From: Eledone cirrhosa
Lineage: Eukaryota
DNA length: 64,000 nt
Direction of reading: 5' to 3'
Assembly: GCA_964016885.1 (NCBI GenBank)
Contig: OZ024745.1
Coordinates: forward strand, 120,528,001-120,592,000
Shown in pieces: positions 1 to 64,000 of the stretch (the stretch's first letter is position 1; the number at the start of each line of letters is the position of its first letter). The position numbers and the translations under genes were made by a program. The notes under the pieces are model-generated. The model was not told the origin of the DNA. It searched no databases and was given only the letters and a program-made list of their open reading frames with translations.

Positions 1-318
1 GTGTGTATGTATGTATGTGTGTGTGTATGTATAAATGTGTATGTATATGTGTGTATATATGTATGTATATGTGTCTGTATGTATATATGTGTATATATGT
101 GTGTGTATGTATGTATGTATATGTGTGTATGTATAAATGTATATGTATATGTGTGTATATATGTATGTATATGTGTATGTATGTATATATGTGTGTATAT
201 ATGTGTGTGTATGTATGTATGTATATGTGTGTGTGTGTATATATATAGTGTGTGTATTTATGTATGTGTATCATCATCATCATTATCGTTTAACGTCCAT
301 TTTCCACGCTAGCATGGG

Positions 319-353
<35 letters not shown>

Positions 354-433
354 ATATGTATATGTGTGTATGTATGTATATGTGTATGTATGTATATATG
401 TATGTGTGTGTGTATGTGTGTATATATGTATGT
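1..433. repeat. Degenerate (GT/AT) microsatellite containing a SINE tail fragment (~270-318)
   Basis: Low-complexity TG/TA repeats; catcatcat...cgtttaacgtccattttccacgctagcatggg recurs across the window. Confidence 0.9.
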
Positions 434-876
434 GTTGATGAAATAAAATAGAGGAAGAAGAGAAAGGATTATGGCTTGTGTGAGGTGGTGGTGGTGGTGA
501 TGATGATGATGATGATGAGGAGGAGGTGGAGGGGGGGGGGGGGCATCAATATGAATAGTAACAAAAATAAACTATTTACCTAACTGCATCATTCCTCCTA
601 AAAAATAAAATAAAAAATAAATAAATATATGAAGGTTTTAAATGTAAACATTTTTTTTAAAATGAGAAGTAGTAGTCTTTCATAAAGAGACATAGAATAT
701 TGTCTTGTTTATGATAAGGATAGTGGGATTATGTTACATTTATGCCTTTCCCAAGAACATTACTAACGGATTCACAAACCATTCAAATCTATCGAGTCAG
801 TAATTCTTCTTCTTGTCATGTCCACAAGAGTGTCAGTCACAAAGCTTGGCTAGATGTGGTTCTGCCAGAGTTGAAC

Positions 877-1047
877 ACATTGTTGTCCTTTCTCATTAAA
901 CTCTGACAAGTCCAATGCTGTACAGGGGTGTTCCAACAGGGGGAATATCAAGAGGTGCTGCCACATTGCTGTCCTTTCTCATTAAACTCTGCCAAGTCGA
1001 ATGCTGTGCAGGGGTGTTCCAGGCAGGAGGCATATCAGGAGGTGCTG
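877..1047. repeat. Two-copy tandem duplication, ~86-bp unit
   Basis: cacattg(t/c)tgtcctttctcattaaactctg...gaggtgctg occurs twice in tandem. Confidence 0.85.
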
Positions 1048-1877
1048 ATAGTCTGTGGTTCGATGTCACAATCACACACAACGTCCCACATTTAAATATC
1101 CCCATTTTGCAAGAGTGACTTTTGCATGTCCAACACTAGATCTTAATCTCTTTAGGCATTTCCACACTGCATAGTTTGTATCTGCTCCAGGGGTGGCAGT
1201 GCCTCACTTACCTTTAACTCCATTGTTGTTACTGTAATGAAGTTTAACTTCACTTTAGTAGATGAGAGAGTCTCACTTCCTTTCTCTCACTCTCTTATTC
1301 ACTGGAAGAAATCTGCTGTATTCAAACCTGGAGAGGATTGGGCTCTGCCAGGTTTTAAAAAATGCCCTAAGAAATACCAAATGCCAATATGGTGCCCCTA
1401 CAACACCCCCATACAACAGGTCCATACCATACTAGATGAGAGATAGGTTTACTCCTGGATAGGATGCTGGTTCATTGAATATAGTTATAAGTTTCATATA
1501 TTACAATTATCTCATAGCTCGCCGAAGTTGGCTTTGCCTTTCATCTTTACAGGGTCAATAAAATAAAGTACCAGTAATGCACTGAGATTATTGCTAGCCT
1601 AATGCCTAAAGTAGAAACAATTATTATATTTCAACTAGCAGAAACATTGCCCTCAAGGTGGTTTTCTTTTAGTCAATGTATACAAATGTATGAAAAGGGA
1701 AAACTATATTTTTCACAAGCAAATGATATGAAATTTCACCAACATATCTCATATTACAGTTTATTTAATTTAATAATATTTCTTCTCTATAGAACAAACA
1801 AGATAGACACATTGACCCAGAAACACACACCTATATATATAAGAAAATGTTCAGAGGAAATGTTCAAAGGAAATGTT

Positions 1878-1955
1878 CAGAGCTCAAGACGTTTTGACAA
1901 CTACTTCTGGACTAAATTCAGTCCAGAAATAGCCGTCGAAACGGCTTGAGCTCTG
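1878..1955. repeat. Fold-back hairpin with 36-bp arms; related sequence at 46462-46516
   Basis: cagagctcaagacgttttgacaactacttctggact-aaattc-agtccagaaatagccgtcgaaacggcttgagctctg. Confidence 0.85.
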
Positions 1956-2046
1956 CTGTCGGGGTCTTAAACATTTTCCTACTACCCACTCTACTACCCA
2001 AAGTATTGAGTACTCCTGGTTCCTTACCACACTTCCTTCGTTATAT

Positions 2047-2089
<43 letters not shown>

Positions 2090-2361
2090 CAGTTGTCCCG
2101 CGATATTCGTGGGGGTTAAGTTCCTAGAGAAAAACCACGAATATTGGACGTAGTCCATAAAAATACCTATAAACATCAAAATATAATTTAAAAAAAAAGA
2201 GGGAGTGTCTTATATGAAGGGGCGCCCAATAGCCTGGCAAAAATGGTATATTGTTATTAATAATTTAGCGTTAAAAATATATATATATTGCCACAAAAAC
2301 TATCGCGGAAGATATTTACAATCCCGCGAATAACCAGGACCACGAATGCGGGGGTATACTG
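2090..2361. mobile_element. Tc1/mariner (Tigger/pogo-like) MITE
   Basis: Imperfect TIRs CAGTTGTCCCGCGATATTCGTGG / CCACGAATGCGGGGGTATACTG, inserted after TA. Confidence 0.65.
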
Positions 2362-2378
2362 TCTGTATATTTATTTAT

Positions 2379-2575
2379 TTGATATAAAGAGTGGTGTGCT
2401 TGTGTGTGGAGATAGTATAAAATAGCTTATAAACAGGGTGAAAACCCTTAAAGACAAAAGAAGTTGCCATTGGTGTTACAATGGTAACTTCTTTTTCTGT
2501 CTTTAAGGGTCTTCACTCTGTTTATAAGCTATTTGACAGCATCTCTGTACATGAGCACACCACTCTTTATATTAA
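2379..2575. repeat. ~195-bp imperfect palindrome
   Basis: atataaagagtggtgtgct...gaagttgccattg-gtgtta-caatggtaacttc...agcacaccactctttatat. Confidence 0.9.
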
Positions 2576-3559
2576 CTTTATCCCCTCAAGATGTTGTAAA
2601 AGTCTGAGAGATCAGCTACACATGTTGAAACATATATATATATCATCATCACCGTTTTACGTCCATTCTTCCATGATAGCATGGGTTAGACAGGTTGTCC
2701 CGTTGTGGACAGTGTCAGTTTGGGTGACCTTGTCTTGCTCATACGGGAACTGATTTTGGCTTGATCTCTACAGCTGGATGCCCTTCCTAACAGCAACCTG
2801 TTAGTGAGTGCTGGGTGCTTTTTTTCCATGGCGCCTACACAACCCCTTTACAGTGTGGGCTGGGTGCTTTTTTGTCATGACACCTCCACGACCACTTTGC
2901 AGTGGGAAGGGGCATATTGTCTAGATGCTTCAGCTTCGGCTTGCACCCGTGAGAAGTCGGGTCTTCTGTATTACTGTGTGACACCAGAGGTCACGGTCCT
3001 GTATCATCGCCTTTGAGAGGTGCAATTAGGCAAGGATGTATATATATATATATATATGGGGAGAGAGAGGGGGGGGGATTAAAATGATAGACTATTTAAT
3101 TGCTTAAATAAAAATATATTCATTAAATATAATAATAAATAATGAAAAATTAATTACTACAATCAATTATGAGCTACATAGCAACACACAAGTTAATTTG
3201 ATAAGTTGCCAATAAGGAGACATCTCAAGGCTTACTAAAACTGCATAAAATAGCAGTAAAATCTTACTGAAATCACACACTAGCATGTTAAAAAAGGAAG
3301 CAGAATCTGAGAATTGGATTAGATTTTGCCATAACTTTGACTAAATATAATAGTCTAATTATAACAAGACATATAAACCCACTGAACAGTAAAAGATGTT
3401 CGGTGGGTTTGCCTCAGTATTATTACAGTATTTTATGTTGTTGAAGTTATGACAAAATCTTCTAATTCAAGCAAGTTGAAGTTGCTCCAACTCATATGGT
3501 ATCAGATGGTGACAACCCAACAGCAAGGTGTAAATACATAGAAAGGTTTTTCAACATAC

Positions 3560-3607
3560 CTTGTTTATTTCGGAGGAAGGTTGGTTCCTTCGAATAGGAA
3601 AAATTAT
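3560..3607 (-). CDS. ABLIM: Internal coding exon (48 nt, phase 1->1), DNFSYSKEPTFLRNKQ
   Basis: ctaattcattctttttcttttcattgtag| acceptor and AAG|gtatgt donor. Phase matches the 154-nt exon, giving HYYRPD-NFSYSKEP, similar to the abLIM HFHRPD...YRKPP segment as I recall it. Confidence 0.7.
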
Positions 3608-4645
3608 CTACAATGAAAAGAAAAAGAATGAATTAGTAAGTCATCAAAAACACCCAAACATAATTTAGATACAAAAAACAAAACTAATATAGCAATACAT
3701 TCTTTAAAAGTACAAAACAGCACTATGACTGCATCACATTAAGTTTTCAATAATAAACATTTTCCATATATCTGTTTACTAGTAAAGGGCCGTAACTCTT
3801 TGCTGCAAAGCATGGCATCCGACCTCTAACGATACTGCCAATCCACCGCCCTTGTCTTATATCTGAAATAATAAACCTGTTTTTAAACAGATTTTGCAAA
3901 ATCATTTCAGGAAGTTATATTTTAATCGTAAAACATTAGCAGTTGGGTATGACATTACATTGAAATAGGATGTTGTCTCCCATCTCTTACCGGAGAGGAC
4001 CAGCTGGAATTTGATTTCGAATGGCAACAAATACATTGACATTTAATATTTACATTACTCTATATATACTATTTTATTTTCACGGTAAAGGCTTTATTTA
4101 CCTCACATAATATTGAATCTGCAAGATTTTGATGTTATTTATTTTGAGAACAATAGCTTAACGTCAGTATGAGAGGCCAGTTACAGCAGGTATGAACAGA
4201 AAGAGGTGAGAGACTTCTGGTTGGATATGGCTGGTTTAAATGCTAAAGGATTAAAATATCATTATTATCACTGTTTAATGGCTATATTCCATGCCTGCAT
4301 GGGTTAGCTAGGTTGTCAGGGCCTCAGGCTAATTGTATTGTATCTTATTAATGTTAGTAGTACAGACTATCAAACCATTCATAATTTTCTAATTAACCAT
4401 CCCACCCCCACCACCATTATTTTTGCTCTTAATTGCTTTTGTTCACATCTATCAGGTAAATACGTTAAGAAATATCTGCTGCCTATAAAGCTCAGTTTTA
4501 GAGACAAGATTTGAACTTATATAACCCTTCCATTGAAAGGTTCCATAAGGATTGTCTACCTAGCCATTGTGACAATTCAGCTTGACCTTTTTGATAACAA
4601 ACAATCTGAAACTAAATCTGGTTCTCTCATACAAAACTGTTTATC

Positions 4646-4874
4646 TTAACCCTTTACCATTTACATTACTCTATATTTTCTATTATATTTTCACAGTAAA
4701 CACTTTATTTCACATAATTATATCACATAATATCGAATTTATGAGATTTTGATATCATTTATTTTGAGAACAATACCTTAACATCAGTATGAGCAGCTGA
4801 TTACAGCCAGTTTGAACAGAAAGAGGTGACAGAATTCTGGTCGGATACAGCCAGTTTAAATGCTAAAGAGTTCA
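4646..4874. mobile_element. TTAA-flanked (piggyBac-type) MITE family; other copies ~4035-4254, 17150-17365, 19980-20553, 23615-23839, 24773-24956, 30623-30815, 31219-31626
   Basis: Shared body with TIRs TTAA|CCCTTTAGCATTTA ... TAAATGCTAAAGGG|TTAA. Confidence 0.8.
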
Positions 4875-5444
4875 GTGTTTATATTCATTTAAACACCTTC
4901 CATCATAATTATATGTAAGAGCCTGTGTTAAATTATGTTCCAAACATCAACTTAATGAGAATGTTAGTTATGTTATTAAAATTCTGACACATTTTTGATT
5001 ATTTTGAAAAATATAAAAAAAAAATATTTGAAAATCATAGACAGTGTCTTTCATTAGAAATATGGTAATGAAAGGGTTAATGAATTGACTTTGTTTGCTT
5101 TTAAGACTCATTATTAGGGTTGGACACCATGCTTTGCAGCATAGAGGTACGTCCCTTTATGATCTGAGTTCAAATCTCGCTGAGGTTAACTTTGCCTTTC
5201 ATCCTTATGGGGTCGATAATATATAGTACCAGTAATGCACTGGGGTAATAGCCGGCCTTGTGCCAAAAGTAGAAACAATTATTACAAAGCAGCGTTTGAA
5301 CGTAGACAATCATCATCATCACCATTGCCAAGGTCATCATTTAATATGACTATACAATAAGTAAAAATATGTCACTGACTAAGCTTTATAAAAAGAACAC
5401 AATATGTCTAGGTAATAACAAGGAAGAATATACCTTGTTAAAGA

Positions 5445-5680
5445 TTACTGTTGCTACTACTACTACTACCACCACTACTACTACTTCTACTGCTATTACT
5501 ACTACTACTACTGCCACCACATCCACTACTACTACTACAACAGACACCACCACTGTTACAACTACTGTTACTACTACTACTACTACTACTAGTAGTACTG
5601 CTGCTTCTACTACCACCACCACTACCACTACTACTACTACTACAATCACCTCCACCACTACTACAATTATTACTACTAGA
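5445..5680. repeat. (ACT/ACC)n microsatellite
   Basis: Trinucleotide run that produces poly-T/V/L ORFs. Confidence 0.95.
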
Positions 5681-6064
5681 AATACCAACTAAACATCCTG
5701 CAAATCATACTGATTGTCTTAAATAAGAAATGACGCATTAGATAATGTAGTCTAAGATACACTGTATCTGATAAAACATAGATGGGAGTGTTAAGACAGG
5801 AAAGTTTTTGATCAGAAGTCGGTCGGCTCTGTTAGAACTAACCTTGGGCTAGACCACAATTAACACACACAGAGATAGCTGATGTCAGTGTGACACTAAT
5901 AATGACAAATCAATAAATTCTAATTTGGACACTACTGAAAGATTTTCTTTTCTTCCATCAAGATTGGCAAAGAGATATTTTACAGTGGTTTCCCATTACT
6001 TTTTTCAGCTTATTCTTGTAAATTTTCAAAATTACAGTCAGTCAATAATAAACCAATTCTAACC

Positions 6065-6353
6065 CAAAGGTCCCCAACCACCGGTACCGAATCATTTGCT
6101 GCAAAGAAATAATTAACTTGTTTAAAATTATATAATAGATAAATTGAATATTGAACTTTAATTTAAAAAGATTTGTTTAGATATTCAATATTCGTATACT
6201 CCATACACCTTTTCTTCCCTTTAATAAATGGCTCGTTTTATTATTGCTCTCTTTATCGAAATACACTTAAATAACACATGTGCAACTACCGGTCCATGGA
6301 AAGATTGTCCAGCATGAAGCCAGTCCATGCTATAAAAAAGGTGGAGACCATTG
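6065..6353. mobile_element. hAT (Charlie-like) MITE with 8-bp target-site duplication
   Basis: TIRs caaaggtccccaacc / ggtggagaccattg; flanks ttctaacc (6057-6064) and gtctaacc (6354-6361). Confidence 0.7.
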
Positions 6354-6591
6354 GTCTAACCCATGCAAGTGTGGAAAATGTGGACATCAAACAATGATGG
6401 TGATGATATACAAATCACAATCAAACCAGAATAAAAGGAAGAGGACCATTTGGCATGGGACTTCTATTTTTAGGAGTCGGCTCCTCTTAACTCTTAACAT
6501 CATCATAATCATTTAACATCCTTTTTCCCCGCTGTCATCACAGACCAGGCAGAACTCAGAGTCGCTGACCTCCAGCGAGTGCATTTTATCA

Positions 6592-7525
6592 TGGCACCAA
6601 TGCTAGGGAGGTTGTCATGTCCATAGCACCAATGCTAGGGAGGTTGTCATGTCCCCAGCACCAATGCTAGGGAAGTTGCCATGTCCCCAACACCAATGCT
6701 AGGGAGGTTGTCATGTCTACAGCACCAATGCTAAGGAGGTTGTCATGTCCCCAGCACCAATGCTAGGGAGGTTGCCATGTCCCCAGCACCAATGCTAGGA
6801 AGGTTGTCATGTCTACAGCACCAATGCTAGGGAGGTTGCCATGTCCCCAGCACCAATGCTAGGAAGGTTGTCATGTCTACAGCACCAATGCTAGGGAGGT
6901 TGCCATGTCCCCAGCACCAATGCTAGGAAGGTTGTCATGTCTACAGCACCAATGCTAAGGAGAGTGCCATGTCCACAGCACCAATGCTAGGGAGAGTGCC
7001 ATGTCCACAGCACCAATGCTAGGGAGAGTGCCATGTCCACAGCACCAATGCTAGGGAGAGTGTCATGTCCACAATACCAATGCTAGGGAGAGTGCCATGT
7101 CCACAGCACCAATGCTAGGGAGGGTGTCATGTCCACAATACCAATACTAGGGAAAGTGCCATGTCCACAGCAATGCTAGGGAGGGTGTCATGTCCACAAT
7201 ACCAATGCTAGGGAGAGTGCCATGTCCACAGCACCAATGCTAGAGAGGTTGTCATGTCCACAGCACCAATGCTAGGGAGAGTGCCATGTCCACAGCACCA
7301 ATGCTAAGGAGGTTGTCATGTCCACAGCACCAATGCTAGGGAGAGTGCCATGTCCACAGCACCAATGCTAGGGAGAGTGACATGTCCACAGCACCAATGC
7401 TAGGGAGAGTGCCATGTCCACAGCACCAATGCTAGGGAGGGTGACATGTCAGCAGCACCAATGCTAGGGAGAGTGCCATGTCCAGAGCACCAATGCTAGG
7501 GAGGGTGATATGTCAGCAGCACCAT
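6592..7525. repeat. Minisatellite, 32-bp unit, ~29 copies
   Basis: agcaccaatgctagggagagtgccatgtccac tandem array with no unique spacers. Confidence 0.95.
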
Positions 7526-7849
7526 TGAACAGTCCTCACAACACATAGTTTGCTGTAATAATTTAGCAGAAAATATCTAAAACGAGTTTATTCAAATGTT
7601 TATAGTATCTTCACTAGTAGACAGATTGTTGTGAATATTTGCAGTAGTAAAGTAGAAACTAATTTTTAATGTGATGCAGTTTTGTATTCTTCAAGAATGT
7701 CTTGCTAATGTGGTTTCCTGTGGTACAGGACATTAAGTGTTAAGTTTAGTTCTTATATTCTGTTCTGTTATAAATACATCATGTACACTACCTCATATGT
7801 AATTAGCATAGGTTGATAAACTACTTAACGAGCAGTTCAAAATGAAATC

Positions 7850-8170
7850 TATATTTCACATCTGGTCCAGACCTATACAGATCTGGCCAGGCCTATTCAT
7901 ATCTGGTCCAGACCTATTCAGATCTGGCCAGGCCTATTCACATCTGGCCCAAGCCTGTTCATATCTGGCCCAGGCCTATTCACACCTGGCCAAAGCCTAT
8001 TCAGATCTGGCCCAGGCCTTTTCACATCTGGCCCAGACATATTCACATCTGGCTCAGACCTATTTACATCTGGCCCCAGTCTATTCACATCTGGTTCAAA
8101 CCTATTCATACCTGGCCCTGACCTATTCACACCTGGCCCAAACCTATTCACATCTGGCCCAGGCCTATTA
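7850..8170. repeat. Minisatellite, 21-bp unit, ~15 copies
   Basis: cctattcacatctggcccagg tandem array. Confidence 0.95.
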
Positions 8171-8964
8171 TTAGCTTTACACAAGCCTGTTCACAATACT
8201 TATGTACAACTATGTGAACAAGACAAGTGGGTGTAGTTTCATAAGAGATGCAACAGAACATATGTAATAACATAATCCCTTTTGATTCAGTTAGAGATAC
8301 AAAGATTATATGATACTGAGTGAACGCATGTGGTTAGGGGGTTTAGCTCATAATCATAAGGTTGTAAGTTTAATTACCAACAGTGCATTGTACCCTTGAG
8401 CAAAACACTCCATGTTGCCCCAGTCCACACGGTTGAAAAAAAAATGAGTTGTATCTATATTTCAAAAACCAGCTTTGTCACACAGTGTCAGTCATAGTGA
8501 ATCACCCTGATAACTATGTAAACAGGACACATAGCTGTGAAATGTTCAGTTCAAATCAAATTGATCAACCGACAAGATCCCAGACATCATTCACTTACTG
8601 AGTGGGATGGAATTCATCAAATTGAATCAAGGAAACAATGTTTCCATTGGTCTTTCCATTGCTGATACTATCTACTGGTTGCAACTCCTGACAGAAAGAA
8701 CAACATGAAATAAAGTATCTTGCTCAAAGACATAATGCATCACCCAGTCAGGGAATTAAACTCACAACCTCACGATTGTGAATCCAATTCTCTAACCTGC
8801 CTTCAGTTACTTGCACATATATTTCATGAACAGGCTATTCTGTTGATCAGATCATCTGGAACAAATGTCATCAGAACTGCCAGATGATACAGCAAATAAT
8901 GTATCCCTGTTATACCACTGTTGATGTAATGGAAAGTTAGTAAAGATGATAATATCACTCTTAC

Positions 8965-9118
8965 CTGGTCTATAATAATGAGTTGTAGAAGATTTACTCA
9001 TTTCTTTGGGGTTGATGCTGGCCCTTTTCATATAGCTGTTATAACCATCTTTCAAATAACTGGTGTTGTAAAATTTACCATAGTTAACATTAAAGGATCG
9101 TTCCAGTGAACTGGTATC
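8965..9118 (-). CDS. ABLIM: Internal coding exon (154 nt, phase 0->1), DTSSLERSFNVNYGKFYNTSYLKDGYNSYMKRASINPKEMSKSSTTHYYRP; abLIM/UNC-115-like linker
   Basis: ctaattcttaactctttccaattttag| acceptor and CAG|gtaaga donor; only one frame is open throughout. The Y-x2-SYL-x-D...Y[ML][KR]...I[ND]P...H[YF][YH]RP pattern matches what I recall of UNC-115/abLIM (HFHRP motif). Confidence 0.75.
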
Positions 9119-9374
9119 CTAAAATTGGAAAGAGTTAAGAATTAGACAACAATATTCTTTGAAAAATAGGTATCAATTACAGTCTTTGAAAACATCAAGT
9201 TTATAACACAAAGAAATCTTTAAATTGTAGCATAATTAAATAATAGAGAACAGCATGGTAATAATGGTATCTGATTTAGGCACAAGGTCAACAATTTAGA
9301 GAAAGTTGATTAAATTGACCTCAGTGCATTACTGGTACTTTATTTTATCGACTTCATAAGGATGAAAGGCAAAG

Positions 9375-9637
9375 ATCTTTATTTATAAGAATGAACATGT
9401 CTGTCTGTCTGTATGCAGGTGATGCATTTCCAGTTTCCATCTGATTTTGTTCAAATTTGATATATAGGTTATTTAGCTTCTGGAGCATGTCAATATATAG
9501 TTAAAATCTTTCTCTCCCCTAAAATAGCAGAGTTCTGAGGCTATTTAAAGACAGCCATGTTGAGGAAAGAGTGGGGGCGGGGTCTTTATTTACAGTGGCA
9601 AAAGGTGTGCCTGGCAATGACAGGCTCTTTTGTTAGT
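9375..9637 (+). mobile_element. Possible non-autonomous Helitron-derived element
   Basis: 5' tctttatatttataagaatg followed by (CTGT)n; 3' gcctggcaatgacaggc hairpin then ttagt (CTAG-like end). Confidence 0.45.
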
Positions 9638-11543
9638 ATATAATAAATAAATTTTATCATTTGTTGATATTTTCTTAAAATACAAAATCTTGTCTTTGAA
9701 ATGGATTTTTTCTTTGATCTACTAAACTGTATTTACTGCAAAGTTGATATATTGCTCAATAAATATTTTTAATATCTATTCTAATACAGTAAAGTCAGTT
9801 AAGTATAATAACAGTCTAGCCACTGTATTATTTTTTATACTGACAGTAATTACTGTTGCTGTAGTTCTTTAGCTCTATGCTAGTCCTAATCAAGAAAATC
9901 TGGGACCCAAAGTATCCTATCTGTAATCATGTAGGATTACATTGTCCAATGCTTCTTATAATTACAGGATGAGATTTGGCTGCTGTTTCTAGGAAGTCAA
10001 TTGACTGTACAAGCTCCCTCATTTGGCTTGCCTACATTTTCATTTTATTCTATCAACAAATGTAGGTTATTATTTATTAACAAACTTAAAAATAACCAGA
10101 GTCAATTTCATAGACAGTAGTTTTTCCTATGTGAGAGATGACCCAAGTAGATAATTGCAGTAAAAGTCACCATGAACCAATAGTTTTAACATATAACAAC
10201 ATAGATATTATGTAGGGAACTCCTTTTGCTGCCAACATAGAATCTATATTATCAAGAATGAGCAGAATTAAACATCAACAAACAAAAGTAGAAACACTGT
10301 TTAACATTGTTTTTTAAAACTATATTTCAATGTCCCTTTTTCTTTCAAGTCTGGAGGCTCACCAGACTGGTGGTTATTCCGGTTTCATTGACATTAAGTG
10401 ACTGAGAGTAAATTACTGCTCCCTGGACAGGGTGCCAGTCCATTGCAGGGTTAACTCCCAGCTCCCACTGGTATTCATTTTCAGTTGAGTGTAGTGGATC
10501 AATGTGAAATGAAGTATTTCGCTCAAGAACACAACACACAACCAGGTCCAGGAATTAAACCCATGACATTATAAGTCTAACGCTCTAACCATTAGGCCAC
10601 ACGCCTTCACCATATTTTAATGTAGAAACAATGAATGTGTTTTTTCATGTTGCTGATTAAATCCTCTGTGATCCCTAGCTTCTTTCACTCATCCTATATC
10701 AGTCCAAGCTTACTTTTGTTATGTTTCTAGATCTATTCATTCTGAATTTGTCCTTCCATTCAACTCACACATCTCTCTATCTCAGTCATCACTCTTACAA
10801 ACAACATTTAATGCTTCTAATCCACAGCTGTCTTTTAAGTACATCAAATCATTCCTTAAATTCTCATTACACAACTAATTAATCAAATTCCTCTCATTTC
10901 TCTCCAGATGTTGCAGATTTCACTGGTCATGAATAATTCATCTGCTAGTCTCATCTCATCTGCCCCACTCTCCCCTCCCTCTCTCCTATCTCTATTTATG
11001 CCCCTCTTTCTATCTCTCCCACTCTCTGTTTATCCCTAGTCCACCCTCTCTCTAATCTCTATTTATCCCCCTCTCTCTGTTTATCCCTATTCCACCCTCT
11101 CCCTATTTATCTCTCTCTTATCCCTATTCACCCCCACACACTAACACACCCACACACAATATTAAACTAATCATCATCTCAATCTGATGAAGAGGTTTCA
11201 TTCATATGAAAACTATTTTCATACAAAATAAAGAAATTAACAAAATCAAGTTTCATGAAAATATCACAAATAATCCAAAAGAAAAATAATGATAAATTAA
11301 ATCATAAAAGAGACACATGTATAATTGTCATGTCTGATATGATATCAATGTAATTCTCAGTATTGCTGTTAATGTGACAAAGATAATGATCTGATATTAC
11401 ATTTAGAAGTGGCATGCTTCTTTTTCCATTTTTGTAAGAATGTAAGATTTTTAAAAAGAGATTTTAAAGGTGGCTAAGTTCCATGTAAATAACGGAAGCT
11501 ATCTAATAGAATTAATTTAATGATGAACATATTTCAGTAAAAA

Positions 11544-11894
11544 TGTGTGTGTATGTGTGTTTGTGTGTGTATCAGTGTATGTGTGTATGTGAGTATGTGA
11601 GTGTGTGTATGTGAGTGTGTGTGTGTTTGTATGAGAGTGTGTGTGTTTGTATGAGAGTGTGTGTGTTTGTATGTGAGTGTGTGTTTGTATGCGAGTGTGT
11701 GTGTTTGTATGTGAGTGTGTGTGTTTGTATGTGAGTGTGTGTATTTGTATGTGAGTGTGTGTATTTGTATGTGAGTGTGTGTATTTGTATGTGAGTGTGT
11801 GTGTATGTGGGTGTGTGTTTGTGTGTATGTGTGTTTGTGTGTGTGTATGTGAGTGTATATGTGTGTGTGTATGTGAGTGTGTGTATGTGTGTGT
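11544..11894. repeat. Compound (GT)n satellite
   Basis: gtatgtgagtgtgtgtgttt-like units. Confidence 0.9.
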
Positions 11895-12567
11895 CTACAA
11901 GGCAGAATATAATGGTTTCTGTTTTAGGCACACAGCCAACAATTTTTTTTGGGGGGAAGTTGATTAAATCAACCCAAGTGCATTACTGGTACTTTATCTT
12001 ATTGACCCCATAAGGATGAAAAGTAAAGCTAACTCAGAATGTAAAGGGACATAACTACATGTTGTAAAGCATGTTGTGCGACGCTCTACCAATTACTGCC
12101 AATCCACCAACTTAAATGTTTATAGTAATAATAATTGTTTCTACATTTAGAGTAAGGCCAGCAATTTGAAGGGAAGGGAAAGGTGATTAAATCAACTCCA
12201 GTGTATTACTGGTATTTTATTTATATTTACCCCATAAGGATGAATGGCAAAGCTAACCTCGGCAGGACTTGAACTCAGAATGAAATACAACTATATACTG
12301 CAAAGCATGTTGTTCGATGCTCTACCAATTACTGCTGATTCACCACAAGGCAGACAATAATGCCACATAATACACACTCAAACATTTAATATAACCAACA
12401 CTTGAGAAACTAGATACATATGACTAATAAATTAACTCTTAACAGTCTGTAATGATTCAACAGAAAATATTTTAAAATAGCTTTGTTAATTCAAATGTTT
12501 ATAGTATCTTTACTACTGGACAGATTGTTCTGAAAAATTGTAGTTTGAGTTTATTGAGCTTTGTACT

Positions 12568-12753
12568 GTGGATTGGCAGTATCGGTAGAGGGTTGGACGC
12601 CATGCTTTGACGCATAGAGTTATGGCCCTTGCCATTCTGAGTTCAAATCCCACCGAGGTTAACTTTGCCTTTCATCCTTATGGGGTCGATAAAATAAAGT
12701 ACCAGTAATACACTGGCTAATTGCTGGCCTTGTGCCAAAAGTAGAAACAATTA

Positions 12754-12757
<4 letters not shown>
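12568..12757 (+). mobile_element. tRNA-derived SINE with Nin/Deu-like core and (ATT)n tail; more than 20 full or partial copies, e.g. + 5117-5283, 43955-44170; - 11908-12110, 12130-12345, 24298-24487, 31395-31577, 32458-32672, 33765-33981, 47240-47400, 63122-63250
   Basis: A-box-like tggcagtatcggtaga, B-box gagttcaaatccc, core gcctttcatccttatggggtcgataaaataaagtaccag. Several copies have 13-16 bp target-site duplications. Confidence 0.85.
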
Positions 12758-12789
<32 letters not shown>

Positions 12790-13174
12790 GCATTGATTAA
12801 ACCTAAAATTAGCTTATATATATATAATTGTTTCTACTTTTGGCACATGGCCAGCAATTACCCCAGTACATTACTGGTACTTTATTTTATCGACCCCGTA
12901 AGGATGAAAGGCAAAGTTAACCTCGGCAGGGCTTGAAGAAAGTACTCGATACTAAAATAGTAATATGTATACATATTAAACTTCCAGAAATTAAACATAG
13001 CCTAGTAAGTACACTGAGTTCCTTGTGGAAACAGTCATTGCAAGAAAAAACCTGCTCCCAAATTTATATATATATATATATATATATATTAATAATAATA
13101 AATTTGAAGACTAAAATCCAAAGAGGGCTCGATAAGGATAAATATATATCAAATATATAAGAACCGTAGAGCAA

Positions 13175-13322
13175 ATATTTATTAAAATAACAGATTAAAG
13201 TTTAAGCAAAGAATCGCTGCTTTCACCCTTAACGGGATCTTCTGAAACTCTTCAGAAGATCCCGTTAAGGGTGAAAGCAGCGATTTTTTGCTTAAACTTT
13301 AATCTGTTATTTTAATAAATAT
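13175..13322. repeat. ~150-bp near-perfect palindrome with 4-nt loop; single arm also at ~25036-25102
   Basis: atttattaaaataacag...gatcttctgaa-actc-ttcagaagatc...ctgttattttaataaat. Confidence 0.92.
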
Positions 13323-14534
13323 ATATATATATATAACATCAAGTCTACTTTTTCAGGAATGTATAGAATAAGTAAACATATTTAAGATAGAGTGGTATCA
13401 TCAAAATCCCCCAATGAGTCAAAAGTTGAGGGAAGGTGTATATAAACCCATATACAATATGTTTATGTATAATAAACATATACTTTTCACTGTGGGTATT
13501 ATAACTCTTTTCATAATAACCCACCCAAAATAGCATCTTTTCCTACTTAAAACATTCCAACATAATTATATAAGAACATGTTATTATGTTACAACTACAA
13601 TCTTAATAAAATAATATCTTTAATAAATCATTCCCAAATATTTCATTGAATAATTAAAATATAAAGTATTTCATTAGTAAAATGGTAATGAATGAGTTAA
13701 GCTTTGATCAAGTGACAGATACATCATCATCATTGTCATCATTTAACGTCTATCTTCCACGCTAGCATGGGTTAGACGGGTTTGTCCCACTTGAGGCAAG
13801 ATTGGTTGGGTAACCTCAGTATTATGTAAAAGTATTATATACAAATTAGTGTATATTTTTAACCAAGAAGTCTTCTCTTTTCCTGTTTAGGTGTGGGTGT
13901 CGTGTGTATGTGTCATGACATTAACATTATTTTTTTTTAGTAGTGTACCTTCTGTAGAATGTTTGGGAGCCACTGATATGAAGTATAATTGAGTTTTAGT
14001 TTAAATTTAGACAACACTACAAAGCTTGGCTTAGAAATAAGCCCTCCTTCTTCCACTTGTGGTACAAGCAGCTATGAAGAATCACAGCAGAGACAGTAAA
14101 GGTGTCCAAAGTTAAGACATGGAAAGACTTTGGAGTTAAGATGGAATCTGACTTCAGATCAGCAAATAAAGTGACAGTTGGTACCTTATGGATAGATCTG
14201 AACACAGTTACAGACCGGGAGGCCACTAGTATATATATATAATGTAAAAACATATCTATCAATATATATATATACTAGCAGGGAAAGCAGACGTTAAAAT
14301 AATGACAATGAAAGCTATAGCTTTCTAAATATTTATTTATTGGAACATAAAGGTTCTTACAAAGAATAATCATGGAAGGTTTCTAGAGAAATATAAACGC
14401 AACTTTGTATTGTAGAAGCAAGAGTGGTTTCAAGAGTTTAGTATGAAATATTGTTAAGCAATTGAAAGATTCCACCTTAGCATGGCAATCATCAACTATA
14501 GTGTTCCTACTACTCACAGTAGTGAACCATATTT

Positions 14535-14779
14535 CAGGGGCAGTGGAACTAGAGGGGTGGGGGTGCCCACCCATAATTATATTTTTCTCCCCAAACTACC
14601 AAAATACATATTTATTTGTGTAAGCACTACAATTTATGTAGATGTTATGTTTATTACATATCAAAGTTTTTTTTTATATCTTGGTTGGTATTTGATAATA
14701 ATAGCTAAACTAACCACTACAACTAAATTGACCAAATTTGACCTCTCCACCCAATTCAGAAATGCTTCCACCACCCTTG
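14535..14779. mobile_element. TIR-bounded MITE (CAGGG...CCTTG)
   Basis: caggggcagtggaac / gcttccaccacccttg termini; flanked by a 38-bp direct repeat. Confidence 0.5.
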
Positions 14780-16296
14780 CATTCATTTATATAGTGTTCC
14801 TTCTACTCACAGCAGAGAACCATATTTATCCATTTTACCTATTTACAACCAAATGGCCTGAGCCAACAGTGCCTGTCTGCCTAATGTTGTTCCAGTGATA
14901 AGATATTTTGGGATGATTTCTCAATTGATAAGGTATTGTTCTGTCATTTGTTCAGGTATAACTCTCAATGGGAATGGTTTCTAATTTAGAGGCAAAAGGT
15001 TAGAAATTTGGGGCGAAAGGGTAAATAGATTATATTGGCTCTGTACTTGAGTAGTACTTTATTTTATTGACCCAAGAATGATGAAAGGCAAAGTTGACTT
15101 TGGTAGGATTTGAATTCAGAACATAAATATAAAGTCTCTCTCACACTTAAATGCTACAAAGCACTTTGTCTGATACCATAACGATTATGTCAATCCACCA
15201 TCCTCATGACTCTTAGTGACAATAAACATTTATATTCCTCAGATGAAATATAGCGTTTTGATAAAACAATTGGTGGCCTTCATAGAAATCAGCCTTACAT
15301 CACGGTTTAGGAATTTCTTTATCATTTGTAATAATGAATAATAGAGATAACATAATCAAACTCCAGGTATTAGCATACCTGGAGTGTTACCATTGTCAAA
15401 ACATGGTGGTGATTGCAGCATAACACTTAACATTTTTATCAATACAAAAAAAAAGATAAGGTATGATCTTTAACCTTTTTGTTTCCAACCCGGCCCAAAC
15501 CAGCTCTGATTCTCTGAAATAAAATCACCCATTTTAAAGGTTTTCAATTTAAATTAAATTCTTCTAGCTTAATCTTATATAAGAACATTACATTAAGTTA
15601 CTATCTTAGTAATGAAATAATTGATGATTTTTATAAATCCCTCAAAATTGGTCATTAACTAATTGAAATAGAGTGTATTATATAAAAATATGGTCATGAA
15701 AGGGTTAAAGATATTACTTTACAAAATTAATTTTGTTTTTTTATTATTATTAAAATTTGATTCATCAAATTTTCATCTTACTGATTTCAAAGATTCTTTT
15801 TATCTGAGCAAAGAAAAGAAGCAGCTGATGCCTGTTGCTTCAGAAAGAACAAAAGAAAAAAAATCTAAATAAACTTTTTTTAAAGACTAAGTAAAACAAG
15901 AAAAAAAAAAGATTATTGAAGGACTTTTAAGATCCCATATTCCATAAAAAAAAGAAAAGAAAATCAATACTACTAGAGATACGCAACCATGCATATACTA
16001 TTAAATAAAAGATGCAAACTATAAAACAACATTTCAGTAAACCTAGGAAAGATTAGTTTACACTGATAAATCTCAAGTTTTTTCAATATTTTTACAATAG
16101 AAGAAAAAATAAATGCATTCAGCTGTTAGAAATTTGCAGAAAAGCTATTAGAACTCAACACATCAGTATAGAAATTAAACTGAAAGTAGAAGAATAAAAG
16201 TAAAAAAAGATATATCTAAAAATAATTCCAAACAAATTATGTTCTATGATTTCAGAAGTTTTCAATGAATTTCAGTTTGGAATGTAATAACCTTAC

Positions 16297-16320
16297 CCGA
16301 GTAGGTTCATTCCCACCCAC
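16297..16320 (-). CDS. Candidate 24-nt microexon, phase 0->0, VGGNEPTR
   Basis: Donor CGG|gtaagg. Upstream pyrimidine tract tcattcttcccttcctatttattagggtgtgtag|. The second AG keeps frame; the first AG gives an in-frame TAG. Confidence 0.35.
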
Positions 16321-17427
16321 CTACACACCCTAATAAATAGGAAGGGAAGAATGATTAAATTCCAATACTAACAAATACTTCTGACAGTAAAAAGAGTTTA
16401 AGTTTTGTAATTGGATGACAAATCTACCATTATATAACTAGAAAATAGAAAAAATGATGATTTCTATAAATAGAAGAACCAAATCAACTTTTTTTATATT
16501 TGGAAAAAAGAGAGAGTAAATATTCAATCAACTTCAGAACTTACAGATATTTAATGGTTTTAAAGGGATTAATAGTAATTTTAGTTCCCAACCATTTGTA
16601 ATCATAATAAAATGTAATGAACTAAGTGCATAGATACCATTGAGTTCAATAGTCCAGTCTCTGACTTTTCCAACAACTTTATAAAAGAAATAATTTCTTC
16701 CTTAGACATAAACAGAACTCTGTCTTTTAGAGTGGAGAAAAGATATAATGAATTCATTTGCCCTAATTTCCCACCTCAGTATATTCCTTAGTTTGTTCCC
16801 CAACCTCATCAGTTTTACATGTTTTTCTATACTACATGAGTTGATTGAAGAAGGCAAGAGATTGTCTAGGTTTCTAGTGACATTAAGTGATTCAGAATAC
16901 AAGATTCCTCTTTGGACAAGACACTAGTCTGTCATAAAGTTAGCCAGAGCTGATGTTAATACATATTTTCAGCTGAGCAGACTAGAATGATGTTCTTTGG
17001 TCAAGTAGCCCTAGTCAAGGGATTGAATCAATCACCTTACAATTGTGTGACCAACACCCGAACCACTAAGCTGCATGCTTTTAATATATTCCCTTCTACT
17101 TATTCCAAAGAATAAATACATGAAAGGTTGTTACTGAGGATATTTGAATCTAACTCTTTAGCATTTACATTACTCTATATTTACTATTGTATTTTCACAG
17201 TAAACACTTTATCTCACATAATATCGAATCTATGAGATTTTGATATTGTTTATTCTGAGAACAATACCTTAACATAAGTATGAGCAACTGATTACGACCG
17301 GTTTAAACAGAAAGAAGTGAGAGAATTCAGGCCGGATACAGCCAGTTTAAATGCTAAAGAGTTAAAGATGTGAGGTACCAAACTAAACACCATAAACACC
17401 AACCTTACAAGAATTTATAGATGTGAG

Positions 17428-17556
17428 GTACCAAACTAAACACCATGTATACCAACCTTACCAAACTAAACACCATGTACACCAACCATACCAAACTAAA
17501 CACCATGTATACCAACCATACCAAACTAAACACCATTATATACCAACCATACCAAA
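17428..17556. repeat. Minisatellite, 30-bp unit, ~4 copies
   Basis: accaaactaaacaccatgtataccaaccat units. Confidence 0.9.
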
Positions 17557-17864
17557 ATAACAAGTAATGGAATAGTAAAAGCCACAAATGACAAAACAAT
17601 GACCTGATTGATCAGACATTTACTTAAGCTACAAAGTATCTGAATAATAGGATTGTGTTCACTGCTGCAGATGCTAGTCATTTGAACCAATAATAAAGCT
17701 ACTGTCTTCTACACTCTTGTTAAAACAGGTAGTATGTTGATGTAATACTTAGAGTAATGTGGGAAGTGAATTGGCAGAACTATTAGAACGGCAGGGGAAA
17801 TGTTTTGTAGCATATAGTTATGACCCTCTACATTCTGAGTTCAAATTTGCCTTTCATTTTTCAG

Positions 17865-18700
17865 ATGAAAGTGACTGAGTTAGTGGTGGACAACGTATCA
17901 CAGCATGTGGTACGCCAGATGAAGGATTTATCTCCTTCAAATAGGAAGACGGTAATTCTGTGGGGGTGTTCGCAGTTGGGGCCTGCTGGTACTAGTTGTG
18001 ATAGGAAGCCAGTTTCTTCCAGGCTCCTTTTCAATGTCATTGAAAGTGGCATGTCAGGGGAACTGGCCTGCACTCTGGCAGCATGACAGTGGGTGCAGGC
18101 CAAACTTGTCAACAACAGCCCCAAAATGGTATTTTTGTGGCTCACAAATGTGGAAGCCAAGGCGTTGGGCCACTCTGGTGCAAGTGTACTTATCATCAAG
18201 AAGGGTACCGGTTGATGAGGAGGGCATTGAATTGAGCCACACACTGTTATTTGAATGTGAAGAGAAGGCAGGTGAGGCGATGTTAGTCCAAGCCTGATAC
18301 AATCCACCTGAATGAAGACGTGCACTTAATGTTATCCCAGTTATGTTGGACAATTGTATACTGGGGGGATAGAGAAGCTTTCACCTGCCCAGTCAACCAA
18401 AGCCCGCTCAAGTTCTGAGGCCATTTCAGGTTTAGCTGTCTTGTTGGGGACCTCATTGATGAGGGTGTGACTGGAGGACATTGAGAAGTAAGCCAGTAGT
18501 GCCAGATTTGGAGGGAGCTTCACCTGTTGCCAGCCATTGCAAATGAGTTCTGTACAGCGTCGGGTAGTGGCGTCGAGTTCACCGAGTTAATCTGCATGAA
18601 GGTGACAAGGTGCACCACACAGCATGAACAAAAATTTTGGAAGGGTGAAGCAGTTCCTCAAGAGGAACTGCCGGTGAGTGTCAATGAGGCACAACCTCTC
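17865..18700 (-). mobile_element. Decayed CRE-clade (restriction-like endonuclease) non-LTR retrotransposon, C-terminal region
   Basis: WLNSMPSSSTGTLLDD...VAQRLGFHICEP...VDKFGLHPLSC resembles the WL.a.P...RLG...C.CG..vD..G.H.LsC zinc-knuckle region; stops and frameshifts present. Confidence 0.65.
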
Positions 18701-18749
18701 TGCCATTTATGATAGCTCTATTTATTTAGGTGGAGCTGTCATTGAGAGA

Positions 18750-19080
18750 AACAGCTGTCTAGTTGTTCAAATAGTGTATATGTGAAATAGAGATTCATTC
18801 CATTTGAAATAGTGCTATTTGTTGTTAATTATTTCCCTATTATGTTGTGGAAAAGGCAGATATCCAGTTGCAAAATTTTTACATTAGTTATCCATGCTAT
18901 ATCCATGTATTGATCCATAACTCCTTGTAGAACTAAATGTAGATATTTATAGAGAGTGAGAGAGTGTATTAGACTTAGATATAGAAAGTGGGATAAGAGA
19001 GGCGATGTCATAGTAGATATAGAGTGGAGTAGAATTTGGTTTTAGTAGATGCAGAAAAGAGGATCCACTGCCTGGCTATC
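18750..19080 (-). mobile_element. Decayed Penelope-like element RT C-terminal fragment; similar fragment on + at ~61180-61400
   Basis: Degenerate ipyS...ricS...rGYP-type motifs (QGYP at ~61310); heavily mutated. Confidence 0.4.
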
Positions 19081-20188
19081 GGGTAGAGATATAGTAATAA
19101 TATAATGCTCTAACTATTCTGCTTCACATGACAGGTGCAATGTGTCCGAACACGGGGTGGAGTCATACAGATGCAGTAGTGACACAGCATTTCTTGAGCA
19201 TTTTAAACTTGGCAGAGCATATCCCTCTCCATGTCTGAACACAGCTGATTTCTTCCAGAGAAGGAGAGAGGGATGAAAAGGAGGTGAGAAAGAGATATAG
19301 AAGAAGAATCAACCCCAGTACTAGACTGGTACTTTTTTAATCAACTTTGAAAGGATGACAGGCAAAGTTGACCTTGATGGGATTTGAACTCAGAATGCAG
19401 AGAATCAGAATGAATACTGCAAATCATTCTATCCAATGTTCTAATCACTCTGCCAATTCACTGCCTTTATTCATGCTATGGAAGCTATTATATCACATGA
19501 GTTAAACACATTATAAAATTGAAACAGAAACAAGTAAGCATTTTCTGCCTTTTCACTGATCAAAGCTGTTAGGATAAGATATAAGAGAGAGAAAGAAAGA
19601 ATTGTAAATCATTTAATGGTGGCTTCAGAGGGAGATAAACAAATGTTATATTTTCATGAATAACATCATCAGTAGTAGTAAACGGATTGATAGTCAAAGG
19701 ATCACTATGATAGAAAAAAGAGGTGGCTTCTGCAAATATTTACAAACATTATTTAAATACCTAGAAAATATGTTTTAATACCAAAAGGAGCCAATTACAA
19801 ATAGAAACTTTATTGAAAATAAAAGATAAAAAATTTCATAGTAAGAAAGAAAAAAAAAAGGAATGAAATCATGAAAGTAAAAGGAAATGGAGAAGGAAGA
19901 TGTTGACTCTATACCCCCTGGTTAGGCAATATATCTCAGCTAGGCCATGTGAACAAGATAGCAAAAGCATTGCCACCAATTAACCCTTTAGCATTTAAAC
20001 CGGCCGTATCCGGACAGAATTCTCTCACCTCTTTCTGTTCAAACCGGCCATAACCAGCCACTTATATTGACATTATGGTATTGTTTTCAAAATAAATAAT
20101 AACATCATCAAAATCTTGTAGATTCCATATTATGTGAGATAATTATATTAGATAAAGCCTTTAACCATGAAAATATAATAGTAGAGTA

Positions 20189-20529
20189 ATCATCATCATC
20201 ATCATCATTTTACGTCCGCTTTCCCTGCTTGCAAGGGTGGGACGGGAACTGATTCTGGCTTGATTTCTACAGCTGGATGCCCTTCCTAACACCAACCTCA
20301 TTTACAGTGAGTGCTGGGTGCTTTTTTGCCGTGGCACCTCCACGACCACTTTGCAGTGGAATGATAGGGGCATCAGTCCCTATCATCTCATTTCTACAGC
20401 TGAGTGAACTGGAGCAATGTGAAATAAAGTGTCTTGCTCAAGGAAACAACACATCACCTGGTCTGAGAATTGAACTCACAACCTTTCGATTGCAAGGCCA
20501 ATGCTCTAACCACTAAGCCATGTGCCTCC
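20189..20529 (-). mobile_element. Young composite tRNA-SINE (V-domain-like core, (GAT)n tail) inserted in a TTAA MITE; close copies 57021-57378 (+), 26905-27202 (-), 27403-27700 (+)
   Basis: ggaggcacatggcttagtggttagagc...gagttcaattctc (A/B boxes), ccttgagcaagacact core. ORFs 20277..20516 and 57033..57272 differ by only a few residues. Confidence 0.88.
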
Positions 20530-22607
20530 ATAATGTAAATACTAAAGAGTTAATTATATAACATCTGACGTTTCCAAAACCATATTCCAACTATGTTCTT
20601 AAAAATCTTAAAAGATCAATATAATTTATGATTAAAAAAGAAAACAGAAATTAAATATTGGTAGCCTACTAAGCCAGTACTAAATGAGTAAGAACTGAAG
20701 GGTTAAACTAGTGTATTATACTTGTTAAACCTATTTAACATCTACTAATAAATAGGCAAGTAGCAAATATGAGTAATTTGCATGATTTAGTCCATGCCAC
20801 TTCATTTAAGAAATTGAAGCAGAGTCATTAATAATCAAGTGTTAGAGAGTGACAGAACTGGATATGTCTATGAATCAGACAAAATTCTAAGTTTATGTCA
20901 TTCCACATGCAAGTTCCATATTTAGGACACTTTTTTATTTTTAAATTGATGGCTTTAACATTTTTCAACCAGCCTTGCTGAAAAATCTAATAACATTAAA
21001 TTCAGATTTATTTATCTTGAGTGGGTAAACTGAAGAAAATATTGACTTAGAATCACACTAAGATGATATTAACTAACTATATATATCATGAGGAATCTAT
21101 TATGAATTAATAGCTAAGACTTTAACCCCTTTAATAGTAAACTGCCTGAAACAACACCTGGCTCTATGATACAGAGTTGTTTATTTTAAAGTAAATTTAT
21201 TTAAAAATCATCCATGATAATTTTATATAAGAACCTTTGTTAAGTTATGCTCCAAACACCAGATAAATGAGAAACTTACTGTATGTAAACCCCTCAAAAT
21301 TCTTGATTATTTTCAAAATTATTTAAAATTCATAGGTAGTGTATTTCTTTAGAAATATGGTAATGAAATGGTTAATATAATTGATATTAGACAATATACA
21401 CTGTAATCTGAGAAAAGAAAATACCAGACACTCTAGAGTTCAATCTGTAACAAGTTCTTCTACAAGTGATATATCAGTGGTTATATTGCACTTTTACTGG
21501 TTTCAGTGACTAGACTGCGACTATGCTAGGACACCATCTTCAAGAGTTTCAGTTGATTATATTGACTCCCAGGTATTTATATGAATTTTATAAGAAACAA
21601 GCAAATCATCTTTGAGAAAAAGAGGGGCAAAGTCAGTCAAAACTAAATGCCAGAAGACATTTGCACAGAGAGATGAAACCTTGAGTCATATGTGAACATA
21701 TAAAATAAAGCTTGATGAAATTTACAGTTTCCCTAAATAAAGAGCAAAATGTAATGAAATATACAGTGTTCCAATTATTTGGTCCCATAGGGAAATGATC
21801 CATGCCAGGGTGGGTTATACAAGTAGTAATTACACAACTGTACTGATATCTAGTAAATGTGAAACTACAATATGATTTACTCCTAATTCTCCATCACAGT
21901 CTAGAATATTGCAGACAGTATATATACACCCCAACCCACTACCCCTACTCCATCCTTCCACTTTCTCTGTACCACAGAACATCCAGTCCACACTGTAAAG
22001 TGGTCGTGTAAGTGACACGACAAAAAGCACCCAGTCCACACTGTAAAGTGGTCGTGTAGGGGACACGGTAAAAAGGCTCCCAGTCCACACTGTAAATGTG
22101 GTTAGAAGGGCATCCAGCCGTAGAAAACCTGCCAGATACGAGCGAGACACGGTCACCCAACCAATCTTGCCTTAAGTAGGACAATTCCCGTCTAACCCAT
22201 GCTAGCATGGAAGAAGAAGAAGAAGAAGAAGAAGAAGAAGAAGAAGAAGAAGAAGAAGGTTCTAAGTCTGGATTCAATAGAGGAGAAAGTTTAATGGATG
22301 GGAACATTTTGAGTATGACTTAAGGATCACAATGCCTATAGTGGTTCAATTAACTTCATAGTCCTCTATTCTATTATTAATATATATGCATGTGTATTAA
22401 ATGAGGGACATGAATAAAACATCTTGCTATTTCCATCAATTTTACAGTATACTGCTTATGTTGGTGAACTACAATACACAGTTACAAGAGACCTGTCAAT
22501 TTGAACTTACTGTTGTGAACTTATATAATTACTATAAACAAAAAGTTTCTAAAAAGTTATGCAAAGCACAAAACACCTTAATGCATTCTTGTTCAATAAC
22601 ACAATAA

Positions 22608-22975
22608 GCTTACTGAATATTGATTTACATAATGAACCAGTATTACTGAATACTGATTTACATAATGAGCTAGTATCACTGAATATTGATTTACATAATG
22701 AGCTAGTATTACTGAATATTGATTTACATAATGAACCAGTATTACTGAATACTGATTTACATAATGAGCCAGTATTACTGAATACTGATTTACATAATGA
22801 ACTAGTATTACTGAATATTGATTTACATAATGAGCCAGTATTACTGAATACTGATTTACATAATGAGCCAGTATTACTGAATACTGATTTACATAATGAA
22901 CTAGTATTACTGAATATTGATTTACATAATGAGCCAGTATTACTGAATACTGATTTACATAATGAGTCAGTATTT
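22608..22975. repeat. Minisatellite, 33-bp unit, ~11 copies
   Basis: gtattactgaata(c/t)tgatttacataatgagcca units. Confidence 0.95.
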
Positions 22976-25261
22976 TTGTTAGCTCTAAGCAGGAATGACA
23001 AAAATCATAAAATGGAACTAAAGGTAACTAACTGAGGTAGGGAAAATGGTTCCTGATTGGAATCTATCCTCATGTTTAGGATTTAATGCAGTTGTTTTTT
23101 TTTAGAGAGTTTAAAAGAAAAAAGCCCAACAGAAAATGTGAAATGATAAAACAAGGACAATATTGATTTCAAATTTGGACATGAGGCCTGAAAATTTTTT
23201 GGAAAGAGCAATGTTGATTAAATCAACTCCAGTATTTGACGGGTACTTTGTTTTATTGACCCCGGAATAATGAAAGGCAGTGTTGATCTTGGTGGGATTT
23301 GAACTCAGAATGCAAAGAATCAGAACAAATACAGCAATGATATATTATCCGACAGTCTATTAACCTCTACTTGATTACTTGATTACATGTAATTATAGTT
23401 AGGAATGAGGTATGGAAATATTAGGTATGGCACAAAATGAAAACTTACTCATTTCAGAAATACAGGGTTTGCTAATGTGTAAAGTAATGTGTAAAGTAAT
23501 GTGTAATGTGTAAAATAACTAGTTATATAAAAATGAACACACAACAATACAGAACTACTCACCTAATTTGTAGAATTATAGAAAAACTGATAGCAATGGC
23601 ATTGTAGAGAGGGTTTAACCCTTTAGCATTTACATTACTCTATATTTACTGTTGTATTTTCGCAGTAAAAGCTTTACTTCACATAATTATCTCACATAAT
23701 ATCAAATCTATGAGATTTTGATATTATTTAGAGAACAATACCTTAATATCAGTAAGGGTGGATGGTTATGGCCAGTTTGAACGGAAAGAGGTGGGAGAAT
23801 TCTGGCCAGATATGGCCGGTTTAAATACGATGGAGTTAAGTGAATTGGTGAACAATCACTTAATGTTTTACAATAAAACATTTTTTTTAAAGATCAGCTA
23901 AACACATTTCCATATACACAAATTCATAATTGAAAAAACAAAACATGTCAATGACAATACATTTCAAAAATGTCTTAAAATAAAATTTGTAAATTAGATT
24001 TTAAAAAACATATACAGATATCAAATATAAATATATTGTGTAAGCAATAAAGGCAGTCTATGATGTAAAGGCATAACACATAAAACTAACATCAAAAACC
24101 TACAAGAAATATCTACAAATAGGCACTAGTTACACACAATAGTTAAAAAGAAGGAAATGCTTGACTGATAAAAAGCCATTTTGAAGAGGGGGATTTGTGC
24201 AAAGTAGTGCATGTGAGTGAGTGTAGATGTGTGTGATATTCTAAGAAGAAAAAGCAGTGTCCATAGCTTTATGGGTTATCCTAAATATTGTGATATTAAT
24301 AAATGTTTCTACTTTTGTCACAAGGCCAGCAATTATCCCAGTACATTACTGGTACTTTATTTTATTGACCCTGTAAGGATGAAAGGCAAAGTTAACCATG
24401 GTGGGATTTGAACTCAGAACGTAAAGAGCCATAACTCTATGCTGCAAAGCATGCTGTCTGATGCTCTACCAATATTGCCAATCCACCAGAGAGGTGAGGA
24501 TGATTGAGGATGAATTGCAATAGTTGGTTGAAAAGACTGACAAGAAAGGAGATCGAAAGAGATGCAGTTATGAGGAAGAAGGATTGAGCTACATATTTCA
24601 GGTAGAATTTGAAAAGAAATTGTGCATAAGGAGAAGTGATTGTAAGGAGTTGTTCTAAGGGGGAAAAAACTGACAAGGTCAACAGGTCCATAGAGAGAGA
24701 ATGCAATGCCTAAATGGGCTAATGGTTCATGATTGAAGATACCAACAATTTAATTGGTATGGAGTTAATAGTTTAGCCCTTTAGCGTTTACATTATTCTA
24801 TATATACTATTGTATTTTCATGGTAAAGGCTTTACCTAACATAATTATCTCACATAATATCGAATCTATGAGATTTTGACATTATTTATTTTAGAACAAT
24901 ACCTTGACATAAGTATGAGCAGCCAGATACAGCCAGTTTAAATGCTAAAGGGTTAAATTCAGCTGAGAAAAATATCAAGTTGATATATATATATACAAAG
25001 TCACACAAATATACGTATAGTAATATTAATAAATGTGAAGATCCTGTTAAGGGTGAAAGTAGCGATTCTTTGCTTAAACTTTAATCTGTTATCCTAATAA
25101 ATGTATATATATATATATATATATTAGAAAGTGAGGTTTTTTTTACAAAATGAAAAATAACCGAGGTGTCCTACACGAGTGAAAGTATAAAGAAAAAGAG
25201 ATGAAATCGAAAATGCAACTGGAGTCTTATTTTTTTTAAAAATATATATATTTATTTGGTT

Positions 25262-25299
25262 CCTTTACCGGTTTCGCAGTTCTTCTGCTTTTCAAAAGG
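25262..25299 (-). ncRNA. Minimal type I hammerhead motif, U3-A8 core variant
   Basis: Minus strand cctt-TTGAAAA-gcag aagaa ctgc-GAAA-ccgg-TA-aagg; all three stems pair perfectly. Confidence 0.7.
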
Positions 25300-25361
25300 T
25301 GAGTTGAGATGGAGGGTCTGTAGTTTTTCTCACAGTTGCATTTTCGATTTCATCTCTTTTT

Positions 25362-25413
<52 letters not shown>

Positions 25414-25510
25414 TAGGTAATTCCGAAGGAAAAGCAAAGGAAAAAAGAGTGCTCTATGTATAGAACAGAGCTATTTAATTAGATAGTGAACAACACAAAA
25501 TATAACTACT

Positions 25511-25575
25511 TCATTACGAAAGGTTTCTGTATCCCAGACAATATCAATACACGTCTGGATCGGTCATCAGACAGA
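25511..25575 (-). ncRNA. Hammerhead-like core inside a fold-back element
   Basis: Minus strand CTGATGA-cc-gatccagac...gtctgggat-aca-GAAA-c-ctttc-GTA. Stems I and III are weak. Enclosed by inverted arms 25473-25506 and 25579-25610. Confidence 0.45.
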
Positions 25576-25624
25576 GATGTTATTTTGTGTTGGTCACTTT
25601 CTAATTAAATATATAAATATATAT

Positions 25625-25880
25625 CAGGGGCGAAGGTCTGTGCATGTGTTATAGAATCGTGAGTTGATCAATTGCGTCGATTGAAGCAAGCAGAATTTTG
25701 ACTGCTTACTAAAACGTAGACTCAAAAAGATAACACACACACACACTAGATAACACTACATGCGGCTTTGACCGGGAGGGTCATTTAGGAGGAGGGGGGG
25801 GGGGGGGGGGGGCTGCACAGCCCCACTTTCCACCATGGCGATTGGACTGCATGCCCTGCTTTCCAGGTTACCCTTTGCCA

Positions 25881-25883
<3 letters not shown>
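25625..25883. mobile_element. Short TIR element inserted in (TA)n
   Basis: Termini CAGGGGCGAAGG / CCTTTGCCACTG; internal G19 run. Confidence 0.55.
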
Positions 25884-25917
<34 letters not shown>

Positions 25918-26178
25918 GCGTCCCTTAGCGCCTTATGCGTGAAGGAACACATATCCTATTATTACTACTCTCCGCTATTGTTGAGAGACAAATTGGGTTG
26001 TTCCGACTGCTGCTAGTGATAGTTGCGGCCGGTTTGACCTACCTCCCTCTGCCTCTATCTTTACTTCGGCCCTTGAAAAAATTGATTCCACTTCATTCAC
26101 TCTCATCTCAGGAACAGTTTTGGATAGCGCTAGTTCGTAATTTAAATTCAAGAATTTTATATTCTTCGAATGAAAAGA

Positions 26179-26261
26179 ACCTTCTGACGAGAATCTTTCT
26201 TTGCAACGAAGGCCGTATGGTCTCCGTTTATTTTTGGGATTCGAAACCGATCGGTAAAGGT
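26179..26261 (+). ncRNA. Type I hammerhead ribozyme motif with intact core
   Basis: acctt-CTGACGA-gaatctt...gggattc-GAAA-ccgatcgg-TA-aaggt: 5-bp stem I, 7-bp stem II, palindromic stem III, GUA triplet (cut after 26256). Confidence 0.85.
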
Positions 26262-26328
26262 AACTATAGTAGGTAAAGTCAATTTTTTAAAATTTATTTT
26301 GAAACTTTTTCATTATTTGCTAAACCTT

Positions 26329-26364
<36 letters not shown>

Positions 26365-26851
26365 ACTGTGCACCGAGCCAATCCCACTCTCTGAGTGACA
26401 GTAGCTATAACCCGAAAGGAAGAAAAGATCAACATCATCTGTAACTACTGAGCCGCAGGTTCTATATCGGAGTTATCCCAGTTTCCTGAGTTGCCTTCTT
26501 CTATAAGAATGCCCTGACAAAGGCTAGGGGTCCTTCAGTGGTTTAACTGTGCGGTAAATGTGTATATACATATTTACACACTTTTGGATGGCCGTTGACT
26601 CTTATGAGTTCTTCCGCCCTTTGTCAGGTTTTGTTTTTTGTCCAGCAGGATGTCCAAAATCACCCTCCTCACCAAGTAAACTTGGTGGGGTTGCCGGTTT
26701 AGTCGCCGACGACCTGACCGTGCGACAGGTTGTACTGGGTTACATGTTACCAGTAGCACTCAAGAGTGACCCAACATATATATATATACATATATATACA
26801 TACACATATACGAGGTGTGTCAGAAAAGTTCCAGGACTGATGTCACAAAAG

Positions 26852-27761
<910 letters not shown>

Positions 27762-28023
27762 TTTTCAACCCATGCTTGCATTGGTTAACAAACATAAAAC
27801 AGTGGGGATAATGATGATGATGACAATAATTGTTTCTACTTTTGGCACAAGGCCAGCAATTACCCAGTGCATTACTGGTACTTTATTTTATCGACCCCGT
27901 AAGGATGAAAGGCAAAGTCAACCTCGGCTCGGATGATGATGACAATAATGATAATTTATTGTTGTCAACACAACACTATTGAGAAGTTTGAGGTTTTTAA
28001 TTTTTCTACCAGATAATAGGAAT

Positions 28024-28255
28024 CACGACAAAAAGCACCCAATCCATACTGTAAGGTGGTCGTGTAGGTGTCATGACAAAAAGCACCCAGCCCACACTGT
28101 AAGGTGATCGTATAGGTGTCATGACAAAGAGCACCCAGCTCACACTGTAAGGTGATCGTGTAGGTGTCATGACAAAAAGCACCCAGCCCACACTGTAAGG
28201 TGATCGTGTAGGTGTCATGACAAAAAGCACCCAGCCCACACTGAAAGGTGGTCAT
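28024..28255. repeat. 48-bp tandem repeat, ~5 copies, derived from a SINE internal segment
   Basis: catgacaaaaagcacccagcccacactgtaaggtgatcgtgtaggtgt; the same segment occurs in SINE bodies and as an array at ~21980-22095. Confidence 0.88.
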
Positions 28256-28329
28256 GTATATAACAGACTTTTATTAAACTGTTAAGCTGAAGGACATAAA
28301 CAAATGTCAGTAACTGATTTTTTAAAAAT

Positions 28330-28813
28330 AGTATCGATCTGAAGATGCCACCAGGAATTAGAGACACAGGCTGATACACACACACATACACGTTTGTATG
28401 TATGTTTGATGGTGGCTGACTGGGAGATAGAAGCTCTTGAAAGAGAAACTTGGCGTGGAATGGTGAATGGTGAGGTCCATAATTTTGAGGACAGACGCAT
28501 AGTGCATGAGAAGATTAAATGAGATATGTGTAAGCAATGCCCTGGTGTATCTCTCGAAACGATCGGTGTCTCCATTGAATTGGTGTGCCCTGAGTGTGGA
28601 AAGATTTGCTTGAAGAAATCTGATCTTAGGAGCCACAGTCGCAGCCATGTTCAGAGAGAACCTGTGAACTATTATCCCCATGGTATTGGGAAGGTTCACA
28701 GGCAACCTGATGCAAGACCTGAGGACAGGGAGATTCATAGTTGTCGTCAATGTGCAAGGGAGTGCAACTCTCTAGCAGGCTTGAAAAGCCATATCCGGGT
28801 GTCACACATCTGA
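28330..28813 (+). mobile_element. 3' end of an RTE-type LINE ORF with two C2H2 zinc fingers (decayed)
   Basis: WEIEALERETWR followed by CPECGKICLKKSDLRSHSRSH and CRQCARECNSLAGLKSHIRVSH; internal stop upstream. Confidence 0.7.
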
Positions 28814-29735
28814 ATCTGACAAGCGATTACAATCACCATGCATATATGTATGCCAGATTGCTCTTCAGTGCTACTGGTAACATGTAACTCAGTACAACTT
28901 GTGCATGGTCGTTGGCCACTAAACTGGCAACCCCACCAAGTTTACTTGGTGAGCAGGGTGATTTTGGACACCCAGCGGGATGAAAAACAAAACCCATCAA
29001 AGGCCGGAGGAACTCAGGAGAGTTAATGGCCATCCTATAAAGTATTTTTTTCTTTCTTTTTTTGTGGAGCATGAGACTTCTAGTCTTCATTAAGACATCT
29101 CACTAGGAGAAGGTCCCTCTGATATAAAACCTGTGATGTTTGTAACCAATGATGTAGACCAGTTATACTTTTTGGGTAAATGCATTTGATGTTCAGAGAG
29201 TGGGATTGGCTCTGTGCAAAGCCTTTCCTCACTTAAAAAAAGGTTCAAGCACAGGCATTGCTTCATATGTGACATTTTTTGCGATGCATGGTATTGCTGG
29301 CCATAGGCAAGTCCTTAGCAGGACTAAAAAGCCACGTCAGTGATGCTCATGCTTAAGTATCAATCGATGGCATTACTTGAAATCGAGTTGCAACTATCAT
29401 CATCATGTATGTATATCATCATCATCATCATCATCATCATCATCGTTTAACGTCCATCTTCGACGCTTGCATGGGTTTGGACGGGAGTTTTCCCACTTGA
29501 GGCAAGATTGGTTGTCTTGCTTGTATAGGACTATCTGGCGGGTTTTCTATGGCTGGATGCCCTTCCTAACACCAACCACGTTTACAGTGTGGACTGGGAG
29601 GTTTTTACCGTGTTACCTACACGGCCACATTACAGCATATATATATATATTCACACACACACACACACATATGTATGTATATAGTTACTTACATGCACAG
29701 AAGTGTGCATGCACTCAATGATGATATGTATATAA

Positions 29736-29810
<75 letters not shown>

Positions 29811-29876
29811 TTATATTTATATAAACAAGAAGTCTAAGGCAACAGGTTAAAATTAACTTTGTTTATTCATATTTGA

Positions 29877-29931
29877 TGTGATATATATTTTGGTAATAAC
29901 CTTTATGTAACAACTATGACCTCATCATACA
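29877..29931 (-). ncRNA. Degenerate hammerhead motif
   Basis: Minus strand tgt-ATGATGA-ggt...acc-AAAA-tatata-TC-aca, next to a long (TA)n tract. Confidence 0.4.
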
Positions 29932-31694
29932 GAGAGAGAGATAGGTTATATATTGACTGAGCTAACTGTTTAATCTTGTTTCACATGTCAAAGGTCCACA
30001 AACAATGATGATGATAGAAATCAACATTTACTCCAAGAAAAGAATTCCTTTTTAGACCTCAATAAGTTCTGACGATGAATAGTCCAGTTGTTTGAACAGC
30101 AATATAGCTTGCTTATGAAATTAACATGCAAGATGTTAAATATTCTAAGACTCTTAGCATAGTTCTTAAAGGGATCCAGCATGACACAAAGTGTGACAAC
30201 GCTGTCCTTTTGAATTACAGGTACAACTCATTTTTACTAGTAGAGTGGACTAGAGCAAGGTGAAATAAAGTGTCTTGTTCAAGGACACAAAGTGATGCTG
30301 GAAATTAAAATCATGGTCTTATCGTTGTCAGTCGAATACCCTAACCACTAAGCCATGTGCTTTCACACAGAGAAGAATATTAACCGCTTTGTCTCAATAT
30401 TTTTAATGAAATACACTACTTATGTGTTTCAATTAATTTTGAAAAATTTATTAAGATAAATAAATAAAACATTTAAAATTTTAAAATTATGGTTGAAACA
30501 AAACTCAACATTTTCTTACATAAAATTATATTGGAATGTTTAAATTTAAATATGAACTCTTTAAAATAAACAACTTTATATTATAAAACCAGAAGTTTTT
30601 TGGAAGTTTGTTATCAAATTTAGTAGCATTTACATTACTCTATATTTACCATTATATTTTACAGTAAAGGCTTTATCTCACAAAATATCAAATCTATGAG
30701 ATTTTGATATTTTTTATTTTGAGAACAATACCTTAACATCGGTATGAGTGGGCCAGTTATCGCTGGTTTGAACAGAAAGAGGTGAGAGAATTCTGGCCTT
30801 ATATGGCTGGTTTAAACAAGTAATGAAACTAAGAGAGAAAATTCCTGATTACTAAATATTAAAAGTATTTCCTATTACAGAAAATAGTAAAGAGACAATG
30901 ATGCATGTGTAACATGCTGTGTAGTTTCTAATATCAGTTTCTATGTATCAGGTTGTGTATCAGATGACATTAACACCAACTTTAGTTGAGTGTATGTATG
31001 TCTAATCTGATAAAAAAAAACCTTCAGTTTTACAGCATTGTAGATCTAACCTTTTCAGCTTGTCAGTTCCCACCAAATTTCCTATTTTCTCTCTTTCAGT
31101 TGAACCCTTCTCTTGTAGCAGTTAACTACCAAAAATCCAAATATTGTCCTGAAATATGATCCTCAGATTTGGGATGTTTCGGGGAAATAAAAGATTCAAA
31201 TATCCAAAGAACCAAAGTTTGACCCTTTAATGTTCAAACTGGCCAAAACTAGCCAGAATTCTCTACCTCTTTCTGTTTAAACTGGCTGTAACTGGTCACT
31301 CAAACTGATGTTAAGGTATTGTTCTTGAAATAAATACTTTCAAAATCTCATAGAGTCGATATTATGTGAGATAAAGCATTTACCATGAAAATATAATTGT
31401 TTCTACTTTTGGCACAAGGACAGCAATTACCCAGTGTATTACTGGTACTTTATTTCATCGACCCTGTAAGGATGAAAGGCAAAGTTAATCTCGGCCGGAT
31501 TTGAACTCAGATCGTAAAGGGACATAACTCTTTGCGTCAAAGCTTGGCATTCGACCCTCTACTGATACTGCCAATCCATGAAAATATAATAGTATATATA
31601 GTGTAATGTGAATGCTAAAGGGTTAAAAATAGTTTAAAACAAAAAATCCAAGTTTGATGAGAAGGAAATAGACAGTATGAGAAGGAGAGAAAGG

Positions 31695-31980
31695 CAGGTG
31701 TTGTGACACTGGGGCTGAGAGGAAGAGGGACAGGTGTTGTGAGACTGGGGCTGAGAGGAAGAGAGACAGGTGTCGTGAGACTGGGGCTGAGAGGAAGAGA
31801 GACAGGTGTTGTGACACTGGGGCTGAGAGGAAGAGAGACAGGTGTTGTGACACTGGGGCTGAGAGGAAGAGAGACAGGTGTTGTGACACTGGGGCTGAGA
31901 GGAAGAGAGAGACAGTTGAAGTGACACTGGGGCTGAGAGGAAGAGAGAGACAGATGTTGTGACACTGGGACTGAGAGGAA
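31695..31980. repeat. Minisatellite, 36-bp unit, ~8 copies
   Basis: acaggtgttgtgacactggggctgagaggaagagag units. Confidence 0.93.
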
Positions 31981-32073
31981 AAGAGGGAGAGCTGCAATGT
32001 TAGTGGAGGTGAGAGGAAGAAAGTAACAGTAGCAGTGTTTCACATTGTCAGAGGAAGAGAGGAAGTGCTGCAA

Positions 32074-32153
<80 letters not shown>

Positions 32154-35100
32154 AGCGGGGTAAGGGGGGGGGGAAATAAAGGAGGAACCAACCAGAGTAC
32201 TGGACTTGTACATTATTCATTAACTTCAAAAGGATGAAAGACAAAGTTGACCTCAGTGTGATTATGAACTCTGAGTGAAATGAGCTGGAGCAAATACTGA
32301 AGTAATTTTAATCTGACAATCTGATGACTTTGGTACATTTGGTACATTTGGTAGCACTGTAGACATATATATATGTGATGTCCTGCCATTTCTAATCCCT
32401 CTCTTATTATCCTTTGACAAGGAAAATGTGTAGATGATATAGATTGGCATTACAGTTAATAATGGTTTCTATTTTAGGCACAAGGCCAGCAATTTGAGGG
32501 AGGAGTCGATTAAATAAACCCCAGAGCGTTACTGGTATTTTATTTTATCAACCATGTAAAGATGAAAGGCGAAGCTAACTTTGGCAGGATTTGAACTCAG
32601 AACATAAAGGGCTATAACTATATGCCACAAAGCATATTATCCAATGCCCTACCAATACTGCTAATCAACCACCCACATTACAGTTAATAATATAATATAA
32701 GGAGTTTTCTCAAAGTCACTTCCGAGCAGGAATGATAAAGCTTGGTTCATATGGCTTTTTGACATGCTAATGTAGAAATAATGATTGATTGATAATCATA
32801 ATAGATGAATTTCAGTTGGTCAATGGGATGAAATAAAAGAATTATTAGTTTTAACGGTTACTACAGTAATAGAGAGAGACTAACCAAATAATAAATAAGT
32901 CTACAGTTACGTAACTTGTGCAGTGCAAAAACTTCTATTGATAGAGCAGAGATGTGAGAGCAATAACTAGTAAAAGAGAAATCTCTCATGAAATCCAACC
33001 ATGTACAGTATCAAATGTTGGTTTCTATTTCAGGCTTCAATGAAAAGGAAAGGAAAAGTCCAGTAAAAGAACCAACAGATGTATTGAATGAAACAAAATA
33101 TAGATTTAATTTGTTGATCTTCACTCCAATTACATCAGATGACACAGCTGCAGGAATAGTGTAGCCAGCAGTTGTATAAAGTATGAATCAAGTGAAATGA
33201 ACCTGATTTGTAGACAGGAATAAATGATTCCTTTGATCATGTGTATCTCATTTGTTGTAAAGGAATTTTGGAAAACAAACCTGGTTACTTTGATGCAGCT
33301 TTACTAATAGAGAGGTGTAATGAGACTTCTAAATTAGACTGGTCTAATAGAAAAATAAATTGAAGACTGATGATATTAAAAAAAGATTTGTAAAATAATC
33401 TAACTGTAGACCAGACTATATAGACAGGGTTTTTTTTTCCAAATGGATTAAAGTGAGGCACTAGGTATAATAAGAATGTTGGTTATACAGACTAAATATT
33501 CACCAAGAAGAGAAAAGTACTTGATAGAAATCAGAATGAGTGGTGTAAAAAATTCTTGATTAAGTGCCATGACATTCAAATGTAGTTGAATGTTAATCAA
33601 AACATAGCGTTCTGAAGAGATATTACCACTAAACCTCTATGTATGTCAAATAAATCTGTTTCTTTGACTTTTTGATGCTTTGTAAACACAGGTAGGCATT
33701 TATCATAATCTCAATCTAAATATCTTATTATCAAATTAGTAGCTTGATAATAAATTAAAGTAATATTTCTTTCTAACATTGGCACAAGGTCAGCAATTTG
33801 AGGGCAGGGGGAAAGTTGATTATATTAACTCAGTATTTAACTGGTACTTTATTTTATCAACCCCAGAAGGATGAAAGGCAAAGTTGACTTCAGTAGGATT
33901 CACCCCAGAACATAGAAAGTCATAACTAAATACCGCAAAGCATTTTGTCCAATGCCCTACCGATACTGCCAATCCACCGCCCTAAATTAAAGTAATAAGG
34001 TAAACATACTCTCAATACAAGTAGAACAAATCATATCAGTCTGTTTCAAGACTTTTAGATTTACAAATCACAAATTTTGAATGTAATAAACTTATCAAAG
34101 TTTGTTTAAGAAGATCTAAAATTAAGTTTTGTATAAATAAATAACTAAAATCACTAACTACCAAGCTTCAAAAATAAGTTTTTATATTTAGATTTTTAAT
34201 ATTCATTTGGGTTTATTTACAAATTTAATCAATGTAAATGACTTCGTGAAATTCAATCAAATCACTAAATTGAAATAAAGAGAAAATAATATGTAATGTA
34301 ATAATTATTAACTGAAAAAATAAAATGGTCTTTTTTTTTCTAAATTGTTGAAAAGTTTTAAAACAATAAATTCATTAAAGGTTTCAATGGAGTTTAACAT
34401 TATTTATAAAGAGTTTACAGAATTGATAAGCAAAGGTTTAAATGACATTTTATTTTTAAAATAAAGGTAAAAACCCCCTTTGGTCACAAAAGACCATGAG
34501 ATTTGCAATACGAATGTTCCCCCTCTGAGGCACATGCCCAGGCAAGGTTATCTGTGGAAAACCTCTTTCCACACCACCAATGTTGTTCAAGGGAAAAGCA
34601 ATGGTTGATACAGCTTGGCACCAATGACGTGGCAACTCATTTCTACAGCTGAGTGAACTGGAGCAATGGGAAACAAAGTGTCTAGCTTAAGGACACAACA
34701 CATTGTCCGGTCTGGGAATTGAACTCACAACCTCATGATTGTAAGCCCAACGCTTAAACCACTAAGCTAAATGATATTTTATACTGCACTAGAAATGAAA
34801 GGAATCTATAATTGTTAGTGGTAGAGTACAGAGAATTAATTGTTCTTTCAACATTTATCTACAGATATGAGTTTCATAAAGTATATTCCTAAATTATTTA
34901 TGAATACAGTGTGCAGGGAGGATGAAGATAAGATTGGTAGAGAGAATAAGTGTTTGGTGTGTTTGGTGCAATATAAGAGGTTGTTATATTACAGGTGAAT
35001 TACAATATCAGGAAAGAATTGATAAAAGTGAAATTATTTTTAAAAAAGCATAGAAATTGAAAAGTTTGTTTTGATAGATTAGAAAAATAATAAGAGGTTG

Positions 35101-36203
35101 TACAGATACCAACCATTTTTAATAGGTTCTGGTGATTTCTGGAGAAAGCTTTGGTATCATACTTTATATTGCATATTTTATAATTATTCTATGAAAATAA
35201 TACATTAAAGGCTTTCATTGAAATGTATTTTTCAAAGAAATATTTATACTATTTTTACTAGTGGATAGATTGATGTGAAAATTACAGTATTAGCGGAATG
35301 GTTTTAATTTTTCACGTGATGCAGTCATAGCGTTGTTTTATACTTTTTAAGATTGTCTTCCTAATGTGGTTTTTATGTGGTAAAGGACACTAAGAGTTAA
35401 GTGCAGAGCACACGTGTGAGTTCAAACATCTGCAAGCAGAGGGTAGCATAAATAGCTCTAGATGTCTAATACATCAACTTCTGAGTTAAATAAGAAGTCA
35501 CTGACACTCAGAAAGGAAACAACACAGCTACAGTGAAATATCAAGTGACACCAAAACAAACTAGTGTGCACTACTACAATATGCTGTGGAATAGAGCTTT
35601 ATCTTAATGATGTGTGTTCTAGTTGTTTGATCAACATAACAGCCTGCTAATGCAATTGAAGGGTTTCTATCTCTGCCAGGACTTATAAAGGGTGTCAAGT
35701 AAAAGAATAGTACTCATGACTTTTCTATGACGTTCAAAACTAGCGGGGAAGAAGAAATTGAATGTTCCAGTTGCTCAACCAACAGAACAGCCTTCTCATG
35801 AAATTAACAAGTGGCTGAGCATTCTACAGAAACATCTAGCAGCAATGTAGTTATCAGGAAGAGTCAGCATGACAGTGTGTGACAAGGTTAGCCCTTTGAA
35901 CTATGGTTCAGTCCATCCGATGGACATTTAAACAGTTTCCATCCATCCAATTTCACTCACAAGGCTAAGAAAATGGTAAGATGCCACTCAGTGAGATTGA
36001 ACCTAAGACCTAATGATTGTCAAACAAACTCCTTAACCATTCACCTTGCTTATAAATTAAAAATAATCTTAAAATAAAGTATTTGTCTAGATACCAGTGA
36101 TTGCTGAATAACCTCACTGATATATACTGCCAAATAGAAGACAAAACTAAATAGCTGCACTGATACATACATACATACATATATATATATATATGTATGT
36201 ATG

Positions 36204-36235
<32 letters not shown>

Positions 36236-36423
36236 TATATGTGGGATAACAAGTAATCGTTTTAGGTAATCCAGTTAGAGGTTGTGAGTACTCTGTACTA
36301 TGGATAGTTTTAACGTACGGCGTTGTTTGCCCGAACAAGAGGTTTCCTTAGTTAGGTAGCGAGTTTGCGAGAATTCTCATGCAGGTTAATCTTGGAGTAA
36401 TAGTAGTGAAAGAGTGAAGAATA

Positions 36424-36540
36424 ACAGTATTCCGATGATTTGATCAGAGACACACACTGTATTTAAGGTCGAGTGACACAACTTCCAGTGATTAGTGGCC
36501 TTTAGACTCACCTGATCAATGAAACAATTGTTAATACTGT
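36424..36540 (+). ncRNA. Type I hammerhead motif with long stem-II insert, U4C core variant
   Basis: acagtatt-CCGATGA-t-ttgatcag...ctgatcaa-t-GAAA-caattg-TT-aatactgt: 8-bp stem I, 8-bp stem II, palindromic stem III. Confidence 0.7.
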
Positions 36541-37818
36541 AAATAAAACCCTTCTTGTACAGCCGACCGTTATTCTTCACTCTTTCATTATATATATATA
36601 TATATTATATAAGTAGTTCCACAACAGTTAGTACACCATTTCTGAGAATAATTTGCTTCACCTCAAATGGAAAGGGTGTACTAGCTGTTGTGGAACTGCT
36701 TCTAGCAAACTCATCCCATGGACTGAGTGCTCTTACTGTGGATATAACCAACCAGTGTTCTGCCACTATATATATATACATAATCAAATAGAAGCTGTAC
36801 CAGCTTTTGGACAATATTGTAAATCATTTAATTTTTGAACTTTCCCTAAGTCATTTTCGGTTGAAGGGATCAGCACTGGTTCTTGTAGCAGTTAAAGTTA
36901 GTTTCTCTGGGCAACACCGGGAACTATGAAATGTTATGCTTCTATTAAAATACCAAATTACAGTGAGGATGCAGGAGAAATATAAATCAATCATTCATTT
37001 TGTTTTGAACTGTTTTTGTTTTTACATTTGAAAAGAGTGTGATAACCCTGAAATATTATGTTGAAATATACTGGATAAAAACAGTGTTTTGTTTCATTTT
37101 CATCCTTTGCCCTTTATATATTTCTACCACATTGTATCAGCTTTCTAAAGTTATCAGTCATTTTACATATCTCACAATGTTTCATATCAACTATAATAAT
37201 TGTTAAATCTTTTGAAATAATTCATGCTTCATCTTCTTTTGTACTTGTATATACATGTAGCTAATAAGCCATTAGCAGATGTTTTAATAGAATAATCCAT
37301 ATGATATATGAATTCTTAAGTAGGAGCTAAATACAGACCCAACAATGGTAAATTAGTTCTTCAAATTTACTAATTATTGTTTGATTGAAACTAACAATGG
37401 ATATATAGGAAAATATTTAGAAAAAAATATTTAAAATACATTTGGTTATTTGCTAGAAAACTATAAATCTTATTTATGATCTCTGGTGTAACAAAGCATT
37501 AACTATTAAAACTTCATTAAATATTAAGATTAACCTTTTAGAGTTAAACAATATGAAATTATGCTCACTGCAGTTAGAATCAGCCACACCCGTTCAACTT
37601 TGTACTTTAGTTTTTTATTTATCCTACATAGCTACTTTAATTAATGAATAACAATGAAAATAAATGTGTTTACTGTGTGTGTATATTTGTATAGTGTGCA
37701 TGGAAGGAGAACAACAGCACAACAAAAACAATGGCAATGGATGACAACAAATATACAGCAACACCACTAGTAGCAGCAGTAGTAGTAGTGGAAGTAGACC
37801 GAGAGATCAAATACTGAC

Positions 37819-37884
37819 CTGTTTGCTCACCCCAGATAAACGGTGCACAGGCAAGCACATCCCAGCAAATGATTGCATAAGACA
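37819..37884 (-). CDS. Symmetric (likely cassette) exon, 66 nt, phase 0->0, CLMQSFAGMCLPVHRLSGVSKQ
   Basis: ctaat branch-like motif plus atgttttcttag| acceptor, and CAG|gtcagt donor. GC-richer than the flanks and frame-preserving. Confidence 0.55.
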
Positions 37885-40800
37885 CTAAGAAAACATTTTT
37901 TCATTAGACTTCAATTAACTTAATAAGATTAAAGAGAGATAGATAAAGACAGAAAGTAGAGAGAGAGAGAAAGACAGAGAGAGAGAGTGAGAGTGAGTAG
38001 AGAAAGAGAGAGTGAGACAGAGAGTTAGAAGGAGAGAGTGAGACAGAGAGTTAGAAGGAGAGAGTGAGAGTGTTAGAGAGAGAAAGAGAGAGAGTGCATT
38101 TCTATGGATATCATTAACAAATTCAAATACATGATAAGACAGGCTGAGATAGAACAGAAAATTAGATTAAGTTTCAACCAATATTTGTCCACAGCAAATC
38201 TATATATACAAAGATTGTGTACACAAACATGGGTCTATTATAACCTTTACTATCATCACCACCATATCTCCATAAAATGGTGATGATGATGATGATATCA
38301 AGAAAGGTTGAAACAAAAGAAAGACAGAAAAATATAAATGTGTGTGTGTGAGAGAGAAAGAGAGTGTGTAGATTTTCTTTAAAATGGTAAAAAAAAAAAA
38401 GTTTCAAATAAAAAACAAAAGTTCTCTATTGCATTGGTACAAAACCACAAACTTATAGGTGAAAATTATAGCTGAATGAACCAATTTCAATTGTGACGGA
38501 GAGCAAAGTTAATCCAAGTAAGATTTGGAAATCAGAATGTAGCAAGGACAAATCCTACTCCTGCTTGGCATTTAATCAAGCACGCTACTATTCCTCTTAG
38601 CTCACTGCTCTTCCTTACAAACATTCCAGATAAATAACTAGAGCAAAAATGAGAAATTTTAAAAATCTAAGAATAGAAAGAATATTAGTGAGGTAAGAGA
38701 AAAACTTTGAAATCTTCCACTAATAACATTTTAAAATCTTGCTCTTTTTTTCATCTAGCTTTTAAATGGAAAAGAATATAGGAGATCTAATGAGAATTCT
38801 GAAGTTATGTTATCACATACAAGATAATATATATTTATGAAGTTTAATAATGAATTTTAAGGGAAGCAGTTTTAAGAAACAAAATCTATTTTGAAAATGA
38901 ATCTACAAATCCATTTAGAACAAGTTTACAATTTAATCGAGAATTTAAGGAGAAAACTGCCAATTGCAAGACAAGAGACAATGCCTCTAAAATATGAAAT
39001 GTTACTAAATAGTAATTAGAATAGTAGTTGCTATTTATCAATGAGGTTGTATCTGCTACAAGAAGTATGAAGAGAAACTTCTCTTAAATGTCAGGCATCA
39101 ACAATATAAAATGTCCCTGAAATTGAGGAAAAGTCTAGAATGTAATGATAGAGGAGAGAGAGAGGATGAGAACAGTGGTGAAAACATGAGGAGAATATGA
39201 ATGGCAAACAACCTGGTGAAGTAACCCAGAGAAATGGAGACAGCTGAAGGTTATAATTTCTGAGTAGAAAAAAGATGAGAGAAAAAGAAACCTTCAGACC
39301 ATGTGAAGAGTTGCAAATTAATTAATATACATTGTAAGAACTCTTTGAAATAATATTTGGCTGCTGCACCAAGAGGAAATATATCACGTAGCATCAGCAG
39401 TTAAAAACTCCATTACTATACAAACCAATGTTATGTCTTATGTTTATTTTCTTTAACCCTTTTCAGACCTAACGAAATACACTCTATTTCAGTTACATAA
39501 GAAAGAATTTCAAGAGATTTACTAAAATTATTTGTTATTTCATTACTAAGATAGTAACTTAACATATATTTCTATGTTGGAAGATGTTAAAAAGGATGGA
39601 AGATGTTAAAAAAGATGGTTAAAAAGGATGGTTTCAGAGAACCAGAGCCAGTTTTGGCTAGTCTGGTACCAAAAAAAGGTTAATAAATATAATAGACTTA
39701 TTTGAAAGCTTCATTAAAATTGAAAAATCAAAAACAAAATACAATGAGCATCTTTAGACTAAAGAAATAATTACAGCACATAGTTTCCTGCAAAAATGAA
39801 GAGAAGGGTAGTGGAATTTATCAATATGAGTCATTTTAGGAAGTGACTACTTCAAAGTAATTTCAGATCAAATTGAATCATAATAAATTATGTCAGTGTC
39901 TTTAGGGTTAGAGATAGGGTTTAGCTCCAGGCAAATCATGATGAAGCAGACCTAGGATTGAAAAGATTCCAGCCATAAACATCCTGTCCTCTTTTTTATA
40001 TATGTATGGGGTGGATATTTAGGAGTACTATGACTGATGTATGTTTTTGCTTTTTTTAATACAGTGGAATGTAATTTGAAGATGATTTGGCTACTATTTC
40101 TAGCAAGATTGAGTAACTACATACCAGCTCATTTGTTAGCCTGTGATAAGCTATGTATTTAATATGAAGTAAAATTATTGAAAAGAAACCTAACTTATAA
40201 AAACTCATAAATAGACTATCAAACAATGTTTTGGCAGCATCACCAAGCTAACAGATGGATGGCTGTATAAAAATAGGATGAATTCTGTCTTAAACAACAT
40301 TAGATTATAAATGGAAAGTAACAAATAAATAATTCCATTGAGAGTGAATGTAACATATAAAGATTATGTGAAGAACTTAAGAAAGGAGAAAAAATAAATG
40401 GTGGACCAAAGTCGGTGGTCTAATTTCTCAATATAGTAATACTAAATATTGAGTAGAGTGCAGCTATTTATACTTAAGAGATAACCTAAGAAAATCAATT
40501 AATAGAAAAGAGAACAAGATAATATAAAGCATATATGGACACTATGAGAGGTTTATGTAGCTAGAGAAATATTTTGTTGAAAAAGCACAAGTGGGCTTTT
40601 TGATATCAAACTTAATTTTTTAAGAGATTAAAGGAAACAAATTAATAATGGAAAAGCAATTGACTGGAATATATTTCAAGTTACATATCTATGTTGAACC
40701 AATAACTGTGTTTGTGAAAGTAGAATTCAGCATTGTTTTCACATTGACAAGAATAAAGATTAGTAAATACTTTATTTTCAGTCACATTAGTTTCATTGCT

Positions 40801-41545
40801 AAACTTATCTCATCAGTCTACAAACTTTTAGACAACACATATAGAGTAATTTTTAATTAGTTCTTCCAAAACAAACACTTTTTACACTAAGATTTACCTA
40901 CAAAATTGTAGAGCTCAATACTCTTAAGCTTAATCTTTTCATGAATGCATTTCTAATGAAACACCCTCTATTTCAATTAATTAATGAAGAATTTTGAGGG
41001 ATTTACTAAAATTACTAAGAGAATAACTTAATCTAAGGTTCTTATATATAATTATGTTGGAAGATATTTAATTTAAATTGGAAACCTTTAAAATGGGTGA
41101 CTTTATTTCATAAAACCAGAGCCAGTTTTGGCCAGGTTGGAAACAAAATGGTTAAACTAATCTTTTTATACTTTCAAACTGATATAAAAAAGAATACTAA
41201 TTGAAGATTTTTTTTCATTCCATTTATTGTGATCTATTATAACTAATTCTGACTTATTACCACCTGAAATAATATTGATGGCATAGATATCACACACTTT
41301 TATATTTTGAGAAATCCTAAATGTAAATTGTTTTTGGAAGTTTTAATTACTCTGAACAGAGTTCAAATAAAGAGAAAATCTGAAAGATAGAAACAATGAC
41401 AAGATTAGTTTTTAAAGTTGTTGCATTGAGACACATGCAGTCAGAAAACTTAATTAGCAATACAAAACAGAGAAAATAAAACAAAATAGAAAAATAAAAA
41501 AACATAAAATAAAATATAATGAAGCAGTGTTGTAGACTAACATAC

Positions 41546-41623
41546 CGATTGTAACCTGCGTAAACTACTGGAGGTTGATTGTGAGGAATAGGAACCGGTA
41601 GGACTGGGACTGCGGTAGCTTGA
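41546..41623 (-). CDS. ABLIM: Internal coding exon (78 nt, phase 0->0), SSYRSPSPTGSYSSQSTSSSLRRLQS
   Basis: Long T-rich acceptor ...tgtgtttttacag| and donor |gtatgt. Open frame with an RSPSPTGS Ser-rich motif like the post-LIM linker of abLIM/UNC-115 (recalled, not aligned). Confidence 0.7.
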
Positions 41624-42210
41624 CTGTAAAAACACAAACAGGCAACAAAAAAAAACATAAAAAGCATGCATTAAAAATATGGTGAAGAAGTGTATGAAAG
41701 GGTAACTGGCCCACCAAAGTGCTTGGTTCTTTGTTTGATAAGGTTTTGTTAAAAGCTGTGTAATAAAGTTCAGATACTGAAAGTTAATAAATCTTGAAAT
41801 ATCACTAAATACTGAACAGGTGAAATACCATCTTTTATAAAACTATTTAAAAGCCTAAATTGAATGTCCAACAGTTAAAATGTAAACTTTTGAGAAGAAC
41901 TCAAATAGAAAATACTGTTGACACAATTCTAACAACCATTTAGAATAGTGTTCAGAGGGGTAGAGAATGATTCTTAATAATATCTTCAGAGTGCCAATGC
42001 TTGGTAAACACAGAACTGTGCTGAGGGTACTGCTGTACTCCATTTCTGAAAACAGGAGCTTATGTCTCAGTAGGCAGTGAAGTAACTCTAGGGGTTTCAG
42101 CCCCTTCCTAATCCTATCAGTAAATGTTTTATTAAGAAGATATTATAAAAAAAAGACAACAGAAAATACTGTCATAGAATTGTTGTTCTCTGTGTAGATA
42201 CTGTCCAGTG

Positions 42211-42530
42211 AAGGCATGTGGCTTTGTGGTTAGGGTATTCAGCTCACAATCGTAAGGTCATGAGTTCGATTCCCGGTGGCACATTGTGTCCTTGAGCAAG
42301 ACACTTCATTTCACATTGCTCCAGTCCACTCAGTTGGCAAAAATGAGTTGTACTTGTAGTTCGAAGGACCAGCATTGTAACACACTGTGTCACACTGAAT
42401 CTCCCTGAGAACAACATAAAGGGTATGTGTGTCTGTGAAATGCTCAGCCACTTGCACGTTAATTTCATGAGCAGGCTGTTCTGTTGATCAGATCAACTGG
42501 AACACTCATCATAGTCAACAGAGTGCCTCC
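42211..42530 (+). mobile_element. tRNA-SINE, V-domain-like, second subfamily; related copies ~8320-8600 (+), 30070-30365 (-), 34470-34770 (-)
   Basis: tggctttgtggttagggt...gagttcgattccc (A/B boxes) and gtgtccttgagcaagacact. Confidence 0.8.
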
Positions 42531-45281
42531 AATCCAGATCCTGTCCAAATGAGGATATTCAAATGTGATAGAACAGTTTAAAACTCATACATTTTTCTCC
42601 ACAAAAATTGTGGATACTATTCAAGTTTCTTGAAGAATCTTTTAATAGAGTTACATGTATAAATGTCCACTACACTACACTCTCACTGAAGACAGTCACT
42701 GTGCTCATCCTTAGACAACCAACTCAACTATGAAGTAGGTTTGTAACTTTCTTTCAATTATGCACTCTACCCAGCACAACAACTTTATTGAGATGTCAAC
42801 TCATGATTATGTCATTAAAGATATCTTGATGTTTTGTTTGCTAATGCAGCAGCCTAAGAATCATGGGTTTTCATCTTTCCATTCATCCCCCAGTTGGAGA
42901 GATATTGCAAGGTCTTTGATGCTGCTCTACTCCTTCTCACTAAACCATTGCAGTTCAATAACTGGGACATAAGATCATGAGTTTTATTCCCAGACCAAGT
43001 GGAGCATTGTATCACTCAGTTGTAACAACACTGATGCCAAGCTGTATTGGCCTTCGTCTTTCCCTTGGATAACATCAATGGTGTGGAGAGGGGGAGACTG
43101 GCACACATAAGCGACTGCTGGTCTTCCATAAAACTCCTTGTCTAAGTTTTTACCTGGGTGAGGAATTTCCAGGTACAAACCCATAGTCAGATCATATTTG
43201 TCTTCATCCCTAGTTCGCTACTAAAATATTTGTCACGACCGTCGAGCTAGGAAATTACTTTCAGTAACTTTGGTGGAAACAAAAGAAAATGTGCAGTGAA
43301 ATAAACCAAGGATATAAATAAAATACACAACACCAAGAACAACAAAGTTTGCAACAAATAACACAATTAAAGATTGCAACAATAATAACAATAAATATGT
43401 AGTCAAAATTATCAAATTAGATTTATTTCATGTTAATATAAAACAATTAACTTTAAGGACAGGGTAATAAAATAGTGGGTATGGGGTTGGGGAGTGAAGT
43501 GTGGTGATAAATAATAGATTTTGTACAGTAAATATATTTACATAGATGTGTACTGTGTATCTCTCTCTCTCCTATATATACACACACACACACCCTCAAA
43601 ATAGAGATATATAGACACACAAACACAGGCACACACTCTTATACTGCATATCATTCTCTGTCTCTCTTTTACTCACTATACAGACATGTGTACAAATATA
43701 TACACACACACAGACATATATATATATAAATAAGTATAAACTGTTTATTTGTGAACCCAACTGCCTCAATAACACAGAGATACACACACACACCACACAC
43801 ACACACACTCACCATGCTGACAAACAAATACATACAATCTAATGACTAAAGACACCTTTGTTACCATAGTTGCTATATTTCTAATGAAAAACATTGCCTA
43901 TGATTTTTAAATAATTTCTAAACATAATCAAACTTTTCCATTTTTAAGCTGGTGAGGGTACTGGATTGGCAGAATTAGTAGAGTGCCGGACAACATGCTT
44001 TGTGGCATGTAATTATGGCCCTTTACATTCAGAGTTCAAATGCCGCCATGGTTACCTTTGTTTTACGTCTTTACAAGGTCGATAAAATAAAATACCAGTA
44101 ATGTACTGGAGTCAATTTAATCAAATTTCCACTTCCTTTCAAATTGTGCCAAAAGTAGAAACAATTATTAATCTGGTGTTTGGAACATAACTTGACAAAG
44201 GCTTTTAGCAGATGAGAGACAAATCCTCTACTGGATAGAATGTCAGTCTATAGATAAAATTTCCAGATAATCTGGCACTAAATCTCAAAATGCTACAATA
44301 AACCATTATACAAAAATATTGAGTATCTAATGAAAATAAATCACACTATCAAAAGGAAATGGAAAGAAGAAAAAGGATCAAGCAACAAAAGAAAGGGAGA
44401 GGGGAGTCAGACACTACACCCTAGTCTGAGTAGTGCCTCAGCTGCATCCTGCAAACAAAATGGCAATGGTGTTATTGTGGAGAATAGCCAGAGACACCTG
44501 CTGCAACAGCCACCCCACTGCACAAGGGCTCCCTCCTCAAGTGGACCACCATCTGGCACTTATTCTGACAGCTTGGTGAATAAAGTGGTTTACCCAGATA
44601 GTCCTAATCTCCTGAGCTCCTCCATAACTTTTGCTAAGAATTGCATAGAATTGGTTCAGAAGAACCAAGAGAAAGACAGTTCAATATGAGAAGACATAGT
44701 GAATGAATGTTTATTTAGCTAACATTAAGTTATATCTAAAGATATACACTAGAATGTGTGTTGGCAAGGAGCACTAAACCTGAGATTTTGGTATAGGGCT
44801 CATCTACACATTTTAAAAGGCTAACAGTAACAGCTGTTTAGAGATGAAATATTTTCTGGACATAAAGAAGAAATTCAACATGTGTGATGTTTTCTGAGTC
44901 AAATGAAAATAGAAACCCATGAAAGGATGTGTAAGGAGTGTATGTGATACTTTCAGTTGTGTTACATTCACTTGTGTGTGAAAGGAACAAGATGCTATGT
45001 AGTATGTTCCTTTTAGATAATGTATATGTTAGTGTTTTGATAATATTGAGGTCCTGTTTATGGCCTGCTTGTTTGGTGATAAGTTGATAGCAATAGGAAG
45101 TATTAACAGCTTTTAGTCTCCAACAGAACATCAATAATGCAGATGAACACTTCTATTGGATCTGGCTGTTTAAGCATAAAATTGCTATGATAGCAGTATA
45201 ATAGCTGTTCACTAATAAGTGATTTATTTAGGTCAAAGTTTGTAAGGAAAGGCTGTTGGAACTACTTCCTTGTTACCCTGC

Positions 45282-45313
<32 letters not shown>

Positions 45314-45774
45314 TACTTGATACTATCATCATCATCATCATTATCATCTATATGCCTACATAGATAAGACAATTTTCTCTGGGGAAACACCTTCTCCGCT
45401 GGGGCTGTGGGGCGGCCAACACATGGGAATCTTTTTGCTCCCAGTATAGAGAGACGGGGAGGGCGGAGAGATGGAGGAGATGGAGGAGATAACGGTGGGA
45501 GTTTGGCTCTTCCATATTCAGACACATTTCATCTGTCAAGAGTGTATTTTCATACTTGTGACAAACTTTAACACTTAACCTATAATATTTGTGTTATTAG
45601 TAATATTATTATTATTACATTAAACATCTATCTCTACATATCTTCTCTATTATAGTGTCTCATCATTTGTTGCTCAATTGTCATCACTTTCATGAGGTTC
45701 AGCCCTTTGTGATTATTTTCCATTATATCTTCTCATGTCTTCCTTGCCCACTTGTTTCTGGGAGGGTTGTGGGG

Positions 45775-45920
45775 GTAGAGTCCTCACACATGCCTTCCAA
45801 TCAGGTCCTGTTAGAGTCCTCACATGACTTCCAGCTGGGTCCTGTTAGAGTCCTCACACATGCCTTCCAGCTGGGTCCTGTTAGAGTCCTCACACATGCC
45901 TTCCAGCTGGGTCCTGTGAG
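45775..45920. repeat. 36-bp tandem repeat, ~4 copies
   Basis: tagagtcctcacacatgccttccagctgggtcctgt units. Confidence 0.9.
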
Positions 45921-46330
45921 AAGCAACAGTCTCCAACTGATCTGGCTGGATCTCCAAGTCAGATCAGCTAAGTTCGTGGATGTTATACAACCATCTTGCT
46001 TGGAGTCTACTCCTGGGTCTCCAGTTGGTTGGTTTTGCCCATAAAATCTGTCCAGCGATTCTTTCCTGAGACATTGAATCAATTCAATGGAGCATGCATA
46101 TTTCATTTATATATATAATATCAAATGCAAAATTATGCATGTATGTGTATACACACCTACTCAAATAGGTATCACGGTAGTGAATGCAGATTTTTTACTG
46201 CCTTGATAGGAGAGAGAAGTGAGGGAACTATTGCCTTCAGAATAAAAACATACAGAAAATATTTTTATCTAAAGACATTTTTTCCAATTCCAACCCGCCC
46301 GTCCCCTCAATCTATCTATTTATCATTCTT

Positions 46331-46366
46331 TCTTCTGATAAAGGACTAGCGTCCGAAACGTTAAGA
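46331..46366 (+). ncRNA. Minimal hammerhead motif (G8A) at the end of a Penelope-like remnant
   Basis: tctt-CTGATAA-a-ggac tagc gtcc-GAAA-cg-TT-aaga. Confidence 0.65.
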
Positions 46367-46823
46367 CCCTCTTCCTGCTATATCAAGTGTTAACCTAATA
46401 TATCCCTTCCATATACTGTACCGATTGTGTTGTTATTTCTGTTTACCTTATATATATATATGGCTATTTCTGGACCAGAAATAGCCGTCAAAACGGCTTG
46501 AGCTCTGCCGTTGGGGTCATACTTTTTGGTAAATATCATCTTGGTTAAGAGAGTGGGACTGGCTTTGTGCAGTGCCTTTGCTCACTATAAAAGCTTCACG
46601 GCACAGGCATTGCTTTATATCTGGAGATCTCTCTGCACTAGTCGTCACATGGTACCATGGCCCCAGCACTATGTGTCAGTAATTGTCACAAGTGTAGTGT
46701 TTGTACCAGAGTTTTCAAGTCGCTGGCTGGACTAAAAAGTCACACTCGTTCAGCGCATCGGTAGGGGTTCTCCTACATGGATATGAAGTAGTGGCCGTAC
46801 TCGAAAACGAGTTGGCAGCCACC

Positions 46824-47190
46824 ATGTATGTATGTATGTATGTATGTATGTATGATGTATGTATGATGTATGTATGTATGTATGTATGTATGATGTATGT
46901 ATGTATGTATGATGTATGTATGATGTATGTATGTATGTATGATGTATGTATGTATGTATGTATGTGTGATGCATGTATGTATGTATGTATGTATGTATGT
47001 GTGATGCATGTATGTATGTATGTATGTATGTATGTATGATGTATGTATGTATGTATGTATGTATGATGTATGTATGTATGATGTATGTATGATGTATGTA
47101 TGTATGTATGTATGCATGCATGATCTATGTATGTATGATGTATGTATGTATGTATGTATGTATGTATGTATGATGTATGTATGTATGTAC
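46824..47190. repeat. (ATGT)n microsatellite expanded from the tail of an RTE-related element
   Basis: Begins immediately after gttggcagccacc. Confidence 0.9.
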
Positions 47191-47572
47191 ATATACAACA
47201 TATATTTGGAAATATAATTGCCACAATGCAGATAGCAATAATAATTGTTTCTACTATAGGCACAAGGCCAGCAATTATCCCAGTACATTACTGGTACTTT
47301 ATTTTATCGACCCCGTAAGGATGAAAGACAAAGTTAACCTCGACGGGATTTGAACTCAGAATGGCAAGGGCCATAACTCTATGCTGCCAATCCACTGCCC
47401 CAGTTGAATAAATTGGTTAAAATACTGTGAAACCCCCAAAAGTGGTCATAGCGACACCTGTAGGCAATGTGAGGAGGTTGAAATCAAACTACACACATAT
47501 TTTGGGGGTGTATGTATATGTTTTAATAAAGTAGTGTGGTGGTGGGAGCATCATTAATAGGTATGAAGGAGT

Positions 47573-47608
<36 letters not shown>

Positions 47609-47939
47609 ATGGGATGAAGGGGAACGAGAGGGAGATGGGATGAGGGGGAAGGTAGGGAAGAAAGGGTAATTGTGGTAGGAGGAGTCAGCAAGGAATTGGT
47701 GAGAGGGAGGGAGAGAGAGAGGATGAGGGGGAAGGTGGAGAAGAAAGGGTAATTGTGGTAGGAGGGGTAGCAAGGAGTTGGTGAGAGGAGGGGAATGGCC
47801 CAAACAGAAGCAACTTGTTTGTCTTAGAAGCAGACTTAGGAAATATCTAGTTTAACAACATTGGAATATAAAACTTCAAAAAATTTCTAAACAAAAACAC
47901 ACATAACTTGATATCTTTCACTCACCCCTATTTTTCCTC

Positions 47940-48430
47940 ACCACACATAACCCACACATAACCCATCACACATAACCCACCACATAACCCACCACACATA
48001 ACCCACCACATAACCCACCACACATACCCACACTACCTAACCCACCACACATACCCACACCACATAACCCACCACACATACCCACACCACATAACCCACC
48101 ACACATACCCACACCATATAACCCACCACACATACCAACACTACATAACCCACCATATAACCCACCACACATACCCACACCATATAACCCACCACACATA
48201 CCCACACTACATAACCCACCACACATACCCACACCATATAACCCACCACACATACCCACAATACATAACCCACCACACATACCAACACTACATAACCCAC
48301 CACACATACCAACACTACATAACCCACCACACATACCAACACTACATAACCCACCACACATACCAACACTACATAACCCACCACACATACCCACACTACC
48401 TAACCCACCACACATACCCACACCATACAA
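47940..48430. repeat. Minisatellite, 27-bp CA-rich unit
   Basis: cataacccaccacacatacccacacta units. Confidence 0.92.
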
Positions 48431-48635
48431 CCCACCACTACCACCACCGCTGCAGCTACTACTACTACTACTACTACTACTATTACTATTACTGTTGCTG
48501 CTTCTATTACTACTACCACCACTATTACTACTGCTGCTACTACCACTACCACCACTATTACTACTGCTGCTACTACTACTACCACCACTATTACTACTGC
48601 TGCTACTACTACTACCACCACTATTACTACTGCTG

Positions 48636-48666
<31 letters not shown>

Positions 48667-49101
48667 CACTACTACTGCCACTAGTACTACTACTACTACT
48701 ACTACTACAACTACTGCTACTATCACTACCGCTACCACTACTACTGCCACTAGTACTACTACTACAACTACTGCTACTATCACTACCACTACTACTACTA
48801 CTACTACTACCACTACTACTACCACCACTACTACTGCTACTACTACTACTACTGCTACTACCACCACCAGCCAGCCAAACTGCAAAATACGGAGAACAAA
48901 TAGCTATAGTTTTACTTCATCATACATAATATAACTATAGCTAATTGTTTTGCATTTTGTCTGGCTTCTATCACAACTACTACCACCACCACCACTACTA
49001 CCACCACCAGTAGCAGTAGTAGTGGTGGTAGTAGTAGCAGCATTAGTAATAGTAGCAGCAGTAGAATTAGTAGCAGTAGCAGCAGTAGCAGTAGTGATGA
49101 A

Positions 49102-49135
<34 letters not shown>

Positions 49136-49290
49136 GTAGTAGTGGTAGTGAGTATAGCAGCAGCAGTAGAATTAGTAGTAGAATTAGTAGTAGTAATAGT
49201 AGTAGTAGCAGCAGCAATAGGAGTAGTAGCAGTAATAGTAGTAGTGGTAGCAGAAGCAGCAATAGTAGTAGTAATAGTAGTAGTGGTAGC
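48430..49290. repeat. (ACT)n block facing an (AGT)n block around a central unique inverted repeat
   Basis: Repeat strand switches near 49010; inverted arms at 48869-48911 and 48933-48966. Confidence 0.85.
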
Positions 49291-49489
49291 AGCACAACCA
49301 CTATGACTATAACTAATAATGACCTACTTCAAGCCAAAACATAATTGTAACCCCCTCCCCCCACCTTTGCCTCTCCCCCACCACCAACACTTCCTTACAA
49401 ACAGCAGAGAAAGCAATGAAGAAAATGGCTTCAGAACTAAACAGAATAATCTGTTATTTTTATCAAAAATCTTCTCTGGATTGTCATCA

Positions 49490-50480
49490 CAACCACTACC
49501 ACCACTGCCACCGCCACCATCACCAACACTGCCACCAACACTGCCACAAACAACAACACCATCACTGCCACCACCTACAACAACAACCACACTGCCACAC
49601 ACAACACCACCAAAAACAACACTGCCATAAACAACAACACCATAACCACCACTGCCACAAACAATACCACCACCAACACTGCCACAAATAACAATACCAC
49701 CGTAACCACCACCAACACTGCCACAAACAACACCACCACCAACACTGTCACAAACAACACCACCACCAACACTGCCACAAACAATACCACCACCAACACT
49801 GCCACAAATAACAATACCACCGTAACCACCACCAACACTGCCACAAACAACACCACCACCAACACTGCCACAAACAACACCACCACCAACACTGCCACAA
49901 ACAACACCACCACCAACACTGCCACAAACAACACCACCACCAACACTGCCACAAACAACACCACCACCAACACTGCCACAAACAATACCACCACCAACAC
50001 TGCCACAAATAACAATACCACCGTAACCACCACCAACACTGCCACAAACAACACCACCACCAACACTGCCACAAACAACACCACCACCAACACTGCCACA
50101 AACAACACCACCACCACCAACACTGCCACAAATAACAATACCACCGTAACCACCACCAACACTGCCACAAACAACACCACCACCAACACTGCCACAAACA
50201 ACACCACCACCAACACTGCCACAAACAACACCACCACCAACACTGCCACAAACAACACCACCACCAACACTGCCACAAATAACAATACCACCGTAACCAC
50301 CACCAACACTGCCACAAACAACACCACCACCAACACTGCCACAAACAACACCACCACCAACACTGCCACAAACAACACCACCACCAACACTGCCACAAAC
50401 AACACCACCACCAACACTGCCACAAACAACACCACCACCAACACTGCCACAAACAACACCACCACCAACACCACCACCAA
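49490..50480. repeat. Minisatellite with a 27-bp unit and a longer variant unit
   Basis: caccaccaccaacactgccacaaacaa interspersed with units containing ataacaataccaccgtaacc. Confidence 0.95.
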
Positions 50481-50973
50481 CAACACCACCATCAATGCCG
50501 TTGTCACCACCACCACCATCATCATCGGCATCATTTTTGTAGGGAAGAGTTGTTTTAAATATTTCATTTGTTTATTTAACCCTTTTGAGAGCACACCCCT
50601 AATAAAATACACTGTATTGCAATTAACTAACAAAGAATTTTGAGGGATTTACTAACATTTAACTTTGCCTTTCATCCTTCCGGGGTCCATAAAATAAAGT
50701 ACCAGTAATGCACTGGGTAATTGCTGGCCTTGTGTCAAAAGTAGAAACAATTATTAATATTCCTCAATGGGAGATGAGAACCTATTTGGAACAATATCAT
50801 AGAAGCTGTCAGAATCTTGTTTAAGATGATTTTTACCAAAAACGAATATATTTTATAGAGAGAGAGACAAAGCAGGCTTTGTTTATGAAACAGCGAGTGA
50901 AGTTTGAAATAAGTTAGAATCATGTGCTTACACCGTATTTAACTAAATAAAGTTAGTCTGTTAGTAGGGATTT

Positions 50974-51115
50974 CTCATCTGGTGGCGTCAGATGAAATGG
51001 GCTCAATAACTGGTCTCCACGTGGGTTTGTTGTTCATTGCTGTTGCCAAGTCCTGGATTTCAATACCAGAATCTCTGGAGATGACAGCAGGATAGGAGAG
51101 CTTGTGCCCCCTGTT
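50974..51115 (-). mobile_element. 5'-truncated LINE 3' end (RTE-related) with a degenerate ~21-bp target-site duplication
   Basis: RGHKLSYPAVISRDSGIEIQDLATAMNNKPTWR resembles LINE ORF ends; flanks gttagtctgttagtagggattt / gttagttattagtggggattt. Confidence 0.55.
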
Positions 51116-53899
51116 GTTAGTTATTAGTGGGGATTTTAAAAAACCCTCTGAATGGAAAAAAGATGAGTGTTGGTGTACATAGGACGCCATGAACACCAGT
51201 ATTCATACTAACAGACGAATATATTTTATTTTACTTAAACAGAATAATGTGTAAATACAATTTAGATTAGATAATGAATAAGACTATGCTGTATATATTT
51301 GAATATAAGCCATATATGTTTGAATAATATAAGCCAGAATCAGTTCCCGTCCGACCCTTGCAAGCAGGGAAAAGCGGACATAAAAATGATGATGATGATG
51401 ATAAGGCATATATACTTGAATATAAGCCAATCTGAAGATAAGCCGACCCCCTATCTTACATCTGAGAAGTAGGCAAAAACCCAAACCTCATTTATAATGC
51501 TGAGGTGTGGTTTTGAAATTCTCATGAGTGGAGAATACATTCATGAAGTTTTAATATTTTGATATTTAAAATGTTTTTAGTGTCATTTAGATTTTAGTTT
51601 GTTTCACAAATCATGTAATGATTTTTTCTACCAATTCCTGACTGTTTTGAAGTCCATACTCATTCAAAACATATCAAAAACAATAGGAAATATGAATTTC
51701 ATGTTGAAAGTGAAACCGTGCAAAAATATTTTAGCACCTCATTAACATATAATTTTGAAGTTGGTGAAAATCGGCTAAATATTGACCACAAATATAAGCC
51801 ACCAGTCCCCATTTTACCATTGATTTTTTGACACATTTCTTGTCTTTTATAAGAGTAAATATAGTATATATCATCATCATCATCGATTAATGCCTATCTT
51901 CCACGCTAGCACAGGTTAGACAGGTTTGTCCCATTTAGAGGGTGACCATGCCTCGCTCATATAGGAGTGTTTCTGGCTGGTTTTCTACGGGGAGGGGGGG
52001 GGGGGGGGTGCAACGCACACACACAATTCTCTCAGTTTCAGTTTTGCCTCAACAGGCAGAACATGGTCCAAAGGTAGATTGATTTATTTACACCTGTTGT
52101 TATTCACTCTTTGTTCTGAGATATGCTATCTTATTAAGCTTGAAATTCCTATGATAGGTGTCAACTTTAAATACTGTAGGAACATTTTTAATGAACACTT
52201 AGAGAGCTAGATCAATGATATCTTAGTAAAAATTTCCTCATTGACTTGCAGACAATATTAATGGTTGGTAAATGTCATTCTTACATTGTCAAATATATTA
52301 ATGTTTTAACCCTCCTTTTGATACTAAACAGCCGTGTTCTGTGATACATCATTGTTTATTTCAAAGTATTTATATATATATATCTAAAGGCTTGCATCAT
52401 AATTATATGAGAGAACCGTTTTTAAGTTTCAAACATCAGCTTAATAATCAGCTTAATAATGATCAGCTTAATAATGAGACAGTTATATTAGTAAACCCCT
52501 TCAGATTCTTTATTATTTTCAAAATTATTTGAAAACCATAGGAAGTTTCTTTCATTAGAAATCTGGTGATGAAAGGATTAACTATGATTTTCTCATTTCA
52601 CTATCATTATTCCCCAGCCCCCTCTCTAACTAATTAAAACTATGTCTGAACAAACGAAAATACAAAGTTTTTTGTTGTTTCTGTGTGTCCTTCAATATAT
52701 AAACAACACAACATTAACTTTTTAAAAAAGCTTTTACTATAATTGTTTCTACTTTTGGCACAAGGCCAGCAATTAGCCAGTACATTACTGGTACTTTATT
52801 TTATCGACCCCGTAAGGATGAAAGGCAAAGTTAACTTCAGCGGGATTTGAACCCAGAATGGCTTTTACTATAATTGTTTCTACTTTAGGCACAAGGCCAG
52901 CAATTACCAGTGCATTACTGGTACTTTTACTATAATGACAGTTTGTTGTTATTGAGAGAGTATTGAGAGAGAAATACAATGAGAGAGAGAGAGTGTGTGT
53001 GTGTGTGTGAAAGATAAATAGATAGGTAGATAGTGTTGACACCTGAAAATACTGGGGAATTTTAAGAGCTAGTCTGTCAACAGGTGTGAGGAAAAAAGGA
53101 GTGTGTCTTTGTGTGTCCTAAGGATAATCTGGGCTACAATTAGTTCTTATTAATTTTCAAAATGATTTGAAAGTCATAGGTAGAGTCTATCATGAGAAAT
53201 ATGGAAATGAAAAGGTTAAAAAATGCTAAGAGAATAATATTGGAAATATTCCCAGCCACTATGACACAAAGAAGGTTAATAAGCTTGGATATATTTATGA
53301 TAGTATAATAAACAGGAACTAATAAACTGAGAAAACAGATAAGTTACTAAAAAAGGTTGTATAAAAATTTAAATTAAATAGAACAGAAAAACAACAGCAA
53401 CAACAACAGTAGCAGCACAACAGAATAACAAGAATAAGTAAGAATGAAAAGCTGATTTAAAAAGAATGTTAATTTGATAAACTGTTTAAAACAAAAGTAG
53501 TAAAGTGATGTTTTAAATGTCAGTATCTTGTTTATGATGAAATTTCATGGTGGTGACATTTACACAGTCGCGTTGTTGTTATACATGAATTCAGATAGTA
53601 AAAGGACTGCAAACACTGACACACAAACAGAGTTACAATGTAACAAACCAACAAATAAACTAGTAAAATAAATATAAATAAATAAATAACTAAATAGATC
53701 TGATTATTGTGTTGTTATTTATAGTAGTATTTTTTCCACAGTTTTGATTTAAAAATTATACTAACATCTATATATAGGCGAACAAAACACAATACACAAG
53801 TAGAGTGATGTTCCAAAGAAGGCATTAAATGCAAAGCTGCAGGCTTCTCACCTATAATATATACATATTATATTATTTATGTCCATACACAGAACAAAA

Positions 53900-53948
53900 G
53901 CACTACCTAAGGTTTCAAGGCCCAATATTGACCATATCTCCAGAATGT
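53900..53948 (-). ncRNA. Degenerate hammerhead motif
   Basis: Minus strand CTGGAGA-tat-ggtc aatattg ggcc-tt-GAAA-cct t agg-TA; stem I poor. Confidence 0.45.
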
Positions 53949-53976
53949 TACAGGGATCAAAATTGTGACCTAATAT

Positions 53977-54025
<49 letters not shown>

Positions 54026-54026
54026 T

Positions 54027-54617
54027 ATGTCAGGTCACTCGAGTGCTACTGGTAACATGTAACCCAGTACAACCTGTCGCATGGTCAGGTCGTCGGCAAC
54101 TAAACTGGCAACCCTACCAAGTTTACTTGGTGAGGAGGGTGATTTTGGACACCCTGCAGGACAAAAAACAAAACCTGACAAAGGGCGGAAGAACTCATAA
54201 GAGTCAACGGCCATCCAAAAATGTGTAAATATGTATATACACTTGTACGTATGTATATATATGTATATGCGCTGGGACACAGAAATAATCGGGCTGGATA
54301 CCCGATCGCGCGGTTAAACCACTGGGAGTGAAGGACCCCTAGCCTTTGTCAGAGCATTCTTCTAGAAGGCAACTCAGGAAACTGGGATAACTCCGACATA
54401 AAACCTGTGGCTCAGTAGTTACCGATGATGTTGATCTTTTCTTCTTTTCGGGTTATAGCTACTGTTGCTCAGAGAGTGGGACTGGCTCAGTGCACAGTCT
54501 TTCCTCACTTTAAAAAAAATCTTCGCGCTCAGGCATTGCACGATAGAATTAATTAATAATTACTAATAATGGTATATCATGCAATGGCCATACTTGATAA
54601 CGAGGGGGCAGCCATCA
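54027..54617 (+). mobile_element. Non-autonomous RTE-related element (structured 5' head plus RTE-like 3' end); copies 28849-29420 (+), 26362-26775 (-), 3' half 46530-46825 (+)
   Basis: Three copies share the same 5' boundary next to (TA)n. Related 3' ends encode KSLAGLKSH remnants and end in ggcc(a/g)tact.ga.aacgag..ggcagcca.c plus a simple-repeat tail. Confidence 0.7.
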
Positions 54618-54738
54618 TATATATATATATATATAAAGAAATTCGAAGTTTGAAAGCCACGACAATGTGGGTTTGGACGAAGAATAATTAAATCTTAAGA
54701 AACAGGGCTTGTTTTTTTTATCTTAATTTATTCATATA

Positions 54739-54776
54739 TCCTGATATTTTGAGATTAATATCTCTTCTTCCGAGGA
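54739..54776 (-). ncRNA. Degenerate minimal hammerhead motif
   Basis: Minus strand tcct-CGGAAGA-a-gaga tattaa tctc-AAAA-ta-TC-agga; two core substitutions, stems intact. Confidence 0.5.
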
Positions 54777-55381
54777 AAATAAAGGAACTATTCCAGTGTT
54801 CGATGTGGCTTCGACATCGGACACTGGAATAAATAAATATATATATACACACACACACACACATATATATACATATATGTGTGTGTGCAGTGTAGTTAAC
54901 ATGAAGCATTGCGAGATATGTAACAAGTGATAAGAAAGCCGGTACAATGAGGATAGAAATATAAAGGTGGTATTAGAAAGAAGGATGGGAAAAAAGGTAG
55001 TAATGTTTTTTCTAAGTAATATATAAGGTAAACACCTTTCAACATAGGAAAGGTCATTAGGAAAGAACACGTTGTTATGTTCTTCTTTACCTTGAAATAT
55101 TGTGATGAAATATATTGGGTAAAAAAACATTATTCTGTTTTGTTTGTCATCCTTTAGGACTGTCCCACCTTTATATATTCTATCTGTATGGTGCTGGCTT
55201 TCTTAGAATTTTTAATCTGGGCTAATAATACATATTTGCTCTATGGCTTTTTGAGTCCTCTCTGAACATTGGTTGCTATGGAGATATGAAAGATACAGAA
55301 GCGAAAACCAACCAAACAGTGATTGTGTTCTGTTATTATTTCTGGCAATATTATTACAACAATATGACTTGACCCAAGTAT

Positions 55382-55436
<55 letters not shown>

Positions 55437-55767
55437 GGGATGGTCATGTTCCCAATATTGCCACTAGAAATGCATGCACCATATAATTTTATTTTTATCT
55501 TTATTGTTTGTTATTCATTTGTTTGTCAAAGTTCTTTCATCACATAATATTCTGTGACCTCTTCAATGATTATGTTTCGTGCCTCCTCTTTTTCCTGGTC
55601 TTAAACTACTACTCCATCTTGTCTCTGTTTTGTGGTGCATGTTTTGTGTTTGTGCATGCATTTTCACCTGATCTCTTAGCGTGTGTGTGTGTGTGTGTGT
55701 GTGTTTGTGTTTGTCATGTTTAAGTGTGTTTTATATGTCTGTGGGTTTGTATCATTTCTTGTTTGTG

Positions 55768-55803
<36 letters not shown>

Positions 55804-55950
55804 CATCAGCATCGTTTAACGTCTATCTTCCATGCTAGCATGGGTTAGACAGGATTGTCCCACTTGAGGCAAGATTGATTGGGTGACCGTGTCTCGGTCG
55901 TATAGGACTGTATCTGGCAGGTTTACTACGGATGGATGCCCTTCCTAACA

Positions 55951-55992
<42 letters not shown>

Positions 55993-56375
55993 CGTTATCA
56001 TCATCAGCATGGTTTAATGTCTATTTTCCAGGCTTGCATTGGTAAGACAGGGTGTCATATTCTGAAGTCACACATGTCAGATGAGTATGTCTCACTCATA
56101 CTTTCCATTTTGTAATGGTTTCTATGGTTGAATGCCCTTCTTAATGTCAACTACTTCATGGCATGTACTGGGTTTGTTTTCTCAGTGCACCACCACTGCT
56201 ACCGCCACCACCACCACTACTACTACCACTACTACCACTACTACCACCACTACCACCATCACTACCACCACCACCACCACTACCACCATCACTACTACTA
56301 CCACCACCACCACCACCACTACATGATAGGAAGGACTGGGTGTTTGTTATTTTATCATAGTGGCACCACCACTAC

Positions 56376-56406
<31 letters not shown>

Positions 56407-56519
56407 ACCACCACCACCACCACCACCACTACTACATGATAGGAAGGACTGGGTGTTTGTTATTTTATCATAGTAGCACCAGTACTACCACTACCACCAC
56501 CAGCACTACAACTTTACAG

Positions 56520-56898
56520 CATATCAAAAGAGAACTAAAGAACAGAAATCTTTATGCTCATTGTTTTATAACTTTGATCTGAAGAATGGCAAAGATCAAG
56601 GAATGAGTCCAAATTTGCCAACCAAGACCTCATCCAGGACCCCACATCTAAACCAGCTGGCTTTGACCTTCCTGGAAAGCAATGGGTGTCCTTTAATCAG
56701 ATCTACACATCACATACCAGGACAGACCATCATGTGACTGTGAGAGAACCTGACCACACAGCATGTTGTTTGGGATTGCCCCCTCAGACAATCTCCCAGT
56801 GGGCTGGAAGCAATCCATAATACCACAAATGATGCCTTAGTCTGGCTTACCAATCTCGATCTCTCCAACCATTGTATAGGACATACAAGAAGAAGATG
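56520..56898 (+). mobile_element. Decayed non-LTR retrotransposon 3' end with CCHC knuckle remnant
   Basis: DPTSKPAGFDLPGKQWVSFNQI...CDC...HVVWDCP; (GAA)n tail. Confidence 0.6.
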
Positions 56899-57346
56899 CG
56901 TTTTTATGTTTACTTTTTTATGTATGACTACATTGGGTCAGACTTTTTGTTAGATAAATATACTACAGTCAAATGCACTTCCCACTGAACCTCACACTCT
57001 ATATATATGGTATATATATAGAGGCACATGGCTTAGTGGTTAGAGCATTGGCCTTGCAATCGAAATGTTGTGAGTTCAATTCTCAGACCGGGTGATGTGT
57101 TGTTTCCTTGAGCAAGACACTTTATTTCACATTGCTCCAGTTTACTCAGCTGTAGAAATGAGATGATAGGGACAGGGGTCCCTATCATTCCACTGCAAAG
57201 TGGTCGTGGAGGTGCCACGGCAAAAAAGCACCCAGCACTCACTGTAAATGAGGTTGGTGTTAGGAAGGGCATCCAGCTGTAGAAATCAAGCCGGAATCAG
57301 TTCCCATCCCACCCTTGCAAGCAGGGAAAAGCGGACGTAAAATGAA

Positions 57347-57378
<32 letters not shown>

Positions 57379-57572
57379 AGCACTGAACTTTGTGAGACCA
57401 CGAAGCTGTGAAACATATTGTTTATGTGGGACATAAACAAATGTCATTACTAGCTTAAATATCATCAATGAAGACGCATGTACACACACACACACACACA
57501 TATATAAAGAGAATGGGACAGACAGACAGCTAGTTAGAGACACACAGAAATACATGTAAATAAACACAAGTA

Positions 57573-57624
<52 letters not shown>

Positions 57625-57695
57625 ATAGAGAGAAAGGGAGAATAAAGCAAACAAGACAGTACTGTAAATATCAAAATATCACCACACTTCTTAAG

Positions 57696-57730
<35 letters not shown>

Positions 57731-60014
57731 GATTAAAGTCTTTTAGAAATGGGGTTAGGAGTTTTGAAAGGAGAAAAACATCTGATAATTTTGAAAATGG
57801 ACATTGTAATTAGGGAACTATAGTTGTTGATTTTTTTTTTATATATCAAAGATACATTACAAGATATTCCATTCTGATAAATATACTTATATCCCCTCTC
57901 TTCCTGCTAACACTACCACCCTCATCATTATCATTACTATGATTACCAACACCATCAGCAATGACAAACCTCAAACCTGGAAGCCAACTAGTTTAATTAA
58001 AATGTACAGTTAGGGGAATATGTAGGTAAAAATATATGAAACATTAAGCAGAGTTTCAGGTATCTAGGGCATAACTGCTTATTCGAACATCCTTCAGGTT
58101 TTATCTTGGCTATGTGTGAATCAAAAACATAAATAAACAGGTTTCTAAACAAACAAACATACTGATAGGCAAAATAAATACAAGTAACTATCAAATGTTT
58201 GTAATTTCTATTTGACTATCAGAGGTACACCCAATGATGAGTAATCATCTTTATTAGAAAGATAAGTGTGAGTTGTGGTGTTGATGCCTTTCTTAAGAGT
58301 ATTGATAAAGTAAGTAGAGTGAAGTGTGTTACAACTGGGAATCAACACCAAGTTGCATGTTTGACTGACTAAGAAGAACTTCAGCTATATTCTATATCAT
58401 ATTCCATAACTAGGTTAAGTAATTAAAGGAAATCATATGACAGCAGACATAATATATAATTATTGAGCTCTTATGAACTTTAATGTACTAATAGCTCTTC
58501 ATTAAAAAATTATGCTTACAACCCTTGGTCATACATTGCTGCTGTTGATCATTCCTGACCAAGCATACCTTACTATCAAAGACATATCAAACCATATCTA
58601 TCTAATATTTCTGTTCATGCATATATTTAATGAGAACTTCCATTTTTAAGACCATGGGGTGTGATTTGAAGAACATTTAGCTGCTATGTCTACCAGGATA
58701 AGCAGATATACATATATAGAGAGATACTCCATAGGTTGACTCCCTCATTGACTATTTACACATTTACACATGTTAGGTCAGTTTTAGCAAGACTCACAAG
58801 GCTAAATGACAACTATCAATCACTACACTAATATGCTTACAACCACAAAACATTCAGATGTAAAGAATTCAGCGTGCTAAAGGTTAAGAAAGTATTTGTA
58901 ACATAACTTGACAGAAGGTAAAAATATATGCTGGAATTTTTAACTTAAATAAAAGTCCTACAAAATGGGTGGTTTTGTTTCATAGAACTTGGGCCGGTTT
59001 TGACCAGGTTGATATCTAAAAGGGTTAATCAATTTTCCCTACCATGAAATTGCTGGCCTAGTGCCAAAATTAGAAATGATTATGTAAAAGTGTGGTGGGG
59101 ATCTAAAATATTTGAAACTCTCAGCCATTTCAGAATGGCATTCATTTGACCTTCATTGATAGCAGCTTGATCAAGTTCTATTCTAAAATACAAAACATAC
59201 ATATATGTAGAGGTGTGTGAGTATGTATGTTTGAAATGTCTACTGAGACTAAATAACAGTATGGCCTTTGTTGAGGAATATCAGACAGGAAAACAAAAGA
59301 GAAAATACTACTGTTTAACTTGGTTCCACCCATCTACCCATATAAAAACCTCTTGTCAAATTTTCACAAGATTGCATTAAATGATTTGACATGATATCCC
59401 AAACAACAGAAGTCGGCTGTCATAAACTAAAGGAACACATGGTTGTAGGTGTGACATAGAATACTAAAGAGTAAGGAGACAGTCCATTTGGTAGCCAAAC
59501 TGTCCATACTACCGTGTCACAAAAAACTATGCTGTAATAATTTCTTGCATAAGTATGAGTTATAGGGCAAGCAAGGGTACGTAGTAGACATTTCTGTTGT
59601 CGCAAAGAACATTAATAACACATATCAACCTTGATGGGTAATAATATATCTATGTAATCAGAAACCAGTCCTGTCTAAGGATTTATTATATATCTATGAT
59701 TGCCTTAGATTTATAAGTTCAAGGAAATGAGAAGTAAAGTGATTTAAGCCTTTCCCATGACATTAATAATTCAAGTGAAATGGTTCCAATTGGAAATTAA
59801 GTTACAGACTCTCTTCATCAAGAACTACTATAGTATCACAATACAATTTAATGATGGAACAACTTTTTTTCTATTTAGTACTACATAAAAGAAAAATTAG
59901 TGGAATATCAAATGTACTTTGATAATAAAAAAAAAAAAAGCTAAAGGATAAAACAAAAGAGGGGAAACACATTGAGTGCAGAGTGCAATAGCAAGTTTGA
60001 GTTGAGATTCATAC

Positions 60015-60070
60015 CTGTCTGTCTGAAGTGTAAGCTTCATCATCACTATGGTCAGTAGTTGAATTTGGAC
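60015..60070 (-). CDS. ABLIM: Internal coding exon (56 nt, phase 1->0), peptide (G)PNSTTDHSDDEAYTSDRQ; putative abLIM/UNC-115-like gene
   Basis: Minus strand tttcattgtttttctctag|GTCC...ACAG|gtatga: polypyrimidine acceptor and consensus donor. Phase matches the next exon. Family call rests on the downstream exons. Confidence 0.65.
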
Positions 60071-60329
60071 CTAGAGAAAAACAATGAAATGATAAATTAT
60101 TAAAAACTGATATAAATTTAAAACACTTAAAAAACAAATTTATTCCATTGATAAAAGTTTTATTTATGAAATAAATCATGTAAATACAGTTTAATAGAAA
60201 AAGAAAGAAAGAAAATTTAGATTGAGAAGAATGGAATGTAAAATAGGAAAAATATAAAGAAAAAAGAGAAAAAGAAAAAAAAAACAGGAAGGGGAGGGAA
60301 TGGTATTGTCACAAGAATGGGGAGGAGGG

Positions 60330-60760
60330 AGGATGATTGGGCTCTGGGCCTAAGGTGCAGCGGTGGACGAGCTACGTCCCGGGGACAAGACTGCAAAAGC
60401 ATTCCTGGGGACAAGACTGCAAAAGCATTCCCGCGGACAATGGTCAGCGACACCCACTGCAACAGCCACCCCACCTTGCAGGGATCCTTCCTCAGGCGAG
60501 CCACTGACGTTCCGATCTTGCAGAGGAACTTGACTCACTTCTGTTTATTGTCATTGTTTCAAAAAATTCCACCTGACCCATGCCAGCACGGAAAAGTGGA
60601 CATACAAACAATGATTAACACAACAACAAATAGAATAGACCCCCTCTGTAAAATTGGATTGATAGCAGCCCATTTGAGGAAAGAACCCTGCGATGTGGGG
60701 TGGTTGTTGCAGTGGGTGTTGCTGACTATAGAAATTCCTTCGCCATTATGTCCATGGGTT
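60330..60760. mobile_element. Two oppositely oriented CRE-like LINE 3'-end fragments
   Basis: WLLQWVSLTIVRGNA (- strand) and WLLQWVLLTI (+ strand) resemble the terminal QRlSlaiqRGNA motif. Confidence 0.55.
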
Positions 60761-61961
60761 GCAACCAAAACACAGCTCTGATGTAGGTGTAGAATCTGTC
60801 ACACTCTCCTCTTGCCCCTTTCTTCCTTTGTCTAGTAGTTCTTGCTCTTCCCTTTCTTTTCCTCTCATTTATAGTCCTTTCCAACGCTACTTTTTTTCTG
60901 TATGTTCCACCAATTTATAGTCAAATCGACAATAAATTTTCCTTCTTTATTTCTTGTAATTTTTTCAAATTCTAGCATCATTGAATTATATTTTAATATT
61001 ATGGAAAATGGTGAGGTTAGCTTTGCTTTACATTTCTCTACAGCTAATAAAATAAGTAGCAGTTGTTAAGTGCTGAGGTTGTTTAAATCAACAATAATCC
61101 TCCATTACAATTTTCTGGTTCTTTGCCAAAACTCTTTATTGCTTTATCTTTTGAATGTTTGGCAAAGTTTCACTCACCAACACGCTACAAACTTTAGCTC
61201 ACAGCTACTCTCTGTCTTTCTCGCTCTCTCTCTCTCTCACCATCTATTCTATCACAAATACAATGGTCTCTGCTTCTTTGAACAATCTAACTGCACATCT
61301 CCTCCTCCACTCAGGGCTATCCCACAAGCATCCACCTCTCGTTACCCCTATTATGTCTTACCTCTCAGATCCCAAACTAAAAACACTTTGTCATCATTTC
61401 TTTCTGGAATGTAACCCTTTACAACTTCCTCTTTCTTTCTTCTAAACTGAACCTCAACCACATTGATTTTATTAACCTGGGTGGCTCTGCAAAGGCTATG
61501 GACACTGCCCCCTCCCCTCCCCCATCATCAATCTTATAAACTTGGGTGAGCCTAAGACAGTTATCAGCATTACCCTCACACCAATCTTATTAATCTGGGT
61601 TAGCCTCCTTTCCTTTTTGGCTAACTTATAAAAACATATTTTTTTAAATGTTAACCCAGAGGGATGAAAGGTAAAACCAGTCTAAGAAAGATTTGAACTT
61701 TAAACTGGGAAGAATGAAAATAAATACTATAAGTCATCCAGCCGGGTATTCTGGTAAGGAATCGCCTTTACAGCAGAATAAATAAATATATTTCTTTGTA
61801 CAAGTTCACTACCCTCGAGTCTGTAGTTTGATAGTTTAACTATCTCGCTATAGTATTTCTTACATATCAAACACAAAACAACAACAACAATACCATTTTA
61901 AGGAGAAAATCAATCCCTCTACATTTTATAGTCTGGCACAAGGGAAGGGGGGAGATAGATG

Positions 61962-62023
<62 letters not shown>

Positions 62024-62205
62024 TGTGTGTAGTTATAGTTACAATATATTCTTTCAATAGCAAACCACCTGAAACTGCAAGATTTTTATGATGGAAAACT
62101 ATATTTTTTTAAGTAAAAATCTTCAGTCATAATTTTATGTAAGAAAATTTGTTACAAATGCCAGCTTAATAAGAAAGTTGTTTAATTGTACGTGTAGTGA
62201 ATAAA

Positions 62206-62290
62206 ATATTGGGACGTCAAGTATGAAATTTGTAGGAATTTGTAGGAAAAAAACAAATTTCTACAAATTTCATACTTGACGACCCAATAT
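62206..62290. repeat. Hairpin with 38-bp arms
   Basis: atattgggacgtcaagtatgaaatttgtaggaatttgt-aggaaaaaa-acaaatttctacaaatttcatacttgacgacccaatat. Confidence 0.9.
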
Positions 62291-62483
62291 ATCACATGAA
62301 AATAATATAAGTTTAGTTATAAGAATGTTCATCTTTCCATGAAGTATGATAGAAACTTTGCATATATGTGTATATGTGTGACGTTGGAACTAGGGTCCTC
62401 CACCTCCAGCTTACTTACCCTCTGCCTCTTGGTCCTGGCTGACAGGATGGAGAATACAGAGCAAGGGAGATGCGCTAGAACAG

Positions 62484-62730
62484 TCACTCCATTCTGATAG
62501 CAGTGAGCAGGGATGTGGTCTGGGGGCTAAGAATGCCGGAAGTCTCCACTGCTACAGGCTCTACCACAAACCTATCACATGAGCAGGATGTGGTCCAGGG
62601 GCCAAGAACACCAGAAGTCTCCACAGTTACAGGCTCTACCACAAACCTATCACATGAGTAGGGATGTGGTCCAGGGGCCAAGAACGCCAAAAGTCTCCAC
62701 GGCTACAGGCTCTACCACAAACCTATCAGA
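62484..62730 (-). mobile_element. Triplicated (~76-bp) fragment of a CRE-like endonuclease region
   Basis: Three tandem DRFVVEPVAVET(S/F)G(V/I)LGP units, similar to the F.P.a.Et.G.wGp motif. Confidence 0.6.
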
Positions 62731-63339
62731 GAATGGCCGATACTTAGACAGTTTTCCCTCTTCGGTCTAGTGGGCAGCAGAGCCTGGGCTGGTAGCTACT
62801 TACACCAGGTGGCCACATTTTCAAAATTATATGAAAATCATTGGCAGTATCTTTCATTTGAAATATGGTAATGTTAAAGATGTCAAAATATCAATGTATG
62901 AAAGAAAAAAAAAAAAAAAAGGAGATAGCAAAATGTCAAATTAGTTCAAAAGAGTATGTTAGTTGAGTTTTAGTGTTGAACTGTATTGATATTTAAACAA
63001 GGATATGTGTATTGACTCTGAACATCCTGTACCACATGAAACCACATAAATAAGACAATTTTGAAAATTACAAAATAGCGCTATGACTACAGCGCAATAA
63101 AAACTAAAGTATTTACTCTAATAATAATTGTTTCTACGTTTGGCACAAGGCCAGGAATTACCCAGTGCATTACTAGTACCTTATTTTATCGACCCTGTAA
63201 GGATGAAAGGCAAAGTTAACCTCGGCGGGATTTGAACTCAGAATGGCAAGAGTCAGTCCACAAGCAAAGATGATATTATTTGAAGTAACAAACCCGTTTT
63301 TATATATTTTCTGCTAAATCAAATCAGAGTGTTAAGGGT

Positions 63340-63900
63340 TAAGAAGGCTTTGTGGGTAAGTAGAATCCAGGAAAAGAAAGATAACTGTCTTCACTTCTTT
63401 CTTGTGGAATCAGATTTTGGCTCTTTTTGAAGCAAAGAACATGATTAAAATGAAGCAGGCTGAAGGAGTCATCTGTTGAAGGGTGTTTAATATCAAAGTC
63501 GATGCTATTGTGGATGGTACTGACTTTCTCATGTATTCTCATGGCTTTGTGTGTGGTGCCCTTTGTTCCAAGTCATCCATTGTTCGGGTGGCTATGCCCC
63601 CCCCCCCCCTGGTCCCACTATGTCTGGATCCCAACAGGAGGTAAGTGGCTTGTCAGGAGGTCACTGACTTGTTGAGAGATAACTAGCTCATTGGCTTGTC
63701 AGGAGCTTGTCAGGAGCTATCTGGCTTGCTGGGGAGTGGTGCCTTTGAATATGTTGGGTTCTCCAGAAGAGATAGGAAGCCTGCTGCAAATCTCTCCTCC
63801 TTCCATACATTGCTGGACTGTTTGTATGGAGGCTGATGGTGATATACTGGTGTACATCAAACACACATCAAGGCTGAATGTCAGGTGTTGTCCACAAAGT
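63340..63900 (-). mobile_element. Decayed LINE 5'/AP-endonuclease-like region
   Basis: FSLLHFN...SYLSFPGF resembles the start of an AP endonuclease; broken frame. Confidence 0.35.
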
Positions 63901-64000
63901 CTTTTGTGGGGCGCTTATGGAGAAGTTCTATAAGATGCCAGTTACTTCTCAATGAGACCTAAACTCAGCACAACCCTAGAAAACCTAACAATGAACAATC

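Follow-up and report, generated by a model that had tools for sequence, protein, structure and literature searches.

What is the short insert that interrupts a (TA)n tract inside a large intron of Eledone cirrhosa, and what might the hammerhead ribozyme motif that it carries do there? In order to answer this, we analyzed the surrounding 64,000-nucleotide stretch of genomic DNA (the window; contig OZ024745.1, positions 120,528,001 to 120,592,000). The original prediction had described a hammerhead with a canonical core in an insert of about 420 bp flanked on both sides by (TA)n, and both parts of this description held. The insert is 417 bp long (25915 to 26331, plus strand), is one copy of a multicopy repeat family, and lies between two (TA)15 arrays, one on the left (25884 to 25914) and one on the right (26332 to 26361); the left array is likely to be part of the insertion target. 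A target-site duplication is unreadable inside these microsatellite flanks.

Descriptor match and sequence agree on a type I hammerhead, its core intact, at 26179 to 26261 (plus strand). Helix I has 5 bp (26179 to 26183 with 26257 to 26261), and the core box CTGACGA (CUGACGA, positions 3 to 9; 26184 to 26190) leads into helix II with no extra nucleotide. Helix II (26191 to 26197 with 26236 to 26242) has 7 bp, two of them G-U, and closes a branched 38-nt extension; helix and extension together (26191 to 26242) comprise the 7 bp, an internal loop, stems of 4 bp and 5 bp, and a GUAU loop. The GAAA box (26243 to 26246) is followed by a perfect 10-nt palindrome (26246 to 26255), and cleavage is predicted 3' of A26256, the last residue of a GUA triplet that ends in TA (26255 to 26256). 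All conserved nucleotides of the CUGANGA, GAAA, and UH elements are present, as is the G10.1-C11.1 pair, and helices I, II, and III are able to form around the core with 5, 7, and 3 bp, respectively, with 10 bp in helix III of a dimer.

The strict type I descriptor found this motif and no other in the window, and none of 300 shuffled windows (dinucleotide-preserving, in 2-kb blocks) contained an equally good match; a loose descriptor gave a mean of 0.033 matches per shuffled window. Rfam reported no hammerhead at its gathering score across the window, nor at E values up to 10 within 25800 to 26500, and its E-value matches were rejected as (TA)n hairpin artifacts; the long (38-nt) helix II arm is the likely reason for the miss. 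The overall folding energy of the motif is unexceptional (z scores of -0.25 and -1.0), whereas the helix II arm stands out (z score of -2.84, reached by 1 of 200 shuffles). An AU-rich stem-loop predicted just 5' of the 3' end (26267 to 26322, plus strand) is not significant (z score of -1.66, 10 of 200 shuffles). Pattern scans of metagenome contigs and of viral contigs for the hammerhead gave no match in either set.

The insert differs from its surroundings in composition: its CpG observed/expected ratio is 1.17 versus 0.26 for the window, and its 18 CpGs are the highest count among 153 bins of 418 bp, the runner-up having 13. The (TA)n flanks alone are only modest evidence for insertion because such runs are frequent in the window, which contains 37 arrays of at least 6 units; gaps of up to 500 bp between these arrays make up 7.8% of the window, and those between arrays of at least 15 units make up 1.4% (two gaps, the insert included). 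The insert occurs once in the window. We rejected the idea that its two flanks are halves of one interrupted element, since the right flank is part of a repeat that recurs at 54033 to 54501 and 28861 to 29225, whereas the left flank is not. The three copies of that repeat are 81 to 85% identical, and the one adjoining the insert (26362 to 26775) is truncated where it meets the (TA)n run.

Copies of the insert were sampled by mapping 4 of 14 listed public runs (X2, X12, X5, and X6) onto it at a threshold of at least 80% identity. In X2, which consists of contigs from organism A, 735 contigs match at 80 to 100% identity (211 at 99% or more, 201 at 95 to 99%, 153 at 90 to 95%, and 170 under 90%), and 1,961 reads match in X12, a set of RAD reads from the same organism. 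One piece of 86 bp, with the same sequence as the window copy, reaches a depth of 308, compared with 6 to 61 among the remaining pieces listed for X2, an excess suggestive of a young subfamily. The family is therefore multicopy and, with 211 of 735 contigs at 99% identity or more and its CpGs kept, agrees with the proposal that it is young and recently mobile. Runs X5 and X6 (organisms B and C) gave 4 contigs and 1 contig at depths of 2 to 4.6, which looks like trace DNA, and we claim neither horizontal transfer nor a wider distribution from them.

Summed contig depth in X2, which is not a measure of copy number, is 35 to 177 thousand over the hammerhead and 3' end versus 1.4 to 25 thousand over the 5' half, with a slope that is not monotonic and has a local peak at 25929 to 25970. 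This gradient suggests 5' truncation of family copies; it would also be expected from divergent subfamilies that match the conserved core only, or from AT-rich matches near 26290. The peaks of read starts and ends in X12 (25915, 25991/25994, 26083, 26153, 26284, and 26291) were discarded as element boundaries, since all of them fall at CATG or AATT sites, presumably the restriction sites of the RAD enzymes; a short element spanning 26153 to 26284 is likewise only apparent, both of its edges being restriction sites in X12. A smaller depth step at 26152 in X2, with 11 loose-ended contigs, may mark a shorter subfamily starting there; in the RAD data, the corresponding step falls at a restriction site.

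At the 3' side, the window copy ends at 26329 to 26331 (plus strand), 73 to 75 nt past the predicted cut. Past 26329, where the window copy runs into (TA)n, 23 contigs in X2 and 129 reads in X12 share a continuation that starts TA rich (agreement of 0.73 to 0.74); it is visible for 30 letters only, over which a tail, an open reading frame (ORF) start, and a tandem unit are indistinguishable. Tandem dimers, which the original prediction had proposed to look for, did not appear: there is no tandem repeat at the locus and no head-to-tail joint in any of the four mapped runs, although such joints could have escaped notice, because RAD fragments stop at restriction sites and the contigs are short.

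Variation among the copies bears on the structure of the motif. Among the 40 substitutions seen, out of 100 and with linkage unphased, helix II has four (26193 A>G, 26195 C>T, 26237 G>A, and 26240 T>C). The first three keep pairing singly, and 26240 T>C pairs together with the change at 26193 (A-U to G-C); it is the rarer of the two in both runs, which fits joint pairing. All four are thus compatible with pairing, as 9 of the 14 possible single helix II transitions would be anyway, and none of the 40 falls in the 31 positions of the core, helix I, and helix III (P = 0.039). Helix III has one indel, an additional T inserted after 26250 (X12, 159 of 623 reads; X2, depth of 1,397 of 71,717), which breaks the palindrome and would permit a 4-bp helix with a 3-nt loop. 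Together, these patterns are suggestive, although not proof, of selection on the hammerhead structure: only 40 of 100 substitutions were seen, and most transitions in helix II would preserve pairing in any case.

Two long stop-free frames run through the insert, one of 115 codons (plus strand) and one of 103 codons (minus strand); a frame of 115 codons was reached in 17 of 2,000 base shuffles of the insert. Neither frame, including that on the minus strand, has a homolog in Pfam, two word-seeded searches, a full HMMER search, PDB, or the ESM Atlas, and these same searches gave no reverse transcriptase (RT) or GIY-YIG match. The earlier statement that the insert lacks convincing coding capacity stands as far as homologs are concerned, but it has to accommodate these two frames. 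Across the window, a Pfam scan of 296 of the 312 stop-free frames of at least 48 codons gave no RT and no GIY-YIG, only a C2H2 finger (28523 to 28810) and one weak match. The substitutions listed for the family have no clear third-position bias. Two stretches of the insert frames, KEH (frame 25915) and E-x-x-W-I...L-N near 26112 to 26145, resemble what we take to be Penelope-like element (PLE) motifs. That they mark a decayed GIY-YIG C terminus in the 5' half of the insert is an unsupported lead, as neither Pfam nor PDB, the Atlas, or either of two database searches yielded a match.

The short helix I, long helix II, and palindromic helix III, together with the position at the 3' end, the optional continuation, and the (TA)n target, lead us to consider the insert probably a 5'-truncated 3' end (a solo pseudo-LTR) of a Penelope-like retrotransposon or of a nonautonomous derivative. 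The earlier reading as a young-looking mobile element is supported but left the likely class unnamed. Metazoan Penelope-type hammerheads are described as having a helix II of 7 to 8 bp, a helix I of 4 to 5 bp, a loop 1 that is ill defined, and a palindromic helix III, and most of them are solitary motifs derived from elements that are truncated (Cervera and De la Pena 2014, PMC4209133). The motif in the window has this shape and shares with those PLE pseudo-LTR hammerheads the type I topology, the 5-bp helix I, the 7-bp helix II, the G10.1-C11.1 pair, the palindromic helix III, and occurrence as dispersed single copies of a sequence-diverse family. Its helix III geometry is that of the Aedes and Saccoglossus(2) rows; of the 56 rows of Fig. 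S3, 4 have 3 bp with a 4-nt palindromic loop, and one of these 4 (Aedes) is PLE linked (PMC4209133).

There are also differences from those hammerheads. The PLE-typical extra nucleotide between A9 and G10.1 (consensus CUGANGAH) is missing from the motif, as it is in only 2 of the 56 Fig. S3 rows, one of them PLE linked; the helix II loop is a 38-nt branched arm, in contrast to 3 to 9 nt in the 56 aligned rows, which include no cephalopod (PMC4209133). In addition, an ORF with RT and GIY-YIG, expected of a PLE, is not linked to the insert among the window frames and protein searches described above.

The end geometry of the insert also resembles that of a known PLE. PAc, a Poseidon-clade PLE of Anolis carolinensis, likewise has a hammerhead just upstream of the 3' end and AT-rich targets, with an optional tail to which the continuation in the insert family may correspond; PAc copies end 111 to 118 nt into the ORF, the cut site lies at +26, and the optional tail has 30 to 40 bp (PMC11167929). 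Subtraction of these published positions places the PAc end at about 85 to 92 nt past the cut, compared with 73 to 75 nt in the insert. Unlike the insert family, which is TA-like just past its 3' end, PAc is reported to prime without target homology, and the PAc ORF begins inside the hammerhead, whereas no such ORF was found in the insert (PMC11167929). PLEs are also known for 5' truncation and, in Neptune and Naiad, for a microsatellite bias, which in Octopus Naiads is toward (TA)n (PMC8557442). The insert, lying in (TA)n, fits this preference and may share 5' truncation and a tail with these Naiads, but they are described as having an N-terminal GIY-YIG and no canonical hammerhead, which the insert has; exact-match searches of the supplementary sequences of that paper with five short insert motifs gave none of five, where line breaks or cut runs may hide hits (PMC8557442). 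Active insertions reported for O. vulgaris include PLE families (PMC13282606).

Under this PLE-end interpretation, the parent element would be transcribed elsewhere, and its GIY-YIG endonuclease would nick AT-rich or (TA)n DNA. Reverse transcription would be primed about 75 nt downstream of the hammerhead cut, or farther on to leave the optional tail of other copies, and would halt after about 415 nt; insertion into the (TA)n run is likely to have occurred by such target-primed reverse transcription. The hammerhead itself would act in a tandem transcript of the parent, either as a dimer formed through the 10-nt palindrome or with the aid of the element's protein.

The main rival, which we regard as possible and yet unlikely, is that the insert is a non-LTR retrozyme present as a solo monomer, with tandem arrays elsewhere whose transcripts would be cut by the hammerhead to unit length, circularized, and reinserted by PLE proteins; it differs from the PLE-end interpretation mainly in the existence of a coding parent. 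Like the insert, non-LTR retrozymes of mussel, coral, and axolotl are described as short, low-GC, noncoding units with one type I hammerhead, a palindromic helix III, and solo copies (PMC7229834; bioRxiv 10.64898/2026.07.22.740005). Mussel units have 350 to 390 bp and type I hammerheads without the usual tertiary-contact nucleotides (PMC7229834), solo copies are reported to be common, and a 2026 preprint argues for a descent of retrozymes from PLE pseudo-LTRs (bioRxiv 10.64898/2026.07.22.740005). The absence of coding homologs for the insert frames and a 3-bp helix III that is sturdier than that of minimal PLE motifs also fit. However, the head-to-tail repeats of 150 to 450 bp, each with a type I hammerhead, that are expected of retrozymes were found neither at the locus nor as joints in the four mapped runs, and the 30-letter continuation does not rejoin the insert, which implies a unit longer than about 445 bp, so that it would reach or surpass the upper limit of that range.

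A more specific and rather improbable variant combines the above comparisons: the insert family would be a noncoding hammerhead parasite using the machinery of (TA)n-targeting Naiads or of an undescribed octopus PLE, the TA-like stretch past its 3' end would anneal to the nicked microsatellite to prime synthesis, and the long helix II arm and the one-base variant of helix III would make up a pair of dimer-dependent and monomer-competent ribozymes.

Still less probable is a non-PLE short retroposon, SINE-like and mobilized by a (TA)n-targeting LINE, with a captured hammerhead. Depth weighted toward the 3' end and 5' truncation are common to all target-primed elements and would suit it, as would the abundance of SINE-like repeats and of inserts bounded by (TA)n in the window; yet the insert itself has neither a poly(A) nor a tandem-repeat tail, other copies run on past its 3' end, and the shape of its hammerhead matches PLE-type motifs.

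The location of the insert raises the alternative that a conserved, host-adopted intronic ribozyme regulates the gene around it. Actin-binding LIM protein 1 (ABLIM) of octopus maps to minus-strand exons at 60074 to 60015, 37884 to 37819, and 9118 to 8966, and from 3608. The intron of about 28.7 kb that holds the insert is bounded upstream by the exon at 37819 to 37884 (tblastn with P0002, residues 175 to 196, 95% identity) and downstream by that at 8966 to 9118 (residues 197 to 246, 96% identity), the latter being 96% identical over 51 residues to the Octopus bimaculoides protein. With ABLIM exons on the minus strand on either side, the insert is antisense to its host gene, as had been predicted. 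The position in an ABLIM intron and the intact core could point to adoption by the host, but we consider it very improbable: the host pre-mRNA bears the noncatalytic strand, the insert is a member of a multicopy family, and the two runs of other organisms hold only 1 and 4 contigs at the low depths given above. Least credible of all is a chance resemblance to the hammerhead consensus inside a repeat, which the missing Rfam match and the overall folding z scores near -1 or weaker would allow, but against which stand the 0 of 300 shuffles, the perfect palindrome at helix III, and the pairing-compatible variation in helix II.

Whether the window hammerhead cleaves is a separate matter. In the predicted minimum-energy fold of the monomer, which is 2.1 kcal/mol more stable than the active one, the palindrome pairs with the core CUGA and CG. 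The pair probability of helix III is 0.03 to 0.09 in two short contexts, 0.45 to 0.48 in a 182-nt context, and about 0.03 in the whole insert. The proposal that stem III closes as 3 bp with a GAUC loop in the monomer or as 10 bp in a dimer is sound with respect to the dimer, as the palindrome is predicted at -16.6 kcal/mol for the duplex versus -0.9 for the hairpin. A two-copy cofold, in which the helix II arm paired intermolecularly and not as the active dimer, was set aside as uninformative, since the model cannot represent the double-hammerhead geometry.

Penelope-type hammerheads are reported to show little or no cleavage as monomers, and the minimal Schistosoma PLE hammerhead did not cleave as a monomer and cleaved at a low level as a dimer (PMC4209133); the PAc hammerhead of the anole required protein for cleavage and was not needed for in vitro insertion (PMC11167929). 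Retrozyme hammerheads of mussel and coral, on the other hand, do cleave when cloned as monomers (PMC7229834). Because of this and because its 3-bp helix III is sturdier than that of minimal motifs, some cleavage of the window hammerhead as a monomer is possible. To call it the best candidate for an active ribozyme was nevertheless an overstatement, given a monomer predicted to misfold, an orientation antisense to the host transcript, and relatives that cleave poorly alone. Self-cleavage at the ABLIM locus appears doubtful on these models; the hammerhead is most likely a silent passenger there, as it occurs singly, lies antisense to ABLIM, and has a monomer that is predicted to misfold.

The insert is part of a stack of (TA)n-separated pieces that extends from 24983 to 27712. 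A second, separate hammerhead-like motif (25262 to 25299, minus strand) lies 0.9 kb from the main one, outside the insert in the segment at 25124 to 25364; it has a U3-A8 core variant, 4-bp helices I and II, and a 6-nt palindrome. It was found with a relaxed descriptor (mean of 0.09 matches per shuffle), and none of 200 shuffles gave a match with a palindromic helix III; the U3-A8 variant has been described for Schistosoma PLEs (PMC4209133). With this motif in a neighboring (TA)n-bounded piece, the stack has the appearance of a hot spot in which two or more hammerhead-bearing families have inserted. The segment at 25124 to 25364 is flanked by (TA)10 and (TA)22 and holds in its interior a perfect inverted repeat of 36 bp, a feature also of inverted PLE ends; the second motif is sense to the ABLIM pre-mRNA, and its helix I sequence is nearly that of the main motif.

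Several further features of the window were noted. Two SINE-like copies of 296 bp (26907 to 27202 and 27403 to 27698), 99.3% identical and inverted, flank a perfect (TA)100 and represent either a very recent inverted duplication or an assembly artifact. A 144-bp palindrome (13175 to 13322), with arms 96% identical, lies in a CpG-rich, (TA)n-bounded segment and is possibly another inverted retroelement end; a related 66-bp fragment (25037 to 25102) adjoins another (TA)n run. More CpG-rich, (TA)n-bounded segments are located at 25410 to 25883, 36240 to 36588, and 54635 to 55385, and on the minus strand of the first of these, a possible decayed hammerhead, noticed by eye and with no descriptor match, consists of a helix and a CTGATGA box. 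The frame at 28523 to 28810, with two C2H2-type zinc-finger matches, is presumably the decayed 3' end of a LINE, as it resembles RTE-type ends.

The literature that we searched on hammerheads and ribozymes in octopus or cephalopods, with subscription papers and Repbase outside its scope, contained no description of the family of this insert; the giant-squid genome paper gives 235 Rfam hammerhead-1 matches, without an analysis where they are reported. The element class is well known, and the modest advance here is that octopus is added to the animals with Penelope- or retrozyme-type hammerheads. An effect of the insert on its host gene, ABLIM, is unlikely. In PLEs, the hammerhead of PAc is dispensable for insertion in vitro, and a young, diverse family with natural variants of helix II and helix III would be handy material with which to address cleavage as a dimer versus a monomer and priming at (TA)n.
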